NCBI GenBank assembly: GCA_964187785.1 | Contig: OZ076412.1 | Span: 17,050,001 to 17,114,000, forward strand | Length of the DNA: 64,000 nucleotides | From: Amphiscolops sp. MND2022 | Lineage: Eukaryota | Reading direction: 5' to 3' | Part shown: positions 1-64,000 of the stretch, in pieces | Layout of the letters: the number at the start of each line of letters is the position of its first letter | How positions within the stretch are numbered: position 1 is the stretch's first letter | Notes under the pieces: model-generated | What the model saw: only the letters and a program-made list of their open reading frames with translations | What the model was told of the DNA's origin: nothing | The model's database searches: none | Program-made: the position numbers and the translations under genes

Positions 1-430
1 TTGTACTTGGCTAAGAAGTTTGTTTTTATTTAAATATTCCATTATTTGTTCTCTAATGACTTTCTCGAAAATTTTCGATATTGCAGCCGTTATAGATATG
101 GGTCTATAATTAGATGGATCTTCAGTATCACCTTTTTTTGAAAACCGGGCAGACATCAGCTCTTTTGCATTCATTAGGGAACCTACCTTCATCCAAGAAA
201 GCATTTATCAAAAAGCACAGTGGTTCGGCAATCGTGCTGATAGAATCTTTAAGAGCCCAAGCTGGTATTTCGGACGGTCCTAAAGGTTTACAAGGGTCTA
301 GTTCTTTTAGAAATTTTTTACAAGTGTAGATGCTGATGGGTTCAAATTCGAACATCAGACTCTTGCTCGTGGCAATTTCCTTGTTACTACTATACGGAAT
401 TTGCTTTGAACCTAAGTAGTCACCAAGTTT
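1..430 (-). mobile_element. Non-LTR retrotransposon (LINE, CR1/L2/Jockey-like) ORF2 fragment, N-terminal edge of the RT domain, frameshifted
   Basis: Minus strand reads NFIKLGDYLG...LKELDPCKPLGPSEIPAWALKD...PLCFLINAFLDEGRFPNECKRADVCPVFKK, then after one extra A in an A-run (about 132-138) GDTEDPSNYRPISITAAISKIFEKVIREQIMEYLNKNKLLSQVQ. This is the LINE pre-RT signature GPD.IP / FP..WK.A.V.P.FKK / NYRPIS. It runs off the window edge; the 5' boundary is approximate. Confidence 0.88.
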
Positions 431-663
431 AATAAAATTACCATTTTGCTATAGGTTGAGATAGTAAACGTCAAATTTGGCAATTTAATTCAGTTCAACT
501 CCCTTTTCTCGAAACACCACAGTACATTGTTTTGGTATTTGCACATTCCCAATCTTCCAGTGAACATGATAATTTTGTTTAGGATATGAAGCATTTGAAT
601 GGAATAGTTAGTTGGCTGTCGACCTATCGAAGGAATTGCATGTGTTGGTGTTGTGTATTTCAG

Positions 664-876
664 CAATCAGCAAAAGTTGTCGCACTTTTTGGCTGATTCC
701 ATGCAGAATTTGCACAGCAACGACCTGCTGCACAGAGCCAAGGTGTCAATGGACGATTTCTCGGATGGTGGCAAGCACTCGGAGGAACGAGACGAGAGGC
801 CTGTTTCTCCCACCTGCGCAGCCATTCTCACCCAAACTGCTTTGTCCCTTGTCGAGTCTGTCGGCATTGATGAACT
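664..876 (+). CDS. GAPVD1: GAPVD1/RME-6-like gene, internal coding exon A
   Basis: Acceptor tatttcag ends at 663; donor gtgagt at 877. 213 nt, phase 2 to phase 2, GC-richer than the flanks. Encodes NQQKLSHFLADS...SLVESVGIDEL and joins in frame to exon 2843. Confidence 0.7.
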
Positions 877-1639
877 GTGAGTACTGTTTTTAACCACCGC
901 TTTTGGATAGCAATGCTCGTCAAGTCTAAACAAGACTGCTCTTTTGCGCATTACTGATGAAAGTGTTCAACTTTTAGTCGGCTCCTCTTTTGATTAAAAA
1001 TGCTGACTATAGTAGTGGCTGCTTTTTTTAAAAAGACCACTCCACCTGACACATTTTATAACTCTTCATTTCTTTCTCCTTCGTTGTCCCGCAACTTCAC
1101 TTGCGACTTGACCTAACAGGGTTATCGCAGGCGGACGTGCATGGTGACTATAATACTAGCTGATGACCAGCGTTTTGCAAAGGTTGACGACACCAAAGGG
1201 TCTTCTTTGGATTTTCTGATGTTTTCAGCTAGGGAAAAGTTTATAGGACCCCCTTCAGTTGTTTCTTTAAAGCCGCTCATGGCCATTTTAGAAGACTTTT
1301 TCACCCTCCAGCGAGGTGTCGACTCTAGACTGCCTCGTTTTCTCGGACCAAAAACTTTTTGTTTGAGATGGTGATTTTTCCAAACCTTCGCGGCTCATAG
1401 ATTGATTTTCGCGTCCCATCAATGAAAAGAGCGTGAAATGAATAAACTCAGCCAAGAGACGTCATTTGGAAAATTGGGCATAACTTGATAGCTGCTTTTC
1501 AGCCATTGGTTTGACATAAAATGGTATCTAGTTTCTGGGGCTATAGAGAAGGACCCCATCTTCAGCAATCAGTACAACGAAAACTAATTGTTTTTAGTTG
1601 ACAAATTTTAATTAAACCAATGCACAGTTTGCTTGTCAT

Positions 1640-2640
1640 TTTCCGCCATTAATGAAATTTCTTTTTGAAAAAAGTCGCACGGAAAAACCGTGCGTCGTTT
1701 CCATAGGTATTGAGAAAACTCTCGCCAGTTCCACCGCACCAAAAAATAACCAAAGATGTCACCCTTAAGACTCGCAAAACGGTTGTCCTCATCAGAAAAT
1801 CTTTAAAAATTGTGAGAGAGTTTTTCTCAATTTTTTAAAATATGTCCGATAAGTCGCATTGTGCCGAAAGCTCTAAGGTATCTTCTATTCTCGCAAAACG
1901 ATTTCTTACTGCTAAAAATTGAAAGGGTCTTCGGAATTCCGAAAAAAAGTCACATAGTACCGAAAAAAAACAAAGGGGACCCTTTGGCCTTTCCTCTACC
2001 TTAGCATGCATAAAAACGTTTAGTGTTTTTAGTCGGCGCTTTTCTAGTGAAAAGAGCCCGACTATTACAGTGGCTAGTTTTTTTTCGTCAGACTACAATC
2101 TCACTCTGATTGGGCCACTTTTCTTACAATCGAAACTACTAAAACTACTACCATAAGGCCAAGTCCGGTCTGCGGAAATTAGTGCAAAAGGGTCCCCCTT
2201 TCATTTTTTACTTTTTTAACGTAACCTACAAAACCGGACGAGACTAAAGGGTCCCCCCTTCCGATTTTTTTCGGCATTGTGCGACTTTTTTTCGAAAATT
2301 TTTTAATGTCTCAAAAGCGTCCCCCTTTCGAGTTTTGTGATATTTTGCAACAGAATATATGTTAATAAAGCCCAAAGGCTCCCTCCTTTTACATTTTTCG
2401 GCACTGTGCGACATTTTCTGAAAGAAAAAAATTCAAAAATATCAAGTTTTTTTTCAAAAAAAAGTCTCTTGCGCTTGTTGAGCCTTAGATATAGCGCCGA
2501 CTTTAGACGTTCCCGTCTTGTTTTTCTTAAAAATGGGACCCTTTTGGTCTCTTTTACCAATGCAAATATGGGAAAAATTTGGACCAGCGTGGGATTCGAA
2601 CATGCAAACACCTGCTCCCCACGCTCTTTCACTAACCACT
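1640..2640. repeat. Dispersed non-coding repeat family (AAAGGGTCCCCCCTT / CGGCACTGTGCGAC blocks), copy in a GAPVD1 intron
   Basis: The same blocks recur at about 15860-16070, 36880-37240 and 42280-42700; no coding capacity recognised. Boundaries approximate. Confidence 0.6.
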
Positions 2641-2842
2641 ATGCTAAGTAACACCTGTGTGTTCAATATGAGTGTTCAAAATGTGGATAGTTCAGTTTGA
2701 GGCTGGAGAAAAAACTGTAATAGTCGTGTTTTTTTTCAAAACGAATTAATATGAGCTTCAACCGCCCGGTCAAGTGGATGGTTGCCTTTAATGGGGCTCC
2801 GGTGTACAGGAAACGTGTGCGTGACAGGTGTTTGAATTTTAG

Positions 2843-3104
2843 ATGTGATAAGTTGGCGGAGGACTTGGCCGTGGACAACAAGACAATTGAGGCGCACAAC
2901 TCGCAGCTGGTGAAGAGCAGACAGCAGCTGAATGGAAAGATGCAGCTGATCAGTGCCAAGACCAAGCAGGTGATGGCCGAGTGTGTGCGACTGCAGCAGC
3001 ACATGTTCACAAGACTGGCCGCTTGTCTGCTCTCCTGTCTCCACGCGGACATCAGAGCCCTGCAAGAGGACATGCTGAAGAACAACCTGGAAATGGGCAA
3101 ACAG
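2843..3104 (+). CDS. GAPVD1: GAPVD1/RME-6-like gene, internal coding exon B (helical region upstream of VPS9)
   Basis: Acceptor aattttag ends at 2842; donor gtaggt at 3105; phase 2 to 0. CDKLAEDLAVDNK..LVKSRQQL...LLSCLHADIRALQEDMLK resembles GAPVD1 CRKLLASIAEDY..LTRCRQGL...LLESKEKKIREFIQDFQK (recalled sequence, aligned by eye). Confidence 0.78.
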
Positions 3105-3630
3105 GTAGGTTGTCACTGGTCGCCGATAAGCGGGAACCTCGTTCAAATCAAAGGACAGAAAAGTGGTAGAAAACAACTCGCTGAATACCCCTAGTCAAAA
3201 TTAGAGGACAGAAAAGTGATCGAAGCATTAAATAGTTACACACTCGTCGAATAATTGCACATTCGCTTTTAATTAGCTGTTAGCAACCTACCCGAAAAGC
3301 ACTTCTAATGAAATTTATGGTGAAGTTATAATTATGGATTAATTTTTCATCATTGATGCGTGAAATTTACGCATAATATAGCATTTTTACCTAAATAATT
3401 GCATGAAATTACTTAGTTTTACGTTACGAAGTTTAATATTGTTGTTCATAATGCAGTTCCATCACAAATATAAAACTTATACTTGGCAATTTTAGTGTAC
3501 TTTGCGACAAGTTTTCCGTTGTAGTATTTTCGGCGAGTTGTTTTCGACCAGTTATCGGCGAATTTTCTTACATTGTCACTGACCTCTCACACTTTGACCA
3601 TTATATTGTTCATCTTTGACTAGTGATGAC

Positions 3631-5452
3631 TAGGAACCGAAATTTTCGGCGCTTTTTTTCATTTTTCGGCGGCGGTGTTAGCACCCGTTTTCGGCGTTAA
3701 AAAAAGTGACTTCGGCGAAGAATTAAATTGATGAATTATAACGTAAAAACATGTATTTATCAACATTCTCATCCAAAATGTTTGGCCGATCGCTCAAAAA
3801 CGAATTTAAAATTGAAAAAAGTCTCTCAACGTCAATGTTTTGTGCGGGCGCAAACGAGTATGCAACAATTTGTTGAGGGTCTGTCACTCCAATGCCTCTT
3901 GCTAATTGAGCCGCTTTCTGCAGACCATCATTTTTGGCGACAACCTCGTTCAGTTTGTTCAAAGCAACTTCAGCAACTGAATTTTTTGGTTCCAAATTTG
4001 CGGGGTCAATTAATTTTTCTGTCATTTTTTGAATGGCAATTTCTGCTTTTGGAATTGTGTAATTTCTGGCCTCCGATTCTGTAATGTATCCACATAAAAA
4101 TTCCACGTTGTGTACATAACCAATACGGGCAATAATATCAGGTTTTCCCATAATTTCAATTGCATTAACTGCGCTGTCGCAATCCTCAAGGCCCTTCAAA
4201 AAATCTAGTAGAGCTTTCCAATGTTTAACCAAATAAGACACTGCGTTCAACCACGTTCCGAATCGTGTCGCAACTGGAGTTGGAAATAAAACTTTTTCCA
4301 CATTTCCATATCCCTTCCATTGTGCGCGCCTTGAAACTGATTTGAATACTGCTGTGATATATCCCAATAACATGGAAATATCTTTTTCATTAGATGCAAT
4401 TTTCGATGTAACACGCGAAATCATATTCGTAACACAGGTCACGTGAAGCACGTTCGTAAAAATAACTTTCACCTGTTTGGCACATGTGGAATTATATGAA
4501 GCATTGTCTGTGACAAATAACCGAAATTTCTCATACTCTGTAGCCAAGCCCACTTTAGCAAGAGCCCGCATCAACTTCTGATGGACGATAACCGAGTTTG
4601 GTGCCTGGTGTCCAACTGTGATTTCAATTAAGTATGGGGGCTTGGGGTCACTTCCCAGCTCACCAACAAGAAATGTAAAGTATTTTTTCCATTGTAATCA
4701 GCTTCGTCAAACATAACATAAAATGACTCAAAATTCTTGACAATATCTGTGAGTAATTCTAGTTTAGACTCGTAATTGTTTTTAATGCAACTCGTTTGCA
4801 TTGTTTTCGAAGTTGGATTGTTCGCCTCATGTTTTTTTCATGAAATTTTTTAGCCCTTCATTATCCAACGCGTGCAATGGTAATCCGGCGCCCATCCAAG
4901 TATTTACAAGGTCTCGGTTGAACTGATCTTCGACTGAAAAATGCATCTTTTATTCTGTTATTATAAATTCTTATATAAAAATAATATAATGCAAAGAATG
5001 GCTTACCCTGAATTCCCGATCCCCTCAATTGTAATGTGGTTTGACGCTTCTGTTGAAGACTTAAAGCCCGGGAGTGTCCAGTCCAGCGTATATGATCCGA
5101 GACATGATTTGTTTTTTCACATCGAACGATTTGCCACATAGGGAACAAAGTACTTTAAATCCATCTGTTGGTGTGGTAGATAGTATTTCCAAACATTTAT
5201 GTGATGCAATTTAGGACTTTAAGGTAACATATGATGCAGCTCGAGACATTGCACTGGTCTGAAATAGTTGACTGTAATGTAATAGTAAGTAAACAAACAC
5301 GCAACAAGACTGTTTGACGCTTGTTAAGCAAACGCACGCTGGCCGCCTATTCAATTTTAACAATTAATTGCCAAATTATCCCATTGGCTGTTTTCGGCGG
5401 TTAGATGACCTTATTCGGCGTTTTCGGCAACCGCCGAGAATTTCGGTTCCTA
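3631..5452 (-). mobile_element. hAT DNA transposon (CGGBP-related group), complete ends, 1822 bp
   Basis: 21-bp TIR TAGGAACCGAAATTTTCGGCG (3631-3651) versus the reverse complement of 5432-5452, one mismatch. Perfect 8-bp TSD GTGATGAC at 3623-3630 and 5453-5460. TTCGGC subterminal repeats at both ends; internal transposase. Confidence 0.95.
3723..5249 (-). pseudogene. hAT transposase with N-terminal C2H2-like zinc finger and a 73-nt intron; disabled by a stop and frameshifts
   Basis: ATG at 5249 (MSRAAS..) with an early TAA. CSLC...DHIRWTGH finger. GT-AG intron 5006-4934 (gtaagc...ttttcag). FNRDLVNTWMGAGLPLHALDN, VMFDEAD (first D), VTDNASYN (second D), HVTCVTN, TRFGTWLNA, DVERLFS (E). The 3723-4574 part (283 aa) is open. 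Confidence 0.88.
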
Positions 5453-7198
5453 GTGATGACCAATCTATTGCATCCACACCATAGCCGTTCAATTGATGTT
5501 CAATAATTTTCTCAATAATTAAGATTTTGCCCGTGATGTTCAGTTAAATGGAGTTTAACGGATATTTCAAACTGGAACCGACTCAACGTTTTCTGCCGAA
5601 TCGGTTGAACCGATTTATTGACGAAGAAAAAAATAGTTTAGTTGCTGATTCAGTCATTTTTTATAAATCACTGATTGGAACGCATTCAAGGAATCACTTC
5701 GTCTTTCTTTAAATGAATATGACTAGTATTGCGTGCAAGATCAGTTCGTTTTCGTACATAAAGCCGTTTCGTATCATTTTTTAGTATAAGCCATTTTGAA
5801 CCTTTTTCGATTGTAAGACAGGACAGCAATGATTTTTGTTGACACGTTGTTTGAGGTTTCGCATTGATTTTCCTTAGTTCTGAAAAAGAATTTACCGCAA
5901 ACCATGTTTGCAGAAATTCACAATAAATCCATAAAGTTAATGGCCCCATTAAATGTTGAATTTTTGTTGAAGTTTTTCTCCGTTAGGAGGTTGCGTCACT
6001 CAAAAACCTTTCCTAGCTGTTACTCTTTTAATTCTGCGTGCGGCGAAATGTCATAGAAATCGCCCATGTATGTTTTTGTTTCAGACTTATATCGTCCCAT
6101 TGTTGATCGCCAATTTTGGTAGCAGTGAGGCAGCTCTATTTCAATTCTTTAGATTGCTTATTTTCTTCTCGGAACAACGAGGCAGCGCTTTTAGTGAGAT
6201 GAAGCGAACGTGTGTAAATTATTCGTAGGCGGAGAGCTTCGCCTGTATTCAAATACGAATGCGAAACGTCTTACTCTTAGTAGTTGCATTCTTCCCATGT
6301 AACAATGCTCTTCGTCCGAAAGAATTCACAGGCTGTGTAAAGCGGTACATGTATAATTGTGCGCTATATAATGAATTATCAGGAATGTATAGTTGATTCA
6401 GATATGTTTTTATCATTATTGAACTTTAAAGTTAGCGGTGATATTAGCCTCGCTACATAAGTATTACTGAGCCCCGCAAGAGGGCCTATTTGGTCACTTT
6501 TTCGTCGGGAAATTGTAAAAAGCTGTATGGTATTTTGTTAACAATTTAATTTTACGCGATGGATTTGAAATTTTTTTGCGTTTCTCCGATGTTTTTCACA
6601 CCTCGGATGGTAATTGCTGATCTCTCACACTCGTGCAATGAACATTTCATAATTTCAAATTCTCGTTTTTTAAACAAAAATCCCTTTTAAAGTTTTTTTT
6701 ATTCTCCCCAGTTTCTGGCAACAGATACTAGAAAAGCTGGTGGAAAATACTTTCCCACTTGGCCTGGTTAACGTAAGTTTCTCTACGTGGTAAATTTCTC
6801 GCATGTGCGTGGTATCGAATCCCGCGCTAGGCGAAATTTTTTACGCTTCCAGAGGTACTTGAACGAATAAAGGATTCCCCTTAGGGTTTTACGTCACTGT
6901 GTGGCTGTGATTTTTTGGAACCAAATGGCCCCTTTCCGTTCTAACTGAAACAAAGTGTTTGGCGAACACAGAGAGCCCCTTAGGGGTTTTCAGTACTGTG
7001 CAACTTACCGAAGAAATTTTTCCACACAATTTTAATATTTTGAGGTTGTTTGTTGAGGAACACCGTTCTTCGAGTCTTAAGGGCGACCTGTTCTCTTGTT
7101 TTTCGGTCCTGTGGGACTCGAAAGAGTTTTTTCGATAGTTGTGGAATTTCTTCTTTACTCAATTTGGGCATATAAAAAACATTAAGTGAATGTTTCAG

Positions 7199-7382
7199 AG
7201 ATGCAATTTGGAAACAGTTGCTGCTTCTCTGCTGGCCAAGAGTTGTCAGGAGATGATGGAATGTAGCAACAGTAGCAGCAATGGTGCTGCAACAACAGAC
7301 TCCTCTTTCATACAGACCCAGAACAGAAACAACACCACCACCACCACCACAGTCTCAAGCACTATATCTATCACTGTTCCTG
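7199..7382 (+). CDS. GAPVD1: GAPVD1/RME-6-like gene, internal coding exon C (with S/T/N-rich low-complexity tract)
   Basis: Acceptor gtttcag ends at 7198, phase 0. A weak donor (cctg/gtgatg) at 7383 gives phase 1, which matches the exon at 16574. Encodes RCNLETVAASLLAKSCQEMMECSNSSSNGAATT...TTTTTTVSSTISITVP. Confidence 0.62.
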
Positions 7383-8303
7383 GTGATGATCATTTCTATT
7401 AGATGGAAATAGTTTTCCATAAAACGATACTGTTATTATTACATTAAGAATTCTGTTGCTCTCACCACACGGGATTGCCACTTCCAGTTATTTCAAGTAG
7501 TGTACAAAACAACAAGACGAAGGCGTCTAAAGTCGACAACCTGCTTAACGCTCAAAAAGCTCATTGAAATGCTCAGGGTGACTTGTAGGAACTTTTCGTA
7601 ACTTCCAGAGTCACAAAAATATCCGAAGGGACGACCTGTGTCCTCGAAAACACTTTTTCTAATGGAAACATCAAAGAATACCAAACGTGATAGTGAACAA
7701 TTGCATGTTTCGTTCTGAATATGATGCTTGCACTGATTACATGTTTCAGGAAACTCTTTTCAATAGAATTAGTGAACGTAAGCTTCGCACACCAGACAGC
7801 TTTGTGAAGCCTTTCACTTCGGATGAAAGCTAAAGTTAAAAAAATATATTGTTGCTCACGTGGCGACCCTCTTTTCATTGATTCAATTTGTATCTATTTA
7901 ACCCTAAATGGACGATGGTACGATTTCGTACCACTTAGTTTCTGCAAACTTCTTGAGGCACCAGCTGACCGTATGGTAAAGAAAACTCTTGAATAGAATT
8001 TTCAGACGATATTACATAGCATTGCACGCCTTTTTATGGAACATTGACTTGATGTCTCCGAAATCAAGGAAACGGGACCAAAAGATCAAAAAATTGAGCT
8101 CAGATTTCCCGTTTTTCCAATCTTCGTTTGCGGCCACATTATCCCACTGGTGTTAGGATTGAGTCGAAGTGGCCTGCATGTTTTGAAACATTGAAATGCA
8201 GTCAGAGACACGAGGCGTGCAAAGTTTTGTCGCAAAGTCCGGAGCCAGTGTGGCGAGCCCCCAGCCCAGCAGTTCAAAAAGAAAAACCAATTTGAAAGCC
8301 CTG

Positions 8304-8525
8304 TGGAAAGAATCCAAGCATTCATATATGATATTTAATTCAGTTCATTTCTGTGACTTTTTATCTCTGTCGACTTGTTCACATTTTGTTCAAACTTTCG
8401 TCACTACTTTAATTTTGGCGCCTATTTGTTGTTATACCGCTTTCTAAAAACAGTTGGTTATCAAACAATCAATTCAAGTATAGTTTTGTAAAGCCTTTTT
8501 ACACAAACTAAAACAAAACTCAACC
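8304..8525 (+). repeat. BEL-1 5' LTR
   Basis: TGGAAAGAATCC...ACTCAACC; direct repeat of 14824-15045 with six substitutions counted by eye. Confidence 0.93.
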
Positions 8526-8530
8526 TTTAT

Positions 8531-8548
8531 TGGTGCCGCGACCCGGGA
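8531..8548 (+). promoter_or_regulatory. BEL-1 primer binding site (tRNA-His-like)
   Basis: TGGTGCCGCGACCCGGGA begins 6 nt after the LTR and resembles the complement of a tRNA-His 3' end (TGGTGCCGTGAC...). Confidence 0.65.
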
Positions 8549-8565
8549 ACTATCAGAATTCAAAA

Positions 8566-11500
8566 ATGTCACAGAATTTAGCCGACCTTAAAAGAAGCGT
8601 GGCTATCAATTCGCATCCATCACAAGAAGTTCAAAGCAAGTTACTCCAATTTTGGAATTATCAACAAGCGATGTCACAGTTGACCATCTCACTACAGTTA
8701 AAGCAGTACCTGAAAGCATCACCGAAAAAACAAGTCTCATTAACACTCTCAACGATGAAATCATCCAGCAGGCCGATGAAAATGAAATTGAAGCTGAATT
8801 GGAGCTAATTGATAAAAAAGACTTCGAATTCAGGATATTGAAGAAGCAATTGGAACATATCATCGATAGCTGCAACCAAACACAAAACGAAGGGAGTGAA
8901 TCAAGTCATTCAGTTGGAGTTCCACCACACTTGGAATTACCCAAACTAGATCTACCTAAGTTCGATGGCAATTATCAGAATTGGACACCCTTCTTTGACC
9001 TTTTCAATGGATCAGTTGACTCGAACGATGGATTGCCAGAGATTCAGAATCTCCACTATCTCAAATCAAGTTTAAAAGGTGAGCCAGCAAAACTTTTGTC
9101 CCACTTACCAATCACAAGTGCAAATTATAAAGTCGCAGTAAAACTCCTGAAGAAAAGATAAGAAAACAAACGCGATTTCACGAGCTCATATTGATGCTAT
9201 TCTCAATTTCAAGCCCTTGAATCAAGAGTCTGCAGAAGGCATTCTTAGCTTAGTCAATTGTTTTGTGGAAAACACACTGGCTTTAAACGAACTTGTAAAG
9301 GAAGAAGAGCAACTCAGCTGTTTCTTAGTCAGAGTTCTGTCCCAGAAATTGGACTACCCTACACGACGTCAATGGGAACTTAATTCAATTGGAGATGAAA
9401 TCCAGACAATGAATCAATTCAAAACAGTTTTGGAGGCACGAGCAAATGCCCTTGAAGCGGCTGCTAAGTCCACAAGAAATTCAAATCAGGACAAAACTTC
9501 ACAAGAAAAACCGGTCCAAAATTACCACAGTGGCATTCAAAGCTGTCCTCAATGCAAGGCATCTCACAAACTCTTCATGTGTGATCATTTCAAACAGCTA
9601 TCCATCACAGAAAAACGAGATAGTCAAAATTTTGAAAGTTTGCTTACGTCTTGGTCACCAAACGAAAGATTGCAAGTCCAAAAATACTTGCCAGAAATGT
9701 CAGAAAAAGCATCATACCATGCTCCATGATGAGTCCATTCAGAAAACAAGCGAAAAGGTTCAAAGTAACCTTTCCACGAAGTGGGGAGACAGTTTTTGTG
9801 CACTTCTTCCTACCGCTATGGTCAACGTCATTTCATCGGACAACTCTTATCATCTCATGCAGAGCCCTTTTGGATAGTGGTTCTCAAAGCTCCTTTATCA
9901 CTGAAAGTTGCGCTCAATTACTCAACTTGAAGAGGAAAAAGCAAATGCTCCATCTGACTGGAATTGGAGATAGAAAACAAAGAACTCCAACTGCCTCAAC
10001 TCAATTTCAAAGCAAGTCAACTATTGATTCCAACAAAATCTTCAATGTTAGAGCATTCATCTTGCCAAGGTTAGCTTCAACCATGCCCTCTGTGCAAAAT
10101 CCAGAACCAATAGTTGTACCACCTGAAGTAAGTCCTTTGGCTGACACAGACGTCTTAAATCCACGTGAGATTGATCTGATCTTAGGAGCAGATATTTTCG
10201 AAGATGTTGTATTGGATGAAAAAATCATAACTAGTAATGGCCTATACTTTCGTAAACCTGAGTTTGGTTGGGTAGCATCAGGACAAACTTCTTCCAGAAA
10301 CAATCATCCCACGCAATCCTATCATGTCACTTCGGAATTCAACTTGAAAAATTTTTGGGAACTAGAACAAATTCCGACACAATCAAAACTCACGAAAGAA
10401 GAAATAGCAGGCGAAGAGCATTTCCGCGCTACTACTACTCAGGACGACAATGGCCGATTCATTGTAAAACTGCCATTTAAGAAAGAAGCTCCAAAACTAG
10501 TCTTCTGGCGAAAGTCTTCAGCAAGATCAAAGACGATTTTTCTCACTAGAAAAACGATTGCAATCAATGCCAAATACCAAGACAAAATACAAAGAATTTA
10601 TCCAAGAATTCCGTGACCTCGGTCATTTGGAGCTTGTTCCCAATGCTGACCTTGAAAAACCATGTGAGCAAGTCTTCTATCTGCCTCATCACGGCGTAGT
10701 TAAGGAAGATTCGACAACACGAAACTACGCGTTGTGTTTGACCGATCCGCAAAGTCTCAAAGTGGAACTTCATTGAATGAATCCCCGATTGTTGGCAGTA
10801 CTACACAGCCGGATTTATTCTCAACATTAATGCGATTCTGATTCCACAGAGTCGCTATCAGTGGAGATGTGGCTAAAATGTATAGACGAGTTGGTCTAGA
10901 TACAAACGATCGTGATTTTCATCGAACCTTATGGCGAGATAATCCGACCGAACCTTTACAGCACCACTTTCGTATGAGCCGTGTCACGTACGGAATAGCC
11001 TCCTCAGCCTTCCACGCCACCAGATGCCTCAAACAAGTTGCCGACCTATGTGGGGAGACACGTTTTGTGTCGTCCATTCAAAACGATTCCTACGTTGATG
11101 ATTTCTTAAGTGGTGCTTCTTCCACTGCTGAAGCCAAGGTTCTACTGCTCGGTGTGTCTGAAGAACTGCGGAAACATGGGTTTGAATTACGGAAGTGGAC
11201 ATCAAGTGATCCAGAAATCACTTTGGATCTGCCAACACATCTCCGCGAAACTGCTGAAAAAGACAAAATTTTGGATAAGGATTATCAAATAAAAACACTC
11301 GGTGTCAAATGGAAGCCAAATCTGGATGTTTTCACCTTGGAAGTCCTTCTTCTTGAACTGACAGCCTTTACGGGGCGGACATTTTTATCCGATTTGTCCA
11401 AGCTCTTTGATCCACTGGGTTGGCTCGCTCCAATCATTACCAGGTACAAGGTGCTAATGCAGGAAATTTGGACGAGGAATTCAATGGGATAAACCGCTTC

Positions 11501-13730
11501 CACCGCACATCAATGGATGACACTGCGTGAACAGCTACCAAGCCTCAACGAACTTGCTCTTCCTAGATGTGTTTTGTCCCCTGGAAAAAACCAAAGTTTC
11601 CAACTACACCTTTTTACTGATGCATCTGAATCAGCATATAACGCAGCTGTCTATTCTAGATTTGTTGACGAAAATGGTGTTGTAACCACTCGCCTTCTAG
11701 CATCGAAAAATCGTGTTGCCCCTGTCAAGCAGATCTCGCTCCCCAGACTGGAATTATGTGCTGCCCACCTTGGCTGCAAGTTAATCAAGATTATTGAAGA
11801 ATTGCTTCATCTCACGAAATTTCAAAACTATGAAGTTTTCGCTTGGTCGGACTCTACTATTGTACTCCAGTGGATTGCTAAGCTTCCCCGAAAGTGGACC
11901 ACTTTTGTTGCAAACCGTGTAGCTATCATACAAGACACCATTTCTCCAGACAAATGGAACCATGTCCCAACCACTTCCAATCCAGCCGATCTGCCACCCA
12001 GAGGCATGTCTCCAGTCGACCTCAAAAAATCCTCTCTGTGGTGGTATGGTCCTCCGTGGTTAATGAAACAGCATTCAGAATGGCCCAAGCTTCCCCTGGA
12101 CACTGCAGCACCCCCTGAAACACGAATCACAAAAGAAGTTGTTTCAAATACAGAGGCTGTAAGTTCTTCAACTGGAACTAATTTTTCGTTAGATTCCATT
12201 CCGTTAATCGACATTTCTCGGTTTTTTGTCACTTCGACGCCTTTTGAACACTGTGTGCTTCATTCTTCGCATCAAGCAAACATTCCTCAAAGCTCTTCAC
12301 TCAGACATAAGAATATCGAAAGGTTCTTATTCGTTTGCTGAAATACAAACAGCAAAATTTCTAATCGTTTCTCATTTGCAAAAAATTTACTTCATCAACG
12401 AGTTCACTGCTCTTTCCCAAAGGCGTCCCATTAATTGCAAAAGTAACCTGCTGAATCTTAATCCATTCTTTGATGAAGAATTTAAAGTAATAAGAGTCGG
12501 CGGCCGACTTGCTCAATCCTATTATTCGGCAAACAAGAAGTTTCCCGTTCTTCTTCCACCCTCTGGACATTTTACCCTGCTCGTAATTCGTCATTTTCAT
12601 GAAGGTTCCCTTCATGGTGGGGGCCAAATAACACTCAACTTAATGAGGCAAGAATATTGGTGCACATCGGGAAAACATCAAGTAAATGCAGTAATATAAT
12701 TGTGTGTAAAATGTCAAAAATTCAATCTCAAACCGCCTTATCAAGTCATGGCAGACCTTCCAACAGAAAGGGTCACCCCTTCAAAGCCATTCAGCTACAC
12801 AGGACTAGACTTTGCTGGACCAATTATCACTATTCCAGATAACAAGATATACATCGCTGTTTTCGTATGTTTCTCAGTCAAGGGAGTTCACTTAGAAATA
12901 GTCAGATCTCTGTCTAAAGAAGCTTGTCTGGCAGCCCTGAAGCGGTTCGTCTCACGGAGAGTCCCAAGGCGCATTTACTCAGACAATGCCACAAACTTCA
13001 TTGGTGCTCGCAATGATATCTTGAAGATTCAAGATCTATTGATGACGAATATGCAAGACGAACATGCAAATTCAATCACTGACTTTGGTAAAGACATTGG
13101 TTTGGAATGGGTTATGATTCCTCCTCGCACTCCACATTTTGGTGGACTGTGGGAACATTAAGCGAATGAAACATCATCTCAGGAGAACAGTTGGCAATCA
13201 AATTCTCTCGCAAGAAGAACTCTCAACTTATGTTACAGAAATCGAAGCATTTCTCAATTCAAGACCGCTCACTCCACTTTCTACTAGCCCAAACGATTTA
13301 GAGCCTTTAACGCCGGCACACTTTCTCATTGGAGAGCCCCTGAAGACCCTTCCAACATACAAAAATGAGAAAGCACTGAATCTAACAGAAAGATACAGAC
13401 TTGTCAAGAATCTAATTAGATCATTTTGGAAGTCTTGGCAGAGAGACTACCTGGTCCATCTCCAAATTCGTAAAAAGTGGTTTAAAAACGGCCAAAGAAT
13501 GATTGTTGGAGACATGGTAGTTATCGCAGAAGACAATCAACCACCTTTAGTTTGGAAACTTGGAAGAATCATAGAGTCATACGACGGAAATGATGAAGTT
13601 AAGAGTTTTCAAAGTAAAAACTGCCACAGGATACCTTATACGCCCTGTAGTAAAGCTCAGAAAGCTAGTACTTGACAATTCAGTCCCAAATCCTACCCTG
13701 CTGGAGTCAAATATCTCTTCTGACACTTGA
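8566..13730 (+). pseudogene. BEL-1 gag-pol polyprotein, multiply frameshifted
   Basis: Gag LPKLDLPKFDGNYQNWTPFFDLF and C/H knuckles; protease RALLDSGSQSSFIT; RT SYVDDFLSG; RNase H FTDASESAY and LPRLELCAA; integrase H..SLHGG, CVKC, GLDFAGP, YSDNATNF, PHFGGLWE, RPLTPLS..LTPAHFLIG; C-terminal GDMVVIAEDN..WKLGRI. Split over many ORFs. Confidence 0.95.
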
Positions 13731-14118
13731 AATTATTCAATGTTTCATAATTTCCTTCGTTTGTATATAGTTTTGATGCTAAAAAGTGTCTCCCCGACAA
13801 ATGTCATTTAAATAAACCCTACTATAGTGCTGCTCCGCTCTGATCCATTCACTGAAGCTGGTATGTTTTTTAACAGCTACTGTGAAGTGTACCTTTGAAA
13901 ATGGAATCGATATTGTACCTCTACTTATCATCTGACACTTTAATTTATCAATAAAAAGTGTCTCCCCGCAGTACAAGTGACAATTACCATTCTTTACAAT
14001 GCCCATTAACCTGTCTCAGTATATACCGAAAACGTCATTTTAAACTAGCATTCTAGAATGTTTACTTAGACAGAAATTTTACCTCAGTTAATCATTTCGA
14101 GTTCAATATTTTTGTTGC

Positions 14119-14790
14119 TTATTGGATATAAAGTGTATCCCCAAAGTCAATTTCAATGCTACGCTTACCAAATGAATTTGATGCGCCCCTACTGATATTT
14201 ACGTATACCTTCCTCAGAGATGCTGACAACCGACCCATCTTGCAGAACATCCAGATCTTCTTGCCTGAAAGAAGGGTCGCGAGCATGTCGCCAGCAGTCT
14301 CTGATGCTTCCAAATCGAAGTGCCACGGTCGAAAGCTGGTTCCCCCAGTGAATAGCAAATAACTGCAAATGAAAAAATTACGTTCAATATTACTAGAATC
14401 TTTCAAGCATCAATATTCAAAGCAATCATGTGCCAATGAATTTCCCGAAGTTAGAGGACTCAGCGCATCAGGTCAATCACATGTCACCTGACCCTGACTG
14501 ATAAAGAAGTCATCCATAACATCTACCAGCAGATCGGGAGTAGACTGTCTTGGACTCGTATTCTTCCTAAAGAACTCATCAGTCAGGTCATCAAGTGTCT
14601 TTGCCGCCAGCAGTGCATCTTTGGAGGGCCCCTCGACTTTGATGGCAAAGTCTTTCACAATTGCTGGTTCTGAACGACTAAGTCGCACCTCTTCGATTGT
14701 CAGAGCTTTGACTTGCGGGAAGCCGCACAGAACCTCTCTCAGCTCCTCCAAACTTGCTAGCGGTGACTTGGTTGCTTTCCTCAGAAACAT
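14119..14790 (-). pseudogene. Antisense JmjC/cupin-type 2OG-Fe(II) dioxygenase-like gene inside BEL-1, apparently intron-containing and degenerate
   Basis: ATG at 14790. KALTIEEVRLSRSEPAIVKDF resembles the JmjC N-terminal LS.EEF...PVII motif. Strong acceptor ttttttcatttgcag ends at 14363. YLLFTGGTSFRPWHFDLE..MLATLLSGKKIWMFC carries the HxD iron ligands and the G.K.W strand; IEIDFGDTLYI resembles the PGD.L.IP strand. The distal His ligand was not found. Confidence 0.72.
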
Positions 14791-14823
14791 TATCAATTCT
14801 GAAAAAAGTCTGGAGAGGAGTAA

Positions 14824-15045
14824 TGGAAAGAATCCAAGCATTCATATATGATATTTAATTTAGTTCATTTCTGTGACTTTTTATCTTTGTCGACTTGTTC
14901 ACATTTTGTTCAAACTTTCGTCACTACTTTAATTTTGGCGGCTAATTGTTGTTATACCGCTTTCTAAAAACAGTTGGTTATCAAACAATCAATTCAAGTA
15001 TAGTTTTGTAAAGCCTTTTTACACAAACTAAAACATAACTCAACA
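14824..15045 (+). repeat. BEL-1 3' LTR
   Basis: TGGAAAGAATCC...ACTCAACA, preceded by a GGAGAGGAG purine tract and followed by TSD CCCTG. Confidence 0.95.
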
Positions 15046-16573
15046 CCCTGGTTGTCTTCTTTCGATCGCGCTATAAATCAGTTGTCGAACTTGAATAGTT
15101 TAGGAGATATTGCGGTTTAAAGTTTAACGTTCCTCCGGATTGGAGGAAGAATTTCCGGGATCCACCCAAAAATCTGGTACTTAAACTGGATCGCCGCACT
15201 GGCTCCGGACTTTGCGCCAAAACTTTGCACTCGTTGTGTCTCTGACTGCATTTCAGCATGTTTCAAAACATGCTATAGTCACTTTGACCCAATCTTGTCC
15301 CCAGAGGTATAAAGTGGCCACAGGAGAAAACATGAAAAACGGAAATTTTGCGCACAGTTTTTTTTGATTTTTCGGTCCCGTTCTTTTGATTTTGGAGACA
15401 TCAAGTCAACAATCCGTGAAAATGCGTGCAATGCTGTGTAATCATGTCTGAAAATCTTATTCAAGAGTTTTCTTCACCATGCTGTCAGCTGGTGCCTTTA
15501 GAAGTTTGCAGATCTTGTGTGGTGCAAAAACGTACCACAATGCTATTCCGGGTTAAGCACCAGATTTTTGGATGGGTCCGGAATTTCCTCGTCCATTTAG
15601 GGTTAAAGTACCAAAACTTTGGATTTAACTTAAATTGAACCACAATTTGGGAATTAACTGTCGCGGCCTTTTTTAGTCGGCGCTTCATGAAGTGAAACGC
15701 GACTATTATAGTGACTTTTTTTTCTATCCACACGAACTGACCAAAATAGTTCTTAAAATTTCTACAAAATATTCTTGCACCAAATTGCACTATTTGGCCT
15801 AGCGAACTGAAGCAAAAAGGTTTTTTCCTGTTTTTCCGCGTAACATATCATACCGGGCGAGACCAAAGGGTCCCCCCTTTCATTTTTTTCGGCACTGCGA
15901 GACTTTTTTTATCGAAAAAAAATTTTTTCCCCAAAGGGTCCCCCTTCATTTTTTTTGCTGTGATGCGTCAGAATGGATGTTGGAAAATCCCAAAGGGTCC
16001 CCCCTTACAGTTTTTTCGGCACTGTGAGATTTTTTTCCGAAAATAAAAATTTTCCCCCCTTCAATTTATTGATGTTTTTTTTTGTTTCGAATGGGGAACG
16101 TCATACAGACATAATGTAATACACATCTAATTTTTAAACAGCAGAATTCACTAAGCTGAAAACGCGTGGCTGATTTTTCGGAATTATTATTATAACGTAG
16201 TCAGCTATGTCCACATACCCCTAATGCCCTAAATGCAGGAGCGAAGCGTTGCGGAGCGACGTGCCATATGGCCATGCCTCAATGTTGCTACTTTGCGAAG
16301 AGAGCGAAGCGACCGAGCCATACAACAAATATGCTAACCTCTTCAAAGAAATAAGTTCCATACATCTTGGCTGCAATAGCACTAAAAGCTAGTAATTTGA
16401 ATTTTGCTGTTTGAGATCTTTTTGTAAATTTGGTTGTATGAATAGTCACCAGAAATTAAATGTGTATTACATTATGTCTGTAGTAGTTGACTCTTTCGAA
16501 TCAATACACTATTGATTGAAGTTAGATACCAAATTGATTGATACCAACGATCATCGCTGTCTGTGACCTCTAG

Positions 16574-16772
16574 CTGTCTCCTCTGTCTCTATATCGCTAG
16601 CACCAGAAGAAAGAAGAAGCAGTATGACGTCATCACTTGGGGTCGTGGTTGACCTGAAGCAGTCAGAAGTGATTTCGACGCAACTGAGACTGTACATCCT
16701 CAGACAGCTCACTGAACGCTTCTTCACTGGAATCGTCTTTCCATGTGGGTCTGCTTCCTTCGCTAAAGACAG
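16574..16772 (+). CDS. GAPVD1: GAPVD1/RME-6-like gene, internal coding exon D (VPS9 helical bundle)
   Basis: Absent from the ORF track on +. Acceptor ctctag ends at 16573; donor gtaggt at 16773; phase 1 to 2, no stops. ..STQLRLYILRQLTERFFTGIVFPCGSASFAKD resembles GAPVD1 DAQLAIERSVMNRIFKLAFYPNQDGDILRD. Confidence 0.75.
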
Positions 16773-18281
16773 GTAGGTAACTCTCTCTAACTCACTACCC
16801 ACCCGGGAGAAAAGTGTATCAATGTATAATTCAATGCATCAAAAATATGGAATGACCATGGCCTGGTTCTAGAAATTATTTCAGCTCCCCTTTCTACTAC
16901 TGTAGGTATCCCAGAACATCTTTCAAGCTCGAGTCAACTTGTTTCAATTTAGGAAAACTTATCAACACATAACTCAAAAACAGCTTTGAAACTGATGTTA
17001 TTATTCAATTATTCAAATTACGACATCTCGATGAGCTAATTATCTTCATATAACAAAAATCAACCTCCATGCGTTTCGCTGACAAAATGTGCAGACCACT
17101 TTCTGAGATCTTAAACACAGTGCTTGAAGCTGTAGTAAACTTCAATAAATTGACTGAAAGGTTTGGGAAATTATCAGTGTTCTGTTTTCGTTTAAAACTT
17201 CTCGTAACGCCTTTCGCCCTAATCACCAGCACCAAGATAAAACTTTTCAGCCTGAACTATTTTTGCAAGAAAAAAATATACAAAAATTAAACGGATTTCA
17301 GTTATCTGCTGAAATACACAAGCAGAGATTTTTGTTTTCGAAATTTTTGTATGTAGTTTTTCATCATTTCAGCAGAAATTTGAAGTATAAAAAACGACTA
17401 CAAGATTGGTTTCCTTTCACAAATGCAACATGGGCGGAATTTAAAATAAGTTTATCTAGGGTTCATTTTACACATATGAGTTAAACCATTGTGTTGAGGC
17501 TGAACTTTGTTTTGTGTCGAAAAGTTGATGCTTTTGTATTCTTGCAATTCTTGGAAATTGGTCAAGTTGGAATGTTGGAGGATGCTGACAGGCAATAAAC
17601 TTTCAATAGCTGTTTTTTCTTCAAGTAGAATTGGAAGTGCAGCTTGCAGCGTATCGACACCTTCCTTTTCACCTTTTTGACAAGCCCCCTCTGTTGTAAC
17701 CTGGGCCATACATACGTAGACCATTACCTTTTTGGTTTGGATGCGCACGGTCCTTTATTATTAGTTTACATAATATAAAAGTAGAATTGGAAGTATGAGA
17801 AATACTTTTTTCGTTATCAGTAATGTTTAAATTTTTTAAATTGAAATTTGAATTTAAATTGAGAATCCTGGAAGTAAAAATATGAATTGAATTTTAAATT
17901 GGGCAGGGAAATGATAATGTGGAGGTCACAACACGTTTGATTGTTAGAAGTTGACTAAAAATTTTGACTCTGTGAAAGGAGATTTTCAAAAGTGTTTGAG
18001 GGTTTACCGAGACCGATAGCTCCCACTTTCGAAAGTGTAATAGCATTGCGAAAGGCGAATTTACAACGATTTATTGTTGCTTTGCGCTCTCAAAATTTGT
18101 GAAAAGTTCATCTCTTCAATATTTAAATTTAAATTGCTCTATTAAAAAAGAGTCGCTTTAAATCAATTAAAATTTAAATGATATATTAATTTAACTTCCA
18201 ATATTTAAATATTCATTACTGTTCGTGATTGTTTTTGAAAGTTGCGACACCAGTGCATTTCAGGATATTGTTTCATTTCAG

Positions 18282-18360
18282 GATATTGTTCAGCAGTTTG
18301 CAAGATCTGAGTCGGCAACTGGACGAAGAAAGCTGTGAATCACTATTGGGGTTGCCTAAA
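18282..18360 (+). CDS. GAPVD1: GAPVD1/RME-6-like gene, internal coding exon E
   Basis: Acceptor catttcag ends at 18281; donor gtaagt at 18361; phase 2 to 0. (KD)RILFSSLQDLSRQLDEESCESLLGLPK resembles (RD)QVLHEHIQRLSKVVTANHRALQIPE. Confidence 0.75.
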
Positions 18361-18656
18361 GTAAGTTATTACTACGTCTTTTTGCAAACTTGCGCTCTTT
18401 TTGTAGTTCAAAGTCCCAGTACATCAAAAGCAGCTTGTTTTGTAGCGCTAGCACTGAATAAAATTGAACGAATAATCAAAACTGTGAATTAAGTATAATA
18501 ATACAATTCTACTCTTGAATTGGAGGTCTTGTGATAAATACGAATTGAATAACCTGGAGTTTTGAATAGTAATTTTCAGGGGAAAGTTTACTGATTAGTT
18601 TGAAGAATTGTGTACTAATCAATAATAGCCATAATCAACGTATGATTGTATTGCAG

Positions 18657-18722
18657 AAGTACACAATTGGATTCCCGTGGTTCGCGGTCATGAAAGTTTT
18701 GACGAAAATCAGTTTCCAAAAG
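18657..18722 (+). CDS. GAPVD1: GAPVD1/RME-6-like gene, internal coding exon F
   Basis: Acceptor ttgcag ends at 18656; donor gttagt at 18723; 66 nt, phase 0 to 0. KYTIGFPWFAVMKVLTKISFQK resembles VYLREAPWPSAQSEIRTISAYK. Confidence 0.75.
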
Positions 18723-18788
18723 GTTAGTTTTTACTTTTTCCTTTTTATAATTCCCGAATCAGAGATGGACTTGCATTTTTCTGTCCAG

Positions 18789-19073
18789 ATCGGAGAAGAC
18801 ATCGTACAATGTATCTTCTCTACGGTGACAACTCTATGCACAATAATGCAGATGAACGTGAAAGAGGCAATCAGCTCGGATCACCTGGTACCTGCGCTCA
18901 TGGCCGTGATCATCAAGACAAACCCTCCCCTTTTGTTCTCCCTCGTCGAGTGGCTCAAATGTCACGAACTAGAGCTGCTCAGGGGCAAGACCTCTTTCGC
19001 CGTGACCACCTTCCTTGCTGCCTTTGAGCAGATTGTTCGTCTGTTTGTGGTCAGCTACGGGTCAGACTTGTGA
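18789..19073 (+). CDS. GAPVD1: GAPVD1/RME-6-like gene, terminal exon encoding the VPS9 (Rab5 GEF) core
   Basis: Acceptor ttttctgtccag ends at 18788; stop TGA at 19071-19073. EDIVQCI...SSDHLVPALMAVIIKTNPPLLFSLVEWL...LRGKTSFAVTTFLAAFEQI matches the VPS9 consensus (DKVQCI...ADD.VP.L..V.IK.NPP.L.S...GE..Y..T.F.AA.E.I). The C-terminal position fits GAPVD1. Confidence 0.85.
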   Translation: MGEDIVQCIFSTVTTLCTIMQMNVKEAISSDHLVPALMAVIIKTNPPLLFSLVEWLKCHELELLRGKTSFAVTTFLAAFEQIVRLFVVSYGSDL

Positions 19074-20389
19074 CCACCAACCTTGAGTTGATAAGCGGCC
19101 AATTGCTGCTGAGAAGGGCAAGAGAATACACCAATTTCGAGGCCCACGCGTGTGCTGTGTACGTTTTGCGTTGCCGCGAAAAACTTGAATCTGAACTAGA
19201 AATGATATAATTGATAGATTTTATTTGAATACTGTTATTAGCTCAAAACATTGAATTTATTACCAACAAGTTTTTCCAACAATGGTGGGATGAAAAATTG
19301 CGATAATTCATGCCAAATTGCTTCCCTTTGATAACAAAATTAATAAGGGCAATAGACTATTTATTAGAAGGTGAGGGTTCTGTGTTGGAGGTCACGGGTT
19401 CGAATCAAACGATGATTTTTTTTTCAAATTTAACTGCACAACGTTTCTAGATATATCATTCAGAAAGTACTACCCTTGTTGAACATGCTTCAATTTTTTA
19501 CATGTTCATTAAAGTTGCCAGCAAAAACTTACGGAAACTTTAATGCGCTAATATTTCCCTGTTGTCATCAACGCTCATCAAGCTGTTTGGAAAAATCATC
19601 AAAGTTTCGGCGGCAATTTTAAGCCGTGAAGTTCTGCAAGTTTCATTATGCGTCAGTTTTAATTTCAAATGCAGCTGGACGTCATTTTGCGCCATTTCAA
19701 TGCAAATTAACTTCATTCACAATGTAAACAACAAACTAGCGTCATCATAAGCGTCCTATTTGAGAAGCGGTGATTGAATCAGATGAGTAGTGGAGAAATC
19801 CATGTGTGAATACAACGTGATCGTGTCCGCAAAGTGGGAAATATTTTTGAACTTAATTGCAGTACTGGAAAATGCAGTCTAATTCTACAAGATTTACTAC
19901 AGGAACCTCACTGAATTTTCTGCCTGCAGCATGTAAAAATTCCCAGCATTCTCAACTATCGGGTATAGCAAACAATAATTGAAGTCGCTTCCATTAGTCT
20001 TTTTCTACGTCTAAACAAGTGTTGAGCAGATTTGTTTCCAAACGAATCACATCTTTTCATTTTTCTAACTATAAGTAAGTTATCAGTCGGCGCGTTTCGA
20101 AGAAGACCAGCGAACTGACAAACTTCCAAGTTTTTATACTCTCGTTTTTTGACGTTATCCGAAGTCAATTGCGTTTTACTAAGGAGGAGGCGGAGGTTAG
20201 AAAAATGACTCCGATTTGACCCTGCACGTATTGGAATTTTCGAGTTTATATCCGAAGTCGATAGCGAAATCAAAATATCTCATTTCTGCCTGTCACGGCT
20301 TGAGTGGACGAAAACGTGGTTTTAAAAAGATCTCTTTTGAGATTCAGGTTGTAGAGACGGGGCTGCGTCGTGAAATGCCGTATGCATCA

Positions 20390-21750
20390 AAACCTTGCTG
20401 TATGGTGTGCAGCATCTTGCTGTTGCTGTATACAGTAATGAATAATATAAGTTGAAATTACTGTTGAAACTTCTTTAATCATCATAATCAAATCAGAATC
20501 ATCAAAAGGTAAAACTTCAATGTTATTCGCAATTTCTACGTCTTCAGTGATTTTCAAAATTGTTTTAAAGTTGTAACGGACAAACAACTGGTTGTCCAGT
20601 TTCTCAGCACTCAAACTTGCTTTCAGTTTGTTATGAACCAGTTTGTCTCGAGAACGTTTGTTCCACGTATGCCTCCAGAACTTCAAGAACAAGCGTTTTG
20701 TGTATATGGAAATTGTTTTGGCAAACGGTATGTCCCAGTGTTTCCGGATATTTTGAGCCTTCTTTTCTTTGAGCCTTCAGTTCTTTTCTAAACTGTGCCA
20801 ATTTTGTTTGCGGAACAACATTCGATGCCCAGTCGGTAACTGTATCTTATTCGTTCAAACTGAGTGCACCCAGTAACAAAGGCTGTTTCGTCGAAAACGA
20901 AATCCCACAAATAACATACCTTGACGACCAAGCTGCTCTCCCGTAACAGAATCGACTTATTGAAAGCAAGTTAAGTTTCCCTTCTATATCATTTGACAAT
21001 ATGGGGTTCTCATACCAATATTCTTCGATTTTTGCAAATGCAGAGACAAGCTGTTTTACAGATGCATCATCCGCTTGAACGTTATGTTTGAACCATTATT
21101 TCATGGAGAATTTACAAAAACTGTTCAATAAGTATTTGTTCAGCACTCGTAACCAGTTGTTTATCTTTTGCTTTTTGTAGGGCTGCGGTTCATAAGTTCC
21201 ACCGGGTAACAAAAAATCTCGGCAAAAGATTGTTTTTGGTATACTCATCAACTGTCTTTGGCGCCGATGTAACGTTTGAACTGCCTGCACAACCACTGAA
21301 AGAAATGCCGGTTTCTCAGATTGTAACGTTCAAAACCTATCTGAATAATCTTAGCATTATCACCACAAGACACCACTTTTGTTTCAGCAGTAAGAGTATC
21401 TACCACGGTTTTCAATTATAGGCATAGCACAGCAGCTGTTTTATCATCAACAACAAAACTGTGCCAGTTATACAAAACTCATATCGATCCAACATGAAGC
21501 ACATATGTCTTTGACAATTCATTGGGTTTTTCAACCATCCAGCAGAACCGTAATAATTTTTCATCCGATGTCATCCTCCGTTTTTATCTCCCACTCCCTC
21601 GCCAATTTTGCCACTCGGTCACTAATTCTGGTACTCGACGCAATTTTGTGACCAGGCAAAAAGTCTTCCACAATATCAAAAGGGCAGAATATGGTTAGCA
21701 CAACAAGCCGCAGTTACTTGACGATCCAATGGTGGTAAATGTGGTAGAGT
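20390..21750 (-). pseudogene. Heavily degraded hAT transposase relic
   Basis: Minus-strand fragments in hAT order: CCANHILPFDIVED, ITVLLDG, VSCGDNAKII, VEQTFSRQ/KLVHNKLKASLSAEKLDNQLFVRYN (hAT C-terminal dimerisation region). Many stops and frameshifts; no TIRs recognised. Confidence 0.7.
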
Positions 21751-23944
21751 ATTGTCCTAAGAGGAGGTACTAGCAAAATAATCCTCCATTTTGGGAACTT
21801 GCGCTTGGTTGTCGATCCGCAGATTTCTCGTGATGCTTTGCAAAAATATTATTTCGTAAATTACTTGAATGGAGGTTCGATGAAATATACACCTGTGCTC
21901 CACGGAACTTACAGTCTGTAATAGTTGGGCTCTTTTATTAATAAAAGCGCCGACTAAATACACTCAACTGACAACAGCAAAGACGCCTTTGGTGAAATGA
22001 AAAACTATTCCAAACAATGGCGCAGTGCCGAGAGAAACCGGGGCAGGAGGAAGGAGGCTTCTTTGGCCTCGTCCAGCTTTGCAAACGTGAATAATACGTT
22101 ATTGTCAACACTTCTCATTCACTATAGCTCACCAGATACAACAAGGACATTCCTCAAATTACAAAGTGCCGAAAAGTATCCCAGCATGACACGACATCTT
22201 GTTTGCGAAGCGCGAACCCTAAGCACTAAGTTAAGATGCGGGAATTTGGCGAGAAAGTCGGGGAAAAACAATTCGGATACAATACGAGTTTGAGTGTCCT
22301 CGGCTTTTTGGTACCCCAGCGCGTCTTTGTCGACAACAAAATAAACAAAAGATGGTAGCTGCTGTTGTGAACACGTTTCCGAAAATCGACAAACACTTCT
22401 CGTCACATTTCTTTGGAATAAAGTTCGTACTCTGTGAAAACATCCACGTTTTTTTTGTAAGAAATGTTGATTCATCCCGTTTTTTCCAGGGACTGCGGGT
22501 TTGTTCATTTTCTCGGTACAGAGAATTTTCAGTCGACACAGGCGTCTGGTACCGGAAACAGGTAATTATTTTATTTCAGAAAAAAACTTTCATGATAGGT
22601 AAATTTATGTAAATTAAAGTACCTAAGTTTTGCGTCTGCAACAAAGTTATTCCAAATGGGTATGGATGAAAATACGTTCTCAATGCACGAGGAACTAGGT
22701 TCAACTGCTTAGCTGAGGGTAGGCAAACATCAAAGAATTGGCCGAGAACTTATATTTTTCCTAATTCTTGCATTGTTGAGCTGGAAAAACTGGTTTTTTC
22801 TTTGAAGTTTTAGTATTTTCATCAAAGGTCAAAAATTGCGAGATGGAACGGATTTTGAGTTCTTTGGAAACTGCATGTACAAGCTTGTTATACAACGCAT
22901 GAATAATATTAACTCCGTTTTTTGACAAAAAGTTTCTGCAGTAAATCAACTGTTGTTATATTGGAGTTATCGGATAGAAAGTTCGGCTAGAAAAAAGCTC
23001 TATTTTCGCTATGACAATTTCCGCTGAAAACTTGATGATTTTAGGTTTTAATCGATATCGTAGAAGTATTATAAACTATATGAAGACACTTTCTGGGATT
23101 TATATGTCGCACATAATGGATCTTCCCGCAGAACTAAACATCCCGAAAGATTTTATACAACATGGTCTATTTGGTCTCTGAAACACAGCACTGGACCAAT
23201 GTAAAGCTCAGGATACTTGCATGATGATTTGTTTTCTAGTCTTGGATCTTCGATTACTGGAGTTTCAGGTTGGCCTTTGCGAAACTGGACGTCTCTGTTT
23301 CTTTTTCAGTATTTGTAGTTCGAGTCCGAAAGAATTGGTCACGTTTATAGTGTCCTTGCCGAAACGAAAGTCGGTTTTCTCAGCAGCCAATCAGTTGTGT
23401 CTTTCGCGAACATTGTTATTGTGCTTTCAGAGCAATTACAGGTAAGAATACGGAAACATGGCGTTCGTTTTTCAAAATAACTTTCAAATAGACAAAATTT
23501 CGTCCTGCGAAACCGTGCACTTATACGTTGTCAGAAGGATATGATTGTGCCAAATGCTCCACTAGAATCAAGGAAACACGATTGACCTGCTTGCAGAAAT
23601 TTTGTACTTTTGTTGTAATCTAATGATCAACAAGACGCTTCCTGACCAGCATGATATTTTCTGTTCAAACTGTTCTAGCAATGACATATTTTCGAGACTC
23701 AAGAGTATCCATTGCACTATGAAAACGAATAAATAATGAAAAAAGCTTCGACACTTTTTGAAAAATCTTATCCCATTTCAGAAGGAAACATTTCAAGAAC
23801 ATGTCAAAGACCTATTAGTTCTTTTTGTCGGCTTGGTTGTAAACCAAAACATAACCAGTCAGTCTTTTTTAAAAAAAAACGTACATTGGATCATTAGAGT
23901 GCATAGGTAAGCTTAATTTGCTCAAAGCACAATTTTGTGCTTTC

Positions 23945-24520
23945 AATGCCTCGGATTCCACGACCATACCTTTAACTGTGCAAAATTGGCAAATTACGTC
24001 ACAAGTCCCGGATTCCACGGATTTTGTCGTGGATTCCAGTAACAAATGCTTAGCTGTACGCACTGTCGCCATGCCGCTGTGTCCCGGATTCCACAAAAAC
24101 GTAAGTTTTGCAAAACGGACCAATCAGATTGCAGAAATCAGAAATTTCCTGGATTCCACGACTTTGTGCTTGACGCGATACGCGGAATCTCTTCTTGAAC
24201 TAAATTCAAGTGGAAGACTGAACAAACATAATTTTATGAATAACTTTTCGTAAATTTATTCAAAATGATTCAAACTAACACACCAATATTACACAAATAT
24301 TCGTATTTTTCGAAGTTTATTACCAGTGTTGAACAAACTGCCAGATCATCACAATCTGCCATTATTTGATGACATGCTCCAATTTTGGTACCAGTCACTT
24401 ATTCATTGATATGAAATCGATTTAAGTGGAATCCAAGACAAGCTCAACATCAAAAGGAAATTTTGTCTTGGATTCCAGGTATTTTCTCAATTTTCGTGTC
24501 CCGGATTCCACGAAAAGCAG
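23945..24520. repeat. Cluster of (CC)GGATTCCA(C/G) motifs, probably transposon subterminal repeats
   Basis: About seven GGATTCCA copies (near 23954, 24011, 24032, 24086, 24151, 24473, 24503) plus an inverted GTGGAATCC near 24426. Confidence 0.5.
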
Positions 24521-24769
24521 CAAAAGAGCTTGCCTATGCACTGTAATGATGACGGGTCAAGTTGTTCTTGCATTACAAAATTGCGCGAAATGTTTACAGA
24601 AAAGAATATCAACATTTTAAAAAAAAGAATTTTCATTGGTTTCAAGTCGTTTTGACTCACTTTTAACAATAAAAATTGTAATTTTTTTAACTTTCGGAAT
24701 TTTGATAACTTTCAATAAAAAGTAACTAATTCGACAAACAACAAATTTTTGCGGCCATTTTGAGGCTCT

Positions 24770-26740
24770 CATCTAACGTGAAACTGCAACTGAACTTCGA
24801 AAGGCCGAATGAATAACGCATTCGTTCGCTGTTGAACGTTTTCATTAAGAAATCAGAACTTTGTATAAGAAACGTTGAAAATGTTTTTTTTTCACTTCCG
24901 ACTCATCAGGGTCATTTTTGAAGTGATTTTGAAGAAAAACAATGCAGCTCTTTCTTCAAAATAGCATACTGTATAGCTAGTTTGTTCGTTTTTGAATGTA
25001 TAAAATTTTCTTTCTAACAAAAAAGTTTCAAAAATTGTACCCAAACTGCAGGTAAAACGCAAACTGGAAAGGTTTGGGTTTTGATATTTTGGGTGAAATC
25101 GAGGAATATTTCCTGTGATAATTTGCATTTAATTTTTCAAAAAGTTTACCGAACAAAATTTTCGAAGGCTAATTCAATAATATAAAGTTCTAATTTACGA
25201 AATCGTTCAATCTTTTGAAAAACAAATGGTTGAAAACGTCAAAATTTTTGAAAACTTTTGACTTTTTGGTTATACTGGGGTCACTTTGAGGCTCTTTTCA
25301 AACATTAAACTGCAATTGAATTTCAAAAAATCTACTCTATCTCGCGTTCGTTTGCTGTTGAATGTTTTAACTCTTCTCAAATACGAAACTTACGAAATTT
25401 CTAACAAATATCATTTTTCGGAAAAAAATTTGGAATTTCGACTCATTCGGGTCATTCTGACATAACGTTCTATCTAGTAAACGACAAAGTTTTCTTTCAA
25501 AAGGTGTACTGAAAGCTTGATAAATCTTCCGGAGCTTCAGAACCATCTAGTTTCACAAACAATTGTTAAAATTGTCAAAAAAGGAAACTTTCGATATTTT
25601 ATACCATTTTCGGCTCAGATTGAGACATTTTCCAAGCACAAATCTGCAAATACCTCCGACAAAAGCCAACTGGATGTCAACTGCATTTGTTGTTGGACCA
25701 CCATTCCATTATTCTAACCCTCGACGCGTTTCGGAAGTTCGCAGACTTTTGCACACAAACGTTGGAAATTTCAATTCTACTTTCCGACTCACATGTGTCG
25801 TGCTGAAGTATTTTTGATGTGAAACACTCTAATTGATCTTCAGAAAAGGAAACTACATACCTGATTCTTTCGCCTTTGATTGTTTGGAACCCTCTAACTC
25901 ACCAAAACTCTCAAAAATTATACTCAAATAACATGAAGATGCTACATAAACTGGAAACTTTTGTAAATTTTTGGGATTTCGACAAAACCTGGGTCGTCCC
26001 AAAGCTTATTTTATCAAAAACCGGTCCTTATCCCATCAAACAGAAAATTGGAGAACGCATTCAGTTGTTGTTGAACAATTTTGGAGTTCTAATTTATGAG
26101 AACTTTGGAAATTTCGTAAAAATTGTGTCGGAAAATCGAAAGTTTCTAGAAATTTTAAAATCTATTAAGTTTTTTTAAAAACTATTTTGGGGACAATGTG
26201 GAAATTTTTTTCACAAAACTGCATTTATATCCCAAAACAACCTAACTGGAGAACAAATTCATTCGTTGTTGAACGGTTTCAACGTTCGGGTTCATGAAAT
26301 CTCCTGAAAATTTGACAGAATTTGCAAAAAAACGTGAAGATCGGAACATTTCGGAGTTGCCAATTTTGGTCAAATTTTGAGCCTTTGTTCATTGGAAAAC
26401 TGCGTTTATATCTTAACAAAAGCCTCCCGGACAACGAATTTGTTCTTCCACCAAGTTGTTTTCGAAAAATAGACAAAAATGGCATGAAACTTTTAAAAAT
26501 CTGAAATTTTGGGAATTTTGTCAAATTCAGACTGATTTTGAGGATGTTTTTTTTTCAAAACAAATTGCATTTATCTCTTCGAAGAAGCCTCTCGGACAAC
26601 AAATTCCCTAGTTGTTGAATCTTTCTAACTTTCTAAGCTAGCAAGTGTATCAAAAATTTGACAAAATTGCATAAAAATTATAAAATTTGGAAAAGTTTGA
26701 AGTTTTTACTATTTTTGGGTCATTCTGGGGTCTTTGGAGT
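24770..26740. repeat. Degenerate AT-rich tandem-like array
   Basis: TTCG(T/C)TGTTGAA and GGGTCA(T/C)T blocks recur every few hundred bp (for example near 24825, 25348, 26063, 26262, 26610); no credible ORF. Confidence 0.45.
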
Positions 26741-28252
26741 CAACCAAAAAGGTCGAAAAATCTCTAAAAATACATACCACCTGATACTAATTTTACTTCT
26801 GTTGAATTCTATGGGTGAAACCATTTAGCTTAGATATAAATTTGGTGCTTGGCAACTTTTGTAAGAAAAACGTTTGATTTAAATATTTTCTTTCCTCTTT
26901 CCATATGAAATATGGACGGAAAATAATAAACTATTTTGATGATAAATTACTATGGTTGGTGACAAATATCCGTTCCAAAACTCTACACCCGCAATGAGTT
27001 CTCAATCGAATTTGACTTTTCCATATTGAAGTTACCTGAAGTCGCGCCAAAGTCGCAGTAGGCTTTTCAATTTCACTAAAAAGAATTGAGTTTCATGTCG
27101 ATAAATTACGCAGAAACGCTTTACGCCTTCATCATGGACAAAGATTCCGTCTTCTAATCACTCGATGATTGTTTGGATGTCAATTCTTGTAGTAAGCCTT
27201 ACCTAAAAGATTGCGACCTCGCTTCATACATTTCCTGGTTTGGATTCTTTGGACTGATAATCGTAGCTTTGTCAGAGGATCGTTTTTTATTATCCATTCT
27301 TCAGTTAGAAACAAAGTTTGATCAGGAATTTTTTAAGTAGCAATAATGACTATGTTTGATAGAATCGGAAAGACTGTATATTCAACCTTTAACCGGTACT
27401 TCTTTTTTGAGTTTCAATCTGCCTTGTATCTTTGCTCTTTATTGATTCCTAAAACGTGCTTTGCTCCTTCACTGCTTGTGTGAAATAATGGAGTTTCGCA
27501 TTCATCCCAGTGTATATGGTTTTGGACAGCTTTGTTCGTTTTTCATCCGTTGGCATGAAGATTTTATCCGTGAGTGAGCAAAGTTGATCCAGCTTATGAT
27601 TTCGGTTCGATACTTCGTTTTTTAATCACTTGATTGTTGATTACCGTTGTAGTTTGGTCATTCGAACTGATCATGTATCATTGAAATCAAGTGAATCAAT
27701 TTTCTCATGAAAAGCTATTCTTAGGTGAACGCGTAGAATTGAAGTTTATCACGTAATCTTTGCAATGGAAAGAACCAACTGTTTTCTAGCTGTTTATTGC
27801 TTCCCATTTGTTTCTCACGACAATTAGGCTCACAAAATTTATCGGTGTTGCATTTATAATTTCAATTCTATTATTCTAGAAGTAATCTGATATCTACTTT
27901 TTTCTATTATTCATAATTATCATGATGCTTAGCATTGCGTTAGGAAAAACAAAAGTTTTACTCTTGGAATCTGAACTTCGGTAGAAACCTTTACGCTAAA
28001 AAACTTTGGTTTGACTGAATAATGTTTCAAAGATCGTTATGACAATTCTCTGGAAATTTCGTCAGGGGAACATTTCAGAAACAGTGTAGTGGGAAAGTAT
28101 CAAACAGTTTTTTCATAGGCTACAAATAATTTCATTAGTCATCGTGTACATGATGAAATTTGACTCAATTTTTACAGCAATCGAGCATTTTCAGAATGTT
28201 TCTTTCAGTAGGTTTAATTTTGTCCTGAAGATTCACATTTTTTGTTTTCTTT

Positions 28253-29079
28253 TCAAGAACTTCGCGTTTTGTTTCCTTTGCTGAAAATTTGTTTCAGCCC
28301 CGCGCCCAAAGCTTCACGCATTGTTGGAAACATTTGTAGTACGAGGCCATTCACGATGCCGTTGAGTGATGACGCAATATGACCGGCCAATCGTAGCAGC
28401 TCATATTGCTTATAAACTTTGTAAGGAAAAATGATCTCTTCTGAGCTATCTCCCGTCAGGTGATCAGATGCAATAATGGCAGTGAACACATAATCAAAAA
28501 TGTTCCACAAACAAATAAAAATTAAAAAACAATATGCTAATGTGAACATCATAATAGTAATCTTGCGATCATTCGATGCGGAATTAGAAGCGGTGGTGGT
28601 AGTCTTTGCATCCGAAGGTTTTGTAGCTGATCTTTCCTTTTTCTTTTTCTGCAAGTAACGCTTGATCAAACTAACCCCTGAAATTGTGTTAAATAAAACA
28701 ACTAAAAGTAGGGGGACCAGAAAAATAATAACGACAGCATAGATATCCAGGAAAGAAGCTGCATCGGCGTTAGACCAATAGCAAACGTAAGCATTATTCA
28801 TGTCTTCGTCAAGGCAATGAAGCTGAAAGATTTTTCTGTGAAACAAGATCAGTGCTGGTGTGCACATTAGTACCGAAACTACTGTAAAAATTAGAAAAAG
28901 GGGCTTAACTTTTTCTTTCTTGCCGTTAACGCGATACCAATTAGGTTTCATAATGGCCAGATAACGATCCACAGAGATCCACACATACGCCCAAGCGGAA
29001 CACATTTCGCATGAAGACAAAACCCACCTGAGACCGCCACAAACCCATCCACTCGAAGGCAGCTTGATTAAATTGGCAT
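28253..29079 (-). CDS. Class A (rhodopsin-like) GPCR, terminal exon covering ECL1 to TM7 and the C-tail
   Basis: Acceptor ttttcaacgtttag ends at 29080 (phase 1); open to the stop at 28253. WVC at the top of TM3, SAWAYVWISVDRYLAI (DRY), ECL2 Cys (YVCYW), TM5 FLVPLLLVVLFN, basic ICL3, RKITIMMFTL TM6, TM7 SSLNGIVN, helix 8 MREAL. Confidence 0.9.
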
Positions 29080-29299
29080 CTAAACGTTGAAAATCAAAAC
29101 TTGATTTGAATAACGTAAACGAGCGTTCGTCTCATCATGGTTTTAATCGGATCAAAGTTTTATTGAAGTTTCCCAAAAGTTGAAATTTGGATGATTGCAA
29201 TTTTTGTCTTTTTTTAAAGAAAAAATTGTATTTTGTTGACTGACAGAACTTTGGACGATAAACTTCCTTTTAAAACGGAAATTCTAAAGATATTATCAA

Positions 29300-32200
29300 T
29301 TTCATGTTCGAATAAGTTTTGGACTTCATACATCACATCAAGAAAAACGGCTTTTGAACTTGAAGAGCAATTCAACGGTACAAATAAACAGCCAATTACA
29401 ACCAAACAACACAACGACAAAATCGATAAAACGGACATTTTTACGGGAACTACACATTCCGATCTTAGAGGAGAAAGATCACACCCGTGCAAAACTATGG
29501 TGGAGAAAGTTTGTCCAATATATCGAAATGACCCATCATCAAGACTGGCAATCCCCAACGGAATAATACTGCTGTATAGAGACCAACTGGAGGAAACATA
29601 AAAGATGTATTCATATGGCCAATTGGAAATTCAGAGATCACGGAATTGACAGAAAAGGTTAGAGAAACAGAACCAAACTCACTTTCTTTATACCGACCGT
29701 ACGCACTATTACACATACATTTTTTTGTAGAACAGAATAACCACCATAGCAGAGCGGACTTCTCCATTTTCAAGCGAGAACCAGGAGAATCGACCGCAGA
29801 AACCTGGAAATGTGTTCTGAAAATCGAAAACAAGTGAATTTAAAGAAACGAACAAAACTCCTACTCGTGATTGGGAAAACCACAGGAGACAATAAACTGA
29901 AAGAAGGTAAAGAAAGGGGATTTACATGATTGAGCAAAACTCAAACACGTGGGGATAACATTTTACCAAAAATTCTGAAGAAGCGAAGCAACTTCAGCAA
30001 CCTTCATTGCATCAGATGTGGTGCACCAAACTGGAACAAGCGGCATGATTGTCCGGTTAGACATTAAAAATGTCTGAACAGCGCAAAAACTTGGACACCA
30101 AGTAAAGCTATGTCAATCGAAACAAAGAACAGACCGTAAAGTTTTCAAGTATCTCAAGATTCCGAAGCAACAAGTGCTGAAAAGGCGAATGGTCTATAAA
30201 CCAAACACACTCGATAACCCGGAACGGTCTATTCGACAGTGGATCACTGGTCACACTAATACCCAAACACGAGTTCAAGGAATTTACGCCGATTTATCAA
30301 CTTCGATCCGAATACAAAGACATAAACAACTAAACAAAAATCGGAGGCAACAAACTAGCAAACGTAAGAACACCCGGAAAAAAGAAAAAAAAACAAAATT
30401 GAAACTTTTAACCACAACAAAAAAACAAATCCACTACCCGGACTAAATTGGATGAAGAACTTGTGGATCAAGTTAGATACCGAAACATCTAACATACAAA
30501 TGCAAACAATCCAAGAAGTTTCGATTAAAATAGACTTGGAAAAAAATCGATATGTTTTCACGAAAACAAAATAAAGAAAGGAATAGAAGTGGATGTTTAA
30601 CTGAAACCAGATGAAACACTAATACAGCAAGAGGGCTGATCAATACTGTTACATTTACAACTAGCAGTCGAAAAAGAAACCAAATACCTCAAAATTACCG
30701 GTCACACTGAAAAAAAGCAACAAACCGTTCTGTTAGCCCTGCCGTAACAATCGTGAAAAAAGGACAAAACAGTAAAAACATCCTCGAAATAACGGTTGAT
30801 TGTTGAACAAACAGTGAAAACAAAATCCCGAAAGCCAAAATACAGGTATCAATTAAGATCGCTGAAAGAGCAACGGTTGAAAACTGGTTTTCCAAAAATC
30901 GATTTTTATTGTGCATGCGGTTTTTCTACTTTTGTCAAAGAATGCGATAGCGTTATGCAAATAGCCATTACAGCTTCGTGAAAGGCTTCTACAGTCTAGA
31001 AATCATACCGACCACAATCAAAGAAAAGATTGACCAAACACTGTAGAATAAACATCCGGCGTAGCTAGACGAGATAGTGGTCACGGAAGAACAACAACGA
31101 AGGAATAACATAAGCTTATGTTAGTAGATTCATTACCAAAACTACCAAATGCAGGGTATAGGTTTGAGCGAAGACCAAACGGAAGTTTTCAAAACTGAAG
31201 TAGAGTAGTTAGGGCATAAAATCAACCGAAACGGTACCAGACCCTTACATTTCAGACTAATGCCAATACAAGAACTAAAAGAACCCAAAAACGACAAAAC
31301 ATGAAAAAGTTTTCTTCAGGAAAAGTTATGTTTTTGTCAAAGTACATAGGCAATTTGTCCGGACTAACCGAACTGCTAAGACAACTGGTTAAGAAAGTAC
31401 TCGGAATTGGACAACGGAACACCCCGAAGTTTTTTTAAAGTTTAAAAAGTCACGGATTCCCGTGGTTGGCACATTACAGTTTCAAACTTCACTACACAAA
31501 AACTACTGACGCCAGTACGAAATGCCTGGTGCAACACTATAGCGGAATTATTTAAGCGGTGACCTTAAACCGAAAGCATATGAAGCAGAGTTCTTTACAT
31601 CCTGGAAAAAATATACCATCAATTACCGCGAATTGCTTGATGGAATGAATTGCAGTCTCGGGATGAAAACATTCTGGTCAATCTACGTGATGTGAATTAG
31701 GAAAATTATTGAAGGCAATAAAATGCATTAGTTGAAACAACACATAGCGCCCGTTTATTTCGCTTGCCAGATCTACTAGCGCACTTTGCAATTACCATGA
31801 ACCATTTCGCGAGAAAGCATTTAGAGCTCGCGGAAAATCTATCGAGAAATCCGAACGCATGGCTCGGAAAAATTAAGCATATGAAGAATGTAATAAAAAG
31901 CATAGTACTGCATTTGGACTTTTTGAAAACTCGGTGAACTTAGCGACCATTTCAACCAATCACATGCCAGCAGCGAACTAATAAACCGGCGAAGGCATAG
32001 AAAGAACGGTGATCGGGCAGCACTCGTGAACAACCGAACCTTGACAGCCTTCAACGCAACGCAATTAGCAATGCACAAGTCAAATGACAAATGCTTGTTA
32101 CCAATACCGAAAGCGTCGAAACAATGGATAACAGACTTCAACTAATGGACATCTTCGACCGATTAGATTCCTAGCTAAAAACAATCGACTCCAAATTGCG

Positions 32201-35200
32201 GTGGCGAAACATAAAAAAGCCAAGAATTTACCGACTCTCAAATGGTAGATAAACGGAATACTACGAAACTAATTCCTCGGTAGAGAAAGAAAGACAATTG
32301 GGAAAGTCTCAGGAAAAGTATACACAGACTCGAAAGCCCGGCCTGAATTCAGAAACCACAACAAAGTTGAAGCAACCATCTGCAAACTAGCCTTTTCATC
32401 ATCGTCATCTTCCTTTAGAGATTTGTGCCAAGAGCACAAGCAAGTCACCGAAAACGTGAACGCGAATATCAACAAGGCCCATCAAGATTGTAACCAATGC
32501 CATCGCAGTTCCAATATTATCAGTAATAAATCCCGATGAAAAAAGAGAAATACTGGCCGACTCCGAACTTGCACCGTCGGTGTTAGATGTTCCGACAATC
32601 AACTGTGAAATTTACGTCAGCTTGAAAATCATGCAGTACATCAAAAAGGGTGTACAGATAGCATGAACGGAAACTGTTCTCACGAAAGGTCTGTTATTTC
32701 ACACTGAGAAGGTCGTAGTACCAACAACTTTACGCACAATCGTCTTTACTACACTCCACAAAAGCTATTCGGTCAAAACAAAATGAGTCTATCAGCGATA
32801 GATTTCTTGTGGCCGTAATTGACGGAAGCTAAACAAAGGAAACGAAACATTTGTAAGCCGTGCAAAAGTTTTGATAAGAATCTTCAACATAATACACCGG
32901 TAAAGGGACAAAATAGTGTACCAACATTAGGCAAACCGAACGAAGAAATCAATTTGCATTTCAATGAACTAATCAGGGAACCACAATATAAGACACATCC
33001 CGGTAACGAGCTAGCAGGATCCTTCTAGATCTATTTTTGCGCAATCAGAGCGTGAATGATTTTTGGAAATTTTACCTTGTCACAAAACAGACCCCTTGAT
33101 AGGACGTTACACTAGTTGGCACAGCTTCGTAAATTGACCAGTTTATACCATCGAAAATGACAGTTGTGGTCTTGTTTACACCAAACATCGTCTCTTCGCA
33201 ATTTGACTACCGAAACTGTGCACCCAAAATTCCAGGTGTTTCTGGTAATTACAATTGGTTCTGGTAAATACACAGGTCGATTCAGAATTCCACTGCTTGA
33301 TTCGCAAACACAGTATGAATCAGTCAAATTCATTACAAAGGTATTTCTAAGAACTAGTAATTAGACAGTGCTAATGAGACTGCTCACAACAGGGACCAAA
33401 AGTACGCATTTCAAAAAGTCGCTGACAAATCAATCAATAGGCAGTTCATATGTACACACGTATTTTTCACTGTCATTCTGTAAGATTTTTTATTCAGTTC
33501 ATTGTTTCATGGTTAATAATCGAAATGAATTTGTTTTCAGTTTGATAAAACTTTAGGTTTGTTAGGTTGTTTTGTAGATGGAGCTCATCTTGGATTATGG
33601 ACCTACAATCTTTAACTGAGGGACTCAAATCGGGGATTTGGTTTTGTTGGTGGAAGAAAACAGTGTTTATTTAGGCGGAGAATAGAGCATATTGTCCAAA
33701 CTTCGTGTTTAGTTCATTGTTTTATGATTGGTATTCCATACATTTTTTTTTCGGATTGATAAAACTTCAACTTTGTAGAGACTATTTGTTACAACGTTGC
33801 TTGATGTTGCTCACGACAGGGATCAAAATGGATCACTGTACATTCCGTGACTCAAAATACCTTGACCAGAAAAACCCAGTTGATCATTTCGTTGACCAAT
33901 CATTCCGGTGAAACCAGGTTAACTTGTGACAGCGACCAAAATTAAAGGCAGTTGAGCGTCTGATAATGAGGTTTGCGTTGAATTACATTTTCTTAAAACA
34001 GGATGATATTGCGACAGACGGTATTGATCAGCCTATATATACTAGCTCTCGACAGGGACCAACAATACCTAGTTTCATAGCCCTCTGACAGAAAAATAAG
34101 TTGTGACAATGGTATTGAGTAGTAGCTACAAAGTATATTATTTGCACCTTAAACTCATGAATGGAGTACACATGTACACGTGTGCAATGCGGTTTTACGT
34201 ATTATGCACATTAAAGCTCAGTAATGATAACTTATTCTTCAATGAATCATTGTTTAACTTCACTGTTTCACGATGTGGTGGTGAGAAAATTTGGAATTAA
34301 TATGAACACTGAATTTTGAATGCTCATAAGCATGGTGCAATTCAGTCAAACGTTGACTAAACTACAGAAAAGTATACTTTTGGACCAAATTCCACTTTTA
34401 ATTAACTGCGCGCCTTCACTAGTATACACTACTTTCCATTACGTGCGTTGACGTTGACGACGCTACAGCTTCCAGGAGTAGACAGTCTTGACTGAATTAC
34501 GCTTAATGACCACTATACGGAAAACACAGATTCCGCAGCGTGACTGAAATCCATTTCGCCGGACTGTGTCTCGTAATGTGTTTCGTTTCTCTGTTTTATT
34601 TTCCTTGGAATAAAAAACTGACTGACGCCAGTCTGCGCCAGACAACAGACGGACAAACGGATGTGGGGTTTTTGGAACAATACGTCTAACCAAACAAAAT
34701 ACCTGAAACCATAAGAACTGATGAAACATCGGGACATCACTTTAGAGATTTTTGCAAGGAAAAACTCATTTCGCTAACATACGTAACACTGTACATTCAG
34801 ACTACAACTGGTTTTGCAGAGCATGAGTAAGAAGTAAACAAATGCTGAAGAACAATAAAACAAATAATTCATTCGGAAAAACACTCGCGTAAGCCTTGAG
34901 CGTAATGCGAACACAGCAGACAAAAAAAACAGAATAGAGTAACTTGTTGAATTTTGTAAACTTTGATAAAACAAAAAAGCTAACCAAGATTACACTCTTG
35001 TCAAACCAGAAATCATGTAAGGGTACAAGTTCAGTGGAGAAGGAAGTAGCTTTGACCATCTGCCAAGGAAACAGAGGATAAAGGCTCGAAAACGTAGGTA
35101 ATTATCCGTCCCATTCCTTTCAACGATAGCCCAATCGCGGGACCAAAACATACTGTGACCACCCTAGATGAGGAAGTATTTCACCCTTAACTAACAGTAA

Positions 35201-36050
35201 CCCAAACAAAACATTTGAACAGGAGCCGACTAACAGAGGCACCGCACCGGATCAAGAAGACCGGGTGGAAGTTTCGTGAAGAATGAAGACGAGTTACAGA
35301 CACGGCAAATCGCCAACAACATCTAGAGGGTGCCAATCCCAAGAATTACCTGACCCAAAATGAACAAAAATATTTGGCAGAGGACGACCAGGGCTGATCA
35401 AAAACTGTACGGCATCAACCTCGCCAGAAAAGACACCAAGCAATTTCCACATCCAAACCGCAAGCCCAAAATCAAACATCTCACAATCAATTCGGATCAA
35501 ATATCTGTGTCCGACATGTACCAAGCGATCCAAGATTCGAAGTATCGAAATGATCTAAGATTAGCAGGCGTTGAAATACATTTCAAGGATAAAAAGGTAA
35601 GGTAACTACTAATAAGTGCGAAAAAGAGACGTAAGACTTGATACATCAGATCTAGATTTAGCAAGTTATTTAGGCTCTAGCACTGAAATTGGAACAGATA
35701 TTGAACCAAAAGGAGAAACTATCCTACGGCGGTCATAAAGGTTTCAAAAACCAATACAATGATTAGACTGTATCATCCGAATTACCAAAACAATTACAGG
35801 AAACACTGCAAACAGACTGAACCTGTCACCGTTCATGGAGGCATCAGAGCTAGCAGTGAAGCAGGACAGTGAAGAAAACCAGACACTGCCCACAAATTTC
35901 GAAGAATCCATCAATGGGGATCCAACCAGGTACTCGCAGAATTCTGGAGAACAAGGAACAAGATAGTGGATGGCGTACCAACCACAACACTAGAGAAGAC
36001 AGCAACGCTTGTTCATTGGAAACTTCTCCTCAAATTGTAGACGGGGAATG
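29300..36050 (+). mobile_element. Decayed Ty3/Gypsy retrotransposon; integrase interrupted by about 1.5 kb of unrelated sequence
   Basis: Gag-like AKLWWRKFVQYI; RT WFSKIDF, F.KGFYSL..IPT..KEKIDQ, LDEIVVT (degenerate xLDD), LGHKI; RNase H TTDAS; integrase VVVPTTLR..LH, CKPC, PNEEINLHF, and after the break TTDGQT.VGFLEQY..PETIRTD..FCKEK. All broken by stops and frameshifts; LTRs not resolved. Confidence 0.8.
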
Positions 36051-37129
36051 AAGAGTAACCCCATTGATAATTAGAACTGTTGACAAACAAAAATGAAACT
36101 GTTGCTATTTTCAGTTTGCTTACTAACAACTACTCTAACTTTATAAAAAAACATAGTGTCATCGCATGAAGTTTTAGTTACAGTAAACATTGATATATTC
36201 TTTTTTCTGAGTAACTTTCCTTAGAAATACGTTGAAACTAAATGGACTATGTTTCTCACGAGGTTTACTAATACGAATTCTACCATACTGAAACAAAAAA
36301 CGACTCTTTATTTTTTCAAAAAAAAGATTCAGTTTGAAATCAAATTAGATTGGAATTGGGACAGATATTCCGGAACCACTTTCGCAAAGCATTTTGAAGC
36401 ATTGCTAAATTTCAAAAAAAAACATGCTCTACTGATTACTATTTTAGTGCTTTAGGTGTAATGTTTAAGAAATTGAGGTATCTCACAGACCAATTTCAAC
36501 AATTTTGTAATGATGACAGGATACTCTATCTACTAGATGACGATAAAATTTTCTGTTGAGAGAAGACCCGAGAAAACTATAACTATAAGTTGAACATCAA
36601 TCCTCAACCATACATTTTGTTTCAAAAATGTCTCTCTCTGGAAAAACTGTTAAAGTAAAGTCTCGTTGGAAGTTTGCAACAAAAATCTTCCGAGTGGCCA
36701 TGTTTGTTGAATTTTTAAGCTTTCAAAGCTGTTGATAATGGTGAATCACCTAGTTAGAAACGAAAAGTGATGAAATTCATATCTTCCCTGTTTTTGTTTG
36801 GCGCGTTTTGACAAAAAGTGCCATAAAAACCTCGAAAACATATAACCTCGGATCCCCCACAGGCTATCTTGATGTTTTTCACATCGATTGTTGTCGGCAC
36901 TGAGACCTCTCCTTTGTTTCGATAATTTGAAACAGCATGGATGTTAAAAAATCCCTAAGAGTCCTCTGTCTGCATTATTCGGCACTGTGACATTGTTCAA
37001 AAATACCATTTTTTTTGATTTTTGAGGAATATTTTTTCGTATACTGCAACAAACTGGAGTTTCAAAAGGCCCAAAGTCCTTCTTTTTTCAAATTGTAAAT
37101 GTTTGCGCTTTCAGACCCTGAGATATAGC

Positions 37130-38620
37130 GCAGACTTTGGCTGTTCCCGGATTGTTCAGTACAGACTTTAACGATTTTAGAAGCACCCAGCAGTCGCGAT
37201 TCGAATGCTTGTTACGAACCATGTTCGATCCGTCTTTTTGGGTGACTTGCGCTGATCTGTTGGGTTGTTTTCTTTTCCCGACTTCTAGTTGATATTCTGA
37301 AGAAAAATATGATTGTTTCGAAAAGTGTAATCCGAATTTAGTTTATGAGTTTTGAGTTTTACAAAAGTAGAGAATCAATCGTAATTGAGAAAGAAATCGA
37401 ACCGCCAATTGAATCGAAAAATGAAAGAATAATTTCACAAATACAAGTTACATAAACCCTAGCAGATCCTAGCATCATCTGTTCAAACCCGCGTATCTTA
37501 AATTCCATCGAAATTTTAGTCACTTCCTGTATTTTTGTGGCGAATTTCATTTAGTACTTTAATCTACGCAGGCGTTTCGTCTTTTTTTGTGTTATCTCTT
37601 TTGTAAGATTGATATTAGTCATCACCCAGTGTCAAATCATTTTTTTCCGGGGACCATTTTTTCCTTCCAAGCAGGAAATATATTTCACTTCGGTGTCAAT
37701 TCGGAACTGATTCCGTGTTTTACTGCTTTGTTTCGCGGGAAATTTAACGCGAATCTAACGCTGGCCTGAACAGCTTATACCTGAGTTTGAATCCAACTTG
37801 AAGAAAATTGGGTATTTGCCTAAATTGAACTTTTCGGTGATGCTAAGTGAAATAAATCTAGTTAATGACAGCAGGTTTTTAATTAGATGCTCGGATTAAC
37901 ACCTGTATGATCAACAAAATAACGAACACATAAATGCAGTTACTTGATTTATTACTTGACGGGATGACAACAACAACTTATTCATGGACACAAAATGATT
38001 CTTACGATTTGAATGAATATTAGTTCTTTTCAACCAAACGACATTAAACAAACATGAAATGAGCATTTCATAATCTTTTAGGTTCAAAATAACGCAATTA
38101 ATGAGCTTAAACAAAATACTCGTTTACAAAAATACCAATAGCACATAATTTTAATCAATTATATTATATAAAAGATACATCGAACGGGCTTGCGTATAAA
38201 TTGTGACTTTCATTCAAAGGTCGTTAATACAAACACCTAAACCAAGCCTAAAGAGAATCTCTACTTTTTTTTATACGACGGAACATGGACGTACAATGCA
38301 ACATTCTTTTCTTCATACTAAAACTTGACGCAGACTATTTGAGTTTTACTCAGTTTTTCTTTGCTAAACTAGCAAATCATTCATTTTTGATACCGTTCTT
38401 TTGGTTATATTCATAAATTTGCGACGTAGTGTTGACAAGTTTTTATGGCCAGCTTTACAAGCTGCTGAGTATGACGCAGTGCTGACGAGCAATTTGGAAA
38501 GAAGTTCTAGCTAGCTGGCAGCTAGCGACGCAGTGCTGGCGAGTAGTTTGTAATGAATTCTAGCCAGCTGCCAAGGCTGTAACGTAGTGCTGAAGAAAAA
38601 TTTGAAATAAATTCTACTAG
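37130..38620 (-). mobile_element. Decayed Gypsy-family fragment, paralogous to 40560-41760
   Basis: 37200-37770 aligns by eye with 40580-41160, and both are followed by the same 54-bp tandem repeat block. Confidence 0.6.
38440..38610. repeat. About 54-bp minisatellite (TAGCTAGCTGCCAAGGCTGTGACGTAG...) in a Gypsy fragment
   Basis: TAGC(T/C)AGCTG at 38508 and 38561 (period 53); same unit as 41510-41750. Confidence 0.7.
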
Positions 38621-39299
38621 AGATTTTCTTTTAGTTTGTTTTCATTTTAACCCAGTCCAGACGCGGACTGTGACAGGGCCACTGTCCAGGGAAAAAAGAG
38701 TCTGGAGGGGTGAATTGAATGCAAGATATATATTGTGATTTGTAAACTTTCAGGACGACTGTTTTTGTACCAGAAAAAAAAATAGGCTTTAGAATTGGAG
38801 AAAGATTCTCAATGATCAATTGATATCAATACATATTTTTTTCTCTAACCACCTCAAATGTTGACGTAATGCCATTCGTTCTGCGGCGGGTATTTCCAAT
38901 GATGTCTCGGTTCTATTTCGCAGAAAATTGAACGAAATTCTACTGTCATCGCTACGTTTTACCAGAAACATGTGTTTTTATATCGGAATTTATTGGGTTT
39001 TGAATTCATTCATTTCTTAGTTGTTGATGATTTTAACTGGTCACTGTTTATTTAGTTTGATAAAATAGTATAACTGTTTTCATAATGCATCCGTGGCCAC
39101 GGCCAAACTACACCTCTTGGCAACTGCAACCCAAGCTGGGCGCGAACTGTGTCATGGCCACTGTGAAGGGGCGGAACACTCCCGTGAGGTTGAAAATCGG
39201 GGTTGAGTTGGACATTGCAGCTCGCGCCCAACTGAATCTGTTGCTTTCTCACGCGCTTGATTGATTGCCTCGTTTCACTGGCTCGTCGCGATAGTTCAA

Positions 39300-41760
39300 T
39301 GAATCTCTCTATCGATGGTCTCACTTACGTAGAAGACCAACGGTAGAAAGATTTCTCTGAGGTTTTAATGAGGTCAATTTTACGTCACTTTCAATAGGGG
39401 TGTTTTGACCTTGTTTTTGTAATGACAACAATCTTGCGTCTTGAATATTGGGTTTTTTCAACTAGTCATTCGCGACGTCATTCTTGCGTCTTCATATATG
39501 CGCTGGATTAATCCTGTCATTTGTGACGTCAATCTTGTGTCATTGTTTATGGGCTGTTTTTACCCGGTCGTTTTCAATTTCACTTGATCTTGAAATATCA
39601 AGATCTGCGAAGTGTTAATGAGGCTCAGTTTTCTTCTATGGAAGAGATATGCGTATTTTATACGCTGAGGCGCTGGTTATTCAACAACCTTTAGGTTTGT
39701 ACCATTCCTGTTCCATTAAGTGTTTGTGTTTATTACTTTTGACATAGTGTCTTTCTTCATCAGTATTTCAACAGCTTAGTTTTTCTGACGCGTCCCATCG
39801 GGAAAGTAATCCTCAGCAACTACGCCATTGTTATCTTTCTAACGCAAAACTAAGTCAGGAAAAGTCTTCTTTTATTTTTACTTACGCTTGTGAGCTAATT
39901 CGCCCGTCTCTGGAGGAGAAGAACAACCAAGAGAGTATGTTGCCAGCTTTTGGAACCACGTTTTGTGGTAATCAAGGTCCTCGGCCAGTGGTGGACTGCA
40001 TCTGACAATGTACTGACGGGAAAGTTGTTGTTGTAGTAGTCGTCGAATTTGAACTCGTTTGGCATAGTAGGTCAACAAGTAGTCTCCATTTGCCGTTTGG
40101 GTTGCGTTGCTCAAATATCGTGTCTGCGGGTTTGAATAACGGGAGGGTAGTGATTATTCCGTATCTCTGCATAAGTACATATGCTACTGTGATGTCTTCT
40201 CTGAGGTTGACGGGTAGAGCTAGACTATGAGTGAAGAAAGAGTTTTTGTTCTTCGGTGTTAATTTCACTTCTAAAATGTTGTTGATTCCATTGTCGTGTC
40301 GTTGTCTCTCGGAGATATCTTTATACTCGACTATGGTGGATGCCGATTGCTTGTTTTCTTTGTCATATAGGAAAGAGTTTTTTCAATTCAACATATAAAG
40401 GAATTTCTGTCGTGAAGCGGCGTCTTTCGTGGGTCAAGGTTCTCACTCTTAAAGAGTTTGCGTTTTTTCTACAGATATCGGCTGTGAATTAGTGAACGTT
40501 CGTCTTCATTTCCAGAACGAAATGCTTCAGCGATGTGCTGAGAACATTTGTTGAGTTGTCCAAAACTCCTGTCATCATCTTACGAACTTTGTTCGATCCA
40601 TTACTTTTGGTTAGCTTGCACTGATCTTCTGCTGGACTGTTTTCTTTTCGAATTTTTGGATCGAATTTTTTCGATTTTCAGTTGATATCTTGTAGAAAAA
40701 TATGGTTGTTTCGAAAAGTTTTTTTCAATGTTAGTTTATGAGTTTCACGTTTTACAAAGGTAAAGACGCGATCAAAATTGAGACAAAATTAATCGCAGAC
40801 TGAATTACAAATCGAATGAATACTTCCACAATTACAAGTTTTCATACCCTCCCAGCATCATCAGTTCATCTCCATTTCTCCTAATTGCCATTGAGATATT
40901 AGTCACTTCCTGTGATTTTCCGGCACAATTTGTTTAGTATTCTAATCTACAAAGGCATTCCGTCACTTTTTGTGTTGTTTCCATAGTTAGATTTTGTTAT
41001 TTATCACCAGTGTCAACTCATTTCATCCTGGCGTCGTATTTCCTTTCAAGCAGGAAGTAGGTTTTACTTCAGTCTGTCAAACCGGAAATGTTTCCCTGTA
41101 TTACTGCTATGGTTCGCGGGAAAGTTGACGCGGAACTAACGCTTGCGTGAACAACTAACTAATTCCTGTTTTCCTTCCAAAAACCCTGATTTTCATTCAT
41201 AGGTAGTTATAACGAATCCCTTATATCAAGTTTTTGGAATATCTCAGACTTTCCTGAATAATTTCATCCTCATACGTCAAAAAATAGCCGTAGAATGCAA
41301 TATACTTCGGTTCCTATTATTATTTGACGCAATCGTGACGTAAAAGAATGGTCCTCTTACAATTTCCTTGATCATTGGCGCTATCCTGACGCCGAATAAA
41401 TCAGTATCTCCTCACTAAAAAATCAAATCTTTCGAATTTATTACCGTTCAAATGCTAATTTTCATAACTTTGCGACGTATTCTCGACAATTTTTTATGGC
41501 TAACTTGGCAAGCTGCCCAGTATGACGCAGCGATGACGTGCAATTTGGAATGAAATTCTAGCTAGCTGCGAAGCTAGTGACGTCGTGGTGACGATTAATT
41601 TGTATTGAAGTGTAGCTAGCTGCCAAGGCTGTGAGGTAGCGCTGACGAGTAATTTGGAAAGAACTCTAGCTAGTTGTCAAGGCTGTGACGTAGCGAAGGC
41701 GCGAATTTTTTCTTACTGCCAAGGCTGTGATGACGTAGCGTTAACGTAACATTTGTTTTT
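39300..41760 (-). mobile_element. Decayed Gypsy element (RT remnant plus upstream region)
   Basis: ORF 39972-40268 KLTPK...LPVNLREDITV..LMQRYGIITTLP...IFEQRNPNGKWRLLVDL matches the RT start of the Gypsy at 51072-52079 (KLTPK...IPTNLKDDLLV..LMQEYGIITTLP..IFAQRKPNGNLRILVDL). Confidence 0.8.
41510..41750. repeat. About 54-bp minisatellite in a Gypsy fragment
   Basis: TAGCTAG(C/T)TG at 41559, 41613 and 41667 (period 54), about 4 units. Confidence 0.75.
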
Positions 41761-42279
41761 AGCACTGATTTTATTGGCTGACGCATTACGAAACATATGC
41801 CGCAACGAACTAGCAAGATCTTGCTAGTTCCGTTAACAGCCAATAAAAACGCGTCATTATTTCAAATACGCGTTACGTGTTTTGCTCGTTACACGGTGTG
41901 ATTTGGATTGTACACTACGCACTTTACACTGTACACTAGTGAATTTTACACTATGCACTGTTTGATTAAAATACGGTTCGCTCTCGTTTTACGGAAAATA
42001 CACTTTACACTTGATGATAAACTCCACTTTTGCGGCATATGCAGCGTAATGCGATAGGTGAGCTAGGTTAAGGTCTTTTAAAATATCATACTCAAATTTT
42101 TGACGTCACAACATCAATAACTATCACAGCTGACTTCTAGAATTTTAAATTTAGATTGTTTTCAATTTAATCCAGTACGGACGCTCAGCATTCTGGCAAA
42201 ACCGGATGAGACTAAAAAATCTACTTCGTAATTGTTCTAGTTTTGTGGGACTTTCTCAAAACTTTTTAATACCTCTAGA

Positions 42280-43300
42280 AGGTCTCCACTTATTTTTGTG
42301 ATTTTTTGTAACTGGACTTTCGAAAAGTTGAAAGGGCCTCCCTTTTACAATATGCGGCATTGTGAGATATTTCAGAATGATTTTTTTCTCAGTGTTCCAG
42401 CACAATATAACCAAACTTTTGACGTTATATCCAAATTAAGTTGCGTTGCATTGAAGAGGTGGTCGAGGTTCAAAAATCTTGCGCTGTATCCTCATTTAAG
42501 TGGTTTAAGCTCAACTTGGCCACTGTGCCAAATTCGGCACCTTTTTTTTCTGCAAATACTAAACGCACCAACAAAACTCTTGAATAATATTTTCAGACGA
42601 GTTTGCATAGCATTCGGGGCCTTACCACGGAAAATTGACATGATGTCTCCGAAATCCAAAAAATGGGTCCCAAAAATCAGAAAAAAATGAGTGCAGGTTT
42701 TCCGTTTTTCCAGTTGTTGTTTCCCCTTTATCCCACTGGTATCAACATTGGGTCAAAGCGGTCCCAGCATATTTTGAATCATGCTGAAAAGCAATGAGAA
42801 ACACGACGCGTGCAATTTTTTTGCGCAAAGTTTGGAGCTAGTACGGCTAGCGGGCACCCAGCCCAGCAGTTTGAAAATTGATTTGAAAGGCCTGATTTGC
42901 GTCTTTCGAACCCTGTATAAATAGTTTGTCGGACTTGAAAAGTTCAGGAGGTTTGCAGTTTAAACTTCATTGCGGTTTAAAGTTTAGGTACCGGATTTTT
43001 GAATGGATCCGAAATTTTCCTGGTCAACTTAGGGCTAATTCGTAGTTTTTTGCGTTTAGTAAATAAGCGGCAGTTGTCTCAATAAGATTCCGCTGTCTGC
43101 TTTTTAAGAAAGTGTTTTCAGAACTATACGACTTTGTTCCAAAGTGTTTTCATCGAAGCCCCTCAATTTTTACTGAAAACCAAAGGTTTCGCGAGCATTC
43201 TTTAAGGTTTTTAGCACTATGCGACTTACTTGCGTTTTTTCCTGATTTTACGTTTTTAGAGTAATCTGGTTGAGCAAAATGTTTTTTGTGTCTCCAGTTG
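42280..43300. repeat. Dispersed non-coding repeat; uninterrupted paralog of the BEL-1 target site
   Basis: CCCAGCCCAGCAGTT..ATTTGAAAGGCCTG..TATAAATAGTTTGTCGGACTTGAA..TTGCGGTTTAAAGTTTA (about 42855-42985) matches the left (8260-8303) and right (15051-15125) flanks of BEL-1 joined together. Confidence 0.7.
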
Positions 43301-44039
43301 GGAAAAAAGTAGTTTTAGGGTGTTATGCGTATCTCTTCGCGTATTTTTGCCATTGAAAGTTGAAGAAAGTTCAACATAGCGCCTTTTTGCATGTTTAGAA
43401 AATTAGGCTGTTGCCGGCTAGTTGATTTTTGCCCAGGACATTCCAATCAAAACCTTGCATTTGTCGTGAAGCATTCAAAGAGTTTTGGGATGAAACCTAC
43501 TTCAATTCAGGTTCTCAAAGATTTCGAAGCAATGTTACCATCAATCAAAGTCTAGTTTCTTCATAACAGTTCATTTATTGTTTTTATACTGTAACAAATT
43601 CCGAAAATCTGTAGTCTTCGTTGTAATGTAATCGGAGCTTGAAGGAAATTTTTCGAAGGCAAACGGCAGTTGGTAATCGATTATTAGCAAGTGACGATGA
43701 TGCCCCCTTGTCATGCCCGGAAGAATGAATAGACGACAAGACGAATGCAACCACTATTCGTCACAACCTCAGCAAAATCAACCATTTGTTTAATCAAAAT
43801 TCATGGAGCTGCTAAAATGGGAAAAAAGACTGGTTCAAGCGGTCTTCAAGTAATATGTATTTTTCTCGGAAATCAATTCAATTCATTTTTTTCTTATCAT
43901 GAAGCATCGACTTATACAATCCAGCAGTTAGTCTTCAATAATGAAAAAACATCAAAAATCCCAACATGATGTTGTTATTCATCAACGATACTTGTAGCGT
44001 CATTTAGTGTACATTTGAATAGCATCATTTCAGTCGTAG

Positions 44040-44350
44040 ATTTACTGTAACCATGGTAACCATCTGCAATAAGTTAGTGCTGTTAACACAGCGCTGTGGG
44101 ATGAGATTGCTAATTACTTAAAATAGTATGTAGAAAGTGCGAAAGAATACTGTGTGATAGTATGTATAAGTTTGTGACGACTGAAACACGCCGGCGTAAT
44201 CACACCATCAATAACACCTGATGTAACGACCAACCAGAAAGTAGCACCTGAAGACGCATACTTAAAGGTGAGTACCTGCAGAAAGTACGAGTGAACTTCA
44301 GTAACATTTTGGTTACCATACAGTGCAGACGCTTTCAGTATTAACTTCAT
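44040..44350 (-). pseudogene. Candidate GPCR N-terminus/TM1-TM2 exon with an in-frame stop
   Basis: M...GNQNVTE (N-glycosylation sequon)...FWLVVTSGVIDGVITPACFSRHKL...STYYFK*LAISSHSAVLT resembles TM1 G.IGN.IT...FSR and TM2 ST..Y...LAI.D. Same strand as, and upstream of, the exon at 29079. No phase-compatible donor found. Confidence 0.4.
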
Positions 44351-44467
44351 TCCATTTCTACGTTATTTTTGATACTTAACAATTTCATTTATATTCGTCC
44401 CAATATCTCAATTCAACTCCTTAACTCAAATACTTTCCTACCTACATGATGATCACCAGATCACAGA

Positions 44468-44667
44468 NNNNNNNNNNNNNNNNNNNNNNNNNNNNNNNNN
44501 NNNNNNNNNNNNNNNNNNNNNNNNNNNNNNNNNNNNNNNNNNNNNNNNNNNNNNNNNNNNNNNNNNNNNNNNNNNNNNNNNNNNNNNNNNNNNNNNNNNN
44601 NNNNNNNNNNNNNNNNNNNNNNNNNNNNNNNNNNNNNNNNNNNNNNNNNNNNNNNNNNNNNNNNNNN
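44468..44667. other. Assembly gap (200 N)
   Basis: Run of 200 N; the round length suggests a scaffolding placeholder. Confidence 0.99.
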
Positions 44668-44682
44668 CCTTTCTCTTTTTTT
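44668..44682 (-). promoter_or_regulatory. Putative polypurine tract of the Gypsy element
   Basis: AAAAAAAGAGAAAGG on - immediately before the N gap, where a 3' LTR would begin. Confidence 0.6.
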
Positions 44683-44697
44683 GCATGTGCTGCTTTG

Positions 44698-46005
44698 ATG
44701 AGGTACTATCCGGCTCATCTGTTGATGATAATGGTTCTTTCAGGTAATGCCTCTTGTGCATAGTTGTTTATTGAATTTGGTTGTGTTGTTTTAGTGGTGA
44801 AGTACTGTGTTCGGCTGAGCGGCAAAGGGCGGGACCGCCGATTGGTCGCCGAGCGTGAACTGGCGCAGTTTATCCGAGGATTGATGCAGTTCCTCTATCC
44901 CAGTGCAAGTACTCCTGCCGAATATGAGATTGCAGCATTGTTGGAGCCTATTGATTGTGACTGTGCTGATGTGGACACGGACGTGTATCGACTGCATTTT
45001 GGACAGTACTTCCGTTTTGACATAAGTAGTCAAGTGCCTTTCTACTACAAGTCTGTTAAAAAATTGTTAGTAGCGCTGTGTAAAGGGCTGACTACCATGT
45101 GGCAGCGGATGTGGCCTAAATATCTGAGTTTGACCCTGCTCTCATTCATAGTTGGTCCGACGGTCGTCGTGTCGATGCCTTCGTTGACACATGCGCAGTG
45201 TTGACGGCTCATGGTTTGCTTGATGTGGACAGTGGCGGGACTGTTCAGCAGCAGTACTTAGACGTAACTCATTTTTTCAAGAGGAAGTGGTCGGCTCAAC
45301 ATGACGAAGTACCTGTGGTCGAGGATATCATGATATCATTTCTCTGTGGATGTCTTACCCTCATTGGGGACGGTGTGAGCAACTTAGAAAGGTGGTGGAC
45401 CCTGTGGTTACTGGATTGCAGTTACTGGAACTTATGAATCTGATTTTGATGATGGTGCACAGACTGCGTTAGATGTTGACACATTAATGTCAAGTGTGCA
45501 TTTAGTAAGGAGCTGGTTTACTTGTTCGTTTGTCGGACAAACGCGAAAGAGCCTACAAGGATTGCTACGAGTTACTGAGTCAACCGATGTGCTGGTGTCG
45601 AGGTTGTCGGATGGTGTGCGCGGTAAGCCTTGGGACCAATTACTCAAGGTAGGAATTGATCAAACTTTGGCCCGTTGTATTGGATTTTTAACAAGCGACC
45701 TTAGCTCTGCCATTGTTCCTATGGTTGATGACAACCGGTCTACCGTCCTAGTCTAGCTAAATGTGATGGAAGCAGTTACAACTAGTCCCATTCGGGGTTC
45801 GCTTAGTCTTAAGGTGAAACGTTCTGTCGGTCCGTCAAGAGGCAAAGGAGCTTCTACTCAATCGGCTGTAAAATTGGTTGCCGGAATAAGTGAAGTCGGT
45901 ACAAGTATGCAAGCAGCTGGACAAGGTATGCGTCACTCTGATTCTGGTAAAGGAAATCGAAGTTCATCTTCACGTGGTCGTCGCCGGAGAAGCACGTGGC
46001 GCTAA
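44698..46005 (+). pseudogene. Spliced accessory ORF of about 400 aa, antisense to the Gypsy pol, unknown function, frameshifted
   Basis: Exon 44698-44743, then a GT-AG intron 44744-44794 (51 nt, phase 1, removes the in-frame TAG at 44761-44763). Successive + ORFs 44764-45204, 45198-45437, 45487-45756 and 45763-46005 join through frameshifts and stops; basic SRGRRRRSTWR C-terminus. Confidence 0.6.
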
Positions 46006-47899
46006 AACGTTAGTTCTAACGAGTTGTGCCGGCAGTCCCTCAACGCAAAAACAGAAAAAGTCAACTTCGAAAAAGAGAGCAAAACGTACCATCCTCGAAT
46101 CATCTGACGAGACTAAGAACTATTTTTGCTGTTTTGATTCTGTTGTAAACTTATCAAACTTTTAGACAGCGAGTGTTTTTCTTTGGGGAGGATTTTTTCT
46201 GTCTGCACGTTTTTTGTTAGAGTTTACTGTTGTGGATTTTGTTTTCCCCTTTTGTGGTTGAAGATTTTCGTTGATTTCTGTTGAGTATTACTCATTATTG
46301 GTAGTATCGTGTTTTGAGGTTAGTATGTTCACTTCGAGTTGTTTTTCTTCGGCTTTTGTTTCATTGAATGAAGCTGAATTTAAATGTTGCCTACGTTATA
46401 CTAATTTTATGGCCTATTTTGCATGTAAACTCTGTTAGCTGGTCTCAAATGTCAGAGCAGTAGACTCACTTTTTACAAGTGTCTCGGTTCTAGTAGCGTA
46501 GTGGCTCGCGCAACTACCAATGGAATGCTCTCACCCATCAAGCACCGCTTGTTCATCGTAGTTGTTCATGATTATCGCTTACATATGACACAAGTGGAAA
46601 CTTGGTGGGTGGGTGGAGCCGCTCTGCTCCTACAGATGATTTGAACTTGTTAAGCGTTTGCTTTATTACTCCGCTAGTTGGTGGTTCAACATGTGTTTGC
46701 TAACTAAATGTCACTTTAGGCTGTCAATCAGTCCGTAGTTTTTCATGTGAACGTTGTAATATAAGTGTCATGTTTGACGTCGTCATCGTTGATGTGTGTC
46801 TCGCGACGTCATCACTCGTGAAGTGTGTCAAATTTTAACATTCAATCAATGGGAAATGGGTATCCCCATGTCCATTGTGCTTTTAGGCAAGGGGTGGTGT
46901 ATCCCATCCCTTGTTTTTAATATGTACATGTGGTCAGAGTGTCTAAATGTGTTTTATTGTTTTATTCTTTCTGACGCGAGGCGAAGCCTACGAATCGCCA
47001 GTAAGAACAAAGACTTCACGACTTAAGTGTCAAGTAAAGGTGACCACTGCATGTAACTGTCCTAGGAAGAAGTTTTTACTTTCGGTTCGTTGGGAAAGGT
47101 TATTTGCCGTCGCAAAAACCCATATAAAACTAACACCAAATCCACTTGCTAAAGAGCAAGCTTCATCTGAAAATGCACGTCCAACCACACAGACACGCTT
47201 TTGATGACGCACCCACATAGCCGACACTATAGCTATTCAGATAAAAAGCTCGGGGACTAGGGTCTTTTGACGTAACCTAAACGAGTCAGCTAAGTCTTTT
47301 TCATTCTTGACTGTGATGTGTTACGTTCATAAAGGTGATTTAACCCTTTTGATTTAAGACTGATGGTTACAAAATTGCAGAGCTATTCCTTTGAAAGTGT
47401 GTGGTTGGAAAAATTTGTGAAGTGCATAAATTAGCATTTCGATTTTACGTGAGTTACATGTACTTAGTAATGTCGGTTACTGTTACGTAGTGTATGTGAC
47501 TGCATTACATGTATTTACTTTCGCGTTCAACTGTCTCGGTAGAGAGTAAAATTTACTCTGCCGGTAAACTCAAGTGTGAAGGACAGTGAGTATAGGTCGT
47601 CACTGAAATGGCATACAGTAAAGGAAGTAATTGGATGATGTCGTGGTTACATGTAGTGATGTAGGCTATGTTCAATTGAAGTTGTAGGTGGAAGTTTGGA
47701 AAATTTTTCCAAAGGTTTGCAGATTTCCATTGCATGAATTTTACTAAGGCAGGTTTTGCTTGTAGTTCGTGGACAAGGAAGTTATCGTACGTTTTTGGCA
47801 CAGGTGCTTCTCAAGACTATACCGAGTTATGTTGTTTCGCGTAATCGGTGCAGGCGTTTCAGAAGTAGATGCAGTTGACCCCGCGTCATCATTGACCGG

Positions 47900-49637
47900 G
47901 ACGTTGTCTTCAGCTTCGGCATGTGGTAATGATGTGTTTGTTTGTTCAGGCAGACTTTAGGATTCAGACTGTTGAGTGATGTTGGAGTGGACATTTTTCT
48001 GGCAGTGGTTGTGGCAGAGGTGGAACCTCGTGCACTTGTTCGTATTCGTAATAGATCATTTCGTGCTGTGCGTGGACTGTTTCAATTTCATTTGTATCGA
48101 CTTCTCCCCTTGCGCTGGTTGGCGCTTCATGTTCGAGCTCAGGTAGGTTATTGTTGAATATTGCTTGATCGTCAGTAGCATCAGGGTCGCTGTAATGACG
48201 ATTCGCATCGTCGATTACATCTTCAATATGATCGTGTGGTACGAATGGGCGGAGCCGCATTCTATGTACGCATTGCGTTTTAAGGTCCCTACTTTCCGAA
48301 TGATGTAATTAGAGTGAGACAAGACATTAATTACTTTGTAGGGCCCTTCCCACTTGAAAAGGTTAAATGTTAGTTTTTCAGACTGTGAACTAATTCTGGG
48401 GTTCAGCAAAAAGGCAAAGGCATTTACTTTAGGTGGTGATGCTTGTGCCTTCCGGTCGTAATGTGCTTTATACTTGTGAAAGGTTTTGATAATATTAGCG
48501 TGCGTTTCTTTGAAGTTGGAATTCAAGTTATCGACAAATGACTGGGTGTCGGTGGCGTTCCTTGGTAAACTCAGAGGATTGCTAAATTTGAGGTCCAGTA
48601 CGTTGTACGGCACGCGTCCATGGAAAATTTCGGTTGGAGTACATTCTGGGGTTCCGCAAAACGGAAAACGCATTTACTTTAAGTGGTGATGCTTGTGCCT
48701 TCCGGTCGTAATGTGCTTTATACTTGTGAAAGGCTTTGATAATATTAGCGTGCGTTTCTTTGAAGTTGGAATTCAAGTTATCGACAAATGACTGGGTGTC
48801 GGTGGCGTTCCTTGGTAAACTCAGAGGGTTGCTAAATTTGAGGCCCAGTGCGTCGTACGGCACGCGTCCATGGAAAAGTTCGGTTGGAGTACATTTCAAA
48901 GTTTGGTGGTACGTTGTGTTGTGTGCCAAAACGTTGATTTTAAGGATTTGTTTTAGCTTTTGATGTGATCTCTCGATCATCCCAATAGTTTGGCCATGTT
49001 TGACTGTAGCATGGGACACTTTGATGCCCATTGTCTTCATGAGTTCTTCAATCACCTGTGATGTAAAGACAGAGCCTTTGTCAGTGATGATGTGTTTCGA
49101 GATGTAGGCGTGTTTCGTGAAAATGTCTATCAGTGCGTTCACTACCGACTTGGTAACAGGTTTTCGGATTGGTATGGCAAACAGATATCTCGAGAAGTCG
49201 CACGCCGTCAGGATGTGCGTGTACCCGTTGGACCGTGGTAACTCTCCGACCAGATCAATTTCCATAATATCTTCAGGCCCATTGCAGGGGTCGTAAATCG
49301 GTTCGAGTGGTGGTGTTATGGAGTTGTTTTTCACAGGTTTCATTTTGATACAAGTTTGACAGTTATTCACAAATTCTTGCACCTTTTCCGTTAAACCCGG
49401 GACGTAGTACCTTTTCCTAAGTTCGGCTAGCATTTTTGAAGCGCCAGGGTGTCCCTGCATGGGGTCGCCATGCATCGTCCTGATTATGGCTTCTGTAGTT
49501 TCAGGAGGGACTACAATTTGACGAAAAGCTAAATTCCCTACGTTGTCAAAAAACTGCCTATACAACACGTTGTTCACAACTTCTAGCCATTTACGGTTTT
49601 TGAAAACTTTTGAAAAAAAGGTACTCGTAAAGTTCAC
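47900..49637 (-). pseudogene. Gypsy integrase with a 250-bp tandem duplication in its C-terminal part
   Basis: HGDPMQGHPG, CQTC, MEIDLVG, ITDKGS, MIERSH; C-terminal KWEGPYKVI and RLRPF. 48395-48645 repeats at 48645-48895. Confidence 0.92.
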
Positions 49638-49899
49638 TTGGTTTGGAGCGGTTTCCTGGAGGGGTAAGAATTCTTATCATTCGTTGGACGTCACTATTTT
49701 CACCTTGGGCATAACAATCTCTGAAGTCCCCGAAGGGCATACCTGATTTACCATGTGAACCTGGTTCCGTTGGTAGAATCAGGTGAAGAACAGCGTCTGG
49801 TCAGAGGGCGCCACAAACGGTTGCACCTGGGTTTGGATTTCGTCTATACGTTTGTGGTACTGTTCGTCATCTTCATGATGTTTTTGCGGGAACATTGCT

Positions 49900-52079
49900 A
49901 GTAGGGTTTGCATCTTAGGGTTTTGTGGTGCGGTGACGTCAGGTACGTCGTCTTCTTCTGGGATATACTTTGCTTCATCATCGTCCTGTTTGGGTGTTTT
50001 GTAGGCCTGATCGATCTCGACTTTGTAGACTGGGATTTCGTCGTTGAGCCCAAGGTGGATCCTGTCCCTCGGGTTTATGTCAAATCTGGACAGGTAATCA
50101 GCTGCTGGGTTTTCGACGCCAGGTACATGAGCCCGAACGAAGTCAAATTGGAGGGCCTGGTCGCAGTAGTTCCACAGTTTGGGCGGTATTCTCTTCGATT
50201 AGAAAAATATTGTGAGGGCTTTGTTATCAGTCATGACTTTGGTTGGCTTCTTCACACCCCACAAGATATGTGCAAATTCGTCAAACGCAAAATAAATGGC
50301 CAGGAACTCATTTGCCTACATCGTGAGTGACATCTGGCCTTCGGTAAATCTCTGCGATCCGAAAGCAACAGGAGCGTATGACTTCATCGGCCTAACATCG
50401 GATTCGTTGTAGTCCTCTATAAGTAGGACATACCCAGCTGCATGCTCACTAGCATCGCACACGATGACCAGTTGTTTGTCTGGTAGAAGTAGTCATAGGG
50501 ACATCTTGGCAGCATTAGCGAGCTTCTCATTGATGTCAAATATAGCATCTTTGTGAATTTGGGTGAGTTCATACTTGACGTCCTTCTGTAACAACTTGTA
50601 TAGAGGAACCAGTTTCTCAGCTAACTTCGGTATGTACTGGCGGTAGAATTGCACAAAGCCAATATAGCGTTGTAGTGACTCACAAAGTCGAACTTCACGA
50701 AGTCGAGTGACTCACGAAGTCGGACTTCACAGACGTCGGCAATTTGATGTTTTTCTAGAACTTGTCTATTTTTTCTTCTATGGGTGCGACTCCCTTGGAG
50801 GTAATGCTTCGTCCCAGGAATTCGATTTCAGGGTGTCCAAAAGCGCATTTAGCCATTGACAGTTTCAGGCCAGCTTGGCTATTCTTGATGAAGACTGATT
50901 CAATAATATCGACTAACTCTTCGACATTGTTGGCTGCAATGCCGATGTCATCGACGTTTTGAGCACACTTGTGAGCCTTGACTAGAGGGTCCAAGTACTC
51001 TCGAACACTACTATTAAAGGCTGATAGTGATCGGTTCAGTCCTTGAGCTAGTCTGAGGTAGGCGAACGTCTTCAATTACTTCCGAAGTTGAAGGCGAGTA
51101 ACTGGACTGATTGTTCATCTGCTATCTGCAAACAGTGATACACTTGCGAACAGTCCAGCTTGCAGAAGTATCGTTTTCCAGCCTTGTGCTGCGCTGCGTC
51201 GGCCATTGTCGTTACTGGGTGGTTATGCTGGTTGTAATCATTCTTCAGTAAGTGATTGATCCGTCTGAGGTCAACAAGAATTCTAAGATTCCCATTCGGT
51301 TTACGCTGGGCAAAGATGGGTGAGGAGTACTTACTGTACGGTAACGTGGTGATGATACCGTACTCCTGCATCAGTGCTAAATCAACGAGCAAGTCATCTT
51401 TCAGGTTCGTCGGAATGGGTAAGCTCTGAGCATAGACTGGTTCGTCGTGTTTGGGTGTCAACTTTATCTTGAATTCAGTGTTGATCCCTATATCCAGTCT
51501 GTGCCTGGCAAAGATGTCATGGTACTTGACCAGTAGAGCCCCAATTGTTTGCTTCTCGGGTTGGCTCAGGATTGACTGTTCCCACTGAAAGTTTGCCAGG
51601 AACTCCTGCCGCTGTTCTTCAATTACGGTTGGGTCCAATTTCTCCTCCTCCCTGAGTTTGATGATCTCGACGTAGATACGTCTTTTGATCTTGTTGAGTT
51701 TCGACGGGTCAACACATGTCTCAGGGGTAGGGTACCACCTTCTGTCTGATTTCATGGTTGGATCCTGGAAGATTTGGTTCAAAACTGCATCAGCATCATC
51801 TGGGTATCGTGAGATCAGATTGAATTGGTGTTCAGTCATCGGTTGTAGATTATTGGCTTGTTTTGGTGTCATGATCTTGAATGATGCTACTGCGGTTCCC
51901 ACAATATTGGTTATCTGGTAATCAAGTGGGTTGGTGTCTTGGGCATGTGTCCGACCCTCTTGGGTCTCGCTAAGAGCCGGGGACACCAACAAGTGTGAAC
52001 GTCGTTCAAAGGCGGGCAGTACTTCTACAGTACCAGTGATGTCGCCTAGGTCGCGTTCAACCACCACTGAGACGAACAC
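49900..52079 (-). pseudogene. Gypsy reverse transcriptase and RNase H, frameshifted
   Basis: YSSPIFAQRKPNG.LRILVDLRRIN, FCKLDCSQ, LAQGL..SLSAF, QNVDDIG (YVDD mutated to NVDD), EFLGRSIT; RNase H CDASEHAAGYVL. Confidence 0.92.
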
Positions 52080-52184
52080 TAGTTGATTGGGTTGGATGAC
52101 AATCTTCTGAGTTGTATTCAGTTCGAGTAGCTTGTTTTTGAATTTCCCGTTACCCGATCGTAGCTGGAGGGTGATGTCTGGGAA

Positions 52185-52523
52185 TTATACGATGTTGTTA
52201 GCCAGATGAAGAGTAACTGAGTATTTCTTGAAGAACGACATTCCAATTACTACGTTCCTCATGGTCGGGAGAACCATGAATGTTTCTTCGAAGACTTTTC
52301 CGCCAATGAAAAATCGTAGTAAAACTTGCTTTCTCACTGGTACAATGTTGCCATTAGCAGTTTGCACCTTGAACTCCGGGGCAGGGAGTTCTTGGAGAAG
52401 GGCTGCTGGATGTGCTGAGAGGATGCGACGAAGTTCTGCTTCTGATATTGTACTTTGGATTGCACCGGTATCGAGAAGGCCAAAATTTTCGTATGCACGA
52501 AATTGAAGTGGTACGTACAACAT
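52185..52523 (-). pseudogene. Gypsy aspartic protease
   Basis: FGLLDTGAIQS catalytic motif, TANG flap, VIGMSFF. Confidence 0.88.
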
Positions 52524-52888
52524 CCTGTCTTTCTTGTTGAGTTGTAAGGTGGCACTCAGATGGCGGATTTCGTATTTTGGTTTCTTCGGCTACTTGTTTG
52601 GCTTCGGCCGTGTTGGTTGGTCAACAGCATTCGGCAACTCGGTTGTTGTGTTGCTCTGCTGCACTGATTTTGCGTTGTTGACTTCGGGTCTTCGTTTCAG
52701 TTCCTTCGGTTTAATGGTGTAGGCATCGATCGAATATCGTGTGATGACAAAGTTTGTAGTTTCATTAGTACAAGTTGAAATACGGGACTGCCACCTCGTG
52801 TGGTTTATTGTCTTGAGTTGGTTTTGAGTACTAGGTTGTTTTTGGTTATGGCGCGCACTTTTGTTTGGTTGAGGATGATGACGTGGCA

Positions 52889-54347
52889 TTAGAAGTTTTT
52901 TTGGGTCTTCCACGTCATCGTGTTGTTCAATCTCCGCGGCATTCTCGGCTTCATCATTGGTTGTGTGGGACAGTTCGTTTGCGTTATAGACCCTGGCATT
53001 GTTTTGTCTAAAGTCCATCTGAATTGCCTGTTTTCCTCTGTTGACTGTTTAGGATACGGGACACTCCTGTAAGCCGACGTAGTCGTATTCCTGTAGTAAC
53101 AGTCTCGGGCTGAATGTCCCCCTTCCTGCAAATGACAGACTAGCTTCGAATTGTTTTCGGGTTTGGGTTGTTGCTCTTGGCTGGGTTGGGTGACGGGTTG
53201 CGAGTTCGAATTCGTCAATTTGCCTTGGTTTTCTTTCCGGAGTCGTTTTCGACATTCTGCCCACTTATGCCCATGTATATATTATGCCCAAGGTCGGCAT
53301 TGACCATCAAATTTCCTCTTCGTTTCCTCGTTCTGTTGGGGTTGAGATTGGGCATTTTGTGGCGCAGTTGCTGCTGGTTGTGGTGCGCTCATCTGGTTGA
53401 ATGGTTGTGCACTAGAGTTTGTTGGGAGGAGTTGTGCATACTGACATCTGCGTTGCGCAAATGTTCGGATTTCCTCCAATGAAGCATCATGCTTTTCTGC
53501 CATTGCCAGTTCATTTTGCATTTGGACGGGAAGTTTGGCGAACAGGAAGGTCTCGGTTATCTCGCCAGATCTATCTCCAAATGCTTGTTTCGCTACCTTT
53601 TTGAATTTTTCGAGAAATTCGTTAAAGGTCTCTGCTGTTGGGTCATAGCGCATTTGGTCAAATTCGTATTTGGCCACTTCGTTCAAGTCTTCTTTTGCGT
53701 ATTCTTCCTTGATGTAACGCAAGACTTGTGCCAATGTAGTTTGGGCTGTTATCTTCAGTGATTGCCAGAATTCAATGGCATTAACACGAAGCAGGCTCTG
53801 AAAGTACGTCAGTTTCTGTTCCTCTGACAGTTTGTGTTGGTGTGGCCTGAGGTGGTTGAGCAGGAGGTGTTCAAATTCGTTGTATTTCTCCCTGTTGCCT
53901 CTGAAGTGTTGAACCTGGTGTGGAGGATTTTCGGATGTTGTACATTATCCGTCATCGTGTCTCTCGGTGGATTTTGGTGACTATGTCATCAATTTGGTGG
54001 GCGGATGACTGAGGGTAATGCGATGTGGATGGGCGCATTGGGTTCGTCTGATTAATGTTTGTCTGAACTCCTGTCACCATGTCGGAACGTGTCTCATGAC
54101 TATTTGAGACAGTGTTCAATTTGGTCCCTTCTCTATTACTAGAGAATATCTTTTCGATCAACGCAAGTACCAAATTTGTCAACTCGCTTGTTTGTCTATT
54201 CATGTCGGAGAAGCGCTGGTTAACAGTATCTCGTCCAGAATTATGTTGGTAATTCAGTACATCTCCATCATTAAATTCACTAATTTGTTCCCTAGTAAGG
54301 ACTTCGGGAATACTACATTCGCTTTCAGAGTCCCTGTGTCTATCCAT
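52889..54347 (-). pseudogene. Gypsy gag with an upstream extension starting in the putative LTR; frameshifted
   Basis: MDRHRDSE..ISEFNDGD..RFSDMNRQ (54347-53952), then a frameshift into MTDNVQHPKIL..FRGNREKYNEFEHLLLNHL, FLFAKLPVQMQNEL and degenerate knuckles (C..EGGHSARDC). Confidence 0.8.
54068..54079 (-). promoter_or_regulatory. Gypsy primer binding site (tRNA-Leu-like)
   Basis: TGGTGACAGGAG directly after ...GTTCCGACA; one mismatch to the complement of a tRNA-Leu 3' end (TGGTGTCAGGAG). Confidence 0.6.
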
Positions 54348-55593
54348 TTCGTTTGTTCAATCTGATTATCTCTAAGTGTCTGCGATAAAATTTTAACCAT
54401 ATGGGAAAAGATATTGTAGCTTGAAGTATGAATTGAAACTATCGAGAGGTTGGGTTATATTGGAAGGTAGGAAGTAGTAGCGACTGCACTGTATCGTATA
54501 ACAAAATCTATAATGGCGCTTTCTCACCCAATATTGAGTATGTCGACGTAGTTGGCTTCAGTACATCGACCAATCACATATCAGTATTTCGATTATGTTA
54601 ATTAGCACCTTGGTTGGTAGTAACGTGGTTTGAGTCTACTTTTGGTAGTTACGCTACCATAGTAACATGACTCACTAATTAGATGCGAATGGTATAACTT
54701 GGTACAAATGGTATTGCTATGTAGTGATGCAGCCAACATTATATGTATCAATGGTTAAAATGGACATTTAATTATAATGCACTAAGACTAAAAATGGAAA
54801 CTGATGATGATCTATCATATATTTTACAAACGTGGTTAATCATGATATCGCGAATTAACTCAATAATCACATGAAGAAAAATGTATGATTTATGTTTATG
54901 AAACATTGGTAGTTTGAGGATTATTCTAAACGATGCACTATAAGTGTTTTTGTGTTTTAGTTTTATGATGCAGTTCGTTCAACAGCATTCTTCACTTCCG
55001 TATGCAATTAATTTCATGCGTCAGTCATGACAATTTGTTTTTCAATGTACATCAGAACTGTGTTTCAAATGTCGGTTTTTGAGAACAAAGAATAAGCTTT
55101 CAGGCAGCTTTACTAAAATCACACTTCTAGAGATATATTTTTCTTGAGTTTGCATTTTTGACTACTTCACAGTCTAAGAAGTGCCCATCTAGCTTTCTCC
55201 CTTAAGTCAATATTGAATTGACAAAACTGAGATGACTGCAGCCAGATTATTGTCTGAGAAAGTAAAAAAGTCCTAATTAGAAACATTCTTGATAAAAATG
55301 TCTGGAACCGCTTTTTCGATAATAAGGGAATAGGGACTAGCGGAATTGTTTGTTAAGTGATGTTCAATGGAACGAAAGTTGTCAGGCAACTCGATTTCTC
55401 AGTCGAAACATGTAAATATCTTGAAAGTTTGGCACTTCTCTAGCAAATCTAACACTTTTCGCTAATTCATTTTTTGCAAAAGTCTTGCAAGAATCTTGCC
55501 AGACAGTTTGCAAGAATAATGCATTGACTTGCAAGATCTTGCAAGACGTCTTGCAAGATATTTTCAAGAATCATGTTTTTTTTCAACCTAGAG

Positions 55594-56064
55594 CATCACA
55601 ATAAAACGAAAAAAAAGTGCTTTAGGAATTGTTGAAAAGATAGTTCAACAGAATTCATTATGTAAAAGTTTTTTAACGTGTGGGGGAAAAGAAAAAAAGA
55701 GGCTAAGATCCTTACTGAAATAACGCCAGAAGGCCAAAAAAGCGTTTCAGAACTCTGAGAATCAACCTTTTTCTTATCGAAGAACTTCCAAGGAAGCAAG
55801 CTAAATGCAGAAAGATCAAAAATCCAAGATCAATGAAAACAATTTTGACAAATCCGGAATTCTTTCAGAAAAGGTTGATTCTGAGAAAACATTCGAAGAA
55901 TATAAAAACGCTTTTTTATTCTTCTGGCATTATTTTAATTAGCAACTTCGGTTCTTTTGCCTTCTCTCCCACACTTTAAAATACTAAATTTATTTCGAAT
56001 GAATTCTATTGAAATAACTTTTTAACTATTCCTAAAGCACTCTTCTTTTAGTTCTATTTTGATG
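55594..56064. mobile_element. Foldback/MITE-like element with about 180-bp imperfect inverted arms
   Basis: GTGCTTTAGGAAT (near 55617) versus ATTCCTAAAGCAC (near 56028); CAGAATTCATT versus AATGAATTCT; GAGAATCAACCTTTT (55757) versus AAAAGGTTGATTCT (55869); spacer about 95 bp. Confidence 0.7.
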
Positions 56065-56591
56065 ACTTCACATAAATATAATCAAACGCATATAATCAGT
56101 GACTACATTTTGATAATTTTACAAACATTTACCGCAAACGTTTCGCATGCTTCCATTATTGAATCATGGTCAGGAGTAACGAACTAAGAACCCAGGTTTT
56201 TGATCTTTGCGAATCTGTGCAGATCTGCAGGGTTCTGCAAAGATCGTTGCACTGAATCTTGAAGATTCATACAGAACTGCAAGATCTTTACGGAAGTGTG
56301 CAGATTTTCTTTAAAGATTTTTGCAGAAATATGTTTCTCTGCAGCTTCTAAGGAACCAATATACTGCATTTTTGGACTTCTTCAACTACTTTATCGAGTA
56401 TTTTAGCTGACCTAGATCACTTAAAATTCTAGAGAAGGAAAATGTGTCCCCATCACGGTAATTTTGGTGACTGGAGAAAGTGCGGTTTTGGTACAACACG
56501 GTAATTTATCCCTTTCACTCGAACTTTCCAGAAGTGGTAGTGTTGCGATAGCAATACAAATATCGTTAATTCAAAACAAACAAATTATAAG

Positions 56592-56660
56592 GCAGCTTGG
56601 CTCAGCGGTAGAGTACAAGGCCGGTATCTGACCGGCGTGGGTTCGATTCCCGGACATGCA
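56592..56660 (+). promoter_or_regulatory. tRNA-derived Pol III type-2 promoter cassette in the 5' LTR
   Basis: A box TGGCTCAGCGG (56598-56608); B box GGTTCGATTCC (56640-56650); D-arm GCTC/GAGT; hairpin GCCGG-7 nt-CCGGC; T4 runs just downstream; acceptor stem incomplete. Confidence 0.78.
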
Positions 56661-56889
56661 AAATATTTTATATTTTGGAAATATTTCTCCGATTTCGGTA
56701 AAAATACTCTCGAAATGGCCTTGCTATTCAGATCAAAAAGTGAGTCATATTCTTTTGTAATTTGGTGATCAAACTTTGAGTTGGCCGTAATTATTCTCTT
56801 GTTTGGCTTTCTCATTGAAAAAGTTGAATAGACGTTTCTTCTCATACAAATCTTTGGCATCAATCAAAAGATTTTACATGGTGGCCATT

Positions 56890-57332
56890 GAGAGGCTTTC
56901 ACGTTGGAAGACATCGTCAAGAGCAAAAGCAGCGGCACCTGTGAGTACAGGAGATACAGCCAAGGAACCCACGTGCGCTCTTCACTCTGCTGCGATCCCA
57001 GACTCGAGTTCTACTGGAAGTGTGTCATTGCCCCCAAAGTGTACCAGACCAGTGGCATCCTGCTGGCCTTTCTCTCGCTGACGCTGGTGTGGAGCGAGGT
57101 GACCTTCTTCCAGAAGCACTGAAGTGTTCGCTTCTGGCCGCGACTACTTTCTCATACAAGCGCTGTGTGTGGTGCTGCTGCTGTACATGTGTGTCACTGT
57201 GTACTGGACCGTGTTCCGGGTGCGCTTCCTCAACTTCTACTACCTGTCCCCGCACCATCACACCGACGAGTACACACTCCTCTTCAGTGGACTTCTTCTG
57301 TGTCGGCTGACGCCCTCTGTGTGTCTGAACTT
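56890..57332 (+). pseudogene. LMBRD2: Captured intronless fragment of host LMBRD2 coding sequence inside BEL-2
   Basis: AFTLEDIVKS..DPRLEFYWKC..LSLTLVWSEVTFF and YMCVTVYWTVFRVRFLNFYYLSPHHHTDEYTLLFSGLLLCRLTPSVCLNF resemble LMBRD2 (AF.[66 protein letters not shown]; recalled). GC-rich island; about 13 codons missing with a stop and frameshift at about 57120. Confidence 0.9.
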
Positions 57333-57625
57333 TTTCGAGCGTGTGAACTGGGGGATTGTGTGTGAACTTTTTCGAGAGAAAACTTTGGAAAACTTCTCTC
57401 TGTTTGAACAATTTTAATTGAATATCATTGATGTGTGCTAGTCGATAGCAAGGCCTTTTTAAAAAAAAACAATTGTTGGAAGATATCGTGATAAACCGTA
57501 AAACAACGTGATTTACTGTGAAGTACCCTAGACTGTTTTATGAAATTGAAGTGAAATAGAGTGAATTTTTCTGAACTACTGCAAAAAACGAGAACTTTTC
57601 CAAAAAACAAACAGCAAAAGGCTGA

Positions 57626-58228
57626 TTGGTTTTCATATTAGCTGCTAGTTCGTTGCATCATGCAATAGAAACTATTAACCCCGAAAATCAAAACGCTCTA
57701 AAAGAAAAAGTTTATTCCATACCGGGCCTGAGCTTGAACAATAACGCAAAAAATCCTAAAAAAGTAGTTCAGAACTTGATTGAAAAGGATTTCAAAGACG
57801 AAAAAGACCTAATAATTTGGCATGATGTTATAAACAATACTATTTGCAAGCACAAGAGTAACTTTTATCGTGCTCTTCCCGTTCCAACTTTAATTGAAGT
57901 ATTGAAATCATATCAAAACAGGATCAGGGCTCTAGTGTACTGCCAACGTGACCGAACGCCAGACATTTTTGCCGAATTGCAGAAAACTAACATCCTAGCC
58001 TTGAGTATTGGAAAAGACCTCATTTCATTGCGAAAGCAAAAAGATTCAGACTATTTGCAAAATTTGAAGGCATTACATCAGAGCCCCGATCTGGAATTGA
58101 AACATTTGCATACAATTTTGAAACATGAAGATGATTTGTCTCAAATTACTGCCCGTAGTCGCCCCAAACGTCATTCGAAACGCGCCCGCAAGGCGTTAAA
58201 AAACACGTTATCTGCTGCCAGCGAGTAA
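57626..58228 (+). CDS. SGNH/GDSL hydrolase-like (esterase-fold) accessory ORF, 200 aa, upstream of gag in BEL-2
   Basis: Open frame with blocks VFILAASSL (block I Ser), SIPGLSL (block II Gly), LIIWHDVINN (block III Asn) and ALHQ (block V His, Asp absent), as in LINE ORF1-type esterases; basic tail RPKRHSKRARK. Start codon uncertain (TTG in the track; upstream frame degraded). Confidence 0.7.
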   Translation: MVFILAASSLHHAIETINPENQNALKEKVYSIPGLSLNNNAKNPKKVVQNLIEKDFKDEKDLIIWHDVINNTICKHKSNFYRALPVPTLIEVLKSYQNRIRALVYCQRDRTPDIFAELQKTNILALSIGKDLISLRKQKDSDYLQNLKALHQSPDLELKHLHTILKHEDDLSQITARSRPKRHSKRARKALKNTLSAASE

Positions 58229-58470
58229 ACTAACTCACTTTTCGTGTTGTAGCCGCGTCCGGACTTAACTGACCGGTTGACACTGCAACCCGCTTCCTTC
58301 TTTCCTTTCTGTGTTGTGTCCGAGCTTCACTGCTCGGTTGATGCTCAGAAGGAACTCTCTCGAAAAAAGTAACGTGTTTTGTTTATTCCTTTTTCTTAAT
58401 CTTCCAACTAACCGCAACATCCTCCGCGACTATCCTTTTTTTTAACGTAAACAAAATCAAAACAGACAAA

Positions 58471-61400
58471 ATGACAGATCCGCAACAAGACAAGGTTCAA
58501 AAACTTCACGAAAACCGACTAAAGGCACAAACTGACTTGATTACTCTTCAACAAAAGATACTCGATTCCATTACAAGTCGAGATCGAAGGGTTCGAGTCG
58601 AACGTCTTGTTAACGAAACCGAAGATACAATGACGAAGGCTTTCAACAAAAACGAACAGTTGAAAACGCTTGCATCTAAAACATCTGACTCGGAAACAGT
58701 TCAAGCCGACTTAGAAAAGTGGTTTAGCGAAGTCACTGAGCAAAATGACGAAGTGTTAAGAAAAGCTCGTGAGTACATCGACAGTTGCACTGGATCCGAT
58801 GTTAATTCCAACTCATCAATTGGCACTGTCCACAAAAGCACCTCCAGAAGATCATCAACTTCTGTCAAAACAAAAACGTCTAGTCAAAGACAAAGGGATC
58901 TCCTTATGGCGACCCAACGTCGAGAAGAACTAGAACGACAAAATGCAAATGCCATTCGTTTGGCGAAACAGAAACAAGAGGTAGCACGAAAACAATTGGA
59001 ACGCGAAAGAGAGCGTTTGGAAGAAGAACAAGCTCTCCAATTACAAGAACTGGAAGAAGAAAATAGACGAAAACTTGCCGAAGCCAAGCTCACTGAGTTG
59101 GAGTTGACAGACGACTTTTCTCAGGCGTCTGACGAACTTCATGATACACTCTCTCAGATTAGTAATCACTCCAAGCAAACCACGTCACTGAGAGTGTCCA
59201 ACTGGGTCAATGTAGTCAATGAACCCGACAATGTTTCAAATCAACTGCAGACTAATACCGTTGATCTGAACAATGTCGCTGGATCGTCCACTCCCACAGT
59301 CATTACCGACTCAACCAATGTTGTTCAAACCAGACAAGCAATGCTACCGATGAGATCGTCAGTTAATTTCAATATTGGACTGGGACAAAACCAGGGACAA
59401 AACCAGAGTCCCTCATTCGGAATTTCGTCTGTTCCTACCAATCCGAGGATAACCAATACGCTACCCGCGAACACTACAACGAATACTGTTTCCTCCGCGA
59501 CGGTACCAGTGACTATGTACCCGCCAGTACAACTCTCTGTCACTCCTACTACGACAATGACTCAAGTCAACATTCCAACGAGCCATGTCATACCGAACGT
59601 GTCTGCTTGGACATTTCCGGCTCCGAGTAACCTCCCCACAGTACATGCTACAGTTCCGCAGCCTGTAAGAGGACCAGTTACGTTAACGAGCACAACTACA
59701 ACACCAATAGTGACCACAACCGGGATTTTCACACCAGTTGTACCAATCCAAAGTGGAGGAACAACCTTCTACTGTAACCCTCTTGCGACAACATTTCCAA
59801 CAACAACTTTACCGATTCAACAGACTACAGCAGCCGCCGCGAATTTTCCAGTTTCAACGTTTCCGACTACAGTCCAGTCGACCGTTCCCCCTTCAACGCT
59901 AACTCCAGTTGCTGTCCAAGACCTTGCGCAGTTACTGACTGCTGCCAAAAAAGACCATCTTCCTGAGTGGAAACTAGAGCAATATAGCGGAGACCCATTG
60001 CAGTGGCACGAGTGGATAGGTCAGTTTAGGAGTGCTATCGACTCCGCACCACTCTCGAACGATGTTAAGCTGACGTATTTAAAAACGCTTGTGACAGGCA
60101 AAGCGAAGGCAGCAATTGTGGAATTTGCATACTGTGGGACTATGTACCAAGATGCACTGAAGACGCTCGAGCGGAAATTTGGTCAACCACAGGCAGTTGT
60201 GTCTGCTCATCTTGACAAACTGAATAGCTTCCCTCCATTGAAAATGCATAACAGCGAGAATGTGATAGCATTTTCTGCAACAATTTCCGCTATGGTTGGC
60301 GTGTTCCGTTCGCTGAAATACGAACACGATTTGTCAAGTGCAGCCTTATTGGCTCAAGCCGTGCAGAAACTACCCCCAAACATGAGGGAAGCTTGGTCTA
60401 TGCACACTGTCAAGAAAGATTGGAGCCGACCAACCCTCTTGAAATTTAACGAATGGTTGAATGATAAAGCCGAAGCACATGAGAGGATGAAAATCTCAAC
60501 CACAAAGCCCAAGAGCGATGAAAGTGCGCAATCAGTCACTCGAACAAAGACTGGTACGAAAGTTTTCGCCGCCACAAGTTCTAGCACATCTTCAAAAGAA
60601 TCCAGAACTAAGCCGATTCAAGTGCAACTAAACTGTAACGTGTGCAAGGATAACCATCCACTGTGGCGCTGTCGCGTGTTCCTTGATGAAACGCCGACCG
60701 ACAGAGCAAAGACTGTTGCCGAAAACAAACTTTGTTTCTCCTGCCTGAAAGGAAACCATTCTTTCCGACAATGTCCACAATCACGCAAGTGCAACAAAGA
60801 TGGATGTAACAGCTCTCATAACACCCTGCTACATGGCGCAGAGAGAGTTTTCCAACCAAAAACGACACCGAAATCGTCCAGTAACCAAGCAACTGGATCG
60901 CGTAGCCTCAAAACAACTGTGAATAAAGCTGGAGAGAGCTCCGGAGTCTGTTCCGTGACCGATGTGAAAGGACTGCTCCAAATTACTGAAGTTGAAGTTC
61001 ACACTTCGACTAATTCCGCCAAGGTAATGGCACTGTGTGACTCAGCCTGCAGTCACTCTTGGATCTCCGAAGATCTCGCAACCAAGTTGAACGTAAAGGG
61101 CTTACCGACCAAACTAACTGTTCATGGCATCAATTCTCAACAAGTTGTTGACACTCAAATAGTTGAGCTTAAGTTGACACCTGTTCATTCGGGTGGCTCT
61201 TGCTCTACTTTTGATGTCAAACCTTACGTCAGAAAAAACTTGCATGTTGGAAACGATGTCATTGATGTTGACCAATTGAAGCAACAGTACCCTCATTTGG
61301 AGCCCGTCGCTCTGAGCAAGTACAGTTATGGAGAGGTCGAAATGATACTGGGTCAAGACGTGTTCCACTCAATCCGCCCGTTGGAGTATTTTGAATCCGA

Positions 61401-63099
61401 CCGAAAAAATACCCCAATTGCCGTCCGATTACCGTTGGGTTGGGTTTTGAGTGGACCATTACCTTCGACTACAGGACTCGTCTCGACTTGCTTCAAAGCT
61501 GTCACGCAAAGCGAGACTGACTCCAAGTTGGCCGATCAACTTCGGAGTTGGTATGAAATGGAGTCGTTTGCTGCAATGAAACAAATAGACCCGCGCTCTG
61601 CTGACGATGCTAGAGCGTCGAAAATTTTGCAAGAAACAACATATCATGACGGATGCCGATATCAGGTCGGTATGTTGTGGGCTGATGACGAGAGTAGTCT
61701 CCCGAACAACTACTTTTCAGCCTTAGTGCAATTGAAATCCCTTGAACGCCGACTCGAAAAAACTCCTGAACTGAAAGCGAGTTACGCTCAGACCATTAAG
61801 GACGACTTCGACAAGGGATACATCGTTCAAGTCGACAAGTCAGACTGTTTCAGAATTGACAACCCGCGTGAGTGGTATCTACAGCACCACCCAGTGATCC
61901 ACCCTCACAAGCCAGGAAAAGTACGCCGTGTACTCAATGGTGCAGCGAAATTTCATGGTGTTTCACTGAACAGCACACTTTTAACTGGTCCTGACTTGTT
62001 GCAAACGTTAATCCATGTGCTCATGCGATTCCGACAACATCCCTATGCTGTATCCGCTGACATCGAGGGAATGTTTTTACAAGTTGGTGTGATCCCCGAA
62101 GACCGACCGTCTCTTCGTTTTCTGTGGCGGGAGGACGCAGCAACAGACGTCGCTGTGTACCAATACGTACGTCACATCTTCGGTTCGAAGGATTCGCCAA
62201 CGTGTGCCAACTACGCTTTGCAACAGACTGCTCGTGACAACCGAATCCAATTTCTTGAAGCCGCCAACAGTGTCGAAAACAATTTTTACATGGACGATTA
62301 TCTTGAATCAAGCCTCACCATCAACGAAGCAACCAAGAAGGCTCAAGATCTAGTCGAAATGTTAGCCAAAGGTGGTTTCAACCTAACCAAGTTTGTCAGT
62401 AATGTTCCAGGATTGGTGAAAATCGTCGACCCCAAATATCAACTGCCTGCCGAATCGAACGAGAAAGTCTTAATAACAGATGAAGACACTTCTCATGTTT
62501 TGGGTTTGAAATGGAACCATAGTCGTGACACCTTGGTTGTCAGCAGAGGAACTACACCTGACTTGAATCGACCAGTAACACAGCGTGTTGTCCTTAGTTT
62601 AGTGTCCGCGGTGTATGATCCCATTGGTCTTGCGGCACCATATACTGTAACAGCCCGCCTTTTGTTGAAAGACATTTGGCGCCTGAGTGGGCAACAATGG
62701 GACAACAATCTGCCTGACAACGTTAGCAAAAAGTTTCTTGAATGGGCCGCAGAGCTCCCCAATTTGAGCGAAATAACCATTCCGAGATGTTATTTTCGTG
62801 GAACCATGAGAAGTGTTGAGTTACACGTTTTCGGCGACAGCTCTCAAGATGTCTTTGCCGCTGTTGCTTTCCTCCGTGCGCGAGTGAGCCGCAACGAGAG
62901 GACTGAAACCCAGTTAGCCTTTGTCTTTGGGAAAGCTCCTGTTGTCCCGATGAAAGCGCTCACAATACCGAAATTGGAACTCCAAGCCGCACTCTTAGCA
63001 GCCCGACTAAAGGATGAAGTTGAACAAGCACTCACGGTACCTGTTGAGCGAACGTTCATGTGGACCGATAGTACAACTGTGCTCCAATGGCTCCAGTGA
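58471..63099 (+). CDS. BEL-2 Gag-protease-RT-RNase H polyprotein (1542 aa), truncated by the integrase deletion
   Basis: Coiled-coil N-terminus; T/P-rich linker; HLPEWKLEQYSGDPLQWHEW; three C/H knuckles; ALCDSACSHSWI (PR); LTGPDLL, ADIEGMFLQV, FYMDDYL (RT); FGDSSQ, IPKLELQAA (RH); ends WTDSTTVLQWLQ*. Confidence 0.96.
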   Translation: MTDPQQDKVQKLHENRLKAQTDLITLQQKILDSITSRDRRVRVERLVNETEDTMTKAFNKNEQLKTLASKTSDSETVQADLEKWFSEVTEQNDEVLRKAREYIDSCTGSDVNSNSSIGTVHKSTSRRSSTSVKTKTSSQRQRDLLMATQRREELERQNANAIRLAKQKQEVARKQLERERERLEEEQALQLQELEEENRRKLAEAKLTELELTDDFSQASDELHDTLSQISNHSKQTTSLRVSNWVNVVNEPDNVSNQLQTNTVDLNNVAGSSTPTVITDSTNVVQTRQAMLPMRSSVNFNIGLGQNQGQNQSPSFGISSVPTNPRITNTLPANTTTNTVSSATVPVTMYPPVQLSVTPTTTMTQVNIPTSHVIPNVSAWTFPAPSNLPTVHATVPQPVRGPVTLTSTTTTPIVTTTGIFTPVVPIQSGGTTFYCNPLATTFPTTTLPIQQTTAAAANFPVSTFPTTVQSTVPPSTLTPVAVQDLAQLLTAAKKDHLPEWKLEQYSGDPLQWHEWIGQFRSAIDSAPLSNDVKLTYLKTLVTGKAKAAIVEFAYCGTMYQDALKTLERKFGQPQAVVSAHLDKLNSFPPLKMHNSENVIAFSATISAMVGVFRSLKYEHDLSSAALLAQAVQKLPPNMREAWSMHTVKKDWSRPTLLKFNEWLNDKAEAHERMKISTTKPKSDESAQSVTRTKTGTKVFAATSSSTSSKESRTKPIQVQLNCNVCKDNHPLWRCRVFLDETPTDRAKTVAENKLCFSCLKGNHSFRQCPQSRKCNKDGCNSSHNTLLHGAERVFQPKTTPKSSSNQATGSRSLKTTVNKAGESSGVCSVTDVKGLLQITEVEVHTSTNSAKVMALCDSACSHSWISEDLATKLNVKGLPTKLTVHGINSQQVVDTQIVELKLTPVHSGGSCSTFDVKPYVRKNLHVGNDVIDVDQLKQQYPHLEPVALSKYSYGEVEMILGQDVFHSIRPLEYFESDRKNTPIAVRLPLGWVLSGPLPSTTGLVSTCFKAVTQSETDSKLADQLRSWYEMESFAAMKQIDPRSADDARASKILQETTYHDGCRYQVGMLWADDESSLPNNYFSALVQLKSLERRLEKTPELKASYAQTIKDDFDKGYIVQVDKSDCFRIDNPREWYLQHHPVIHPHKPGKVRRVLNGAAKFHGVSLNSTLLTGPDLLQTLIHVLMRFRQHPYAVSADIEGMFLQVGVIPEDRPSLRFLWREDAATDVAVYQYVRHIFGSKDSPTCANYALQQTARDNRIQFLEAANSVENNFYMDDYLESSLTINEATKKAQDLVEMLAKGGFNLTKFVSNVPGLVKIVDPKYQLPAESNEKVLITDEDTSHVLGLKWNHSRDTLVVSRGTTPDLNRPVTQRVVLSLVSAVYDPIGLAAPYTVTARLLLKDIWRLSGQQWDNNLPDNVSKKFLEWAAELPNLSEITIPRCYFRGTMRSVELHVFGDSSQDVFAAVAFLRARVSRNERTETQLAFVFGKAPVVPMKALTIPKLELQAALLAARLKDEVEQALTVPVERTFMWTDSTTVLQWLQ

Positions 63100-63641
63100 G
63101 AAGTTTTAAGCATACTTTCTATGCGATACTCGGCAACCGTCGCTTGACAGACGAAATACTAACAACGGTGTTTTGTCTTGTGGAGCAGAGCCTCAACGCT
63201 CGTCCGCTGATTCCAGCAAGCGCAGATGCAACCGACTTGGATGCTTTGACACCTAACCACTTCTTGCTTGGAACAGCTGGATCGTCTCTACCGTCCCATG
63301 CTAACTGTGATTTTGGCCACCGCAAGCGATATGCACGCGCCCAAGCTTATTCTGACGCTATCTGGAACAGGTGGCTTAAAGAGTACGTGCCGACTTTGAA
63401 TCGTCGCTCAAAGTGGTGCACACAGTCCAACAGGCAATTGAAAACCGGAGATCTCGTTTGGATTGTAGAACCCACTAACCCGAGAGGCTACTACCCTCTC
63501 GCACGTGTCATCAAACTCCATTTTGGCAGCGATGCTGTCGCTCGCTCTGCCGAAGTTAAAACCACGTCTGGAAACCTTGTCCGTCCGGTCGTGAAACTAG
63601 CCCCAGTCCTTCCTTCCCCTGATTTAATTGATTTATCATAA
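63096..63641 (+). pseudogene. BEL-2 integrase C-terminal remnant
   Basis: VRSFK..RRLTDEIL..VEQSLNARPL..LTPNHFLLG..RWLKEYVPTL..GDLVWI..LARVIK..RPVVKLAP. The HHCC finger and all three DDE acidic residues are missing. Confidence 0.92.
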
Positions 63642-63798
63642 TCCATTTTAATTGTACTTAACTTTTGAACCACATGTATCTTCAAAATATGTATCATGAA
63701 ATTTCATTCCAAACTGATTATGGAAAACATGAAAATAAAATCGAGAAAAAAGTTTGTTTTGACATTTTAACATTCTTCATCTTCTTGGGCCCGGAGGA

Positions 63799-64000
63799 TG
63801 TTGCGATAGCAATACAAATATCGTTAATTTAAAACAAACAAATTATAAGGCAGCTTGGCTCAGCGGTAGAGTACAAGGCCGGTATTTGACCGGCGTGGGT
63901 TCGATTCCCGGACATGCAAAATATTTTATATTTTGGAAATATTTCTCCGATTTCGGTAAAAATACTCTCGAAATGGCCTTGCTATTCAGATCAAAAAGTG
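63799..64000 (+). repeat. BEL-2 3' LTR (partial, window edge), including a second copy of the tRNA-like cassette at 63850-63918
   Basis: Matches 56541-56742 except for two C/T differences. Confidence 0.95.

Follow-up and report, generated by a model that had tools for sequence, protein, structure and literature searches.

The window analysed here was a 64,000-nucleotide stretch of contig OZ076412.1 from Amphiscolops sp. MND2022 (assembly GCA_964187785.1, positions 17,050,001 to 17,114,000 of the forward strand). Its last part was occupied by a BEL/Pao LTR retrotransposon, as established by the domain order, the paired LTRs, the target-site duplication and the primer-binding site (PBS). All parts of the element lay on the plus strand. 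A 5-bp target-site duplication (56536-56540; its second copy followed the 3' LTR, just outside the window) was succeeded by the 5' LTR (56541-56878), which was 338 bp long, had TG...CA ends and was identical to the 3' LTR at 335 of 338 positions. The 18-nt PBS (56879-56896) was complementary to the 3' end of tRNA-Ile(AAT), and the tRNA gene with this end was called tRNA-Ile(aat) by ARAGORN. After a single base (56897) came a piece of a host gene (56898-57332) and then the leader kept by the element (57333-57625), including a native second repeat unit at 57357-57376. The coding part consisted of an extra ORF of 200 codons upstream of gag (57626-58228), a gag-protease-RT ORF with the DUF1759, Asp_protease_2, RVT_1 and Peptidase_A17 domains (58471-63099) and the C-terminal remainder of pol with DUF5641 (63072-63641). 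Thus, the order was Gag (DUF1759), protease, RT, Peptidase_A17 and DUF5641, as in BEL/Pao. About 1.26 kb of pol was absent at 63095 in the window copy and present in its sisters. The 3' LTR started at 63799, ran to the end of the window at 64000 and continued to 64136 beyond it.

The domain set, the TG...CA LTRs, the 5-bp target-site duplication and the tRNA PBS were all BEL/Pao-like; unlike typical members, this element had the 200-codon ORF before gag, tRNA-like boxes in the LTR and a hypervariable leader. The LTR contained at 56598-56650 two motifs that we take to be a tRNA-like A box and B box. ARAGORN called no tRNA in this stretch, and Rfam gave 0 matches on 56500-57700 and on 20 family loci. 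When the family was divided into 63 types (defined below), 43 of them had the B-box motif upstream of the PBS, compared with one that had it downstream. The motif also recurred across LTRs that were otherwise not alignable. Parts of LTRs resembling tRNAs have been described in non-autonomous LTR elements (PMC10886601), whereas the carriers considered here had coding ORFs. The conserved extra ORF was present in 92 of the 103 family places; in sisters it began with Met, a start that the window copy lacked. No Pfam family or PDB match was found for 57626-58228, the ESM Atlas returned only leads below 0.9, and a single-sequence fold had low confidence (pLDDT 46). Some of its motifs tentatively resemble those of an SGNH/GDSL hydrolase. 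Upstream of the BEL/Pao element, the window also held a decayed Gypsy-like element on the minus strand (44764-54356), in which an internal 250-nt segment was duplicated in tandem (48393-48892) and which adjoined an assembly gap near 44450-44680, as well as MITE-like nested inverted repeats with 51- and 68-nt arms (55609-56048).

A preliminary description of this DNA, made from the letters and the ORF translations, had pointed to a GC-rich island inside an LTR retrotransposon that encoded two stretches of an LMBR1-family protein and lacked introns. These observations were confirmed. The GC content was 0.50-0.64 across 56900-57349 versus 0.30-0.40 in the flanking 50-nt windows, and two reading frames matched Pfam LMBR1 (E 4e-07, profile positions 339-377; E 3e-25, positions 395-464). 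The best named homologue was an LMBRD2-like protein of an acoel, with 86% identity over 91% of a 69-aa query; the name LMBRD2 rests on this closest named homologue, as just one of five matches carried an informative name. The ESM Atlas had no usable match for the fragment, and PDB sequence searches gave nothing significant. A search of the same genome identified the parent gene at G000:C9:60972400-60978659, which matched the fragment in five separate pieces. Namely, these were the 3' part of a first captured exon (56898-56941), a second (56942-57006), third (57007-57159) and fourth exon (57160-57293) and the 5' part of a fifth (57294-57332), which ended in the 3' junction. All four joins corresponded to GT...AG introns of the parent, approximately 511, 263, 92 and 4910 nt long as derived from their borders. 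Since each join sat on a parental intron, 56898-57332 is a copy of a spliced host LMBRD2-like mRNA, and an origin from a single exon, raised earlier as a possible refutation, was excluded.

The captured span corresponded to approximately 470 nt of the parent mRNA and replaced the first part of the element leader. It started one base past the PBS, and its end lay about 290 nt upstream of the first ORF. It was flanked by both LTRs and had neither a poly(A) tail nor a target-site duplication of its own. The suggestion to look for it in the 3' LTR was answered in the negative, as LMBRD2 sequence was present in neither LTR. The preliminary description had also counted about 13 missing codons and asked if they equalled one skipped exon; the gap was in fact a 32-nt deletion at 57116/57117 that lay within the third captured exon, between two CAC triplets, and shifted the frame. 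A protein role of the fragment is unlikely because an in-frame stop precedes it and the deletion breaks its frame. A foreign species as the source of the GC island was ruled out, as the host's own gene had these GC-rich exons with 96-98% identity.

The LMBRD2 insert was found in at least four copies of the element on four contigs, each with a different 5-bp target-site duplication. The LTR pairs of these copies were identical at 335/338, 335/338, 329/333 and 336/337 positions. All four shared the 32-nt deletion and 12 substitutions, and private substitutions were present in addition; thus, there was a single capture, which was followed by spread through transposition. When the first base was left out, 10 of the 13 shared substitutions separating the insert from the assembled gene were at third codon positions (p 0.0016), compared with 5 of 10 private substitutions of the copies in a hand count. 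At one amino-acid difference, the protein of a relative agreed with the insert and not with the assembled gene. Because the shared substitutions were mostly at third positions and the relative sided with the insert, the donor allele probably differed from the one in the assembly. The mostly silent differences between the insert and the gene at 60.97 Mb of G000:C9 also hinted at high allelic diversity or at capture in a diverged lineage.

At the 3' junction, the motif GAACTT (57327-57332) was common to the donor, the insert and the leader of two insert-free sisters, which bore out the microhomology proposed earlier. The near-repeats reported around this junction both existed, starting at 57320 and 57357. 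The second, however, was native leader, found in the two insert-free sisters, and the first was a hybrid of donor and leader. At the 5' junction, the last four bases of the PBS matched the donor and the next base, 56897, differed from the assembled donor gene in all four copies. This base is either a copy of tRNA A58 or a silent difference of the donor allele. Since it was a silent third-position change, like 10 of the 13 other shared differences, it may be allelic and not derived from the tRNA.

The position directly after the PBS was variable throughout the family. An exact pattern of LTR end plus PBS had 119 matches in the genome; the 100 of them that were listed, together with near matches, gave 103 distinct places, with at least one identical tandem copy merged. 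When the places were classed into types by the 30 nt that follow the PBS, 63 unrelated starts were found among the 103, and the window element's own group had 8 starts in 14 copies. Among 279 copy pairs that were at least 93% identical at the start of the extra ORF, 240 belonged to different types and parted immediately behind the PBS. In 37 such close pairs, the identity, which was about 1.0 before this point, fell there at once to 0.38 or less and then stayed near random. The sharpness of this edge was partly built in, as places were collected by their PBS and typed by the following sequence; the part that was not built in is the rarity of a shared first 30 nt among close pairs. Further downstream, many sister types rejoined the common leader near 57400. 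The length of this slot was 616-933 nt between the 10th and 90th percentiles of the 42 types measured, and since leader length stayed narrow, the data suggest that leaders were replaced over time and did not accumulate. Some breakpoints lay inside the leader, such as in type 3, whose members diverged after 44 nt. Clean LTR pairs with 5-bp target-site duplications were found in eight of nine copies examined.

Two other arrangements of the slot were considered and rejected. Stacking of new pieces ahead of old ones was tested in one case, where the longer form was colinear with the donor over the boundary, so that the shorter form was a PBS-anchored deletion. The slot was also not an intron between a donor site in the LTR and the extra ORF, as sisters had their own start codon there without an upstream one. 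Among the family loci, we also noticed head-to-tail copies sharing LTRs in the order LTR-internal-LTR-internal (L044-L045, G000:C3:6307500-6327499) and two loci (L123 and L103) with two PBS sites less than 2 kb apart, whose leaders were different or near-duplicate.

A second family-wide feature was found at the same place. The tetranucleotide NCGA directly followed the PBS in 19 of 63 types and 29 of 103 places, compared with 1.4% in the background (binomial p about 1e-20). It was restricted to offset 1, with 0-2 of 63 types at other offsets. The host tRNA-Ile had TTCGA just before its last 18 nt, so that TCGA was a copy of its positions 58-55. In the 29 places with NCGA, the base opposite A58 was T 18 times, A 8 times and C 3 times; over all 63 types it was T in 23, A in 23, C in 16 and G in one (p 5e-4 for the scarcity of G). 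A spread over T, A and C with G scarce is the pattern expected from misreading of m1A, and the observed first-base spread fits misreading of m1A58. In nine types, members that shared a slot differed in the first 1-4 bases, several of them by gaining NCGA. Because such members differed just in these bases, the PBS junction has been rewritten repeatedly. Four donors had a 5' junction that could be read, and a full NCGA was absent from all of these; tRNA read-through and host capture are linked by their shared position only. The tRNA-Ile pattern had 510 matches genome-wide, 498 of them on one strand, and among those listed nearly all were in one array. This was a tandem array of tRNA-Ile(AAT) genes with a spacing of approximately 215 bp on G000:C3 from about 50.90 Mb (L145).

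Eight donor searches covered 9 of the 63 types, which were picked among close relatives and coding-looking slots. They led to spliced mRNAs in three cases (sense in two, antisense in one), to a gene matched in one piece in three more and to no gene in two. Besides LMBRD2, the spliced captures were a sense copy of two exons of an NHL-repeat gene, from which an intron of about 22.6 kb was gone, and a copy of two exons of a fucosyltransferase gene lacking an intron of about 3.7 kb. The latter was antisense because its GT-AG intron read on the opposite strand. Among the single-piece matches, type 8 was 98.7% identical to an exon-like ORF ending at GT, and no second exon was found within 30 kb or by a pattern search. 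Type 7 had 78% identity to an exon-like stretch that also ended at GT, and types 62 and 19 matched an ARM/TIR ORF in antisense at 79%. For type 24, the search found no gene and matched leaders of other elements only; for type 3, it found no gene, and a duplicated locus was matched across a gap without GT-AG. Pfam searches with the slot frames of the other 62 types matched none of the 120 sense and none of the 114 antisense frames, a test that was insensitive, as three gene-derived slots were also missed.

These results bear on the possibility that the diversity of the slot arose mostly by swapping of leaders among Pao families sharing the tRNA-Ile PBS, together with fast leader decay, and that host captures were rare accidents. 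The type 7 slot was also present behind a different LTR in L149 (99.6%), type 24 had matches to element leaders alone, and type 19 was a PBS-anchored deletion of type 62. Swapping and decay certainly explain part of the 63 types. As the main source of the diversity, however, they seem rather unlikely to us, since six of the eight donor searches led to gene-like loci outside elements, three of them with introns removed, and five of the eight types in the window's own group had such donors.

We consider it likely that host sequence was captured at a faulty plus-strand transfer, when DNA ended at the PBS, often extending past m1A58, primed on host RNA or cDNA. The role of m1A58 as a plus-strand stop and the background of plus-strand transfer are covered in PMC8599865 and PMC3187697, respectively. 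For the LMBRD2 case, minus-strand synthesis would have left the element RNA at the short match GAACTT in the leader and then copied a co-packaged LMBRD2-like mRNA, never reaching the PBS. The plus-strand strong-stop DNA would end in a copy of the tRNA, and in this BEL/Pao family it would often reach 1-5 bases beyond m1A58. Such an over-extended end would be mismatched to its proper partner and could pair through 1-4 bases with whatever nucleic acid was available and be extended there. If the partner was foreign cDNA produced by the minus-strand jump, the result would be a sense capture, as proposed for LMBRD2. A free plus-strand end priming directly on an mRNA would yield an antisense capture, on the leader of a related element a leader swap, and further along its own leader a PBS-anchored deletion. 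As both LTRs and the PBS are preserved, together with all sequence from about 57400 on, the products keep transposing; therefore, the leader would become a slot of turnover, mostly 600-950 nt long.

The preliminary description had attributed the insert to template switching of the reverse transcriptase onto host mRNA at short homologies. The capture of mRNA by reverse transcription stood, given the missing introns, the 6-nt match and the renewed movement of the chimera. Ordinary minus-strand switching at both ends was not the best account, because the 5' junction, which that description had left aside and which proved the more informative of the two, lay at the PBS end, where sisters carry many other sequences. 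Under such a classical double switch, the enzyme would pass to the mRNA and back during minus-strand synthesis, the edge at the PBS would mark the last return point or a pause at the tRNA duplex, and read-through would be a separate, later scar. Both LMBRD2 junctions had microhomology (4 and 6 nt) and the fragment was in sense orientation, as this model would have it. It is also the accepted model for LTR-mediated retrocopies in animals, and a fixed return site is known from BLASTOPIA (PMC5131818). Nevertheless, return points should scatter over the leader, yet 240 of the 279 close pairs differed from the first base on. Moreover, a double switch cannot yield an antisense copy of a spliced mRNA, and the 5' matches of other donors were just 1-2 nt. 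We therefore regard this explanation as unlikely.

Host repair is a still different route: after a failed plus-strand transfer, end-joining would use available cDNA to fill the break left at the PBS, during or after integration. It would agree with 5' junctions of very short or no homology and with inserts in both orientations. However, we judge it quite improbable, as eight of nine copies had clean LTR pairs with a 5-bp target-site duplication, the slot length was narrow (616-933 nt), and the NCGA mark requires copying of the tRNA by reverse transcriptase. Finally, an assembly chimera, which had been named as a possible refutation, or a DNA-level capture of a single exon can practically be dismissed, as four introns were gone and the insert recurred on four contigs, each time with another target-site duplication and with substitutions private to the copy; no observation spoke for either. 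Capture at a faulty plus-strand transfer thus remained our preferred reading.

Retroviral products related to those proposed here were reportedly obtained in the Temin and Swanstrom laboratories at about 1990-92, namely PBS-anchored deletions with insertions and LTR-associated inserts derived from the cell. As proposed here, an error of plus-strand transfer joined the PBS end to other, even cellular, sequence. Those products were rare single-cycle events in the laboratory, whereas in Amphiscolops they were a standing feature of a natural family. In delayed second-strand transfer of HIV-1, the reverse transcriptase passes m1A58, a copy of the tRNA marks PBS deletion junctions in proviruses, and misreading at position 58 was reported in 5 of 44 sequences (PMC12657518). 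The HIV-1 products described there were deletions that carried 7-54 nt of tRNA sequence, and their proviruses counted as defective; in our family, the tRNA copy was 1-5 nt long, foreign RNA was gained and the elements still transposed.

LTR-mediated retroposition is known in animals (Tan et al. 2016, PMC5131818). As in that work, where Pao/BEL elements were among the carriers, we found a partial, intron-free host mRNA in an LTR element, with short junction matches, no poly(A) and recopying of the chimera. In the Drosophila cases of that paper, the retrocopy replaced part of the element ORFs, whereas here just the leader was replaced and the ORFs stayed. Here, moreover, the 5' junction had a constant position at the end of the PBS and bore a mark of tRNA read-through, and some captures were antisense; the main text of PMC5131818 made no mention of the PBS, tRNA or plus-strand. 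A literature search, whose coverage left out most older subscription papers, did not turn up any account of a PBS-anchored slot that captures sequence recurrently in a mobile family. The LMBRD2 capture alone is a further case of a known phenomenon, and what is new is the PBS-anchored, tRNA-marked slot that receives sequences in two orientations.

Gene capture by LTR elements and retroviruses has usually been credited to minus-strand template switching and studied case by case. Here, dozens of natural events in one family fell on a single base, occurred in both orientations and bore a chemical signature, namely tRNA read-through and misreading of A58; genome sequence is therefore enough to test at which step capture happens. 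If an LTR promoter drives antisense pieces of spliced mRNAs, small RNAs that target genes could arise directly from them, and at approximately 96% identity a small-RNA effect of the LMBRD2 fragment on its parent, as the preliminary description had proposed, is possible. As a tentative and rather doubtful extension, habitual read-through into the tRNA may have made strand transfer promiscuous, so that the leaders of this family keep sampling host transcripts in either orientation and remain mobile. The resulting library of sense and antisense fragments might feed small RNAs against host genes or protect the elements against silencing. The base next to each PBS would then be a fossil record of m1A58 misreading in vivo.
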